A stretch of 63,494 nt of DNA, filler included, from Octopus bimaculoides (taxonomy: Eukaryota), in the NCBI RefSeq assembly GCF_001194135.2. It is 7 parts of 7 records of this genome, joined end to end, with 100 filler letters (N's around TTAATTAATTAA, not from the genome) between each part and the next. Parts side by side here need not be neighbours in the genome. Positions count along the whole stretch, not along the records: positions 1 to 24,356 come from NC_068990.1; 6 more parts are not named here. One strand, written 5' to 3'. Within the stretch, counting starts at the first letter, position 1; every line of letters starts with the position of its first letter. The notes under the pieces are model-generated. The model was not told the DNA's origin. It made no database searches and was given only the letters and a program-made list of their open reading frames with translations. Of this stretch, positions 1 to 63,494 are shown piece after piece. A program made the translations under genes and the position numbers.

Positions 1-52
<52 letters not shown>

Positions 53-129
53 CTAAGTGTTTCATGCATAACTCCGATAAAGTAACTCATTTCTAATATA
101 AAAAGACATGCATATATAGCATTTATTCA

Positions 130-325
130 CCATGATAATCATTTCTGCTATAGGTGCAAGGTCTGAAATTTGGGGGAGGAGGCTAACCGATTACATCAAT
201 CTCAGTACTTGACTGGTACCTAATTTTTCGACTTCGGAATGATGCAAGGCGAAGTCAAACTCAGGACGTAAACACAGATGAACCGCCACTAAGCATTTTG
301 CTCGGCATGCTAACGGTTCTGTTTT
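130..325 (-). mobile_element. tRNA-derived SINE, family A (decayed copy)
   Basis: Reverse complement matches the family seen intact at 37870-38100: head CAGAAYCGTTAGCA..AAATGCTTAG, central TTTGCCTTTCATCCTTTCGGGGTCGA-like block, tail AAATTTCAG..CTATAGCAGAAA. Confidence 0.8.
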
Positions 326-351
326 ATTATTCACTATAATAATAATAATAA

Positions 352-420
352 TAAGAATCCTTTCTGCTATAGGCACAAGGCCTGAAATTTGAGGGAGGGG
401 ATAGTCGACTACATCTATAA
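352..420 (-). mobile_element. SINE family A, 3' tail fragment with (ATT)n tail
   Basis: Reverse complement reads CCCTCCCTCAAATTTCAGGCCTTGTGCCTATAGCAGAAAGGATTCTTATTATTATT. Confidence 0.8.
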
Positions 421-619
421 CAACCCTGTTAATTCGCTGCCTTACCTCTGTAAACGTCGATGACTGAAAACTAGTTCTCAATAGCGTAGCTGGGATGGAA
501 TGGTGGTAGTTCGACTCCGTTGACACCTTTGTGACTGCTATATAATCCTGTATAGGGTATGGGGGGACAGGGACAATAAATTCAAAGGATACCCCTGACA
601 GCACACACAAGCGATATCA

Positions 620-755
620 TATTGGTTTAAAATTTTAGCACACGGTTAGATGAATGGCAAAGTTGGCCTCGGCGGAATTTGAGATCAGAACGTAAAGACG
701 AACCAAATGTTGCTAAGCCTTTCGGCTGGCGTGCTAACGATTCTCCCAGTTCTCT
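620..755 (-). mobile_element. SINE family A, internally deleted copy
   Basis: Head and B-box region (CTCAAATTCCGCCGAGG) joined directly to a tail remnant. Confidence 0.7.
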
Positions 756-771
756 CCTTTGTAAAGCGATA

Positions 772-985
772 AAATATTGGTTTCAAATTTTGGCACAAGG
801 TCAGCAATTTCGGGGAGGAAGTTAGTCGATTCCTTCGACCCCTGTGTTCAACTGGTACTTGTTTTATCGACTCCGAAAGGATGAAAAGCAAAGTAGACCT
901 CGGCGGAATTTGAACTCAGAACATAAAGACAGACAAAATACCGCTAAGCATTTTTGTCCATCACGGTAACGATTCTACCAGCAAA
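772..985 (-). mobile_element. SINE family A, near full length
   Basis: Reverse complement contains GTTCTGAGTTCAAATTCCGCCGAGGTCTACTTTGCTTTTCATCCTTTCGGAGTCGATAAAACAAGTACCAGTTGAACAC. Confidence 0.85.
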
Positions 986-1490
986 GTTATATTACATTAT
1001 TTGGTATTTACCAGATTTGACATACGAGCTTATATGAAACACTTAAATTTTAGCAAGTTCTTTCTTGAAACAACTTTCTTGCTTTCCAAACCCAAATCTA
1101 AAGACACAGGTTGCTTCTCGTAGAGAATATGTTTGTCCGGATGAAGAAAAGTAGCCCCTATAAGCCTTGAAATATGCTATGTGAGTATTTAAACTGGCGA
1201 TGCAGCTTTAGAACATGGTTCTCAGAGAACACAAGAGAAATTGGAATTCATTCCAATGATCCTATTATTGATTTTTCACCACAATGATAAGATCTCAGCC
1301 CTGTTCGCTCTAAATGTTTTTAAATCGGATGATATTCATGAGCAGACAGCGTCTGATTCTACTGAAATTTCCATAAATCATTTTTGGAAATGAAAACTTT
1401 TTATCTTCAGGCAAGTGTGGCACAAATATTTGCTTATTATGCGATTGGTACAACTCCGCAGCCTTTTCTCCGCTCTCTCTCTGTCACTCT

Positions 1491-1596
1491 CTTCTTCTTC
1501 TTCTTCTTCTTCTTCTTCTTCTTCTTCTTCTTCTTCTTCTTCTTCTTCTTCTTCTTCTTCTTCTTCTTCTTCTTCTTCTTCTTCTTCTTCTTCTTC
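1491..1596. repeat. (CTT)n perfect trinucleotide run followed by (CT)n
   Basis: Directly visible; produces the poly-E/F/S/K/R ORFs at 1378-1727. Confidence 0.98.
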
Positions 1597-1749
1597 TCTC
1601 TCTCTCTCTCTCTCTCCCTCTCTCTGTGTAGACACATAGAAATATACGCAAGAACCACATTACACCATAGTAATTGCATTTGTTGATTGTACAAGAGAAA
1701 AAAAAACAGACTCTCACCACAACTCACGGCTGCTGAACTTAAAAAGAAT

Positions 1750-1788
1750 CACACACCACCACCACCATCACCACCACCACCACCACCT

Positions 1789-1851
<63 letters not shown>

Positions 1852-1958
1852 TCTTCCATGCTTGGCAACTGCTGCAATTGCGATTGTGCAAGCATTTTAT
1901 GCTGCAACGATATGTGCTGGCAATCTGGATTTCCTTACATATTCATAATTAACAACAG

Positions 1959-1996
<38 letters not shown>

Positions 1997-2060
1997 CCAT
2001 CAACAACAACAATGGCAACAACAACAACAATAGCAACAGCAGTAGCCATAATAATAACAA
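1750..2060. repeat. Compound trinucleotide cluster (ACC, ACT, CAT, CAA)
   Basis: Directly visible successive runs. Confidence 0.95.
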
Positions 2061-2383
2061 TAACCAAAAACAAACAGCAATAGCAAAGAACTGAAATATC
2101 AACTACAGCTAAAAGAAGCCAATGAGGGTATCTGTATATGGTCCCTTGATCCACTAGAAATAACAACCAAATTTTAGTAAAGTAAGAACGCATTGGACAA
2201 TGCAATCCGTGATAAACTCTGCCTAAAGTGAAAATGAAATGAGGTGACGGATGGCTGTAATAGATTGGAATGTAAGTCTGCCCTAGGGCTAAACAACAAT
2301 AAAAACGACGACAACAACAACAACAACAACAATGACTACAAAAATAAAAGAACAGCCACAATTACAAAGGTAAATGTAAATAG

Positions 2384-2870
2384 AACAAGAGCACTCAGAG
2401 AGCGCAAACCTCCGCCAAAGCAGCACCAAGTTCTCTCAACGATTAGCCGGGCATGATTTTTAAAATAAGAATATATGAAATAAACTCGACTGCTCTTAAA
2501 AACGAGAATAGTAAAAATGAACCTGACCACTCTCAAAAATTAAGTTAAAAAAACGGAAAAATAAATCCAGAATCATTGTCCGATACCGGATCGATCCCAA
2601 AATCTAATCAGTTTGTGCCAGTCACGAGGCCAAACATCCCTGAAAGTTTCTTCCGAATCTATCAAGCGGTTCTTGAGATATTATGTTCACGGATAAACAT
2701 GCATACCTATACACACACGTGCGCGCGCGCGTGTATGTGGGTGTGCGTGTGTATGTATGTATGTATGTATGCATATATGCATGTAGGTATGTATTATGTA
2801 TGTATGAATGCATGTGTGTATGTATATGCAACGTTTTAGATAATAGGTTCAGTAGACCAGGGCGGAGCCG
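2384..2870 (+). mobile_element. Non-autonomous Helentron/DINE-like (HINE-type) element
   Basis: Starts AACAAGAGCACTCAGAGAGCGCAAACCTCCGCCAAAG, has internal GATACCGGATCGATCCCAAAATCTAATC, an internal (TATG)n microsatellite and a distal GGGCGGAG complementary to CTCCGCC. The family name comes from recalled architecture, not a search. Confidence 0.5.
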
Positions 2871-2940
2871 GAGTTAAATAAATTAACCCTAACAATAAAA
2901 ATCACAAGCAATAACATTCGTCATCCTAATCATCATCATC

Positions 2941-2971
<31 letters not shown>

Positions 2972-3143
2972 GCATCCGCAACAACATTTGTGTCCTGCTC
3001 TGTGAGATAACAACGGAATTTCTAAAGTAGAAGCATTTGTTAATTTTTTAATCTTTTTAATGTCACACCTTTCTCTCACACCTCTTTCTTTCTTTCTTTC
3101 TTTTACACTCTCGCACATACACAGTCCTTTTCACACACACACG

Positions 3144-3284
<141 letters not shown>

Positions 3285-4024
3285 TNNNNNNNNNNNNNNN
3301 NNNNNNNNNNNNNNNNNNNNNNNNNNNNNNNNNNNNNNNNNNNNNNNNNNNNNNNNNNNNNNNNNNNNNNNNNNNNNNNNNNNNNNNNNNNNNNNNNNNN
3401 NNNNNNNNNNNNNNNNNNNNNNNNNNNNNNNNNNNNNNNNNNNNNNNNNNNNNNNNNNNNNNNNNNNNNNNNNNNNNNNNNNNNNNNNNNNNNNNNNNNN
3501 NNNNNNNNNNNNNNNNNNNNNNNNNNNNNNNNNNNNNNNNNNNNNNNNNNNNNNNNNNNNNNNNNNNNNNNNNNNNNNNNNNNNNNNNNNNNNNNNNNNN
3601 NNNNNNNNNNNNNNNNNNNNNNNNNNNNNNNNNNNNNNNNNNNNNNNNNNNNNNNNNNNNNNNNNNNNNNNNNNNNNNNNNNNNNNNNNNNNNNNNNNNN
3701 NNNNNNNNNNNNNNNNNNNNNNNNNNNNNNNNNNNNNNNNNNNNNNNNNNNNNNNNNNNNNNNNNNNNNNNNNNNNNNNNNNNNNNNNNNNNNNNNNNNN
3801 NNNNNNNNNNNCAGTAAAACACTTAATCGCGTTAATATAGGGATGTAGGTTCGAGTCCCATGCATATAGGAAAGTCTACTTTTTCTGTTGAGGGCTTATA
3901 TACCGTGTTATTAGATTATTTTCCTTAGTCATTTGCACGGTGATCGCCATAAGCTTATAAAAAAATACCATTATTATTATTTACAGAATTGTAAAACTCG
4001 ACACCGCTTAACAAAATCATTCGC

Positions 4025-4055
<31 letters not shown>

Positions 4056-4474
4056 CACATACACATATTTATGTAAGCAGGTGAATGTATATGATAAGAG
4101 TTGAAGAAACGAGGAAAGTACCATTTGTGAAGTTAACTATGAAATTGAGAATATAATTAAAATTGAAATAGTAATTCAAGCTATCGGCTTAAATTACAAG
4201 CCCGATTGGAAGTTAAACCATTGACATACGTTTTATTTAACTGTTGTCATTCCTCCTTCACCAGCTGTCAAGCTGACGCTGGCGAAACTCCAGACTAACA
4301 GGCCACTGAATCGACTCAAAGAAACTATTACACTCTTCATTAGTATTGAGTACTTAACTAACTCATTTTTTACTACCAATACACACACACACACACACGC
4401 ACACAGACACATATGTACAAATACACATACGCATAGACATTTATAGGTTTGGCGATTAACACAGGAAACACAAG

Positions 4475-4521
<47 letters not shown>

Positions 4522-4602
4522 TTGTCTATCTATCTATTTGTCTATCTATCTCCCTGCCTGCTTACCTGCCTGTCTGTCTGTCTAGCCATTTATCTATCTA
4601 TA

Positions 4603-4828
4603 TTAATCGGGTCAGAAGTTACAGAGCCGAGTGTTTCGTGCGTTGGCACTTATGAAACTTTGATATCTACTAATGCACGAACCTCACGACCCTTGAATCA
4701 CCTTGTAGCTTCTGCTGATCGATAGAAAATATATGAAAAAAATATATTAAAAAGTGTACCAACGTTTGGTAAGTACCCATACATGAAACTCTCGGCCCTT
4801 GAGTCACTCTGTAACTTCTGCCGATTAA
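4603..4828. mobile_element. MITE flanked by TTAA, imperfect TIRs of about 60 bp
   Basis: Left TTAA|TCGGGTCAGAAGTTACAGAG..CCGAGTGTTTC; reverse complement of right end TTAA|TCGGCAGAAGTTACAGAG..CCGAGAGTTTC. Confidence 0.75.
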
Positions 4829-5028
4829 AATAAATGTATATATATATGCATATATGTGTATGTATATACAATGACTTACATTTTCTTTCTCAATACGTTC
4901 CTGCAGATTTGAACGTGAATATGCAAATCGCTGTTGTAATTTGTCTATGGAGAACAACTCTCAAACAATGTATACTCACAACATATTCGATGTAAGTGAG
5001 GCAAAATTCTTGTTTAGTTTCATTGATC

Positions 5029-5090
5029 CGGGGTAGCTTTGGTTGAAGAGACGCAGTCAGGTCGAAACACCGCAGTGTCTTTAAATCCCG
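5029..5090 (+). ncRNA. Type I hammerhead ribozyme motif (near-canonical, probably slightly decayed)
   Basis: UUGAAGA (5043-49), helix II GAC/GUC (5050-52/5061-63), GAAA (5064-67), helix III ACAC/GUGU with CGCA loop, GUC cleavage triplet (5077-79), bulged helix I closed by CGGGG/UCCCG. Confidence 0.65.
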
Positions 5091-5215
5091 TTACTTCTAA
5101 GAATTGAGTGTGTTGTGAACACACATGGTCTGAAAGGAAAATGTGTATATGTATATAAAGTCATATACATGTCTATACATACATATACATATGTGTGTGC
5201 GTGTATGTTTATATA

Positions 5216-6256
5216 CAGGATGTTCGGGCTAAATTTGATGTTTTTTAATGTCGCCTTTTTTCAGTAACGGCTTGATCTATCGGTGAGCATTCATCGGCGT
5301 TGGGGAGCGTAAATATTAGAATTGAAGTTGTGAAGAAGTTAGCTAACATGGAGGACTGGAAGCCATCTGAATATTGGAAAAGAGTTACCTGTATTATGAG
5401 GATTCGCGCCCGGTATCAAAATGTCGACGTCATGACTGCTGCTCAATGGCCTGTGAACACTGGTAAAGGCTTAAGACGTGACAGCTCTGTAGCTACGAAA
5501 CCGTGGTTAGAGACTACGAAACTGTGGTTAGTAGGAAGGGAAACTGCAGGCACTCTGCCCGTGTCAGCACGCCAGAATTCATCCAGCAACTGCAGGACAA
5601 GGTAATGGAAGATCCAAGAAAGAGAATCCGGGGTTTGGTGAGAGAGATGGATACAAGAAGTGCAAGTGACAAATTCTGACAGCCAAGGCCAAGGAGAACC
5701 ACAGAGAACCACAAAGAAGCTCCTGGAGAAGCTGAGGCATCCTGTTGAGCCGGAGATGTTCTGGTTCTTCTCAGATGAAAAGAACTTCTGCCAGGACTAG
5801 CTGCGCAACACCCAGAACAGCAGATGGCTTGCCTACAATCCATGTGGTGACCCAGATATAAAAATCAAGTTTCCTCAAACTGTGATAGTCTTTGGGTGTG
5901 TCTCCAGTGAGGATGACGTCATGCCGCCCCACATCTTTGAGCATAGCCTTAGGCTCAGTTTAGACGGCTATGTGAAGTTGCTGGAGACTGTGTTCAAACC
6001 CTGGCTGGAGATGATTGCTGGAAAGGCCATATGTGTGCTAGCATGTTTCGGCTCCTTGCCATACCTTCTGAAAGAGTCAGAAGTGGTTATCGGAGAATTT
6101 CTACGACTTCATCAGCTCCAGTTTCTGGCCTCCTAATTCCCCTGATTGTAATTCCATGGATTAATCACCAACTACTCTGCTTGCAATACCAAGGCCAAGT
6201 TGCTGGCCAAGATCAAAGAGGTGTTCGAAGATCTTACTAGGGACACAGTGAGGAAC
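5216..6256 (+). mobile_element. maT/DD37D-type Tc1/mariner transposon, decayed transposase, right end lost in gap
   Basis: TA|CAGGATGTTCGGGCTAAATTTGA terminus. Translated motifs WFFSDEKNF, VFGCVSSEDDVMPPHIF, LETVFKPWL and FWPPNSPDCN, interrupted by stops and frameshifts. Confidence 0.85.
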
Positions 6257-6492
6257 NNNNNNNNNNNNNNNNNNNNNNNNNNNNNNNNNNNNNNNNNNNN
6301 NNNNNNNNNNNNNNNNNNNNNNNNNNNNNNNNNNNNNNNNNNNNNNNNNNNNNNNNNNNNNNNNNNNNNNNNNNNNNNNNNNNNNNNNNNNNNNNNNNNN
6401 NNNNNNNNNNNNNNNNNNNNNNNNNNNNNNNNNNNNNNNNNNNNNNNNNNNNNNNNNNNNNNNNNNNNNNNNNNNNNNNNTGTGTGTGTATA

Positions 6493-6700
6493 TATGGGAG
6501 AATTCAAGAAAAAACAACAGACGAAGACAGGTAGTGTAGACAACAAATGGATGTATTAGTATAACGCTCGGGAATAGAGAAAGTCTTTAACGTTTCGAGC
6601 CTACGCTCTTCAATAGAAAAGAACACAGAAAGAAACAAGGAGAGAGAAAAATAGGTGTAGTGGTCAGCGATCTATCATGGCGAATACCGGACAGAAGGGT
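6493..6700 (-). mobile_element. Penelope-like-terminal-repeat-type short repeat with minimal hammerhead motif (copy 1 of 3)
   Basis: About 200 bp shared with 35290-35490 and 46100-46330. Reverse complement contains TCTTTT CTATTGA A GAGC GTAG GCTC GAAA CGTT AAAGA. Confidence 0.6.
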
Positions 6701-7374
6701 CACGTGCACGCGCGTGCGTGCATGTATGTATGTATGTATGAGCATGTGTGTATGAGCGCGCGCATATGTATGAATACATGTATACGCACATATACACAGA
6801 CGCACATATATGTGTCCTTCTCTTTAGATATTCATCTTTATGTTACTATATTGTTTTCTATTGACACATTTTCCATCCAGTGATTAATCATTATAGATCT
6901 TTTCATGCTATATATGTCATGTCTCTTAGTTGCGTTGACGGAGACATGCGTGAAACTCTTAGTTGTGAGTGTGTATTTATGTATGTGTGAGAGAGGGAGA
7001 GAAAGAGAGAGAGAGGATGGAGGGAGTGAGATTGATTTTAGCCCAACAATAAACACTACTTTTGTATCAAGCGTATATATTCCCTCTTGTTTGTAATCTA
7101 AAACGTAGACGCACGTACTTATATTCACACATATACACACTAACTCGCGCACATACACAAGCTGCTTGAATGGAGTCCTTTAGATAACTATAACCGGCTG
7201 ATTCATGTTGGGGAAGGTATATAACAATACTCTGAGAACGTTTCGGACCCCACCCATTTTGATAACAATAACCGCTTGATAGTTTGATAACATTCTTCAT
7301 GATTTATATGTTGCCTTCACAAAATAAACGTGCGCGTGTCTGTGTGTGTGCCTAAATATGTATTTATGCATGTA

Positions 7375-7444
<70 letters not shown>

Positions 7445-7450
7445 CCTATC

Positions 7451-7976
7451 TGGTGGACGCGTCTGAAAGGATTAGAGACAAATACTTTCCTCTCTGGTCA
7501 ATCTCTCATCAACTTTTTCAAGTATCACTTGAAAAGGAAGGTGAGAGTAGAGAGGCAAGTGTTGTCTAGCAAATGTTTCGAAAAAAGATGGATACATGTA
7601 GCAAGAATGGCACGTATAAATGACGAAGCCACCTTGACCATGATTCTATANNNNNNNNNNNNNNNNNNNNNNNNNNNNNNNNNNNNNNNNNNNNNNNNNN
7701 NNNNNNNNNNNNNNNNNNNNNNNNNNNNNNNNNNNNNNNNNNNNNNNNNNNNNNNNNNNNNNNNNNNNNNNNNNNNNNNNNNNNNNNNNNNNNNNNNNNN
7801 NNNNNNNNNNNNNNNNNNNNNNNNNNNNNNNNNNNNNNNNNNNNNNNNNNNNNNNNNNNNNNNNNNNNNNNNNNNNNNNNNNNNNNNNNNNNNNNNNNNN
7901 NNNNNNNNNNNNNNNNNNNNNNNNNNNNNNNNNNNNNNNNNNNNNNNNNNNNNNNNNNNNNNNNNNNNAAAGAAAC
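7451..7976 (+). mobile_element. 5'-truncated Tx1-type LINE 3' fragment inside (ATCT)n
   Basis: Translates WWTRLKGLETNTFLSGQSLINFFKYHLKRKVRVERQVLSSKCFEKRWIHVARMAR, homologous to the ORF2 C-terminus at about 27040-27230. Spans a gap and is flanked on both sides by (ATCT)n. Confidence 0.85.
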
Positions 7977-7989
7977 CTATCTACCTATC

Positions 7990-8043
<54 letters not shown>

Positions 8044-8329
8044 GCGTGTGTACTTGCCAGGCTTTCTCTTTCAATGTGTGCGTGTATGTATGTGAGTGTG
8101 TGTGTTTGTGTGTGTGTATGCGTGTGTGTCTGTTCGTAAACAAGCCACCGGTTAAAAGGAAGTAGTAATACGAAAAATTCGGCTGGTTAGTTTTATTTAT
8201 ACTAAACCTACCATATTTCGACAAACCTGTCATTCTTTATCTTATGTACACTCGCCACCCACACATACACAGAGCAATGCACACACACACACACATTCAT
8301 TTATCAACACACACATAAAACTCCCAATC

Positions 8330-9438
8330 TCTCTCATACTTTTTTATTTGAAACTTTATCTTCAGTCATTCCCCTTTCTTGTTTCCTCTGCCTTCCACTC
8401 CTCTCATTTTTCTCCTTCTCTGTATATATTGTATCCTCCCACCCTCACTCATTTTTTGTTTTGTTTGACTTGTTGCTTTCATGTATCCCTTTTCTTCTCT
8501 CTCCTCACACTAACTCTCTCTCTCTCTCTCTCTCTCTCTCCCTTTCCCGCCTCTCACTTTGTCACATATATTCATCCCTTACGCACGTTATTAAATCTCC
8601 TCCTCCCCACTCGCGCAAACTTCCTTCTCCTGTCTCTCAAAGTAAACACTCCCCCTTTCTCTGCTTTATGTTTAAATCCCCCTCTCTCTATTTACCCTTG
8701 CTTTCTAATAACTTTTCTCTCACTTGTTAATGTCCAGTTCTCATTCTCTGCCTTTTTCGTTTCTCTCTCTGTCTCTTTCATTCTCTTTCATTCTCTCTAA
8801 ACACCTCATCTCTTTCTCTTTCTCTCCCCCCCTCTAAACACTTCACCTCTCTCACTTCCTTTCATTCTTTCTTTCTTCTTGCACCCCCTCTCATGACATA
8901 ACAATACGCTTCTGCCGCAACACTCAACCTTACAGGATGCAGTTTCACCATACATACTTCACTTGAGACACACGCACATTTTGACGCACGCTCGCGTGCA
9001 ACCACACACATTTGGGTGGAGCTGCAATAACTATATATACTTTGGACACACACACACACACACACACACACATACTATATGCGTATATGTCTGTAAATAT
9101 GTGAATGTGTCTGCATTCCTATGCGTACGAACTTCTCATTACATGTGTAAGCGTATATGTTGACTTGTGTCTGTTTATTCGTGAATATAATCTGTGATAA
9201 TATGTGTTTGTTTGCCTTCACGAACGTATGTATGTCTCTCTCTCTATATATATGAATGCATGCATGTATGTGTAAGTGCGTGTGAAGAAAAGAGAAGGAA
9301 AAAGGAAAGAAGAAGCTAGCTTTATCTCCTGTCCTGACCGAGAAGCCACTCAAAATAAAGTATTTCGTACAAGAGAGAGAGAGAGAGAGAGACCTCCAGC
9401 AAGTAGCTGCCAGGGATACTTCTATAGGAAATATTAGC

Positions 9439-9477
<39 letters not shown>

Positions 9478-9703
9478 CCAGAGTATCTTGGGGAGCAAAT
9501 CAAAATGGTAAGTTTCGATTAGTTTCCTGTTTTATCCATTCTTTCTATCTTCCCTTTTGTCTTTCTTTTCTTCTTTATTTCCTTCTTTCTTCCTTTCTTG
9601 TCGTCTTTCTTGTTTTCATTCACCTTTTCATATTTAATTTGCTTTTCCATTTTCTTTCTTTCTTTCTTTCTTTCTTTCGCTCTTTCTTTCTTTCTTTCTT
9701 TCG

Positions 9704-9735
<32 letters not shown>

Positions 9736-9747
9736 CTTTTCGTTCGT

Positions 9748-9783
<36 letters not shown>

Positions 9784-10460
9784 TTCCCTCTTTCTTTTCT
9801 TCCTTCCTTCCTTCCTTCCTGTCTCTCTCGTTCATCTCTCACTCTCTCGGTCTCACTGTCTCTCCTTCCCGTTTCTCTCTTCCTTTCTCTCTTTTTCTCT
9901 GCTTCTTCTTTTCTAAGTTTCTCCATTTCATCCCCTCTCTTTATCTATCTTTTACTTTTATCTTTTGATGTCAAAGATTTCTCAAAATATCACGTTCAGG
10001 CATACCTCAACCTACGTCGTTTCGAGTTACGTCTTTTCCGACTTCACGTTTTTATTTTTACTTAAGTCGCATGTCATAGAACCAATTACCCGACGTAAGT
10101 TGAAATACACCTGTATATTGTATTAACTTTTCTTTCTCTCTTCTTCACTCTCTCTCGAGTCTCTTTCTCTATGAATCCCCTCTTTCTGCATCTATCTCTT
10201 TTATCTCTTTCACTCCCTCTCTAGTCTCACTCCCTCTCTAGTCTCACTCCCTCTCTAGTCTCACTCCCTCTCTAGTCTCACTCCCTCTCTAGTCTCACTC
10301 CCTCTCTAGTCTCACTCCCTCTCCTTCTGTATCTATCTCTGTTATCTCTCTCAGTCTCTCTTTCATTTCTCTCTCTCTTTCTCTCCCCTATTCTTTCAGT
10401 CTCTTTCCTTCTATCTCTCTACCGTTCGCCCTTCCTTCCTCTCTCTCAGGCCTCCTCTAT
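8330..10460. repeat. Two long pyrimidine-rich low-complexity tracts on + strand ((CT)n, (TTTC)n)
   Basis: 8330-8890 and 9515-10460 are almost devoid of G on the + strand. Confidence 0.9.
10211..10322 (+). repeat. 17-bp minisatellite CACTCCCTCTCTAGTCT, about 6.5 perfect copies
   Basis: Unit read directly from the sequence. Confidence 0.95.
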
Positions 10461-10689
10461 TTCTGTCTCAGTGTTTGTTGTCTTAGTTTCTTTCTCTTTC
10501 ACACAGACACATTTATTTATCATATTAACTCCACAGAGATTCAATATATAATCGAAGTCGATAGTATTTGTTTCTATCTGAATTCGAATTCGATCAGAAT
10601 AGCTAAGTCTTTCATCCACACTCACTAAAACGAACACAACAAAATAAATACCATTCACTCACTGGTTTTGATTTAATCATCAGCAATTT

Positions 10690-10895
10690 TCTTTTCTACT
10701 ATAGGTACACAACCTGAAATTTTGTGGGGAGGGGGGAAGTCGATTACATCGACATCAGAGATCAACTGGGAGTTATTTATCGAACTCGAATGTATAAAAA
10801 AAAAGCCGACCTCGGCGGAATTTGAAATCACGACGCAGAGCCGGAAGAAATACTGCAAAGCAGTTGTGACCGGCGTGTTAACGATTCTGCCGGCT
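10690..10895 (-). mobile_element. SINE family A
   Basis: Reverse complement has CAGAATCGTTAACACGCCGG head, TTTCAAATTCCGCCGAGGTCGGC and tail AAAATTTCAGGTTGTGTACCTATAGTAGAAA. Confidence 0.85.
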
Positions 10896-11165
10896 CATTG
10901 ACGTTAAAAATCGTAATATTATTGTAATCTTTTCTCTGTGTATATATGTCTCGATTGCCAATTTAAAACATCATATTTATTTTCTCATATTACTTGTAGA
11001 ATGATTAATAGGGTTCTGCGTAGAAGCTAAATGTATCAGATGAGGAGAGAATGTGCGTGCTGGATAGTTAAGAAAGTTCGCTTTGTAACGATGTGGCTTT
11101 GGGTTCAATTCTATTACACGAGTGATACTTAGAATTTGGTAGCATGAAACTGTGCAGAAGTCAGT

Positions 11166-11219
<54 letters not shown>

Positions 11220-11227
11220 CATACTGT

Positions 11228-11451
11228 TTTGCTCCTTTTATTTGTTTCGGTCATTTGACTGTAGCCATGCTGGAGCACCAACTTTAGTCGAACAAATCAA
11301 CACCGAAACTTATTCTTTGTAAGCCTAGTACTTATTCTATCGGAGTCTTTTGCCAAACTGCTAAGTTACTGGGACGTAAACACACCAACATCAGTTGTCA
11401 AGCGATGGTGGGGGACAAACACAGACACACAAACACACACACATATATACA

Positions 11452-11494
<43 letters not shown>

Positions 11495-11645
11495 TATACG
11501 ACGGGATTCTTTCAGTTTCTGTCTTCCAAATCCACTCACAAGGCTTTGGTCGGTCCGAGGGTATAGCAGAAGACACTTGCCCAAGGTGCCACGCAATGGG
11601 ACTGAACCCAGAACCATGTGGCTGGTTAGCAGGCTACTTACCACA
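11228..11645 (-). mobile_element. tRNA-derived SINE family B with internal (TA)/(CA) microsatellite
   Basis: Collinear with the + strand copy at 41995-42415: GGTTCAGTCCCA B-box region, GGCACCTTGGGCAAGTGTCTTC, tail GGTGCTCCAGCATGGCTACAGTCAAATGACCGAAAC. Confidence 0.9.
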
Positions 11646-11663
11646 CACCCACTCATATATATA

Positions 11664-11699
<36 letters not shown>

Positions 11700-14005
11700 A
11701 TGTATGTGTGTGTGTATGTGTGTGTGCGTGTGTGCGTGCGCGTACGTATATCCGTGTATGTATGTATGTATATCATGTTTGTTCTGTATCGAGTTGCAAA
11801 TGCTACTTTTTCAGTATCACCGTTATAACAAAAGAAGTGAATCACTATTTTCCCTGTTTAGAAGAATGTGACCAACAACGCTATTGTTCATCGGTTGCAA
11901 TATAAAATAAAATAAAATTAAAATATATTCGCTTCTAACTCTCAATTTGGATTGTACTCTTTGTTCGAAATGTCTCAGGTTCAACTGTATGCTGCAATGT
12001 GAATAGGCCATAAGTTATATGCAAGAGACTAGGGTCACATCCAGAAGGAAATATGTCTCCCATCTTTTTAACACCATTAGCTCAGATAAAGGAAGGCAGG
12101 AGCAAGTAGAGACCAAGTGTGTTGCCTCTTTCTCTTTTTAGGTATATTATTATAGTTGTTATAATATCATCATAAATATTATATATGTTGTTGTGTCATT
12201 CTCTTTTAGTGTTTTATTATTTAGCACACTCACCGGCAAAGTTTCTACTCATTTACTTTTTTTTTTTCTCAAAATTTTCGTTGCGTCTGTAATTCATAGC
12301 CCCTCACAAACCAAATCCAAAAACAAAGTATTATATATGTATTATACGATAATTATAAATCATTATATAATGCATATATAATACTATATGCATTATGTTA
12401 TATTTTTTCCGTGGGGTTGGGCAGCTGTAAGCTCAAGGAGCGTTCCTGATGGCTAAATCTATAGCTCCCTGCATTAAACGCTGAAAATCGTGCGAGAAAT
12501 TAATCCAGATTTCGGGTGGTTTATATCAAGATTGTGAGGGGTTATGAATTAAAGAAAGCTGTGAAGGGGCATAAATTATGTAAATATACATTTTCTGACG
12601 CGCAAAACATGGAAATATCGGGTGTTTTAAAATTAAATATAGATAAATAGTTTTTAAAATTAAGTAGTTAAATGACTGGAAAGTGTCCGGTAATTTCTAA
12701 TGATGCCGACAATGTCTAGTAACGTCCAATGATGACAACAAGCAGTAACTGATAAGAAAAGAAGGAAAAAGAAAACGTTACAGTTTCGTCAAGTTTTCCG
12801 GCCAACGCGAAATAGTTCTAAATGAAGTCAATATGATAAAAATCAGATAAATTAGAAAGGAAAATGAGGAATGAAGACTAAATCTACATGGTATATCTCC
12901 CATATTTGATTGCATATATCCCGAATATGTATTAACGCAAATGGACATCTAACCCCGCCCAAAGTTACAAGCATTTTTGATGAGAAACTGAAGTATCCTT
13001 CAAGCTAATGTTTATCCTGCACTGCTAACAAGAGTTAACTTCCGGTACTCAGACATCAACACAGCCACATAATCTTGAAATGTTATTTACTCACTACGCC
13101 CATCATCATCTTCACCACCACCATCCTTCTTGTGAGGGCTATAAAATCAGTGTCAGTTCTCTCCCGTCAAATTTGTGCCGAGAGCGGAAGATCGGAGAAA
13201 CTATTATTAATAGAATCAATAGTGCGTCGGACAAAATTACTTCGGCTCATTATGTTCTGCGTTAAAAACCCGCTGAAGTTAACTTTAACATTCATCCTTT
13301 CGGGATCGTTAAAGTAAAGCTCGAGACAAGTATAGGGGTTGATATATAATCAACTAACCCGTCCCTAACACATTTTGAGACTATGTGACAATGCAAGAAA
13401 TAATTTTGTTATTGTTGTTGTTGTTGTATCAGTAGTCCTTTTCTTATTGCCAGCTTCTTGTGTCTGGATAGCTTTTGTACATGGCGAGAGCTCTGTTTCA
13501 TGTTATGCTTTTTACGTTGCATTTTTCAATGGTTAAGTCACAGGATGAGGGGCAGCATCCACTCCCCTATTTAGGGGCTCTGCGATTGATGGGTTGAAGG
13601 AATGAACTTATTCTCAGACCAGAGAACTGGCCCCCAAATGCTTACAATGGACTAGACTAAGGTTAGAGGCAGTCAAGGGTCAGGTGGTGACGATTAAATC
13701 TACAATCAATTGGACTTTCACACAAATTCTATTTTCCAAATTTCACGCACTGGGCTTTTGTGGATCGGAAGCTTATGGTAGTGGGATAAAACGCGAACCC
13801 ATGTACTTATGTAGTGAGCTTCTTGAGAGTAATCTTATAGAAATGTATGTATATAGTCTCGAGTAGTGGTAGATTTTTTGTACGTTGTGTATGTATATGT
13901 ACAACCTTAGACTTGTGTCAGTACTGGAGTTTGGGTTATATTGCTATCCCTAGGGTTTCTAAACACATTATTATTATTGTTGTTGTTGTTGTTGTTGTTG
14001 TTATT

Positions 14006-14238
14006 GCGAGCTGGCAGAACTGTTAGCACGCCGGGCAAAATGCTTAGCGGTATTTTGTTTGTCTTTACGTTTTGAGTTCAAATTTCGCCGAGGTCGACTT
14101 TGCCTTTCATCCTTTCGGGGTCGATAAATTAAGCAGCAGTTACGCACCGGGGTCGATGTAATCGACTTAATACCTTTGTCTGTCCTTGTTTGTCCCCTCT
14201 ATGTTTAGCCCCTTGTGGGCAATAAAGAAATAAGAAAT
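14006..14238 (+). mobile_element. SINE family A with Tx1-like 3' tail
   Basis: Full head and body, then TTGTCCCCTCTATGTTTAGCCCCTTGTGGGCAATAAAGAAAT. Confidence 0.9.
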
Positions 14239-14415
14239 GTTAGCACGCCGGGGAAATGCTTAGTGGTATTTCGTCTGTCTTTATGTTCTGAGTTCAAATT
14301 CTGCCTAGGTCGACTTTGCCTTTCATACTTTCAAACAGTTGCGTGCTGGGGTCGATCTAATCGACTGGCCCCCTCCCCAAAAATTTCGGGCCTTGTGCCT
14401 AGAGTAGAAAAGAAT
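14239..14415 (+). mobile_element. SINE family A, 5'-truncated, directly tandem to the previous copy, alternative tail
   Basis: Begins GTTAGCACGCCGGGGAAATGCTTAG and ends AAATTTCGGGCCTTGTGCCTAGAGTAGAAAAG. Confidence 0.9.
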
Positions 14416-14589
14416 ATCAAAACAAACACAGGTATAATAATAATCATTATTATATTTGTATATCAATCACATTAGATAAATCCAGTGATGGAAAAGTGAT
14501 GTTTCAAATCAATCCAAAAATGTTTCTACGCTTGTTCGTTTGGTGATGTATTCAAAGCGTTTTCATTGCCTCCTCTCGCAAAAAAACTT

Positions 14590-14637
14590 CAGGGGGTGCG
14601 ATTGCACCCCTTTCACCCCCTGTTCCTGGGCCTATGC
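14590..14637 (-). mobile_element. GC-rich DNA-transposon-like terminal fragment
   Basis: GGGGTGC-GATT-GCACCCC hairpin followed by CACCCCCTGTTCCTGGGCCTATG, resembling MITE termini; no partner end found. Confidence 0.35.
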
Positions 14638-16015
14638 ATGTCTTTAACGAATATTCACTCCGAGTCTTAAATGTTCATGCACCATCATATATATGATACC
14701 ATAGAAAGCAGTTGCTTTTTCTGTTTTGCATCAAATCACGCCGGTTAAGTGACTTGGCCAAAGATCAAGAACAAAATAGCACGTGCAGTTAGATATGAAC
14801 TTACTTATATATGAGTCAGATATCTGAGAGCCTCTAAGTAGAACTACTGTGCTGCTGTGTATACTATATAGACAAAAACAATTATGTATATATATATATA
14901 TATATATNNNNNNNNNNNNNNNNNNNNNNNNNNNNNNNNNNNNNNNNNNNNNNNNNNNNNNNNNNNNNNNNNNNNNNNNNNNNNNNNNNNNNNNNNNNNN
15001 NNNNNNNNNNNNNNNNNNNNNNNNNNNNNNNNNNNNNNNNNNNNNNNNNNNNNNNNNNNNNNNNNNNNNNNNNNNNNNNNNNNNNNNNNNNNNNNNNNNN
15101 NNNNNNNNNNNNNNNNNNNNNNNNNNNNNNNNNNNNNNNNNNNNNNNNNNNNNNNNNNNNNNNNNNNNNNNNNNNNNNNNNNNNNNNNNNNNNNNNNNNN
15201 NNNNNNNNNNNNNNNNNNNNNNNNNNNNNNNNNNNNNNNNNNNNNNNNNNNNNNNNNNNNNNNNNNNNNNNNNNNNNNNNNNNNNNNNNNNNNNNNNNNN
15301 NNNNNNNNNNNNNNNNNNNNNNNNNNNNNNNNNNNNNNNNNNNNNNNNNNNNNNNNNNNNNNNNNNNNNNNNNNNNNNNNNNNNNNNNNNNNNNNNNNNN
15401 NNNNNNNNNNNNNNNNNNNNNNNNNNNNNNNNNNNNNNNNNNNNNNNNNNNNNNNNNNNNNNNNNNNNNNNNNNNNNNNNNNNNNNNNNNNNNNNNNNNN
15501 NNNNNNNNNNNNNNNNNNNNNNNNNNNNNNNNNNNNNNNNNNNNNNNNNNNNNNNNNNNNNNNNNNNNNNNNNNNNNNNNNNNNNNNNNNNNNNNNNNNN
15601 NNNNNNNNNNNNNNNNNNNNNNNNNNNNNNNNNNNNNNNNNNNNNNNNNNNNNNNNNNNNNNNNNNNNNNNNNNNNNNNNNNNNNNNNNNNNNNNNNNNN
15701 NNNNNNNNNNNNNNNNNNNNNNNNNNNNNNNNNNNNNNNNNNNNNNNNNNNNNNNNNNNNNTATATATATATATATGTACATACATGTATATATATTAAT
15801 CTCGAGATACACTCTGTAATTTCACTCCTATAGAAACAAGAAAAATTTCAAGAATTTAAAACTACACAAATGTTGCTTCTCGACGTTGCAGATGAGATCA
15901 AAGTGGTCAACAATTTGAAAAGCAATAATCACGATATCTATCTGCCTGCCTACCTAGCTATGTTTTTATAAGATTGTGTAAGTATACACGCACACACACA
16001 AACATATAAACACAG

Positions 16016-16056
<41 letters not shown>

Positions 16057-16181
16057 TGTAATTATATATAACATGTGTATGTGTGTGTGCAAGTGTCTGT
16101 GTATGCGTTACTATAAACTCGGAGTGTGAGCTGGAATGTTTCACTGTTAGTATTTATGTGTGTTTATCTATATTTTCTTGG

Positions 16182-16239
<58 letters not shown>

Positions 16240-16929
16240 AAATCAACCCGCTCCACCACCACATATCTGTCTATCATCAATACCAACACAATAGACTTCA
16301 ACATCAAAGCCATTGCAACCTTCGCCATTGCCAGCCCACTATTTTCTTAATGACCATCAACAACCGTAACAATAGTATGATAAGCAGCTCCAGCTGTAAA
16401 TATAAAACAGTCACATGAGATAACATGGCACTCTAGTGTGTTTTAAATGTTCAGTCGTAGGTCAATGAGAATTAATTTGAAACTAAACAGCAGCACAATT
16501 TAATTAAGAATTCCCATCTTCATTATCAAATCCAAAACCAATACAATTAACACTATTACCGCTACCAACCCATGAACCTCTGAATAATCAACTGGCAACA
16601 GCAATAAAAATTTCGGCATGATAGTAATGCCTGTAGCTACATATGTTATACATATATATATGTACATAACTCAAGTCAGAGGTACAAGAAGTGAAATGCT
16701 TATACACCGGGTAACCCTTCAACTTGCTGTAATTCCTCATACTCAAATTTTTCATTTTTTTTCATCTCTTTTCCACTCTTACAGCCATAGGAAGATATAT
16801 ATTTTTACTCTCACAAAACCGTTCTTTTCTGGTGCTATTTTTTCCTACTGCATATTTGTTGTGGATGACTTTTGATTTCCGACAATTCAAGATGTTTGGG
16901 GGAAAAAAACCATCAAGAGGAACTGAATC

Positions 16930-17763
16930 TAGTTGTGCGAAAATGAACTGTTATAGAATTGCTTTGAATGTTAAACCTGATGCTTTAAAGAAGCTTGATG
17001 CGGGAGGACAAACAACCAGGTTACCAAAACATTTAAGCTTGCAATGTCTACAGCGGGAACAATATATGACAATAAAAGGAGAATTAAGTCACGTACTCAA
17101 GAAGTTACTTCGTTAACTGCCCGAAACTTAATTTTTCATTGATCTAATGTGATGCTTAAAATGGAACGGCTCTCGGGTGTATGAACCAACGATCAGACTC
17201 GACACATTGCACGAGTAAGCATAATGATAATTTGAAAAGCCAAGAGTTTGTGGGGCACTTTTCAGAAAAATGGAAGGTGAAACTTTTAAGGAAAAACCTT
17301 TTGTAACAAAGTCTGATTTGAAAGGTTTAAGAAACGCATCAATTTGCACCGCATAAATTTGACTGGTGAATCTGCCAGTGTTGATACAAGCAAAGGCTGT
17401 TACTAATTATCCTGAGCAGCTGAAAAAGGGTAAGTGGAGGGAGCTATGCACAAGAGAAAGTATACAATGTTGATGAAACTGCACTTTTCTAGAAGCTAAT
17501 TTACAGAAGCTTATTTATTCTTTAATGTATTTACTTGAAATGTTTTTATGTATACTTATAGCACTGTGTAAGTTTAGAATTTGTTATTCTATTGTATAAA
17601 AGTGGCCATATTTCATTTCTTTTCTTTTTTTCGAAAATATCCGTCGGAATGCATTATCACTTTAAAACATAAAAGCCCATGTGAGAATTAATTTCACGTT
17701 ACATAATTCCATGATACAAGTTTTGAGGGGCGCATAACTTCCGTTACGCAAGGGATTTCCGTA
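16930..17763 (+). mobile_element. Tigger/pogo-family transposase relic (N-terminal HTH to start of DDE) with probable 3' TIR
   Basis: Across frameshifts reads RIALNVKPDALKKLDAG, FERFKKRINLHRINLTGESASVDT and EKVYNVDETALF. The end CCGTTACGCAAGGGATTTCCG|TA resembles a Tigger TIR. Confidence 0.8.
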
Positions 17764-17765
17764 TA

Positions 17766-18010
17766 CAATAATCTCACGACTATCGCGGGTGTTACGCTCC
17801 AAAATCCCACGCGATAGATGAAAATCTGCGAAGTAGAAACAGTACTGTATATTTTTTTTATTATTCTTATAATTTGTATATATTTATTTTATTATAAATG
17901 CAAAACAGCACCACGAAGGAATCGATGTAAGCTTAAATAATAAACCACGATTGGTGAACCGCGATAGTTGAATCGTGATAGGTGAATCGCGATGTGGCAA
18001 GGAATTACTG
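17766..18010. mobile_element. Tigger-type MITE, TA-flanked
   Basis: TA|CAATAATCTCACGACTATCGCG ... CGCGATGTGGCAAGGAATTACTG|TA imperfect TIRs. Confidence 0.75.
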
Positions 18011-18390
18011 TATATACATTTATATGTGTTATTACCTTTCTATTTTTCATCTCTTCCTTCTTATTCTTTCTCTCCCTTTCGTTCACTTTCACCCTACCCT
18101 CTTTCTGACTGTCTTCGTCTCTAGATGCGCGCACACGCGTGTGAACATACTTTAAAGACTATTTTGATATTTTAAGAATTTCACCTTGCAATACCGGTCT
18201 GTACATGTCCAATCATACCACAATATTTATACCTACTTATTATATCACCTATCCCCTCTTGTCAACCTAATAGAAAACTCATAGTTGGGACACAATTAGC
18301 TTAGTCGATTTAGCACAATGTACATATATATACATGTGGGTGTATGTGTGTATGTATATTGTAATGAGATTTTATACACACACATGCATA

Positions 18391-18432
<42 letters not shown>

Positions 18433-19544
18433 NNNNNNNNNNNNNNNNNNNNNNNNNNNNNNNNNNNNNNNNNNNNNNNNNNNNNNNNNNNNNNNNNNNN
18501 NNNNNNNNNNNNNNNNNNNNNNNNNNNNNNNNNNNNNNNNNNNNNNNNNNNNNNNNNNNNNNNNNNNNNNNNNNNNNNNNNNNNNNNNNNNNNNNNNNNN
18601 NNNNNNNNNNNNNNNNNNNNNNNNNNNNNNNNNNNNNNNNNNNNNNNNNNNNNNNNNNNNNNNNNNNNNNNNNNNNNNNNNNNNNNNNNNNNNNNNNNNN
18701 NNNNNNNNNNNNNNNNNNNNNNNNNNNNNNNNNNNNNNNNNNNNNNNNNNNNNNNNNNNNNNNNNNNNNNNNNNNNNNNNNNNNNNNNNNNNNNNNNNNN
18801 NNNNNNNNNNNNNNNNNNNNNNNNNNNNNNNNNNNNNNNNNNNNNNNNNNNNNNNNNNNNNNNNNNNNNNNNNNNNNNNNNNNNNNNNNNNNNNNNNNNN
18901 NNNNNNNNNNNNNNNNNNNNNNNNNNNNNNNNNNNNNNNNNNNNNNNNNNNNNNNNNNNNNNNNNNNNNNNNNNNNNNNNNNNNNNNNNNNNNNNNNNNN
19001 NNNNNNNNNNNNNNNNNNNNNNNNNNNNNNNNNNNNNNNNNNNNNNNNNNNNNNNNNNNNNNNNNNNNNNNNNNNNNNNNNNNNNNNNNNNNNNNNNNNN
19101 NNNNNNNNNNNNNNNNNNNNNNNNNNNNNNNNNNNNNNNNNNNNNNNNNNNNNNNNNNNNNNNNNNNNNNNNNNNNNNNNNNNNNNNNNNNNNNNNNNNN
19201 NNNNNNNNNNNNNNNNNNNNNNNNNNNNNNNNNNNNNNNNNNNNNNNNNNNNNNNNNNNNNNNNNNNNNNNNNNNNNNNNNNNNNNNNNNNNNNNNNNNN
19301 NNNNNNNNNNNNNNNNNNNNNNNNNNNNNNNNNNNNNNNNNNNNNNNNNNNNNNNNNNNNNNNNNNNNNNNNNNNNNNNNNNNNNNNNNNNNNNNNNNNN
19401 NCTTCGTCCCTTGATACCCTAAGCTCGTGCTTATTTTGTTTAATGGTTAATCCAGCGCTGTATGTATGTATGTATGTATGTATGTATGTATGTATGTATG
19501 TATGTATGTATGTATGCATTCATGCATGTATGTATGTGACTGTA

Positions 19545-20879
19545 TTAGGTCGTCAAGTATGAAATTTGTAGAAAAGAAAAAAGTTTGCTAATGTTTTATA
19601 AATACAAGGACTAGTTTTATTCATCAAAGCATGCACCCATATTGTCAATACACTTTTGTNNNNNNNNNNNNNNNNNNNNNNNNNNNNNNNNNNNNNNNNN
19701 NNNNNNNNNNNNNNNNNNNNNNNNNNNNNNNNNNNNNNNNNNNNNNNNNNNNNNNNNNNAGCATCGTCGGAATTAAATTTTTTTTCTTATCAAAAAGTTA
19801 TCCAAATTCTGGAAGAAGTGGTAGTCAGTGGGGGCAAGTTAAGGAGAGTATGGTGGATGATGGAGAACTTCCAACTCTAACTTCTGTTGTTTCACCAATG
19901 TCATTTTTGCGATGTATGTGGTCTGGCGTTGTCTTGCAATAAAATAGGAGTGGATCTGTTGACTAATCTAGGCTGTCTTTTTGTAAGTTTCTGCATCATT
20001 TGGTCCAGTTGGCTGTAGTATACTTTGGCCGTGATTGATGAGCCAGGTTTAATGAAATCATAATGGATCACACCTGCGCTAGACCACCAAACACTCACCA
20101 TCAGCTTCTTTTGATGAATTTTGCTTGTCTTTGTCTAACCATTGTGCTGAACGTTTACGGTTGTTGCATCGGATCCATTTCTCATCACATGTTACAATTC
20201 GATTCAAAAATAATTCATCTTTGTGACGAGAAAGTAGCATAATGCAGGCTTCCAAACGTTGTTGTTTCTGATTTTCATTGAGTTCATGTGGAACCCACTT
20301 ATCCAACTTTTTCACTTTACCGATTTNNNNNNNNNNGTTCATGTGGAACCCACTTATCCAACTTTTTCACTTTACCGATTTGAACTAGGTGAGTCAATAT
20401 TGTTTGCTTGCTAACACCAAACAACAACAATAATCACGGGCACTTTGAGAAGGATCTGACTCGACAGTGGCTTTCAGTTCGTCATTATCCACCTTTGTTT
20501 CTGGTCGACCGCTTGCTCATTTGTGAGGTCAAAGTTACCAGAACGAAATTTTGCAAACCAATTTGATACTGTCTGCTGTGTAATAATAGTAAAATGAAAT
20601 ACTCCATTAATATTCCGAGCTGTTTGTGATGCAGTATTTCCAAGAAAGAACTCATATTTCAAAACTGTATGAGTTTCCGACTTATCCATCTCTAAACAAA
20701 AATAGCAAAAAACAATTTGTAAATACTTTATAAAGCGCAAAATGAGTGAGGATAAAGAAATAGATGTGTCAGCTTTCTAACAAAAAGTAAAGATTGTCAA
20801 AATATAATAATGGCGCATAATGAGCAGCTGTCAAAGTTTACCATATACCTTACTACAAATTTCATACTTGACAACCTAA
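19545..20879 (-). mobile_element. Mariner transposon with both TIRs and TA target duplication; transposase decayed
   Basis: TIRs TTAGGTCGTCAAGTATGAAATTTGTAG and TTAGGTTGTCAAGTATGAAATTTGTAG (26/27 identical). Motifs WVPHEL, IVTCDEKW, MVSVWWS and LLQDNARPH, with stops and deletions. Confidence 0.95.
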
Positions 20880-21383
20880 TAGATGTGTCCTGAGTATGAC
20901 ATAAAACCGCATCCAGTTGTGAGACTTTGGTTCGGGACTTCCAGGGCTTTGAGGAGTGTGGAACCACCTTTTAGCCACTATTGTTCCAAAGTCTATTCTG
21001 ACCTACAATAGTAGTTTTCATTAAGGCCCTAGCTATGGATTAATTATCATGTTAGGTCTTGCCTACGTATGCATGTGAAAACTGAACCCGGCGAATTTTG
21101 TAGAAGAGAGATCTTCGTAGTTCAGCGGAGTAGGAAAATAGTTACAGCAATACATTGCTGAGAGCAGAGAGGAAGATAATACAAAAGTATGACATCTTGG
21201 TCATCCACTGCATCCATCTCCATTCCCAGCCGTCTTGACCTGGTCTTGCCACTGAATTGAAGATGATCTTAGATGAGAGAGTGTAGTTGATGGTGCGCAA
21301 CAATTCTTTACTTTAAACAATGTCACTACAGAAGTCATCAGTCATCCTTAACATGGCTAGACAGTCCTTGTCGTTTTGACGGA

Positions 21384-21679
21384 CGAACAGCTGTATGTAT
21401 GTATGTATGTATGTATGTATGTATGTATGTATGTATGTATGTATGTATGAATGAATGAATGTGCAGATTTGTATGTTTTATGTACGTATTCTCATGCATA
21501 TAGTTGCATATCTAGACATGTTCATATATATTTAAATGATAAACTTCTGGAAAGTTTCACAGATTCTTACAGTTCCAGTGATGGATTGGATTTGTAGTCT
21601 TCGAATTAGCTTTTTCCTTTTTGGTTTTAAGAAGTCTAATTTCTCAAGATTGGTATTTAGGCAGTGTGTTGCATATCCC

Positions 21680-21710
<31 letters not shown>

Positions 21711-21799
21711 TGTATGTATGTATGTATGTATGTATGTATGTATGTATGTACGGTACGGTACGTACATATGTATGTATGTGCGTACGGTACGTATGTATG

Positions 21800-21830
<31 letters not shown>
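21384..21830. repeat. (TATG)n arrays (21384-21450 and 21680-21830)
   Basis: Directly visible. Confidence 0.95.
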
Positions 21831-22241
21831 TGTATTGTTGTTGTCGGTGGCTGTCATAGTTGTAGAGACGATGGTGGCAGCGATGGTAGTAGTAATGATA
21901 GTAGTGGTAGTGGTGATAATGATATTGTAGTGAGGGTGATAATGGTTTTGGTAATAGCGGAACTATGGTGATGGCGAGGGTGGTAGTTGTGACCATGGTG
22001 CTATGGCGGTGATGGTGAAGAAGGTAGTTGTGACCATGGCGGTGCTATGGCGATGTACAAGTAAGGTTTCGTTTACCACTAAGCAGATGTATATGTTTAT
22101 TAAACACACCTCACTAACCCTATATTGTTACTACGAAAACATTAAAGACACCTTCAAGTTATTTCCTCTGTCTGTGGCTTTGTTTACTTCCAACATAACA
22201 TTAAACAGTGTTTCATCTTGTGTTTATCATTGCCGAAGCTG

Positions 22242-22366
22242 TCTTCTTCTTCTTCTTCTTCTTCTTCTTCTTCTTCTTCTTCTTCTTCTTCTTCTTCTTC
22301 TTCTTCTTCTTCTTCTTCTTCTTCTTCTTCTTCTTCTTCTTCTTCTTCTTCTTCTTCTTCTTCTTC
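22242..22366. repeat. (CTT)n perfect trinucleotide run
   Basis: Directly visible; source of the homopolymeric ORFs at 22003-22456. Confidence 0.98.
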
Positions 22367-22919
22367 CTCCCCCTCTCATCCTTCCCCTCTGCTACTACAG
22401 CAATGAGGATGTTTGAATTGATTATGATTTTTGTTTGGAGCAAAAGCAATTTTTAGGGAATCACATGAAATCATCCCAAATGTATAGCTGGTACCTTAGG
22501 TCAATGGTGATGATGATGATGATAATGATGACATTTAATACATTTATAGTAGCAGCAATAGTAGCAGTAGCAGCATCAGTAGTACTAGTAGTAGTAGTAG
22601 TAGTAGTAGTAAAGTTTATCGAGCACATCGACGCGTACTTTTTTTATCGACCCGGGAAGTATGTAAGGCATGTAAGTATGAGACGACACTGTCTTCCTCT
22701 GTATCTGCTCTGGTCATCCTTGGAGCAAAGACCAGTGATGCTTTGTAGCGGCAGCAGCAGTTATAGCGTCCCTATCATATGCAGTTCAGGGTCTTGCTAT
22801 TGTTGCTGCCCCTCTTGCTACACACCTATTTCTCATTTTACTTTTCATCTTTCGGCAGAAAGTCTCTCAAATGTTTCTTCTCTCTCTCTTTATTAAAAAG
22901 AAAAAATCCTATGTCGTAG

Positions 22920-23130
22920 AACTAGACCTTCTGTCCCGTCAGACTCATCTCCTTTCTGCTCCAATAGTGGGGTAAATTTGTGGTATTCGGAAAGAAGGTT
23001 ATTAGTTTTTGCAGAACCCACCTGACCATGATATTGCAGATTACTTCTGCACTTACAACCTGCCCATACTGTGCCGTTAAGATGCCAACATTTCTGAGCA
23101 TGACTCTTGAATTCCTTTTGCCCATGCTAG
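22920..23130 (-). mobile_element. Decayed RTE-type LINE endonuclease N-terminus
   Basis: RVMLRNVGILTAQYGQVV...ICNIMVRW resembles the RVGTxNVGTxxG...VCCxQExRW start of RTE AP-endonucleases. Confidence 0.45.
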
Positions 23131-23834
23131 CCTTTTTGCCTTACCCTCAAACTAAACAGGCGCACATTTTCATATTCTCTGGTCCAGTCGAGAGAGCTTA
23201 CATTCTGCTAGGTAGGGCTCCCTCTAATATCTCTTTCGAGGGCGCATGGAAACTCCCTGTTATTTGCAAAGCATAGATCATAGGATTTTTTCACTTTATT
23301 TCTAGCCATATCTTGGATAAAACCCCGGGAAAAGTGACATTTCTCTCTCTCACTCACTTTTTTCTCTCCCTCCCCTCCTCTCTCTCTCTCCCCATACATC
23401 TTCCATATTTTTCTCTTTTCCTGGGATTGGCTTATATCCATTACCTCCCTATGACCCTCGACGTTCACAAAGGATTTGTTGTTGCCGAGGCTAATGTTTA
23501 CAATGTTTTATTATCATTTAGTTTGATATTTCCACTACCATTGCTTGTGTTTTCAATGTGTAGCTGTAAATGTTTGTGCCTGAATATTTGTTAAATAATT
23601 ATAGTATATTTGTTTTTTATTTTAAAGTATGATTTTATGTTTGAAGATAAAAAAAAAGCAAACAAATAAAAGCGTGGAGTGTTTAATCTTTTTTCGTGGG
23701 TGGAGGAGGGCACTTAGAGTAATACTTCTCCCTGCTATCACTGACAGGACCGTTTTGATAAAAAAAAAACAATAAAAACAAAAAAAAGAAAATAATGAGA
23801 AATGATGCAAAAGCAACGATGCAGTTGAAGAGAG

Positions 23835-23985
23835 TAAGTCAATGACAGACCTTTCTTTTTTCCTCGCAGGAGCGAAAGGGACAAATCTGATTTCAGCAGG
23901 ATTTGAAATCAGGACGCACAGAGCTGGAAACAATAAAAACCGCTAAGCACTTTGTTTGCTGCGCTAACGATTCTGTCAAATCACT
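23835..23985 (-). mobile_element. SINE family A, 5' half, decayed
   Basis: Reverse complement has ACAGAATCGTTAGCGCAGC..AGTGCTTAGCGG and TTTCAAATCCTGCTG. Confidence 0.7.
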
Positions 23986-24117
23986 AACTTGACAATAATA
24001 GTAATAATAAGTGTAATAAATAATTATAATAAACTCAGTGGTAGTGGTAGCAGTCACAGCAGCAGCAATCGTAGTAGTAGTCGCAGCTACAGCAGCAGCT
24101 GTATAGTAGTAGTAGTG

Positions 24118-24174
<57 letters not shown>

Positions 24175-24356
24175 ATAGTAGTTGATATTTGTGGAAATGG
24201 TATTTAGATTAGTATCATATAACTTTGTAATGAATGTAATTTGGTAATTTAGCAAAGTATAAAACAAACAGCAGCAACAACAACATCATCAAAAATCATT
24301 AACCCCTGGTATGCAATTACGTACATTCAGACACACTCACATATTCTCTCCCTCTC

Positions 24357-24456
24357 NNNNNNNNNNNNNNNNNNNNNNNNNNNNNNNNNNNNNNNNNNNN
24401 TTAATTAATTAANNNNNNNNNNNNNNNNNNNNNNNNNNNNNNNNNNNNNNNNNNNN
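24357..24456. other. Artificial scaffolding spacer: 44 N + TTAATTAATTAA + 44 N
   Basis: The same 100-bp construct recurs with its core at 33971, 44725, 51045, 55309 and 61478. It places stop codons in all six frames. Confidence 0.97.
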
Positions 24457-24489
24457 ATATATATATATATATATATATACTGTGAGTAT

Positions 24490-24790
24490 ATATATCATGC
24501 GATCACATGATTGACTAGACTATCAGGTGTTATAAATTTATGGTAACAAAGCGCCGTGTATCATTTTACATTTCAAAAGATGTCAACCTGCTGGTCACGT
24601 GAGCAGGCAAACATCGTTCCTGATCGGAAAGCTAGTCCGTCGCAAAGTTACGCATTTACAGCTGAGTGGACTGTAACAACATGAAATGATGTGTTTTACT
24701 GAAGAACACATAAAGCAGGTCGGTCCAAGAATCGAACCGACGATCTAACGATCGTGAATACAACACTCTGACCATTAGGTCACACCTTTC
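24490..24790 (-). mobile_element. tRNA-derived SINE family C
   Basis: Reverse complement head GGTGTGACCTAATGGTCAGAGTG...GGTTCGATTCTTGGACCGACC (A and B boxes), then TGTGTTCTT..CAGTCCACTCAGCTGTAAATG. Confidence 0.7.
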
Positions 24791-25197
24791 ACACACACAC
24801 GCATATATTTATGTATATAGAAAAATATATCAACATTTGATTCTGTTTCTGTGTAGTTCTGTATATTCTATTTCCTATCTTCACATCTTTATTTCTCTCT
24901 GTTTTCATACTTACTATTGTATTCAAATTTATAACCTTTGGCCATAAGCAATATATTGAAATAAATGTCTATATTTTTTTTTGCTACTTGCATATGTAGA
25001 CGAAACTGCTATAAATTTGGTTTTGACTAATATCCTGCATATAGATTTTTTTTACTGTTTATATGTATACATACGTATATTTGGAGATCTTTATATTTTG
25101 TACATTAGTTAATGCATATATATCTGTCAACATAAGTTGTTCTATTTACATTTATATACAGATTGAGAGAATGATATAAATACATAAATATACAACA

Positions 25198-25231
<34 letters not shown>

Positions 25232-25421
25232 NNNNNNNNNNNNNNNNNNNNNNNNNNNNNNNNNNNNNNNNNNNNNNNNNNNNNNNNNNNNNNNNNNNNN
25301 NNNNNNNNNNNNNNNNNNNNNNNNNNNNNNNAAAAACCTTATAAGGGAAAAATTATTAATTATTCCCTTTAAATATATTTAGTTATATTAAGAGCATTAC
25401 TATACATAAATTCCTCACGCA

Positions 25422-25529
25422 ACGAGGGACTCTTAAAGTCAAAACTACCATAATATGGTAATAATAAACTACCATAATATGGTAATAATATTTGTAAAAG
25501 GTAGCGTTTTGACTTGAAACACCCCCTTA
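25422..25529. mobile_element. Very small mariner-type MITE with internal 24-bp tandem duplication
   Basis: Left ACGAGGGACTCTTAAAGTCAAAACTACC; reverse complement of right end AAGGGGGTGTTTCAAGTCAAAACGCTACC; AAACTACCATAATATGGTAATAAT occurs twice. Confidence 0.55.
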
Positions 25530-26159
25530 ATTTATATTCACACCTCCTACTTGTAATTTTCCATAGTTATATATAATAATAGTTTTTCTTTTGTCATCGA
25601 AACTTCGAAATCTCAGTCAGTTTGTTTAGTTTTCATTCCTGAAGTGAGTAATTTTTCTAGTGTAGTTTACGTCGTCCTTTTAATTAAATTGTATAAAATT
25701 ACTGAAAATATATGTGTGTATATGTGTGTGCACACGCGTATATGCATACGTGTGTATATGTATATATTTATACATACACGCATACACATATATTCACATA
25801 CACATACACACCCATATTTTGTAAAAAAATATTTGAGTATATGTTAATTAAAAGACTAAATGAACATATGTGCATTATTTGTAAAGAATATGTCTATACT
25901 TTTATTTCACTTGCAAATTTTTTTGAGCCAGAGTTCCACGTATTGATTTTGTTTTAATATAAGAAGTGACTTTCATTAATTACATTGTTGGAATACATTA
26001 ATAATTAACAAAATATTTCACTAAATATTCTACTTAAGAAACGTGGAAAATATTATTTGGCAAAATTTTATACAACAGTTAGTGACTATCATATTGTTAA
26101 TAGTAATAGGCATAATAATTATAAAAAATTTCAGTGGAATGTTGGTAAATTATTGGCTT

Positions 26160-26169
26160 GATAATGATG

Positions 26170-26257
<88 letters not shown>

Positions 26258-26297
26258 TGATGATGATGATGATGATAATAATAATAATAATAGTGAT
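26160..26297. repeat. (AAT)n/(GAT)n microsatellite
   Basis: Directly visible. Confidence 0.97.
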
Positions 26298-26785
26298 AAT
26301 CGAAAAATGGTATGAACACAAGCCAGATGGAGTAATGGAAAACGAACATTACAAATCACTCTGGGATTTTAACATGCAGTGCGACGAAGTTACAGAGGCG
26401 AGACGAGCAGATGTCGTGCTCATCCTAAAGATGAAACAGAAGTAATGATAATAGATATTTGAGGCAGTTTGAGGGCGAAATGCAAGGGCACAAAAAAGAT
26501 TGAGAAATACCAGCCACTGCGGGACGAGATAGGAAACTTATGGAACATGAGGAAAGTAATGGTGATACCGGTGGTAATTGGAGCATCAGGAGCAGTTTCA
26601 AAAGGCTTTGAAAAACATATTAAGAATAGTGGAGCTGTATTATTGGGTACAGCTCGCATTCGAAGGAGAGTGTTGACTCCGAGTCACAGGAGAAGGCACT
26701 ACTTGAAATCTATGGTGATTTGTTATTGCCTGCTTTCAAGTAATGAATAACCGGTAATTAAAAAAAATTTGTGAGTCTTCTAGAA
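26298..26785 (+). mobile_element. 5'-truncated R4/Dong-clade non-LTR element (restriction-like endonuclease C-terminus)
   Basis: Across frameshifts reads KWYEHKPDGVMENEHYKSLWDFNMQCD..EARRADVV, IID, KKIEKYQPLRDEIGNLWNM, VIPVVIGASG and LLGTARIRRRVL. Flanked by (AAT)n on both sides. Confidence 0.85.
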
Positions 26786-26814
26786 TAACAACAACAACAA
26801 CAATAATAATAATA

Positions 26815-29800
26815 ATTTCATTTTTTGGCCACTAGGGCCGACATATAGGGGACAATACAGTAGACATGGACGGAAACACCGAGTACACAATTGAAACATT
26901 AACAATAATATCCTACAAAAAGAATTTAACAATAGAGGTGAGGGGTGTAACCTCCTGGATTTGATTCAGTTACCCCATTATTCCTGAACAACTTGACATT
27001 TCGAGGGCATCCTGGAAGAGCGCCCTTCTCCCACTCAAATTCACTTGCCTTATTAGAGTAGGTCCACTCATACGGGCCATTTTCGCTACATTCACCCACC
27101 TTTTAGCAGATATACTGGGAGGCAGTACTTCTCTCTCCTTCCCCATCTTCCTTTCCAAGTGTAATTTGAAAAATTTGATGTGGGATTGACCAAAAAGAAA
27201 TGTCTGTCTTCAGTCCTTTTAACCTGGTCCACCATACAACCTCTTTTGCTACAGCTGTCAGACAGAGGAAACTTGCCTGCCCTTTCGGACCGATGGAAGG
27301 TGGCGGATCGATCTTCACTATGGACTCGGCCGATAGCCGGATCCGTCCTTCATGTGATATCAGCTGTTCAACATAAATCTACAAGTCAATAATGCAACGC
27401 GATTGGACGAGTGTGTGCAGAACGGTTTCGTCGCTCTGCGCGCATCTCGGGCACGTCCGTCTGACAGCACTTCTATGCCTGTAGAGTTTATCTCCAGCCG
27501 GCAGTGCCCCCCCCCCCCCNNNNNNNNNNCACTGCCAAGTAGGGATTTCTGGAAGTTATCCATCGTTCCCGGCTCGAAAATCCTCCTGAACAGATCGGTC
27601 AGTTTGACTTCGTCAATGCCTAGCGTCTCGACAAGTGCGTCATCGCTCTTTCCCTCTAGTAACCCTCTAAAGAACGGAAGAGTGGATGTTCCACTGATCG
27701 AAATGCCTGACTGGTAGAGGGCAGTGAGTGCCTCGAAACATTCCAGATGCCAGTCACCCTGCCTCGGTCTCTTCTTGACCCAGGACTGCAGTTGAGTCAG
27801 GGAGACCAGCTGTGGGTAGGCTTGTTTGATAAACGGCGATCACACCTGTTCACCGGTTATGCAGAATATTTGGAGATGCCGCATCCTTAGCGCATGTCTG
27901 CGTATCATTAGTCACGGCATGCCCAGCCCACAGCGTAGAGGGTGTTGGCAGCAGACACAGCGCCTCACCAGTGGAACCTGTATCCTCCACAAGAATTTGA
28001 AGAGGAGGCGCTCCAGCTTGGCGAACCGCGATTGTGGTCAAGGCACGACTGTCAAGCGGTAGTACATGATGGACGTGATGTACACATTCGCCACCACCGC
28101 CCGACCTCTCATCCCATTATTGGGTGAAACTGGCTACCCTTCTCGTCACCTCGTCCCAATACTTATCCACCTGGAGGACTGGTCCGAACCAAACCCCAAG
28201 CAACTTTACTAGTTCGTCCGTCCAGCGCCCAACAATGCTGTTGGACGGCATGCACTTACCTCTCCAGGTACCGAGTTGCCACCCCAGCGGGTTCTCCGGG
28301 TTAACCTTTGCTCCTGACAACTTTTCATATTCCTCCGATGATGTGCCGACCACCTCGATTTCTGAGGTGTCAGACATCATCACGGTGATGTCATTCGCAT
28401 ACGCCGACACAGACATTTTGCATCCAGGTTCGACTCTTGAGCCTTTATTGCAGCAGCTCTAGTTTCTGCAGTAAAGGCTCAAGTGTGAATACGTACAGAG
28501 GGGAGGAGAGAGGGCACCCTTAACTGACCGATCGGGAAATCTGAAACGGTTCCGAAAGCTGGCCATTAACTTTGACCACCGAGGAGATGCCGCTGTGCGT
28601 TGCAGCGATCCAACCTCTGAATACGGGGACAAAGCTAGTTGCTTTGAGGACAACGTCTAGATATTGATGGTCGCCCCTATCGAATGCTTTCGATTGATCT
28701 AAATTGATCAGCGTCCCACCGGAGCCAGGTTTTACACCCTACCCTGTCTATAATGTATTGCATGAGGTGGAGGTTGTCGTGTATGGACCTAGTCGGGATT
28801 TCGTAAGTTTGCGCCTCCAAAACCTAATCCGAATTGTGGTTTTATTAACACGCTGCGTCTCCGCCACGCGGGCCCATCGAGCAGCTTTGATCCCCTCGTT
28901 TCTTAGAGCACGCACCTTAGCTCTGACAATGCAACCTTCATATTTCGCATTGAAGAACTGGTCTAATGCCATTCTCGCTGCTAGCACGTCGGTTGCAATG
29001 CTACTACAAATAGCCTCGTCTAATTTAGCTACTAACCCCTCCTCCTTTCTATTTATTCTAACGCTATTTGTTTGATAAACCCTATAGATATTACTCTACT
29101 CTCTTTTGAGAGTCGCTCACAACTTGTTGTTGACGATCCCCACCTTTCAACCTCTGCTTGACTAAATTACTGACCCGGTCCCTGTAAGCCTGACGTGCCG
29201 GAAACGACATGTTCAACGTCCAGTATCCGGGTCCTAACCTACGAGCCTTATCTAGGTTGACCGTACAGATCACAGACTTATAGTCTGAATAGGCTACCGT
29301 TTTAAAAAGTGGACATCCTACACTATTATTATGTATTTTCCTAGTGAAAAAATCCTATTTGTATACGATCTAGATGACCCTAAGCGGTTTGTCCAGGGCC
29401 ACACTGGCGCATTAGGGAAATCTAGTCGGTATCTGTCAGGAATTTGGAACTGTCTGATCCAGTGCTTGAGGCTTTTGCACTCCACCTCTGCTATCAACTA
29501 CTCAGACACAACCCCAGCGTTGATTTAAGGTTCCGTTCCAGTCCCCTACTAACAGTAAAGCGCGAGACGTACCTCGAAAGGCTTCCAGACGCCTAAAGAA
29601 ATCCGGCCGTTTGGCTCCGGTAGGAGCGTAGGCAGCAACCAGTCTACAGACACTACCTTCACTATTGCTCACGTCCAGGACTACCAATTTCCCGTTCGGG
29701 TCCCTGAAGATCAACTTGAGGTAGATCCAGTTCTTTCCTGAACACTGCTGTCACTCCATCTCCGGCCGACTAATAGATGCAAAGATCTGATAGTCGTCGA

Positions 29801-30086
29801 ACATGGGGGCTAGATCTCACTGACAGCAGGTATATCCAATTTTAGAGACCTGAGGTCATTGAGCAGGGGCCCCTGCTTCCAGGGCGACCCCAGGCCTCGA
29901 ACATTTAAAAATCCTACTCTTAGTATGGCTATGTTGGCAAACAATAGAGAGAAGGGAAAGGTTTACTTATCTCCCGGTGTCTTGTGAAGGTCGGGTGGTT
30001 CGACTTCCATAATTGGAGGGGCCTTTTTTTGGGAACCCCTTTAAGAGCCACGATGTGGATCTCACGTTCGGGGTTCTCACGTCCTT
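26815..30086 (-). mobile_element. Tx1/L1-clade LINE: ORF1 tail, ORF2 (AP-endonuclease, RT, CCHC finger) and 3' UTR; decayed, 5' end in gap
   Basis: ORF2 starts near 29932 (LRVGFLNVRGLG). Motifs LVAAYAP, VGDWN, GPGYWTLN, RSIHDNLHLM, LINLDQSKAFDR, VSAYANDIT, KLLGVWFG and CPRC..ETVLH. Many stops and frameshifts. Confidence 0.95.
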
Positions 30087-32458
30087 NNNNNNNNNNNNNN
30101 NNNNNNNNNNNNNNNNNNNNNNNNNNNNNNNNNNNNNNNNNNNNNNNNNNNNNNNNNNNNNNNNNNNNNNNNNNNNNNNNNNNNNNNNNNNNNNNNNNNN
30201 NNNNNNNNNNNNNNNNNNNNNNNNNNNNNNNNNNNNNNNTATATATATATATATATATATATATGAACTATATATGGAATGTTTGTTCACATGGATACTT
30301 CCCATATCCTAAGTAATACACTGCCACATGAGAACATGAGAATGTTGGTTTCTTTTAAGCTCTTTCAAAATCGTAAATTTTAGAAATTTAAAGAATCTTG
30401 GTTCTGAAAATCTGGTTTCTTTTCGCACAACATGCCCTCGCAAAGCTTAAATGGTACTTATATTAAAAGGTCCAACTTGTTTTTATTTATACGAGCTGGG
30501 AATAGCTTGTATAAGTTAAACCAAGAACAACAGTACTACTACTAATAAGAGAGAATAGTAACAGAAGCAGTTTACTGTGGTGTTATGCTAAACAACAGTT
30601 ATTGTGTAGTACTAATTGTACTTTCATGGTGGTGATGAATACGAAATATTTAGAAGTTAGCTCCACAAGTTATATAACATACCTTCTGAAGTATAACAAT
30701 TTCATTCATTGTCTGTTGTTTGTCGTGTGTTCTTGCTATAATAGAATGTCTCTCTTCTGTTGTGCGAGTCACGACTTAAATATATCCTCAGGTGAATATT
30801 ACTGTTTTTTTAGTTTGGATTATGTTCTGGATTCTATTTTATTATGAATGTATTTAATGAAATGTGGGCGAGGAGATGCGTCGATGGATTCAGGATTAAT
30901 AATAGGGACAATAATAATGAAGATTATTATAATGAAAAAATTAAATGATAATAGCAAAGCTAATGAACATATATATACGAATAGGAACGTCTGTTAACTT
31001 TGTATCTTATAGTTTTCTGTTACAGTATAGATTTTATTGCTCGGCAATGCATGTATTAAAATTGGACAATTGAAAATTGATTATAGTATAGGTTACTGAA
31101 TTTCAAACATATCCAAACAAATATTCTGTATAACCCCACCGTAAATGTTATAGTCGACTGATTAAGCAAGCGTTCGATTAGTTCTTCGCTTAAATAAGTA
31201 ACCAGTTGATTTAGAATAAAGACTTGAAATTGAACTAGTGTAAATATTTAATGCAATGATCCTTCCAAAATACAACAAAATTATCTTTCAACACACTAAT
31301 TCATATTTAGAATCTTGCAAACCAATTACAAAAGCGAAATGAAATTTCAACATTTTACAAACAAAAGGTAGGATGATCACATAAGCGGTACAAGGAAGAA
31401 ATGACTGTCAAACAGAATTCTTTACACACGTTCTGATCTGCAGAACCTTTAAAAGTATTTACGTGTATAACAGAGATTACCATTGGGTCATTGTTTGATT
31501 CAGGAAGCAATAAAGACAAAAGGACTCTTCTGGTTCAATGTTTACTTACTACATCACTGTAAACGAACACAAGTGCAACAACTCAATGCTATCATTAAGA
31601 ACACATACGACAACAGATTGGTTAAAACGCATTATCGACACCATCTTGAAACTTAATATATACTTTAAAAAATATGGAAATGACGAAGATGGGGATAACG
31701 TTAGCAATCATATGGTGGAGATGAGTCCGTGGCTATACATTCTGGACTGCAAGATCTAAAGGATATTGATGTATCAGTTACTTTTATTAAAATCTTTTCA
31801 ATTAATTCTCTATAGCAACATAAAAGGAGGGAGCTTTCTGAGCATGTGTATAATCTCATGACACTAACCCTAAATTAGTGCAGCCACGAAATTAAATTTG
31901 TTGAGATGAAAACTTTGGGAGCACCTGAGGTGCAGCTTTGCACTAAAATAATTTTTGAGGTCATAACTTCTAGATCGAAGAAGCAATGTACTAACTCCAT
32001 AACACACTCTAATCTAGGTGACGTTTCTTCCTGAAATATAGCCTTACAGCCTTACAAAGGCCAGTAGTTCTGGTTTTATCAAACAGCATAATTAGCCATA
32101 CAAGTCTATCAAAAGAAATTTCAGCTACGAAGAAAATAACGATGAATCTACGGCGTCTTTGTCCAGACCGGAATATTGATAAAATAATTTAGAGCGAAGC
32201 ATAATAAAACGAATGAAATGTTTCTATATTTCTCAATTATGTGGCATCCTTTATATCTACGGGTTAACTGCATAATGAGTACGTTGAAGAAAAACCATCC
32301 GTTGTTATCGGCCATAAAATAAATCAGATCTTTATCGATCAACAAATAAGTATGTGGACTATATGTTTTGTGTACTTTCTTATCTATGTGTGTGTGTGTT
32401 TGTGTGTATACACACAGTGCGCGCGCACTCACACACGTATATATATATATATATATAT

Positions 32459-32497
<39 letters not shown>

Positions 32498-33211
32498 CAT
32501 ACATATNNNNNNNNNNNNNNNNNNNNNNNNNNNNNNNNNNNNNNNNNNNNNNNNNNNNNNNNNNNNNNNNNNNNNNNNNNNNNNNNNNNNNNNNNNNNNN
32601 NNNNNNNNNNNNNNNNNNNNNNNNNNNATATATATATGTATTATGTATGTCTGTATTTGTCTAGATGAGTATATTTGTGTGTGTGCAATGATTACGATTT
32701 CTGCTTAGCTGGGTTGACAATTAATGCTTGTTAGTCTTCAAATGTTTTCCGTGTCGTTCACCGATCGATACCCAAATGATCATTGACTTATAGAGTGAAA
32801 CAAAGTAATCCATTCACGTATACATACTTACATACATACATACATTTATACATACATACACACACACATAGTTCAAGTAAATACATGTACTTATACACAC
32901 CCAAACACATACGTAAATACAGTTATACACACACAGATATATACATGTACACAAATACGTATGAATACACGCGCGCGCGCGCACATACATACACACATAT
33001 GTACAAGAGGCTCCGCGAACTAAACGAGAGTTTGTTTTCCTAAATGGAGGTGAACACCTTTCTCCATGTGATCAGTTTGAAAGATTGTTACGACACTAGG
33101 ATATTTTCTTACTTTTCTTATACATGAAACCAATGGTAGCCTTAATTCACAAATAAAGAAATTATTACATCAATGCGGTGTTGAGCATTCATTTTCAAAG
33201 TTCGACATTTA

Positions 33212-33245
<34 letters not shown>

Positions 33246-33269
33246 ACATATATACGTATACAAATATAT

Positions 33270-33490
33270 TCTTTTATTCTTTTCTCTTATCTATTTCAGT
33301 CATTTGACTGCAGCCATATTGGAACAGCGCCTTTAGTCGAACAAATCGACAAAAAAGAGTTATTCTTTTTAAGCCTCATACTCAATATATCGGTCTTATT
33401 TGCCGAACCGCAATGTTACGGGGACGTAAGCACACCAAGATCGGTTGTCAAGCGATGGTTGGGTGGACGAATACAGACACACAATCCTAT
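33270..33490 (-). mobile_element. SINE family B, 3' half
   Basis: Homologous to 42215-42415 (CGCTTGACAACCGAT, GTCCCCGTAAC, CAGTCAAATGACTGAAA). Confidence 0.85.
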
Positions 33491-33498
33491 ACACACAC

Positions 33499-33534
<36 letters not shown>

Positions 33535-33566
33535 TACATAGATACATACATACATACATACATATA

Positions 33567-33720
33567 CAGGGGTTGGACAAAATAATGGAAACACCTAGCA
33601 TCATAGCATCATAATTTTGAAATATCTTTAAAACTCTCAAAAGCTTGTTTATTTTTATGTTTTTCGATTCATTATAAGTGTTGCTTAATATGTTTTGCTA
33701 AAATTTGAGTGAATAAGAAA
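33567..33720 (+). mobile_element. Tc1-like element left terminus
   Basis: TA|CAGGGGTTGGACAAAATAATGGAAACACC, a Tc1-type TIR start; no partner end seen. Confidence 0.6.
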
Positions 33721-34026
33721 TAGTACTCTTTCGTGGTTTTAGGCTTTCACTGCCATTTTTAGCATGTAAGTAATCCACATAGTGGTTTTCTCTCCGTGTG
33801 TGTTTCATACACTATTATACTTTAAAATAGTTGTCTTCTCTCTCTTATTACGCATGCTAGCCACTGGTAAATAGTTACCTAATGATTTTTACCCTTATAT
33901 AAATAGTTATATATATATATATATATNNNNNNNNNNNNNNNNNNNNNNNNNNNNNNNNNNNNNNNNNNNNTTAATTAATTAANNNNNNNNNNNNNNNNNN
34001 NNNNNNNNNNNNNNNNNNNNNNNNNN

Positions 34027-34059
<33 letters not shown>

Positions 34060-34189
34060 CAAATAATAAATGAGTATATGCATATATACGTACAAGTATG
34101 TGCATACCTACATCTACCTGTATATATAGGTACATATCTGGGTACAACAATCTAATGATTAAAACAAGTTAAAGATAAATCTATGTATT

Positions 34190-34335
34190 CACAACAGGCT
34201 TCCACACAGTTTCCGTCAACCAAATTCACTCACAAGTCATTGGTCGATACGTGGCTATAGCGGAAGACACTACCAGGGGCGACGTTAGTGGGATGGAACC
34301 CAAAACCATGCGGTTGCAAAAACAACTTGCTAATC
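34190..34335 (-). mobile_element. SINE family B, 5' half, decayed
   Basis: Reverse complement matches the head and GTGTCTTC.GCTATAGCC region. Confidence 0.7.
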
Positions 34336-35002
34336 ACAGAGCCAGGCCTGTTTGTTTAGACAGAATTTTAGCAATGATTAAACCATATTTACACAACCAA
34401 AAAATAAAAAAGAATGGTAGAGAAAGGAAAATACGGAACAAGAGGAAAAAATAAAAGCTAAAAACGGAAGCTATGCAAGTATAAAGTAAAGGAAGAAGGA
34501 CAAGCAAAAATCTATACAAACTTAATATAAATGCCGGTGTATATTAAATGCAGTATTTGAGGCCTTTCGACAGGGTATTATGCGGTAAAACAGCCACAGG
34601 GCTTAAAGCCCGAAAGATGAATTAATTTACGCTTTTAAAAATAATGTTGAAATGAAAACAAACTTGCATCGTTGGACGCCTAATATCAGACACTGATCTC
34701 ATTAATATTACTATTATAATTTTAATTTTTAACGAAAAAATTAAATGTGCATGAAATCTATAGAAATATGGAAATTTTAAAGGTTTTTTTTTCGTGAATT
34801 TGAATATTCTTTAAGCAAATGCAGTCAGAAATAACAAATAATATTTTTGCGTTTATTTTTTTTTTCTAAAGAAAACCGCATTAATATTAAAATTTTCCGT
34901 ATTTGGTATTATATTTATATTCTAAATATTTATTAACCCTAATATGCACCGTAATCCCGTAAGCTCAGCGTGGGCAGAAATAACATATGTACATATATAA
35001 GT

Positions 35003-35150
35003 GCAGGCGTGGCTGTGTGGTAAGAAGTTTGCTTCCCAGTCACATTGCTCGGGGTTCAGTCTCACAGCATGGCACCTTGGGCAAGTGGTTTCTACTATAG
35101 CCTCAGATTTGGTAGGTGGAAAGTGAATGAAGCGGACTATAATAACTGTT
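35003..35150 (+). mobile_element. SINE family B head with internal deletion
   Basis: GCAGGCGTGGCTGTGTGGTAAGAAGTTTGCTTCCC...GGGTTCAGTCTCACAGCATGGCACCTTGGGCAAGTG. Confidence 0.85.
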
Positions 35151-35289
35151 GTAAGTTAATCATCCATAGTCTGATATTATACGCACACACACACACACAC
35201 ACACGCACGCACACTCACACATATATATAATCGAATATAGTCAATGAGAATACAGTACACTGAATATTCGAATAAGTGCTCTTGGTTAT

Positions 35290-35486
35290 ATATATATGTA
35301 TAGTTGAAATTTATAGAAAAACAAGATACGAAGACAGGTGTACGAACAACAAGCAAGTGTATTAGTTTGACAATCGGGAAAAATAAAAAAAGTCTTTATG
35401 TTTCGAGCCTACGCTCTTCAACAGAAAGGAATAAGAGGAAAATAAACAGAGAGAGAATGAAAAAAACTTGTAGACTTCGGCGGTCC

Positions 35487-35490
<4 letters not shown>
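35290..35490 (-). mobile_element. Minimal-hammerhead-bearing repeat (copy 2 of 3)
   Basis: Reverse complement CCTTT CTGTTGA A GAGC GTAG GCTC GAAA CAT AAAGA; flanks homologous to 6493-6700. Confidence 0.6.
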
Positions 35491-35548
<58 letters not shown>

Positions 35549-36569
35549 NNNNNNNNNNNNNNNNNNNNNNNNNNNNNNNNNNNNNNNNNNNNNNNNNNNN
35601 NNNNNNNNNNNNNNNNNNNNNNNNNNNNNNNNNNNNNNNNNNNNNNNNNNNNNNNNNNNNNNNNNNNNNNNNNNNNNNNNNNNNNNNNNNNNNNNNNNNN
35701 NNNNNNNNNNNNNNNNNNNNNNNNNNNNNNNNNNNNNNNNNNNNNNNNNNNNNNNNNNNNNNNNNNNNNNNNNNNNNNNNNNNNNNNNNNNNNNNNNNNN
35801 NNNNNNNNNNNNNNNNNNNNNNNNNNNNNNNNNNNNNNNNNNNNNNNNNNNNNNNNNNNNNNNNNNNNNNNNNNNNNNNNNNNNNNNNNNNNNNNNNNNN
35901 NNNNNNNNNNNNNNNNNNNNNNNNNNNNNNNNNNNNNNNNNNNNNNNNNNNNNNNNNNNNNNNNNNNNNNNNNNNNNNNNNNNNNNTATATATACTAGAA
36001 GCATGCACGAAATCGAATATATGGTACCATTATTCTAACCTTGAAAGGAAAATAAATTAAATTTACTGTAGCTGAAAGCAAATATTGTACATTGATATCA
36101 ACGAATACTTTTACATGCAGACAAAGCAAATAGATCGGTAAAAATTGGTACAAAGGCAGCAACAAAGTACAATGGCACTACAAAAGCAAATAAATTCCTA
36201 CAGATTCAATACATGCAGAAGAAGCAAATATTTCATTAGTATTTGTTGTACAACCGGCAACATGAGAAAAATAGCTTCAGAGGATCTTGTTTCGCCCCAA
36301 GTCTTTATCGTTTTATCAATTGATAGTGGACTAAAATACGTTGCCTCTACCCCCATTACAGTGTTCTTTGGTGTAGGTTACAACGTTGACTGAATATTCT
36401 ATGTTATAGCAATTGCGTTTCGTTAGTTTTAAAGTCATTGGATTTAATACTGTAGGCAATTTACCGTAAATCAAAAACGCTGTTCGCTGTTCACTGTTTT
36501 CTGTTCACAATTCGCAGTTACTGGAGTGTTTGTGAAAGGAAGTTAATTCAAAATTTTAATTTGTTAGAC

Positions 36570-36615
36570 TGCGAGGGGGTGCTGAAAAGTTCCTGGCTAT
36601 GGGTAAAAATTAAAA
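36570..36615 (+). mobile_element. Mariner-type TIR fragment at gap edge
   Basis: T(G)CGAGGGGGTGCTGAAAAGTTCCTGGCT resembles a TACGAGGG mariner terminus. Confidence 0.5.
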
Positions 36616-36990
36616 NNNNNNNNNNNNNNNNNNNNNNNNNNNNNNNNNNNNNNNNNNNNNNNNNNNNNNNNNNNNNNNNNNNNNNNNNNNNNNNNNNNNN
36701 NNNNNNNNNNNNNNNNNNNNNNNNNNNNNNNNNNNNNNNNNNNNNNNNNNNNNNNNNNNNNNNNNNNNNNNNNNNNNNNNNNNNNNNNNNNNNNNNNNNN
36801 NNNNNNNNNNNNNNNNNNNNNNNNNNNNNNNNNNNNNNNNNNNNNNNNNNNNNNNNNNNNNNNNNNNNNNNNNNNNNNNNNNNNNNNNNNNNNNNNNNNN
36901 NNNNNNNNNNNNNNNNNNNNNNNNNNNNNNNNNNNNNNNNNNNNNNNNNNNNNNNNNNNNNNNNNNNNNNNNNNNNNNNNNNNNNNNNNG

Positions 36991-37150
36991 GTGGAGGTCA
37001 ATAACAAAAGATCTTAAAAGCAGAGGGTTAAGAATGGAACAAACTGGCAAGGACCCATTCAGTGTTAGAAGGTGGGATGATCTTGCTATCGCCTCAAGTG
37101 CCACGAGGCACAATGAGAACCAAATGAATAAATGAAGGAATGAATTTCCC
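36991..37150 (+). mobile_element. RTE-type LINE 3' end
   Basis: WRSITKDLKSRGL...RWDDLAIASSATRHNE resembles the RTE ORF C-terminus, followed by an AATG-like tail. Confidence 0.6.
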
Positions 37151-37756
37151 CCCTCAAATCCATACACTCATTGCTACGGTTCTTCAGTTTTTCTAAGTCC
37201 TATAAAAAAAAATAAAAAAAACACGGAAGGTTGGGCCTCCAACAAGGCCTTTCGCCATACCCTTAAAGCTAGGAACTTTTCAGTACCCCCTTGTATGTGA
37301 AACATGGTTTCCTTGGGCCCGTCTTCATTCCGATGAAGATGACCAATCACCAGATCAGTAGTTTTATTCGTTGTTGGTCCTGGGTGGGGTTTATTTGACC
37401 AACATCTCCCAAATATGTAAAGCCGCACTGATTTCTGAGGTTGAGGTAGAATTGCGCAGTAACTACCCCCACTTTCTCCTCCTGCTCTTCTGGTATCCAT
37501 TTGCAAGTCAGACTCAAGACAACTGAGAAGTACCGGATACTACAGCTCCCAGAACGAGGCGTAACCAATCTTATAGCCTGCAGAGGCTCTACTCTTGAGT
37601 TTTTTTTTTCGAGTTGAATCCTTCAGTTATGCCTAAGAATAATCTGCTGGGAAGCAGACGGATTTGTCTTTGCCAGGAGCTTTTTAAAGCATGGTTTACT
37701 ATAAAAGCAAAGGAAAGATATACACGCGCTCACATGTCTGTGTGTGTGTGCGTGCG

Positions 37757-37825
<69 letters not shown>

Positions 37826-37826
37826 G

Positions 37827-37864
<38 letters not shown>

Positions 37865-37869
37865 CACGA

Positions 37870-38100
37870 GCTGGCGAGCTGGCAGAAACGTTAGCGCGCC
37901 GGGCGAAATGCTTAGCGGTAATTTCGTCTGCCGCTACGTTCTGAGTTCAAATTCCGCCGAGGTCGACTTTGCCTTTCATCCTTTCGGGGTCGATTAAATA
38001 AGTACCAGTTACGCACTGGCATCGATGTAATCGACTTCATCCGTTTGCCTGTCCTTGCTTGTCCCCTCTGTGTGTATTTCCTTGTGGGTAGTAAAGAAAT
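37870..38100 (+). mobile_element. SINE family A with Tx1-like tail, young copy
   Basis: Intact head GGCGAGCTGGCAGAAACGTTAGC, B box GAGTTCAAATTC, tail TTGTCCCCTCTGTGTG..CCTTGTGGGTAGTAAAGAAAT. Confidence 0.92.
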
Positions 38101-38389
38101 AACACACATGCACACACACACACATTTCTGATCAAAACCGTTGCGAGGGTGTGAGCTTTATATTTTGTTCATAAGAATTACTGGCAGGATATGCAACACA
38201 TTCTTGTCTGCGATGTTTCGTATTACCACGATCAATCACCAGGTTGTAGCACAATCGCTGCTACTTACTCGTCAGCCATTTGCAAAATGGCTGACAAGCA
38301 TTTCAAGCTGTACACATTCTTTTTCAACATTCTTGGAGTAGTTTTTATTTATCGGGATGAAGCAGACAAATGTCTTTACTAAGTGCAGA

Positions 38390-38589
38390 GAGGGGGCTGT
38401 GTGGTTTAGAAGCTCGATTTGCAACTAAATAGTCTCGAATCGAGTCCCACAGCTCAATTTGTAACCATATGATTCCGAGTTCAGTCTCACTGTGCGACAC
38501 CTGGGGCATGTATCTTCTAATATATCTCCGAGTCGTTCAATGCCATGCGAATGAAATTGATAGACAGAAACTATATGGAAGCTCGTCGT

Positions 38590-38590
<1 letters not shown>
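38390..38590 (-). mobile_element. SINE family B, 5' half, decayed
   Basis: Homologous to 42000-42160. Confidence 0.7.
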
Positions 38591-38629
<39 letters not shown>

Positions 38630-38630
38630 G

Positions 38631-38717
<87 letters not shown>

Positions 38718-39418
38718 ATAATGTAAGCAGAGTTAGCGGTTATAGTCAGCGACTAAGGGATAAAAATATCCGTATATACTATCGGTATCCATTACCAGGA
38801 TTATCCCGGGCAACGGTGTGCAGGCACACGATACACGTAGAGTGCAGATAACAACAGGATAAACAAGTGTTTATCAGGAACCAAATAATCAGAAAATGGA
38901 GAAAACCACAGATTAACCAACACAACGGTTGGGCCACATTTATAGCTTATTTTTTTAATACAAAACATGACATAACAAAATAGGTGACGTAACATATCTT
39001 ACGGCCGTTACTAATCCGATTGCCAAAATGCAGTCTATATATATTCGAGAATAAAATTCTTCATCTTCATAGGGCATTCGAATAAAGGCAACGGATCTTC
39101 ATCAGAGTGAAAAACAAGAGCATATAATATAAAACACACATATATGTGTGTGTGGGTGCGTGTGTTGTGCGTGTATGTGTGTTTGTGATTGTCACCCCAC
39201 GCCGCTTGAAAACCCGTGCTGGTCTGTTTTTGTTCACCTTCCCGCAACATGCCAGTTCGGCAAAAGAGTTCGATAAAATAAGAACGAAACTGCAACAATT
39301 AATATATAAATAAACAAATAAGCTATAGCATCAGAGGCAGAAATAATACCAAATGGCAATCTTTATCTTCAACTTAATGTGGATTGTTGTGTTAGAACAT
39401 AGAATACTACGTTATTTA

Positions 39419-39690
39419 CCCAGAGAGACCTTTCACATGGACGTGTGGTGTATGAAAGCACTCGTGTTTATATCGTTGACGGGCGATAGCCGTCCACTAC
39501 ATCGGCCGGAACTGCCAGAGCACGAGATTTTCGTTGATGGGAGAATCGGTTGCTATGTCGAGCTGGACGTCTGTCATTGACAAGACCGGGGTGTGGTGGG
39601 GACGAAATCACGTGATTTAGTAGATCCGGCAGCGGTATAAACACGAGTGCTCTTATGCACCACAAACCCATATGAAAGGGTCTCTCATGG
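39419..39690. mobile_element. TA-flanked MITE with imperfect TIRs of about 60 bp and GC/CpG-rich core
   Basis: TA|CCCAGAGAGACCTTTCACATGG..AGCACTCGTGTTTATA versus reverse complement TA|CCATGAGAGACCCTTTCATATGG..AGCACTCGTGTTTATA. Confidence 0.85.
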
Positions 39691-40107
39691 TACATAAAGA
39701 AGTATTTCATTTGCTAATACAACATCCACTTTCAGTGGAAGATAAATAAATAAATAAATACATGAATAAATAAATAATTACTGCAGTTGATTTGTTCGAC
39801 TAGCCCCTTTAGGCGGTGCCCCAGCATGGCCGCTGTTCAATGACTGAAACAAGTGAAGTATTTATATATAAAAGACAAAATATAACATATAACATCGCAA
39901 TTATGTAATGTAACAGATCGATCAAGTATGGATCTTATATGCTGGTCAGCGTGGTACAAAGGGAAAAAATGGGATTCTTTCAGCCATTAAGTTCCATCGT
40001 ACCGTAAACCATTAAGTCATCGATAAATTTGCCAGAAGTTTCTGCTAAAAGATTGTGATGAATTGGCTTACTTCAAAGTATTTTATCATTATTAATATTT
40101 TCAGTTT

Positions 40108-40510
40108 GGCGACGAGCTGGCAAAACTGTTAGCACGCTGTACGAAATGCTTAGCGGTGTTTCGCCCGTTGCTACGTTCTGAGTTCAAATTCCGCAGGAGT
40201 CGACTTTGCTTTTCATCCTTTCGAGGTCGACAAAGTAGGTAGCAGTTGAACACTGGGATCGATGTAATTGACTCATACCCCACCACCTCTCCCAAGCTGC
40301 CCTTGTGGCAAAAAAAAAAAAATTGAAATAATAATTATTATCATTATGAAGGCAGCGAGCTGGCCGAATCGTCAGCACACTGCACGAAATTCTTAGCGGT
40401 GTTTCACCCGTCGTTACGTTCTGAGTTCAAATTCCGCCGAGGTCGATTTTGCCTTTCATCTTTTCGGGGTCAATGAAATAAGTACTAGTTGAACACTGGA
40501 ATTGACGTCC
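40108..40510 (+). mobile_element. Two tandem SINE family A copies (40108-40325, 40352-40510)
   Basis: Two heads (GCGAGCTGGC) and two central blocks, separated by an A/(ATT)-rich tail. Confidence 0.9.
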
Positions 40511-40569
40511 TATCGCATTTCCAGAAAGGAAAGAAACAAACGCTTGTTTGTTTTTAACTGATATATTTC

Positions 40570-41075
40570 ATCAGAATAACATTTCTTCTCATTATCGATA
40601 AATAATCTCATCCATTTAGCAAATTGTTGATTCGTCGGGAGTAAAATTCTCCAAGTTTCGATACAAACAAACGCACTCAAAATCATTTTAAACTCCTTCA
40701 CAATTAACTTATTTTCCCTCTAAATAATATTTCAATTGTTTGGAAACGTGATAGTGAGATTGAGCAAGGTCAGGAGACGAAAGGCGACGAGGCAAAATTT
40801 CCATATTTAAGACTGTAATCCTCTCTTGATTGATTTGGACAATATGCCGTCTAGCATTATCGTGTAATTTACGATTGATAATGATAGGCACTTTTTGCGC
40901 AATGCTAACAATTAGCAACAATACTTCTCCGCATTAACCGTTTCGCTTTGGTTTAACATTTCATGATAGGCGACATCCTTCATATTCCACCAAACGGAGA
41001 AAATAACTTTTTCGCGTGTAATCCTGGTTTTCGGATGAATTCTCTTTTTTCGTTGGATGTCAACCATTTTCATTT
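40570..41075 (-). mobile_element. Mariner transposase C-terminal relic
   Basis: KVIFSVWWN, HEMLNQSETVNAEKYC, LHDNARRH and SSPDLAQSHYH. Confidence 0.85.
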
Positions 41076-41117
41076 TTTTTTTTTTTTTGATAGCAATTGT
41101 CGAAAGGACATAGGTGC

Positions 41118-41330
41118 TGCGTTGGCAGAATGAGTAGCACGTCGGACAAAATTGTTTACGGCGTTTCCTTTGTCTTTGTGGTCTGAGTTCAAACTCCACC
41201 GAGGTCGACATTACATTTCATAATTTCGGAGTCGATGAAATAAGGACCAGTCAAGTACTGGGATCGATGTAATCAACAAGCTCCTTCCCTAAAATTTCAG
41301 GCCTTGTGCCTTTAGTAGAACAGATTATAG
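41118..41330 (+). mobile_element. SINE family A
   Basis: GAGTTCAAACTCCACCGAGGTCGAC...AAAATTTCAGGCCTTGTGCCTTTAGTAGAA. Confidence 0.85.
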
Positions 41331-41520
41331 AGAAAACCCTTTTCATTACTTGTGGGAATTCTACCCAGGAAAGGTTCGATAACATGTCTACTATTCAACG
41401 ACGAGCAGGGAGCAACTCCTTGATTAAACTGGGAAGCAGACAGATGAGGGACTCACTGATCAAATAGAGACATACTTTCTAATTCATGAACGATATCATT
41501 GAAGTGTGACTCGAATTAAA

Positions 41521-41802
41521 CCGTTTTGCTAAATCTGATGCTGTTTCGTTAATTCCGCTGCAGTTTCGCTAATTCTGATGCAGTTTGGTTAATTCTGGTG
41601 TAGTTTCGCTAATTCTGATGCAGTTTCGCTAATTCTGAAGTGACATCGGAATTAGCGAAGCTGCATCGGAATTAGCGAAACTGTATCAGAATTAGCGAAA
41701 CTGCATCGGAATTAGCGAAACTGTAGCGGAATTAGCGAAGCTGCATCGGAATTAGATGCAGTTTCGCTAATTCCGATGTAGTTTCACTAATTCTGGTGCA
41801 GT
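41521..41802. repeat. 20-bp minisatellite (CTGATGCAGTTTCGCTAATT) arranged forward x5, inverted x5, forward x2.5
   Basis: Forward units 41535-41634, inverted units 41650-41749, forward again 41756-41802. Confidence 0.95.
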
Positions 41803-41994
41803 CTCCTCAACTACGGTTATATTTGCTGCCGCTCCCACAACTGAAGAGCCTCTTTTGAATTCATACAAAATACGGCGTTTGATGTGGTTCTGATCTAAAC
41901 TCATTTTAAGGAGGTAAAAATCGATTCGAATTTAACTAATGTAGTTTAAAGCAATCAGCTAAGAACAAAAAAAAAAAAAAGAAAAGCACACAAA

Positions 41995-42415
41995 CGCAGG
42001 GGTGGCTGTGTGGAAAGTAGCTTGCTTACCAACCATATGGTTCCGGGTTCAGTCGCACTGCGTGACACCTTGGGCAAGTGTCTTCTACTATAGCTTTGGG
42101 CCGAGCAAAGCCTTGTGAGTCGATTTGGTAGACGGAAACTGAAAGAAGCTCATCGCATATATATNNNNNNNNNNNNNNATATATGTATGTATGTATGTGT
42201 GTGTATATGTTTGTGTATTTGTGTTTGTTCACCCTACATCGCTTGACAACCGATGCTGGCGTGTTTACGTCCCCGTAAAGTAGCGGTCCGGCATAAGAGA
42301 CCGATAGAATTAGTACTAGGCTTACAAAAAATAAATCCCGGGGTCGATTTGCTCGACTAAAGGCGGTGCTCCAGCATGGCCACAGCAAATTGACTGAAAC
42401 AAATAAAAGAATAAC
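41995..42415 (+). mobile_element. SINE family B, full length with internal microsatellite
   Basis: A-box-like TGGCTGTGTGG, B-box-like GGTTCAGTC, tail GGCGGTGCTCCAGCATGGCCACAGCAAATTGACTGAAACAAATAAAAG. Confidence 0.92.
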
Positions 42416-43696
42416 AAAATGTCTTTACAATGGCTTGACCGTTTTTCCAATTCTTGTGGCTTTCAAAACTAACGAAATGTAAACAGTCCTGGAACGATAC
42501 CGTATCCTAAAGTTTTAATGGCTGTTAATCATAGATTAACAAAGTGTCTGACCTCCATATTTGATTGAGAGTGTCAACTGTCAAAAGAAGGCTGGCTGGC
42601 TGCCTGAGTTCACGCTTGGTTGCTCTGTCCATCAACATTGAAGAACTGTCATATACGTAATCAGGGATTAACACCCATTTAAAAATTTAGAATTCTTTCC
42701 AGCTTCAGGACTATACCGTATTTCACTACAGTGGAAAATCACGAGAATTGGGAAAGGAAGGGGTGGGGGGTCATGCAATTGTCTGAATCTTCTTAAAGTA
42801 CATTTTCAAATTCTTCTCTTTATACTTATAAGTCTTGTAGAGAAAAGAAAAAAAAAATATATATATATATATANNNNNNNNNNNNNNNNNNNNNNNNNNN
42901 NNNNNNNNNNNNNNNNNNNNNNNNNNNNNNNNNNNNNNNNNNNNNNNNNNNNNNNNNNNNNNNNNNNNNNNNNNNNNNNNNNNNNNNNNNNNNNNNNNNN
43001 NNNNNNNNNNNNNNNNNNNNNNNNNNNNNNNNNNNNNNNNNNNNNNNNNNNNNNNNNNNNNNNNNNNNNNNNNNNNNNNNNNNNNNNNNNNNNNNNNNNN
43101 NNNNNNNNNNNNNNNNNNNNNNNNNNNNNNNNNNNNNNNNNNNNNNNNNNNNNNNNNNNNNNNNNNNNNNNNNNNNNNNNNNNNNNNNNNNNNNNNNNNN
43201 NNNNNNNNNNNNNNNNNNNNNNNNNNNNNNNNNNNNNNNNNNNNNNNNNNNNNNNNNNNNNNNNNNNNNNNNNNNNNNNNNNNNNNNNNNNNNNNNNNNN
43301 NNNNNNNNNNNNNNNNNNNNNNNNNNNNNNNNNNNNNNNNNNNNNNNNNNNNNNNNNNNNNNNNNNNNNNNNNNNNNNNNNNNNNNNNNNNNNNNNNNNN
43401 NNNNNNNNNNNNNNNNNNNNNNNNNNNNNNNNNNNNNNNNNNNNNNNNNNNNNNNNNNNNNNNNNNNNNNNNNNNNNNNNNNNNNNNNNNNNNNNNNNNN
43501 NNNTATATATATATATACATATATATATATACTTACCCCCACGACACACACATACACATAGTAAAAGCTCGAATCGAACCTACAATCCCTAAAAAGAAAG
43601 GTTGTATTGGATAAATTAGTCCTGGATATGAATTTTGAGGTGTGATGGTCGCACCTAGACCGTCTTTGATCATATAACTATCTATCTATCTATCTA

Positions 43697-43727
<31 letters not shown>

Positions 43728-44319
43728 GGATGTCTGTCTGTCTGTGTGTCTGCCTGTCTGGCTGTCTGTCTGGCTGTCTGTCTATCTATCTTTGAACAAA
43801 GGTCAGTTCGACCAGACTTCAACTGTAGCGAAACAGCAACAATGTTTGCGTGTGCACGAGCGCGTGCTTATATAGATATGTGTATGTATGTGATTATGCG
43901 CGTGCATGCATGTGTGTGTGTGTGTGTGTGTGTCTGTAGATTGTGTGTGTGTGAGTGTCTGTAGATGTGTGCGTATGTACGAGTGCGCCTGCGTTTGTTT
44001 CTGGGGGAACGGCGTTATTTTAAAAGCTGTATCGCTAACAACCATTTTCATTCAGAAAGATAAGACGGAGAATGTCCAACAGCATCGATGAACCAAGGAA
44101 TTTTATTGTTCCCCAACAGCATATCAAAGAACTCCCAAGGAAGTGTGAATGTCCTCTAATAAAAAAAAGATAAAAGCGGAGCACAGCATGTGTACACTTG
44201 CCAGTGTATATAACATAATGCGAAGGGCTGTAAAATATATATAGATATAAATTAAACATGGCAGAAACATTAACGAACGCACAATTCAATACATTAGGTA
44301 AAGTGGACAGGCTTCGTTT

Positions 44320-44510
44320 ACCGTTTACTTGTTTCAGTCGTTGGACCGCGGTCATGCTGGAGCGCAGCCTTGAAGGTTTTAATCGAATTAAGTATGTATG
44401 CCTATTGTTTTCGGTCGTCTGCTTATTCTAGTTGTTTTTTTCTGTTGCCGAACCGCTAAGTTACGAGAACGGAAACGAGTCAGCAGTGGTCGACAAGCGG
44501 TGGTGGAAGA
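44320..44510 (-). mobile_element. SINE family B, 3' half
   Basis: Reverse complement has CGCTTGTCGACCACTGCTG, CTTAGCGGTTCGGCAAC and GCTCCAGCATGACCGCGG..GACTGAAACAAGTAAA. Confidence 0.75.
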
Positions 44511-44563
44511 CATACTTAAAAAAAAAAAATGACGCAGACACGCAGACACGCAGACACGCAAGC

Positions 44564-44628
<65 letters not shown>

Positions 44629-44780
44629 CCCCCCCTCTCTCTCTCTCTATCTATCTATCTACATGCATGCATACATACACNNNNNNNNNNNNNNNNNNNN
44701 NNNNNNNNNNNNNNNNNNNNNNNNTTAATTAATTAANNNNNNNNNNNNNNNNNNNNNNNNNNNNNNNNNNNNNNNNNNNN

Positions 44781-45160
44781 TTGTCTAGTGAATGCTTCAA
44801 AAAAAGATGGGTGAATGTAGCAAGGATGGCACGTGTAAATGACGGAGCCACCTTGAGCATAACACTATAAAAGAGTAAAAAAAAATCCAGACAAAAAACA
44901 AAAAGGCAAAAGAGAGTCACTTACTGTTATAGTTTCTGTAATGACAATATTGGCCAAGGCTACCGTGGTCTTTTCCGTAGGCTTTTCTTTCCACGGCTAA
45001 ACCTAAATTATCCTCCCCTCTTTTTACACGAGAACATTACTGTGTGTTACACGATCCATATTGATCGCTTTTTTTTTTTTCTCGGTCCCTTTTGATCGAC
45101 ACACCCCTACATTGTATCTATCCCATCTTTGTTGAGCCCTGTGTGGCTAATAAAAGAAAT
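44781..45160 (+). mobile_element. Tx1-type LINE 3' end (ORF2 tail plus 3' UTR) ending in (ATCT)n
   Basis: LSSECFKKRWVNVARMARVNDGATLSITL* then a UTR ending GAGCCCTGTGTGGCTAATAAAAGAAAT followed by (ATCT)n. Confidence 0.88.
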
Positions 45161-45216
45161 GTATCTATCTATCTATCTATCTACCTATCAATTTCACCCC
45201 CGCTCTTTTTCTCTCA

Positions 45217-45281
<65 letters not shown>

Positions 45282-46099
45282 CATATATATAACGCCAGGT
45301 TATTAGTATCGCTATGACATAACGAAATATGTATATATATCTCTCTTCCCCTCTCTCTCACTCTCTTTCTCTTCCTTTCTTTCTCCCCCCCAATACCCCT
45401 CTTCCCTCTCTCTCACTCTCTTTCTCTTCCTCTCTTTCTCTTCCTCTCTTTCTCTTCCTCTCTTTCTCTTCCTCTCTTTCTCTTCCTCTCTTTCTCCCCC
45501 CATACCCACCTTCCCNNNNNNNNNNNNNNNNNNNNNNNNNNNNNNNNNNNNNNNNNNNNNNNNNNNNNNNNNNNNNNNNNNNNNNNNNNNNNNNNNNNNN
45601 NNNNNNNNNNNNNNNNNNNNNNNNNNNNNNNNNNNNNNNNNNNNNNNNNNNNNNNNNNNNNNNNNNNNNNNNNNNNNNNNNNNNNNNNNNNNNNNNNNNN
45701 NNNNNNNNNNNNNNNNNNNNNNNNNNNNNNNNNNNNNNNNNNNNNNNNNNNNNNNNNNNNNNNNNNNNNNNNNNNNNNNNNNNNNNNNNNNNNNNNNNNN
45801 NNNNNNNNNNNNNNNNNNNNNNNNNNNNNNNNNNNNNNNNNNNNNNNNNNNNNNNNNNNNNNNNNNNNNNNNNNNNNNNNNNNNNNNNNNNNNNNNNNNN
45901 NNNNNNNNNNNNNNNNNNNNNNNNNNNNNNNNNNNNNNNNNNNNNNNNNNNNNNNNNNNNNNNNNNNNNNNNNNNNNNNNNNNNNNNNNNNNNNNNNNNN
46001 NNNNNNNNNNNNNNNNNNNNNNNNNNNNNNNNNNNNNNNNNNNNNNNNNTTTGTTATCTCCCCCTTTCTTAGCTCTCCTGAAATAAGAATTTCTAACTT

Positions 46100-46324
46100 C
46101 CGGTCAGTCATTGTTATGATCGGCCATTATTATGATTGACCGTTGACTGAACACTATTCAATTTTTTTTCTCCGTGTTTTTCTCCTTGTCTCCGTATTCT
46201 TTCTGTTGAAGAGCGTAGCTCGAAACGTCAAAGACTTTCCGTATTCCCGAGCGTCATACTAATATATACTTTTGTTATTTACACCACCTGTCCTCGTCTG
46301 TTGTTATTTTTTGTATATTCTCCC

Positions 46325-46330
<6 letters not shown>
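46100..46330 (+). mobile_element. Minimal-hammerhead-bearing repeat (copy 3 of 3)
   Basis: TCTTT CTGTTGA A GAGC GTA GCTC GAAA CGTC AAAGA at 46198-46234; inverted relative to 6493-6700. Confidence 0.65.
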
Positions 46331-46377
<47 letters not shown>

Positions 46378-46473
46378 ATGGAGCTGCTTTTACTTCGTAC
46401 GTAAGTATGTTTTTGTGTGTGAGTGTCTGTGTGTGTGGAAAAAAAGAAAGAGAGAGAGAGTGAGAGAGAGAGT

Positions 46474-46513
<40 letters not shown>

Positions 46514-46516
46514 GGC

Positions 46517-46547
<31 letters not shown>

Positions 46548-47292
46548 TAGAGAAGACACAAAGTCAAATTCAAAGTCAGATGCGGTATTACTGTAGTATT
46601 TCCTCTTGAAATTCGGTGCCTTTATTCATATCCGTTTTGTGTAATATATTCATATTTATTTGTGTTTTTAAGTATTTATTTATTTTATTTATTCATGTAT
46701 TCATTTAAGTATTTATGATTCTCTATTTCTCCTAACAAATACCATTTGCTTTGCCATGAAATTTAATAGAGACTCTCCCTTCCACTTTTTTTTTTTTTAA
46801 TTCTCATTGTAACGGTACCAAAAATATAACGCAATTCTTGCCTAACAACAAAACAGTTAAAATAAAAGAAACAACAACAAAAAGAAAAACAACAAAACAT
46901 CAAACCATTAACGAAATAAACATTTAAAGAAATCCTCATAAAAAATCATGACAAAAGAATATATATATACATACGCAAAAATATCTTGTAAACTAATCAA
47001 CGGCTAAACCACAAATTTTAATATAATACTGGTGTATACACACATCGACTAAACTGTGACAAGATTCTAAAGGAAGTAATAAGGCTTCATGCACGTGTGA
47101 CCAGAAGACCGCAACTAAATATACCAAATGAACTGCATCGTCAAAACAACGTTCGGAGTTTTGTTTGTATTATTTGCACAATGAACTTCACAAATATCCG
47201 AACGGTCCATTCTAGTTGGTTAGTTTAATTTAGCCAAATAATTTTATATTGCATATAGGCTATATGCATACACGCATGCATGCATGCATGTA

Positions 47293-47328
<36 letters not shown>

Positions 47329-47337
47329 TGTATACCT

Positions 47338-47395
<58 letters not shown>

Positions 47396-47718
47396 TATAT
47401 ATATATGGGGGGTGCAAGTGTGTATATATGTATGCGTGTATATAGGACCGTATGCATGTATGTATATGTGTGCGTTGAATTTAAATATATATGTATGTAG
47501 AATCTGTGTATGCATCTGTCTATGCATGTGTATATCTGTATACGTGCGTATGTATGAAATGTATATATGTATGTGTGTGTATGTATGTATGTATGCATAT
47601 AGGTACATATGCTTGTATGTATATGCGTTGAATACATATATATACATATGTAGAATCTGTATATGTCTGTATCTGTCTATGCATGTATATATCTATATAT
47701 GTGTGTGTATGTATGTAA

Positions 47719-47791
<73 letters not shown>

Positions 47792-48026
47792 ATATGTACA
47801 CGGTATATAAGTATGTATTTACAGGGAAGAGGATATGTTTATTGTCTTTTTAGAGAAGGATTGCATTTCGCTCCTTTGTTTGTTGTCTTTTTTTTTCTCG
47901 TTATATATATTTTATTGCGAATATATGTTTGTTTTTGTTTATTACGTTTCAATTTTTCCTTTGTTATCATTAGCGTCATTGTTGTTGCGGCAGTGTGTTC
48001 AATAACAATAATTGCTGTTGTTGTTG

Positions 48027-48133
<107 letters not shown>

Positions 48134-48597
48134 NNNNNNNNNNNNNNNNNNNNNNNNNNNNNNNNNNNNNNNNNNNNNNNNNNNNNNNNNNNNNNNNNNN
48201 NNNNNNNNNNNNNNNNNNNNNNNNNNNNNNNNNNNNNNNNNNNNNNNNNNNNNNNNNNNNNNNNNNNNNNNNNNNNNNNNNNNNNNNNNNNNNNNNNNNN
48301 NNNNNNNNNNNNNNNNNNNNNNNNNNNNNNNNNNNNNNNNNNNNNNNNNNNNNNNNNNNNNNNNNNNNNNNNNNNNNNNNNNNNNNNNNNNNNNNNNNNN
48401 NNNNNNNNNNNNNNNNNNNNNNNNNNNNNNNNGCACACACACACATATGCAAACACATGCACCTCTGTATATGAGTGCGAATGTGTTGGCTTATGATACC
48501 TCAATATTACAACTTGTAAAACATTATATAGTGTACAAGACAGGGTGTTATAAACCACCAAAGATAGAAAAAGACATACAAGAAATATATATATATC

Positions 48598-48690
<93 letters not shown>

Positions 48691-48753
48691 GCTCTTACTC
48701 TTTGTATATGATATATATATGAGATATATATTAAACATAAGTGTGTGTGTGTG

Positions 48754-48787
<34 letters not shown>

Positions 48788-49339
48788 TATATGTATGTAT
48801 GTATGTATATATTAATAATTAACCGAAAACGAAATACGATAAAAACGGGACAAGCAAAAAATAATATATGAATAAGCAAAACATATATAAATATGTAAAC
48901 GAACTTCGAGAGACAAAACTGTTTTTTGTTTGCGATAAATGAATATATGCAACCCAATTTTTAAGGGAAAAAAAAACGTTTAACTGCCTGCTTAAAATAC
49001 ATAAATAGGCTGGAAGAGTTGAGGCCAACCAGCAGCTAGTTCGTTCCAATCGATTGCTCATACACAAAAATAGGGATCTGCATGGCAGGGACCGACAATT
49101 GTATTTGAAATTAGCTCATAAACTGGTTTAAATACCCAGATAAGGAAATAAATAAATAAATATATAACAATTCCTGCGTAACGGGTACACGTGTATGGTT
49201 TTCTACGTGTTTTCTGGCCATTGGTTTCGTTTATATTGATGTGACTTTACCAGTATGTGAGGTCACATTTGAGCGTATACGAGTGTACGACGAATGTGAT
49301 GAGCGGGGAGTTTCGTGATTGTGTACGTGTGTGTGGTGT

Positions 49340-49378
<39 letters not shown>

Positions 49379-49403
49379 TGTAGAACGTTTTTGNNNNNNN
49401 NNN

Positions 49404-49446
<43 letters not shown>

Positions 49447-49779
49447 TGTAGAACGTTTTTGTCTTTTTACAATATTACAGTTATATGGATTTTTGTGCGT
49501 GTCCACGTACATATACATAGAAGCGTATACGCATACATAGTTACACACACATACACACACACATACATATATATATTAGATTTGTGTGTATGTGTGTGTA
49601 TACTTGGAGGGAATAGTGAAGGGGAGAAATGAGGAGGAGGAGAAGAGCATGTATGATGATGAGGTGAGGACAAAGAATAAGTAACCAGGAAGGATGAACA
49701 GCTTAGTTCAATGTTGAAAAGGAAATCAAAACTATAAAACCACAGAAAAACATCAAGGGTACCGTCCTTATATCACCGA

Positions 49780-49845
49780 TACCGCCATCATCATCACTAC
49801 CACCACCACCACCACCACCGCCACCACCATTATCATCATCATCAT

Positions 49846-49900
<55 letters not shown>

Positions 49901-50162
49901 GCCATCGTCATCACACACGCCTATACCACCTATATCACCACCACCACAATTATAATCATCGTGATCACCATCACCATCGTCATCATCATCATCATCATCA
50001 TCGTCGTCGTCGTCGTCATCGTCATCAGCATTCAACAACAACAGGAAGAAAATCCTTATCGTCAGGTTTGTAGTGTTTCAGTTGCCTTCCTATTAAAATA
50101 ACTTTTGCTCGTTGTATTTATCGTGTAATTACTACTACTACTACTACTATTACCACCACCAT

Positions 50163-50224
<62 letters not shown>

Positions 50225-50227
50225 TTA

Positions 50228-50267
<40 letters not shown>

Positions 50268-50331
50268 ACCATTTTGGTTAATGAAATCATCATTACTGCT
50301 ACTACTATCACCACCACCATTACTACAACTA

Positions 50332-50372
<41 letters not shown>

Positions 50373-50410
50373 ATTACGACTACAACTATCACTATCACTA
50401 CTACTACACC
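49780..50410. repeat. Compound trinucleotide cluster (CAT, ACC, ACT, ATT, GCT)
   Basis: Directly visible; source of the poly-D/G/S/V ORFs. Confidence 0.95.
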
Positions 50411-50949
50411 GACGACAAGGACGACGATTCATCGCCTGTAATTGTAAAGTTGGAAGCAGTTAAGCTTTACCAGTAACAAGTTAATTGTTATGGTGAGAAG
50501 GTTGGTGAATAATAGTTGAAACAATAGTATTAATCCTGACCAAAATGGTAACACTCCAGTTCCAGAGTCCAGGAGATTAGAGAAGTTACGATTTATGGGG
50601 TAGTTATCCCTACTCCTATGACTCCTCTGATCAGCGTTGTCAAAGCTGTTAACGGGCTCCGTTTAGGGGGGTCAGACAGCAGGATCTGGTCCTCTGTCTA
50701 AAGCATACAGGACATGGGGAACGCTAATCTGAAGGCCATGTTTCATATAGGTCCATAGTTGTGTGTACATATCTGTACTCAATGTGAAGCAGTTCATCCG
50801 TTTAGTGGTTAAGTAGACATTACCCTCGATTGTGAACCTCGAGAGAGCAGGTGAGTAAACAATAAATAAACAAGCAGAAGGCAGTGGAAAAACCACTGAT
50901 CCAACCTTCCCAGGGAAATTATTAATTTTCGGAAGTTTATTTTTCCCCT

Positions 50950-51000
<51 letters not shown>

Positions 51001-51134
51001 NNNNNNNNNNNNNNNNNNNNNNNNNNNNNNNNNNNNNNNNNNNNTTAATTAATTAANNNNNNNNNNNNNNNNNNNNNNNNNNNNNNNNNNNNNNNNNNNN
51101 ATATATGAATCTAGTATTAATTTAAATGTGTAAG

Positions 51135-51310
51135 AAATGAAAGTTGCTTAGCGACATGTCCTTCGTCATTACGTTGAGTTCAAATCCCCTTCAGGTCGAG
51201 TTTGCGTTTTGGTCTTCCTGTGCCGATAATGCAAGAGCAAGTTGTTCATTGAACTATTTGTAATTCAAATACCGCCTACACGAAAACTGTTGGCATTGTA
51301 CCAAAAATTT
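51135..51310 (+). mobile_element. SINE family A, old decayed copy
   Basis: TGCTTAGCGAC..ACGTTGAGTTCAAATCC..AGGTCGAGTTTGC and a tail resembling GGCATTGTACCAAAAATTTAAACCAAT. Confidence 0.6.
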
Positions 51311-52699
51311 AAACCAATACTTATTAAAATTCTCTTGTATGATTTCTTTTAGTAAGAATTTCTCTACAGTTTTTAACAATAAGGTTGTTTTGTCCAGTTC
51401 CTATATCACTTTTTGTCGGTAGTATGAATTTTAATCATGTCTTTGTACCCTTATTTCAGCACTTGTTATGGATTTTCTCACTCTAGTATCTCTTGTCAAT
51501 TTCTCCAAAATAGACGCCAATTCATTCAACACTTCTAAGAGTTACATGTCTCAAGAGGCATAAAAAATTTAGTAAAAAACGAACTTCCTTGAAAATCAAT
51601 TCCAAACGTTTAAACATCAATTACGTTTAACAGCATGTGGGTGAATTATTTCACCAATAGACTAAGGCTATACATCATGGCTGAGTGTTGGAACAAGTAA
51701 CTTGTATAAGTGTTGAAACATGTGTTACCCTTACTCGTGGACCTGAAAATGCGAAATTGCTTCGCCTTGACGGGATAAATTTTCACCCAATCTTTACTGT
51801 ATTTTTAAATCAATAAACTGTCGCGAATCCTTCCTGCAAGTATGCATCACGGAGAGCATACCAAGAAGATGAATTTCAAAATATGCAAAATAAACAAACG
51901 AAATAAACAAAAGAAGTGAAAGATAGTTTCCTTATATTCATTTCATCTATACAGAAAACTAATGTAAAACGTATCACCAGGCTTTTCGATTCAAAACACG
52001 TCGTACCTTGACACTGCATACATTTCTATAATGGTAGAATGCAAATAACTATGTAGATTCTCACACTCACAATTTCCATTGACATTTTTTTGTTAAAGTT
52101 ATGNNNNNNNNNNNNNNNNNNNNNNNNNNNNNNNNNNNNNNNNNNNNNNNNNNNNNNNNNNNNNNNNNNNNNNNNNNNNNNNNNNNNNNNNNNNNNNNNN
52201 NNNNNNNNNNNNNNNNNNNNNNNNNNNNNNNNNNNNNNNNNNNNNNNNNNNNNNNNNNNNNNNNNNNNNNNNNNNNNNNNNNNNNNNNNNNNNNNNNNNN
52301 NNNNNNNNNNNNNNNNNNNNNNNNNNNNNNNNNNNNNNNNNNNNNNNNNNNNNNNNNNNNNNNNNNNNNNNNNNNNNNNNNNNNNNNNNNNNNNNNNNNN
52401 NNNNNNNNNNNNNTACGTGGTATATGTCGGGGCGAAGTTATAGTAGAATACGGTGGCCCAAATTGCCACGCAATGGGACTAAACCCGGAGAAGCACTGAC
52501 GCCATCGCGTATATGTGTTAAATTATTTTAACTGAAAATGAAGCCGAAAATTTTGAAATAAACTATGAGGACAGCACTTAATATGCATATCGATATGTTA
52601 GCACATAAAAAGGATATGTTGAATTTCCAGAATCGCTGACTCATACGAATGCGTGAAGATCATCGTACATTCACACAAAAAATCTTTCTGAAAAACTTC

Positions 52700-53500
52700 T
52701 CAAGATGTGCCACCTTTCCCAAGATGTGCACCGAATGATAAATTCGTACGCGAATAAATGTGTCATCTCCTGTAGCTCTTGAAATCCTGCTTTCCCTGGT
52801 GGCTACCGGATATAAATATTTTGGAGCGCATTAGTTAAGTCAGCCAACAAATTCGGACAGTTTTGTGGATCACATATAAGTATTTATGCGTTCTAATCTA
52901 ATTTAGAGAACTTAATCGTAAAAATAAAAGATAAAATTAACATATAAACTATTATTGATAAAGGACGGGAAAACATTTATTCATGACTTCTGGGGTTCAG
53001 TTAAACCGCAGCCCCGTTATAATTTCTAGCCTCACTTCGAACATTTCGATGAATATCAACAAACTATTTCCTTGGTCAAGCTGTAGCCTCTCCACAATGC
53101 TGACTTCTCTGCAGTATCAACCAAAAGAGACTTTGCAAGCTATCAGACATATATTCTGACACGGAATGATAGTCCTCACCTTGTCCAGTTGATGATAGTC
53201 TGTGATGTGATTAGAGAAGTTCCTTATATCCAAATGAGATAGGAGAATCTTAAATTTCGTAAGCTTCCAAGTTGATTTCACAAATACTGAATCATAATAT
53301 CTTCCGTTATGGTTAATAATTTCATTTCAAGAAAGTGCGATTGCATATATCTTCCTATGCATGTGCCACACTCTCCACTTACTGACTTTCTATGATAAGT
53401 TACTGAGCAACTTCTTGTTTCTTCGTTGATCTATACCACACTTATATTCATTTCTTAACGGTATAGTTAAGAGATGAAGAAAAAGAAAATCAGGAATCGT
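52700..53500 (-). pseudogene. Highly decayed piggyBac-type transposase fragment
   Basis: 53311-53170 reads ...KFKILLSHL..DYHQLDKVRTII, then EVSIVE, matching the recalled RF.L..FLHF..DRL.KVRP.I and ISIDES blocks of piggyBac transposases; the rest is weak. Confidence 0.45.
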
Positions 53501-55659
53501 TGCCCAGATATTAGACACATACTGATGCAGACTATAATGTAATGCACAAACAAAATGTATTATTGTTATTGCTGAGGAAAAAGATGAAGTGAAAAGCAGA
53601 AGAAATACTAGATGGAATGGACTAATCATCATGATGCAATCTTCGTCATTGTCACAATCGTCATCATTGTCGTTATTAGCATAATAAATTTCATCATCAT
53701 ACTCATCATTATCATTGTACTCATTCTCATCATCAGGGATTAGCTATGACAAATACCCCCTATTCCCCAAATTATAAGTTCGAGGCAAGCAAATTAGAAG
53801 GTTACAAATTCTTTTTTGTTATTACTTTTGTTATGCATAAATTGCTTGCTTCAAGCAATTTAGTTATACTATTACGGCATAAAAAAATGAATTTCTATTT
53901 AAATTTTACAATTTATGTGCACATGCGAAAAAAGCGTTATTCAATTTTGTGTGTAGAGAGATTTGAAAGAAAAATGATTATATTTTGGCAGCAGGTGAAA
54001 CTATATGATATTCATTTTCCTCTTTTAATATGCTTGCAGAAAATCCAAAATGACAAGACTTTGTGTTGCCTCTAGCAAGAAAGCTGTAACTGTGAGGTGT
54101 AAGGACTTGAGTTGTCAACAAAGAAAACCTAAAGCTGGGCCTTCACATATGGTGTGATAAATTTGTTATCATCCACTGTTCTGACAAAAAGAAGCATTTG
54201 CATCATTTCTAATAGAACATGTAATAATAGCGATAATAACAGCCGTATAAATTACAACAATGACATCGCTTTTTACAATCTCATTCGAACGGATTGTAAC
54301 ATTAATAACAAAAACGACAATATGCTAATACCGACTCTCATTATATGTGTGTCAACAAAGATATTTGCAAAATAATACGCGGATATTTAGATTAAAGTCT
54401 AACCAGTTATAGGAGTAACGCGTTTATCAACACAAAATGCAATCAAGCATTTGAAGTTTGAAACCTGACATGTGATAGCTCATATTCAGGCATTGTTTTA
54501 TCATGAATACGAAACCGTTTGATAACGAGTGAAAACTTTACATTAGAATTTCAGGTATTCATGTCATCCGATTTTAAATAGACGATGAATGCTAATGAAA
54601 TTTTGATAATTCTGGTGCCTCCTGAAACACTAATTCATCTCAGCACAGCGACAAAAGCATAAAATAACATTCATAATACCCGACACACCATCGACGACTA
54701 TAATTCGGTTTTAAGACGATTATAAACCCACAAAGCAATAGGGTGAGCAAGAGTGGCTGCCACAACCCTATATGAGAGTATTACATTTGACGTAAACAGG
54801 GGGACACTGGTGTCAAGCCGAACCTCATATTATGCTTTTCAATTCGAAAATTTTAAAACGGAGTATGGGTTGATCGAATCTAAATATTTGACATAACCAT
54901 TCATAATCCTATATATTCTATTATCAATACAGGGTTTCATTCTAAAGGTTAACTAAAATACCAACGCCAAATAGCCGCATCTCCAACCACAAATTGATGA
55001 CAACTATATATTTCATCAATAACTTCTATTCTACATTCTGTCCACAATGAATCAAGTACTTCAGACATCATATTCAGAAGGTGTTAATCAAATTCTTAGG
55101 TGTTAGGTGCCAGTTACAATATCCACAAACAATTCCCCACTGCTCAACTTTCTGCACTGAGTACTGTTTTGCATATATATATATATATATATTATCTAGT
55201 TTCAGCTCATGAGCTGTGGCCATGCTGGGGCACCGCCATATATATATATATATATATATATATANNNNNNNNNNNNNNNNNNNNNNNNNNNNNNNNNNNN
55301 NNNNNNNNTTAATTAATTAANNNNNNNNNNNNNNNNNNNNNNNNNNNNNNNNNNNNNNNNNNNNGCCCTACTTAAAACTTTCCTGAAAAAATACAAAGGT
55401 GTAGACTGGTGTACCCTGAAATTAGGTGTAAACCATTGGAAATATTCCAAGTTTTGTAGAAAAATTTTTAAATATATATATTTTTAAACGTATATTTTTT
55501 TTAAAAAAAAGCTAAAAAGACTCACTAAATGACAATTCTTAAATGTTTGTAGTGTCTTGTATTGTCCCATCTATGTATGATATTTTATTATCGTAATAAA
55601 GAGAATTGGCAAGCTACTTCAGGCCGATGACAAGCAAAGACTCAGAAATATGTCTCTGA

Positions 55660-55815
55660 ATGCTGGCATGGGTTGGACAGTTTGATTGAGGGCTGGTGAG
55701 CCACAAGGCTGCACCAACCAGATTGGAGTCTGGTGCAGCCTTCTGACTCGTCAGCCCTCAGTCAAACTGTCTAACCCATGCCAGCATGGAAAGTGGAAGT
55801 AAAATGATGACGAAG
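55660..55815 (+). mobile_element. RTE-related repeat 3' end with a fold-back copy forming a long hairpin
   Basis: Ends GTCAAACTGTCTAACCCATGCCAGCATGGAAAGTGGAAGTAAAATGATGA; 55660-55716 is the inverted copy of 55731-55787. Confidence 0.7.
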
Positions 55816-56224
55816 CTAAACAAAATACACACACACACACGTATATATAAATATGTATTTATATATGCATATATATATATATATGTATGTAAACACAAAA
55901 AAAAACATTGTAAACACACACCCATATATATATATATATATACACACACATGCATTGACATATGCATCCGTATACATCTGCTGCTATGTGCATAACATAA
56001 AATACAAAGGCACACACACACACTATATACACATGCAATGTATATACATACATACACACACTAATTGTTTTCGGTGATAATTAATGAAATGTTTTGCTCG
56101 TTAATCAAAATCAGTAAAAAAGACATTAACAGTGCAGCTACCTCTGCTGCTACCACCACCACCACCACCACCACTACTACCAACAACAACCACAACAACA
56201 ACCACATCAACAGCTACAAATCAA

Positions 56225-56417
56225 TACAGGAGACCTCTACATGGAGGCTAGATCAGCTAGAAATAGCAGCCAAATCTCCCTCAAAATCACACCCTACACT
56301 CTTATCTATGTATATATGTATGTATGAGCCAATGAGGGAGGCCTCTACATGGTAGCTAGACCTGCTAGAAATAGCAGCCAAATTTCCCTCAAATGAAATC
56401 CTATTCCCTTATCTATC

Positions 56418-56420
<3 letters not shown>
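56225..56420 (+). repeat. Two tandem copies of an interspersed repeat (CTCTACATGG..CTGCTAGAAATAGCAGCCAAAT..CCCTCAAA)
   Basis: Unit of about 110 bp, duplicated; related fragments at 2115-2175 and, inverted, 61580-61640. Confidence 0.75.
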
Positions 56421-56471
<51 letters not shown>

Positions 56472-56489
56472 AATAAAGGTTAGAAACCT

Positions 56490-56660
56490 CGTGCAGGGAT
56501 GGCTGTGGCCAATGCTGGTGTCATGTAACTGGCAGCCATGTTGGTGGCACTGAAAATTCACCCAGTACACTCTTTTAAGTGGTTGGCATTTGGAAGGGCA
56601 TCCAGCTGTAGAAACCATGCCAAACCAGACTGGAGCCTGGTGCAGCCCTCTGGCTTACCG
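56490..56660 (+). mobile_element. RTE-related non-autonomous repeat fragment, same family as 55660-55815
   Basis: GTGGTTGGCATTTGGAAGGGCATCCAGCTGTAGAAACC..CCAGACTGGAGCCTGGTGCAGCC overlaps the sequence in the 55720-55745 arm. Confidence 0.6.
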
Positions 56661-56747
56661 CTTTTAATTTCAGAACTTATGAAAACAAGACATTTGTACT
56701 CCAGAGCCCAGAGGTGGTTTCAGCCAGGTTGGTAACGAAGGGGTTAA
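56661..56747. mobile_element. TTAA-terminated MITE end
   Basis: Ends GGTTGGTAACGAAGGGG|TTAA (reverse complement TTAA|CCCCTTCG, piggyBac-like). Confidence 0.4.
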
Positions 56748-57172
56748 TCTTGCAGGACCTTCTCCATAGTGATGTAAGAAGAGGAAAACTGACGTTGACA
56801 ACTTGATCACAGACATTGGCTCAGAGTGTATCTGAGACCTTGAGGCAGATGTGGTGGACAGGCTTCATTGCTACGACCCTGGTTGGAACCCAACCATTAA
56901 ATTAAAAAATGCATATCTATTATACATGCTTTCACAGCACCCACTGAATGATTAGACACACATCCATCACCCTCACAAGCCACCACACCCCTCCTTCCCT
57001 TGAACACCCCTCCCTCCCCACTACCATCACCTAGTTGTACATATACATACATATAAACATATATCTATATTCACACATACACAGACACACACATATATAC
57101 ACATTTAAACATAGATATATGTGTGTGTATGCATGTGTGTGTATTCAAATAAATAAATAAATGTATATACAT

Positions 57173-57254
<82 letters not shown>

Positions 57255-58462
57255 GTCTATATATATGTATACAGATTGCTACGTATATAGCTATACATAC
57301 ATGCGAACACATGTATATGTGAACATAAGTGTGTATATATAGATATATGTATACACACACACACAACAAACACACTCAAACACACCATGCATATATACCA
57401 ATTATATATACATATATATATATAAGCACATACACATATAAATAATACAGATATACACATGTGCACATATTTGTGTGTGTGTATATATGCATAGACATAT
57501 ATATACACTCAGCAGGCCAATATCCAAATATTCATAGGAGCCTGTCTCCATGGCAACCAACTGTCTCTGTCAACATTGTTCGGACAGAAGTCAATTTAGG
57601 GTGAGTGTGTTGCTGTTGTTGTTGTTACAGTAACAATAGTAGTAGTAGTAGCAGCAGTGATGGTGGTGGTGGTGGTGGTGGTGGTGGTGGCGTAGTTGTT
57701 TGGTGCTCAAGGCTGTCCTAACGAATTAAAGAAAACTTCCTCCCATGACCATCCAGCCATCTTAAGGCTTATATAAGTTGTATCCTTCCTTTCACATAGT
57801 AGACTGTAAACAGCAGCTGTTTCTAGCAAGTCCAATGACCATCTGATGGATTCTAGTTCTTGGTGTAGCTGTTGTTGTTTAACCCCAGGTCAGACCAGAC
57901 CCAGACAGGCCTATGACCAAAGACGTTCCAGCCGTGACCCTCCCATCTTTCATTCAGGCATAGTGTATCTAGGACTACATTATCGAATGTATAGTATAGG
58001 AGTTAGTGTTAGTGGCTGTGGTTGTTGTTGCTGTTGCTGTTGTTGTTATTAAACTTTCTCCTCTGGGAAATCAGTGTTAAAATCTCAAAGACAAAGGCAA
58101 GAATGGTTGACAGTTCTGGCCGTGTGTCCCTGTGAGTTGAGACACTTGCTGAACAATGTACAGCACACACACACACACACACACACATGGAGACACACAG
58201 ATGCCTGCATACACATGAAGTCACACAGACACACACACATTTGGCCACAAATACACATACATACACACTTGCGGTAACAAACACAGACGCACACAGACAC
58301 AAGCACAAATGGACACACACACACATAGATCCGCATATACAATGACACACACACACACACACATCAAGTGACGATTTGTTGACTCGGGTCTTCTTAGGAA
58401 TGTTGCTGTTGTTACTGTTGTGGTCTTTCATACTTCCACTTCAGACCTTATACACAGAATAA

Positions 58463-58532
<70 letters not shown>

Positions 58533-59401
58533 TAATTTGTATATGTGTATATATATATATATATATAGCATGTATAAAAACTTTACATAGATGCTTACAA
58601 GTATTACTATATATATATATTTAGTATGTATAAATGATTTTTATGTGTATGTGTGTATGTATACACATGTATGTGCATGCATATGAGTGTGGAAAATTCA
58701 AGTGACAAAAGACTCAAACTCTGAACAGTTTACCATCATCATCATCGTCGTCGTCATCATCATTCCTCTACTTCTTCTTCTTCTCCTCCTCCTCCTCCTT
58801 CTTATTATTATTACCATACACACACAGACATATAGAGATGTATACACACTCACTCATACACAAATTCATCGACATAAAAGCATACACAGATATACACACA
58901 CACATGCAAAAAAACTCATAGACATACACACATACAAAAATACATAATAATACATATGTATACATACATATATATATATATACACACACACATGTATACA
59001 CACCTGAAAATGTAATTAGCCTCCTGTAGAGACGACTGTAAGGTTTTATACAGTTTTATCTCTGGAATAAAGAAAGGTTTTTCTCCGCTATTCTACACGC
59101 AATTCTATCATGCACTGCATTGCTGGTTGGTTTGCGGCTGGTGTATATAGAGGCTGGTTCCTTACACTAAACATACAGTAGGGTGTGGTGTATATACACA
59201 TGCAAACACATACACACAAGCACACACAAACACATATAAAATGTGCGTATATGATTGTATTTGTATATATATATGTGTGTGTGTGTGTGTTTTTATGTAT
59301 GTTTTTGTATATGTATGTATATATATACATATATATATATATCATATATACATGCATAGATGCATACATATACATCATCCATCTCTCTCTCTCTCTCTGT
59401 C

Positions 59402-59439
<38 letters not shown>

Positions 59440-60683
59440 TACACATGCATTCACATATACATCTATATATACATATCTATACATATATATACACACATAT
59501 ATGTACATATAAATGCACACATATAAAATGTGTATGAATATATAAATATATATATGAATATCTATGCGTGTATATATACATATCTATACTTTTATTTTAT
59601 ATTTTATTTCTATATATATGTTTATACATGTATACACACACACAGTACTGGGGTTGGCTGGTTGGTTGGTTTGGCTAAAACACTTCCAGGCAGTGTCCCC
59701 GCATGGCTGTTGTCCAATGAATAAAATAAGTCAAAAAGACTAAAGATTAAAGAATTAAGCATGCCCTCTGTAAAAAACATTGGAACTCCCCACATGGCAT
59801 TTATGCTATCCACAAAGAAACAACATACATGACATTTTGCTAACCAGCAAACCAGTCACCGAATCCTGATGCTGGCTTTAAAAAAACAGAGAAATTTCCT
59901 GTGGCAGGGCTCCCAGACACTGGGTTCAATCCCAGCTCTTTCTTTCACAATGAAACCAAAAATATATATTTATTAAACATACACTTGTAACTTTATTTAC
60001 AGATGTAACACATACACGCACACACACACACACACACACATGCATGTGTGTGTGTGTATATGTAAATGCACACTTCAAACTGTATATACTCATTAAACAC
60101 ATAAAAAAACCTGGCCAATTTCTCTTTGATTAAAGATTTATTATGACTTTTCATCTGACACATGCAAATATATAAAGTTATCTATGGGTAGATAGGTTTT
60201 TTAAAATTTTTTATGATATACTAATATATATATATATGCGTGTGTGTGTGTGTGTGTGTGTATGCAAAAAATGGTTTATATACCCAAATACCCATGTGTA
60301 TACACCAATGTGCAGATGTATATGAATGTGTGTGTGCATGAAAAAAATATGTATATATGTATAGGGACGTATGACGATCATGTTTATGATATATTCAGAC
60401 GTGTGTGTGTATATATATAAATACACACACATATATATATATACAGGCACACACACGCATATATATATGTATATATATATATGTGTGTATATATATATAT
60501 ATATAAATATATTTGCATATATATATACATATATGTGTGTATATATGTGTGTGTGTCTGTGTGTATATATATATATATATAAATATATTTGCATATATAT
60601 ATACATATATGTGTNNNNNNNNNNNNNNNNNNNNNNNNNNNNNNNNNNNNNNNNNNNNNNNNNNNNNNNNNNNNNNNNNNNNN

Positions 60684-60714
<31 letters not shown>

Positions 60715-61375
60715 GTACACACAAACACACAGATATATGCAGATATGTGCGTATATGTGTTGTGTGTGTAAGTGCATAAATAAACAAATATTCACACACA
60801 CACACACATACATTCATATATTACAATATGCATTGTATGTGTGTGTGTGTGTGTGTGTGTATCTACATGCCTATGTCTATATAAGCATATATACATACCA
60901 GTGAATATTGGATGTGTGTGTGTGTGTCTGTGTGTATATATATATACACATGTACATACATATACAAAGTTGAGTGTGAGCATATAAACACATTTTTTAT
61001 ATATTTTATACAACCACGTTTTCATATATTTAATTTACACATACATGCACATGTGTATATAAGTATGTATATTCAGATATAAATAATATTTAGCAATGCA
61101 TGACATGATGTAGACAAGCAATGTATGCTTCTATAGCTTTGTGTACACCTATAGATGCATATACAAGAATATACACACCTGTGTTTATCTGTTGTGTATA
61201 TATGTTGAGTGTATAACTTGTGCATCTGACAGCAGGATGAAAAAGTGGTGTGTATATATATGGCTTTTTGCCAAACTAATTATAGCTCTGTCTATATACA
61301 CACATACATATCTTATTATATAGAGGTGATGTGTGTGTATGCATATGTGTATACATGTATACATATAGATATACA

Positions 61376-61433
<58 letters not shown>

Positions 61434-61649
61434 NNNNNNNNNNNNNNNNNNNNNNNNNNNNNNNNNNNNNNNNNNNNTTAATTAATTAANNNNNNNNNNN
61501 NNNNNNNNNNNNNNNNNNNNNNNNNNNNNNNNNGTATATCAGGGGCTACATAGGTCAACTAGACTATATAGAGTGTATTTGAAGGAAGGAGTTTGGGAGC
61601 TATTTCTAGCAGGCCAAATGACAGCATAAAGTCTCCTTCTTCGAACTTA

Positions 61650-62060
61650 TAGGGTTGCAAGCGTTGAATTCATTGAGAACGATGACTTAAGAAAGGAATA
61701 AATTGACAGATATCCCGGATGTAAGAAGTGATATCGCTGAAGTGTTGTTCTAATTCCAGGAGTTTGAAGAACAGGGAAGAAAATAAATTCCTCTATAGGA
61801 ACGATTGAAGAAGAATTTGAACCAGAGTAATTAGAAATGTTTGCTATTGATATCAAGTTGATGGAAGTGGGTCGCAAAGAGAGTGAAATATACATTTATG
61901 TAGACACCACCTTTCAGAGTGAAGTTTGATTATAGACCGTAGTCTGAACAATGAAGATGTAATATAAATAAAAGTTGACAAAATTATTGTCTCAGAGAGG
62001 AATAGAATTTGTTTCATTTGCTGGATCTGGAGGATCAGGTATTGTCCATGTCCTTTGCAC
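61650..62060 (-). mobile_element. AP-endonuclease N-terminal half of a CR1/L2-group LINE, decayed
   Basis: QYL..ILFLSET, KGGVYI, LLWFK..IYFLPCSSNS and VIVLNEFNA, with spacing matching the LFLTET..IWLR..YLSPNS..ILGDFN blocks of these endonucleases. Confidence 0.6.
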
Positions 62061-62064
62061 ATCT

Positions 62065-63494
62065 GAGATTGATGCTGCTAATATTGTTTTAACTGTTGCA
62101 TGTCGATACCCGCCGGGAAAACATGAGCAGGGACGAGATTCCCGAATGATAATGTTCCTGGGGAAAAGAATTGAGTGCAATTGTAGGGCTTGAAGGGTGA
62201 CGAAAGGAGAAACGAATTGATCGGGAGCACCTGAGTAGAAGAGATGTAAGACCAGCCAATTTCTAAGAACTGAAGTCATTGTATTACTGATGAAAAAGGC
62301 AGAAAACGGAGACGGCACGTCAATGGGCCAGCACCTGGAACTTATCTGTGAGAGACTTCATGTCAATAAGACGACTGATTTCTTCAATTTACGGTCCAGG
62401 GTGTTTGTTGTGTAACAACAACACCGTCCCAGATGTAGGAGCAATATTTCAATGTGGCCCTTGCTTGAGGTATACAGGGGGCTGAAATCCTTTCAGGCTG
62501 TGAAGAGAAGTCTTCGGGATGCGATTCTATGATAAGGATGTGATTTTACCATGAGAGATTATCAGTAATAAGGAACCTAATATTGAGAGTGACAGTGATG
62601 GCTCTAGTTGGGTGTTACTCATGCTTAGCAGAGATGCGGTAGTGCTTCCTTCATATCAGTAGTGCTTGACTTTCATTTGGTGGGAAAGGATTTCTTGTTG
62701 AAAGAGACAATACTGGCGTAGGCCTACCAGAGGATGCTCTATGGATCTCTGTTCAGGGAATTAGTACAGATTTGGTACGTNNNNNNNNNNNNNNNNNNNN
62801 NNNNNNNNNNNNNNNNNNNNNNNNNNNNNNNNNNNNNNNNNNNNNNNNNNNNNNNNNNNNNNNNNNNNNNNNNNNNNNNNNNNNNNNNNNNNNNNNNNNN
62901 NNNNNNNNNNNNNNNNNNNNNNNNNNNNNNNNNNNNNNNNNNNNNNNNNNNNNNNNNNNNNNNNNNNNNNNNNNNNNNNNNNNNNNNNNNNNNNNNNNNN
63001 NNNNNNNNNNNNNNNNNNNNNNNNNNNNNNNNNNNNNNNNNNNNNNNNNNNNNNNNNNNNNNNNNNNNNNNNNNNNNNNNNNNNNNNNNNNNNNNNNNNN
63101 NNNNNNNNNNNNNNNNNNNNNNNNNNAGATAATTGATATATGTAGAAAAGGAAGAGAGTGTGGTATGAAACCTAACTAGGGCACACTAGAATTGATTCAG
63201 AGTGCGACACAGACACACAAAGAGTTACTTATCCATGATATGAGGAAGAGAGTGAGTGAGTGAGTGAGTGAGTTCGAAAGTTACCGAAGGAGATTCGAAT
63301 AGCAGATATGACAGAAGGCTTTACTAATGTCTAGAGTATCGTTATTGCTTTCACTAAACTTCTCTGAACTTACTAGTAGGTAACATAAGAGATCATGTCT
63401 CCAGAAGGTCAGGCTATATGGAAGCTGCACTGAGGGTTGCAAAGGAGGGATTCAAAGAACGAAACGATTGTCTCCTTTTCCTTTGAGATATTAA
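62065..63494 (-). mobile_element. Reverse transcriptase and C-terminus of a CR1/L2-group LINE, decayed, runs off window end
   Basis: QCSFH..SGDMISYVT, LDISKAF, SWISN, INSSVP, ITDNLSW, RATLKYCSYIWDG, LAH*RAVSVFCLF and VPAHVFPAGIDMQQ..NISSINL across frameshifts. Confidence 0.85.

What the first reader, a model, noticed from the sequence alone, without database searches (positions are those of the whole stretch)
14190..14231. SINE family A carries the 3' end of the Tx1 LINE present in the same window
SINE tail TTGTCCCCTCTATGTTTAGCCCCTTGTGGGCAATAAAGAAAT aligns by hand at 34 of 43 columns with the Tx1 terminus TTGTCCCCTATATGTCGGCCCTAGTGGCCAAAAAATGAAAT (reverse complement of 26815-26855). It is similarly close to the second Tx1 end at 45120-45160, and the SINE at 38070-38100 has the same tail. 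Established: SINEs often share a 3' tail with a partner LINE whose RT recognises it, best known for L2, CR1 and RTE partners; L1-clade elements usually need only poly(A). Inference: a stringent SINE/Tx1 partnership, which could explain the SINE's (ATT)-rich insertion context.
Basis: partly seen in the sequence, partly recalled or inferred. Interest (0 to 1): 0.75.

Follow-up and report, generated by a model that had tools for sequence, protein, structure and literature searches.

The report
Octopus SINE tail, LINE partner unseen
The flagged 42 bases are the real 3' end of a short mobile element (SINE) of an octopus genome and look like a tail borrowed from a longer element (LINE), but that LINE is not in this piece, so the claim that it is a Tx1 element could not be tested.

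Summary
Window 14190-14231 is the last 42 nt of a 64-nt 3' module (14168-14231) of a 226-nt SINE copy (14006-14231). The same module, with the same ...AAAGAAAT end, occurs on SINE copies in Octopus vulgaris and O. bimaculoides. One of those copies has an 11-nt target-site duplication. A related "A2" tail marks an insertion that is absent at the same site in two sister species, so the module travels with retroposition.

It is one of several 3' modules (A, A2, B, C) on one shared head and body. All carry a 4-bp hairpin with a CTTGT loop, kept through compensatory changes.

But the piece holds no LINE: no reverse transcriptase or endonuclease, only a mariner. About 164 kb of fetched Octopus DNA showed no LINE carrying this tail either. 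"Tx1" is therefore untested.

The (ATT)-rich context is real. (ATT)n arrays follow the 3' ends of B/C-type copies, including 5'-truncated ones, so I read them as tail extensions, not a Tx1 target.

Verdict: an ordinary SINE with a LINE-like tail. It is a plausible but unproven new SINE/LINE pair, of modest interest.

The parts
13967..14005 (+). (ATT)4(GTT)8ATT microsatellite that directly abuts the 5' end of the SINE copy.
   Evidence: Read directly. The same kind of array precedes the A-type copy in L014. It also follows B/C-type 3' ends elsewhere.
14006..14167 (+). SINE-A head and body, shared with all other copies. It ends in AATCGACT and lacks the first 4 nt of the full 5' end GGCGGCGAGCTGG.
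   Evidence: blastn against a consensus-like reference: positions 5-166, 92.6% identity. MAFFT alignment A1. The full 5' end is taken from L015, L014 and L009 copies.
14074..14089 (+). B-box-like motif GAGTTCAAATTTCGCC (compare GGTTCGANNCC), a putative Pol III internal promoter element.
   Evidence: Sequence inspection only. ARAGORN and Rfam find no tRNA, so a tRNA origin is not shown here.
14168..14231 (+). A-type 3' module (64 nt): TAATACCTTTGTCTGTCCTTGTTTGTCCCCTCTATGTTTAGCCCCTTGTGGGCAATAAAGAAAT.
   Evidence: Unique in the piece. 86-89% identical in O. vulgaris L009 24118-24183. Also in O. bimaculoides L015 40606-40652 and in metagenome scaffold L014. It aligns to tail B as B plus a 19-nt insert.
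14208..14220 (+). Putative 4-bp hairpin GCCC[CTTGT]GGGC inside the tail.
   Evidence: Pattern scan. Pair counts on 10 tails: 87.5% of cells paired against 63.8% in shuffles, covariation 0.656 against 0.216, 0 of 500 shuffles as high, slid controls 17-52%. Energy-based folding does not single it out.
14221..14231 (+). A-rich terminus AATAAAGAAAT, which includes an AATAAA hexamer. This is the end point common to A-type copies.
   Evidence: Copies end ...GAAAT, followed by different flanks or a short A/T-rich extension: AAGAAAT, AAATAA, AAATATA, CGG.
14232..14415 (+). Second SINE copy, B-type and 5'-truncated (from about position 10-15), joined head-to-tail to the A copy. Its tail is CCCCCTCCCCAAAAATTTCGGGCCTTGTGCCTAGAGTAGAAAAGAAT.
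   Evidence: blastn. Tail HMM hit at 14370-14415, E 1e-12 to 2e-12. Head-to-tail pairs are common in this superfamily.
133..982 (-). Cluster of four further SINE copies or fragments on the minus strand with B- or C-type tails: 133-328, 356-415 followed by (ATT)5, 649-752, 774-982.
10686..10896 (-). Further B-type SINE copy, used for comparison.

Best explanation
The flagged bases are the 3' terminal module of a non-coding SINE of about 230 nt in an Octopus genome.

Shown:
- One conserved head and body carries at least four alternative 3' modules: A, A2, B and C.
- All modules share the same plan: a C-rich stretch, a 4-bp hairpin with a CTTGT loop, then an A-rich end.
- A-type copies end at the same ...AAAGAAAT in different species and loci.
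- One A-type copy has an 11-nt target-site duplication.
- An A2-type insertion is present in O. bimaculoides and absent at the same site in O. vulgaris and O. sinensis.

Inferred: the module is the part of the SINE RNA that the reverse transcriptase of a partner LINE recognises to start target-primed reverse transcription ('stringent' 3'-end recognition), and it was copied from the 3' end of that LINE. New modules would arise when a SINE picks up the end of a related LINE subfamily.

Whether that LINE is Tx1-clade is not shown: no LINE with this tail could be reached.
For: - Modular anatomy: alignment A1.
- A-type copies elsewhere: L009 24118-24259, 90.8% over 142 nt; L015 40606-40897 with TSD TATAAGGCCTA; L014 173-398.
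- A2 insertion L011 7436-7555 lies in (TATC)n with a TATCTATC duplication. The site is empty in L009 and L012.
- Hairpin covariation. Hairpin variants are GCCC/GGGC (A), AGGC/GCCT (B), AGCC/GGCT (A2) and GGCC/GGCC (quoted LINE end).
- Pairwise tail scores: A, A2 and the quoted LINE end form one group (z 6.5-11). B and C form another (z 6-8.5). Between the groups z is 2.8-4.8.
- Quoted LINE end against tail A: 34 of 43 columns, z 8.3 global and 15 local.
- Two other LINE-like 3' ends found in Octopus loci do not match tail A (z -0.5 and 1.4).
- Stem-loops with compensatory changes are the known mark of stringent-type LINE and SINE tails (PMC3747384).
Against: - No LINE carrying this or a B/C-like tail was seen in the piece or in about 164 kb of Octopus DNA.
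- The hairpin has just 4 bp. Folding energies do not differ from shuffles (z -0.7 to -1.3), and the minimum-energy fold of tails A and B picks other pairings.
- The covariation rests on about three or four independent tail lineages, and the structure was derived from these same sequences.
- Tail A can also be read as tail B plus a 19-nt insert and drift.
Confidence: 0.6

Rival explanations
1. The partner is a Tx1-clade (L1-group) LINE that recognises this tail stringently, and its target specificity explains the (ATT)-rich surroundings of the SINE.
For: - The quoted LINE end matches tail A well above chance.
- Octopus genomes hold recently active L1-Tx1 families: 13 families and 421 insertions in O. 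vulgaris (PMC13282606).
- Tx1-clade elements are known to mobilise SINEs (SINEU with Tx1-Mar). Some target microsatellites, such as Kibi and Koshi (PMC4494074).
- Duplications of 8-11 nt and A/T-rich terminal extensions suit an APE-type, L1-like enzyme. This last point is an inference.
- Two A-type copies sit just after (ATT)n(GTT)n arrays.
Against: - The clade of the LINE was assigned without tools and cannot be checked here.
- Five A-like insertions lie in five different contexts: a SINE head, the inside of a SINE, a SINE body, unique DNA and (TATC)n. That is not strict site specificity.
- (ATT)n arrays follow the 3' ends of B/C-type copies even when the copy is 5'-truncated and its upstream flank is unrelated. 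This points to a tail extension, not a target.
Confidence: 0.3
2. The tail is LINE-derived, but the partner belongs to another clade present in Octopus (CR1, L2, Dong-R4 or similar), and the reader misclassified the LINE.
For: - A hairpin followed by a short repeat at the 3' end is the classical layout of L2 and CR1-type stringent tails. Most catalogued SINE/LINE pairs belong to such clades, and none of the 58 pairs in the 2012-2013 survey is Tx1 (PMC3747384).
- B/C-type tails end in (ATT)n microsatellites.
- Dong-R4 and CR1 are among the most active LINE groups in O. vulgaris.
Against: - No match to the Rfam UnaL2 3' element even at E up to 10.
- Duplications of 8-11 nt are longer than I recall for CR1 insertions (from memory, not tested here).
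- Two non-matching LINE-like 3' ends were seen, ending in (GATA)n and (ATGT)n, but their clades are not established.
Confidence: 0.25
3. There is no LINE origin. Tail A is a subfamily variant of the superfamily's own tail (a 19-nt insertion plus substitutions). On this reading the 'LINE terminus' is either a SINE-A fragment lying next to the LINE or a tail the LINE picked up from the SINE.
For: MAFFT aligns tail A to tail B with one 19-nt gap. SINE copies very often lie against other repeats: 6 of 27 tails have a SINE body within 40 nt, against 0.6% at random positions. A SINE fragment next to a LINE end is therefore easy to get.
Against: - The quoted LINE end is 21% diverged from all four A copies. 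It has its own compensated hairpin (GGCC/GGCC) and a CTAGT loop.
This is unverifiable here.
- A, A2 and the quoted end are about equidistant from each other, as expected for sister lineages rather than for a recent SINE fragment.
Confidence: 0.13
4. The similarity between the SINE tail and the LINE end is chance.
For: The sequences are short (41-42 nt) and were picked by eye.
Against: Global z is 8.3, with no shuffle above 8 against an observed 23. Local z is 15. The tail is the best hit in the whole piece by a wide margin.
Confidence: 0.02

Closest known systems
UnaSINE1 / UnaL2 of the eel (stringent SINE/LINE pair, L2 clade; Kajikawa and Okada 2002, as reviewed in PMC3747384)
   Same: The SINE ends in a module shared with a LINE 3' end. 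The module has a small stem-loop followed by a short terminal repeat or A/T-rich end.
   Different: There is no match to the Rfam UnaL2 element. The partner clade is unknown here. Nothing has been tested experimentally. The hairpin is only 4 bp.
SINEU / Tx1-Mar of crocodilians (Kojima 2015, PMC4494074)
   Same: A SINE proposed to depend on a Tx1-clade LINE.
   Different: That pairing rests on a shared insertion target (Mariner-N4_AMi) and on snRNA-derived heads, and those SINEs end in poly(A). The argument here is a shared 3' tail, and no single target is seen.
L1-clade stringent pairs: a maize/sorghum L1 lineage and the maize and sorghum SINEs, and Chlamydomonas SINEX-3_CR / L1-1_CR (Ohshima 2012-2013, PMC3472496 and PMC3747384)
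   Same: The partner LINE is within the L1 group. There is a conserved 3' hairpin with compensatory changes, and SINE and LINE share the tail.
   Different: Those are in plants and algae, end in poly(A), and the LINEs were sequenced and classified. Here the LINE is unseen.
'Jigsaw' SINEs of gastropods and bivalves (Matetovici et al. 2016, PMC4758252)
   Same: Mollusc SINEs built from exchangeable head, body and tail modules shared between families.
   Different: Different classes of molluscs and different domains. This octopus family was not matched to a named domain here.

Membership tests
SINE (short interspersed element) | Short, non-coding, many dispersed copies | tested here: met
   51 blastn body hits in 164 kb of Octopus DNA, at least 8 of them in the piece. 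No Pfam domain in any frame.
SINE (short interspersed element) | Head derived from a small Pol III RNA (tRNA, 7SL or 5S) with internal A and B boxes | tested here: inconclusive
   ARAGORN finds no tRNA. Rfam finds no tRNA match even at E up to 10 on 14000-14430. A B-box-like GAGTTCAAATTYCGCC is present by eye. The literature classes octopus SINEs as tRNA-Deu or tRNA-Core (PMC8967140).
SINE (short interspersed element) | Insertion by retroposition: target-site duplications and empty orthologous sites | tested here: met
   L015 A-type copy is flanked by TATAAGGCCTA. L011 A2 copy is flanked by TATCTATC, and the site is empty in O. vulgaris and O. sinensis. No clear duplication was found for the window copy itself.
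Stringent-type SINE/LINE pair (shared 3' tail) | The SINE 3' tail is homologous to the 3' end of a LINE in the same genome | tested here: inconclusive
That LINE is outside the piece. No LINE with this tail turned up in 164 kb.
Stringent-type SINE/LINE pair (shared 3' tail) | Conserved stem-loop in the tail, supported by compensatory changes | tested here: inconclusive
   Covariation counts favour a 4-bp stem. There are few independent lineages, the structure was derived from the same sequences, and folding energy does not differ from shuffles.
Tx1 clade of LINEs (as partner) | ORF2 with an APE-type endonuclease and a reverse transcriptase that groups with Tx1 in phylogeny | not testable with these tools
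   No LINE coding sequence in the piece.
Tx1 clade of LINEs (as partner) | Preference for a specific target sequence, shared by LINE and SINE | tested here: not met
   Five A-like insertions have five different 3' flanks: AAGAAATGTTAGC, CGGTATTTCG, TATAAGGCCTA, a B-type SINE body, and TATCTATC. The only shared tendency is to lie next to other SINE copies, and that holds for all tail types. Many but not all Tx1 elements are target-specific (PMC4494074), so this lowers the claim without excluding it.
L2 / UnaL2-type tail | Match to the UnaL2 3' element model (Rfam) | tested here: not met
   No hit at E up to 1 on the piece or at E up to 10 on 14000-14430.

The most novel reading that the evidence does not exclude
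The octopus-specific SINE expansion is driven by a Tx1-clade (L1-group) LINE lineage that recognises a small 3' hairpin stringently, and SINE subfamilies arise by repeatedly swapping in the 3' ends of successive LINE subfamilies (modules A, A2, B, C). As far as my literature searches show, this would be the first SINE/Tx1 pair defined by a shared tail, and an animal case of stringent recognition inside the L1 group.
Probability: 0.3. Interest if true: 0.55.

Novelty: new member of a known kind. Interest (0 to 1): 0.3.

Why it matters
SINEs make up about a tenth of octopus genomes, and their expansion is octopus-specific (PMC13282606, PMC8967140). Knowing which LINE drives them would tell which enzyme shaped these genomes. 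If the partner is a Tx1 element using a hairpin-bearing tail, it would add an animal example of stringent 3'-end recognition in the L1 group, where poly(A) recognition is usually assumed. It would also give a simple, mutable RNA element (a 4-bp stem with a CTTGT loop) for retrotransposition assays. As it stands, the piece shows an ordinary SINE with a LINE-like, modular tail.

Tried and rejected
**Searches of public sequence and text**
- Tail pattern in JGI metagenome contigs: 8 chance hits of bacterial composition, no octopus DNA.
- SINE core pattern in GTDB genomes and IMG/VR: one unrelated rumen MAG, and nothing.
- SINE and tail sequence strings searched as words in full-text papers: nothing.

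**Protein routes to Octopus DNA**
- Homology search with a sense-strand SINE ORF: no hit.
- Homology search with the window's mariner fragment: only distant non-octopus hits.
- That search also returned P0041, whose contig is a distant cephalopod without this SINE.
- HMMER against all cluster representatives with the antisense SINE ORF gave 31 SINE-containing proteins. Most sit on short Logan contigs. Two were not on record. Two gave long O. bimaculoides loci.
- None of these loci holds a LINE with an A-, B- or C-like tail.

**Tests on the sequence itself**
- ARAGORN and Rfam on the SINE: no tRNA and no UnaL2 element.
- Energy-based folding of the tails: no better than shuffles.
- Pfam on two LINE C-terminal-like ORFs from L009 and L018: no family, so their clade stays unassigned.

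**Ideas dropped**
- That A plus B at 14006-14415 is a fixed dimeric SINE. The junction falls at different SINE positions in the window, L009 and L014.
- That (ATT)n is the insertion target. The arrays follow 3' ends of 5'-truncated copies whose upstream flanks are unrelated.

Full report
**What the piece is**

Places 1-24356 are AT-rich draft eukaryotic sequence with seven N gaps and many microsatellites. There are no clean long ORFs, no tRNA gene and only low-complexity chance hits in Rfam. The repeats identify it as Octopus or a close relative. Its SINE copies are 83-97% identical to copies on O. vulgaris chromosome OX597836.1 and O. bimaculoides chromosomes CM046623.1, CM046612.1 and CM046609.1.

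**The observation**

It is the end of a SINE copy at 14006-14231.
- The head and body (14006-14167, ending AATCGACT) are shared with copies at 133-328, 649-752, 774-982 and 10686-10896 on the minus strand. They are also shared with a second copy that follows directly at 14232-14415.
- Only the copy at 14006 carries this tail.
- The other copies carry a 'B' tail (CCCCCTCCCCAAAAATTTCRGGCCTTGTGCCTAKAGTAGAAAAGAAT) or a 'C' variant.
- The A-specific module is 64 nt (14168-14231), longer than the 42 nt flagged.

**The quoted LINE end**

- The two strings align at 34 of 43 columns, as claimed. The global score is 23 against -9.7 +/- 3.9 in 5000 shuffles (z 8.3). The local z is 15.
- When the piece is scanned with that string, the SINE tail is the best hit by far.
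- The piece itself holds no LINE. Pfam on every open segment of at least 45 aa that passed my filters for X and low complexity found only a mariner transposase (Transposase_1 at 19904-20134, HTH_48 at 20477-20776).
The SINE tail and the arithmetic are right, but 'the Tx1 LINE in the same window' cannot be seen.

**Related sequence from elsewhere**

DNA pattern scans of metagenomes, prokaryote genomes and viral contigs gave no octopus DNA. Two protein routes did.
- A rhodopsin query led to the orthologous loci L009 (O. vulgaris), L011 (O. bimaculoides) and L012 (O. sinensis).
- The long antisense ORF that runs through the SINE (window:14004-14198:-) was scored against all cluster representatives. 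It found 31 SINE-containing proteins and, through them, L015 (76 kb), L018 (36 kb) and some short contigs.
- With the piece, this makes about 164 kb of non-N Octopus DNA.

**What these loci show about tail A**

- L009 24118-24259 (minus strand) is a 5'-truncated SINE with tail A. It is 90.8% identical to the window copy over 142 nt and ends at the same ...AAAGAAAT.
- L015 40606-40897 (minus strand) is a full-length A copy flanked by an 11-nt duplication, TATAAGGCCTA. Its tail runs ...AATAAAGAAATAAATAA.
- L014, a metagenome scaffold of octopus origin, holds another full-length A copy.
- The window copy is close to the consensus of these four in its last 42 nt, so the match to the quoted LINE end also holds at consensus level.
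- L011 7436-7555 is a 5'-truncated SINE whose B-like C-rich stretch is followed by a different but related end ('A2'): TTTGTCCCAGCTTTGTTGAGCCCTGTGTGGCTAATAAAAGAAAT. It sits in a (TATC)n array with a TATCTATC duplication.
- That A2 element is absent at the orthologous site in O. vulgaris and O. sinensis. Modules of this type have therefore supported retroposition since those species split.

**Relation between the tails**

MAFFT aligns tail A to tail B as B plus a 19-nt insert and substitutions. The CCTTGTG core, the TTT before it and the AGAAA after it are conserved.

All tail types have a 4-bp inverted repeat around a CTTGT loop, and the arms differ in a compensated way:

| Tail | 5' arm / 3' arm |
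|---|---|
| A | GCCC / GGGC |
| B | AGGC / GCCT |
| A2 | AGCC / GGCT |
| Quoted LINE end (CTAGT loop) | GGCC / GGCC |

- On ten tails, 87.5% of cells pair, against 63.8% in shuffles. All four pairs show changes on both sides. The covariation score is 0.656 against 0.216 (0 of 500 shuffles as high). Sliding the 3' partners drops pairing to 17-52%.
- Caveats: the stem is short, there are only three or four independent lineages, I derived the structure from these same sequences, and minimum-energy folding does not favour it over shuffles.
- In pairwise scores, A, A2 and the quoted LINE end form one group (z 6.5-11). B and C form another (z 6-8.5). The link between the groups is weak (z 2.8-4.8).
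- The quoted LINE end is about as far from A as A2 is. That is what one expects if the three are sister 3' ends of related source elements.

**Mechanism**

The best-supported reading is the classical one (Ohshima and Okada; reviewed in PMC3747384). The SINE RNA borrows the 3' end of a LINE, and the LINE's reverse transcriptase recognises that end, hairpin included, to prime on a nicked target.
- Shown: the modular anatomy, the fixed terminus, the duplications, the empty site, and the compensated hairpin.
- Inferred: the recognition step and the direction of transfer (LINE to SINE).
- Not shown: that a LINE with this end exists, and its clade.

In 164 kb I saw two LINE ORF2 C-terminal-like fragments with their 3' ends. 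One is at L009 23248-23592 and ends in (GATA)n. The other is at L018 3880-4589 (minus strand) and ends in (ATGT)n. Neither resembles tail A (z -0.5 and 1.4), and Pfam does not classify them. No A-, B- or C-like tail was found attached to anything other than the SINE body.

**Tx1 or not**

For Tx1:
- Octopus has recently active L1-Tx1 families.
- Tx1 elements are known to mobilise SINEs and sometimes target microsatellites.
- The 8-11-nt duplications and A/T-rich terminal extensions suit an L1-like endonuclease. This is an inference.

Against or neutral:
- The clade was assigned by eye.
- The five A-like insertions have five different targets.
- Hairpin-plus-repeat tails are typical of L2 and CR1 partners, although the UnaL2 model does not match.

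I put Tx1 at about 0.3.

**The (ATT) context**

- (ATT)n or mixed (ATT)n(GTT)n arrays directly follow the 3' ends of B/C-type copies at window 356, L009 7482, L011 3891 and L018 35398.
- This includes 5'-truncated copies whose upstream flank is unrelated. The arrays therefore behave as 3' extensions of those tails.
- A-type copies in the window and in L014 lie just downstream of such arrays, but the L015 and L009 copies do not.

**Head-to-tail pairs**

SINE copies of this superfamily lie head-to-tail far more often than chance. Six of 27 tail ends have a same-strand SINE body within 40 nt, against 0.6% of random positions. This explains the A/B junction at 14231/14232. The junction falls at different SINE positions in the window, L009 and L014, so A plus B is not a fixed dimer. 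At the window junction, the tail end AAGAAAT is repeated by the first bases of the B head. That fits priming through microhomology, which is an inference.

**Comparison and novelty**

Shared SINE/LINE tails with hairpins are textbook. L1-group examples exist in plants and algae (PMC3472496, PMC3747384). A Tx1-SINE link exists through shared targets (PMC4494074). None of the 58 pairs in the 2012-2013 survey is Tx1, and my literature searches found no octopus SINE/LINE tail pair.

The feature is a new member of a known kind. If the Tx1 partner is confirmed it would be a modest new variant. Interest: 0.3.

Noticed in passing
window 14231/14232; window 777-752 and 356-321; L009 24119/24117; L015 66212/66207 and 4425/4431: SINE copies of this superfamily lie head-to-tail far more often than chance. 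Six of 27 tail ends have a same-strand SINE body starting within 40 nt, against 0.6% of random positions. Several junctions fall in the SINE head near GGCAGAAT, which resembles the tail ends AGAAT and GAAAT. This suggests insertion guided by microhomology.
   Followed up: partly
window 335-355; L009 7483 onward; L011 3865-3890; L018 below 35398: (ATT)n or mixed (ATT)n(GTT)n arrays directly follow the 3' ends of B/C-type SINE copies, including 5'-truncated ones. They look like 3' tail extensions that seed microsatellites.
   Followed up: partly
L011 7436-7555 compared with L009 about 7150-7330 and L012 about 6900-7090: A 120-nt 5'-truncated SINE with an A-like 'A2' tail is inserted in a (TATC)n array in O. 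bimaculoides, with a TATCTATC duplication. The orthologous site is empty in O. vulgaris and O. sinensis, so this is a lineage-specific insertion.
   Followed up: yes
window 19904-20776 (minus strand): Degraded mariner-type DNA transposon, with Pfam Transposase_1 (E 2.5e-20) and the Mos1 HTH_48 domain (E 1.9e-12). It is interrupted by a 10-N gap.
   Followed up: partly
window about 11250-11660: A second, unrelated SINE-like repeat containing GGCACCTTGGGCAAGTGTCTTC (a CORE/Ceph-like CCTTGGG motif) with internal (CA)n/(TA)n runs. Related copies are in L009 about 19290-20620 and in L015. A different part of it resembles the body of the SINE studied here.
   Followed up: no
window 356 to about 625 (minus strand): An element of about 265 nt ends in a B-type tail plus (ATT)5 but has a different upstream body, with no other copy in 164 kb. 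It may be another SINE family or a LINE 3' end sharing tail B.
   Followed up: partly
L009 24000-24259 (minus strand): SINE segments lie in scrambled order: positions 84-225 with tail A, then 42-101, then AAAAGGCG, then 1-49, with overlapping ends. This could be nested insertions, template switching or a misassembly.
   Followed up: no
L009 23248-23592 (+); L018 3880-4589 (minus strand); window 4475-4550, 7375-7445, 7990-8045, 19459-19520, 21390-21450, 21681-21750: Two LINE ORF2 C-terminal-like fragments end in (GATA)n and (ATGT)n. The same two microsatellites, (TATC)n and (TATG)n, are the commonest tetranucleotide arrays in the window, so many may be LINE 3' ends.
   Followed up: partly
window 2275-2335: GTCTGCCCTAGGGCTAAACAACAATAAAAAC is followed by (GAC)2(AAC)7. 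It contains a palindromic GCCC-TA-GGGC and scores third in the scan with the quoted LINE end (14, against a background of 6.1 +/- 1.4). It may be a solitary LINE-type 3' end.
   Followed up: no
window 14053-14056: The A copy has TTTT where other copies read TTTCG. A run of four T would stop Pol III early, so this copy is probably not a source copy.
   Followed up: no
window 5276-6237 (+) and L009 18558-19052 (minus strand): Broken ORFs in these two regions share stretches that look alike by eye (VIVFGCVSSEDDVMPPHIF... and IMMFGVITSDDNVMPPFII...). They have no Pfam hit and may be an unclassified DNA transposon.
   Followed up: no
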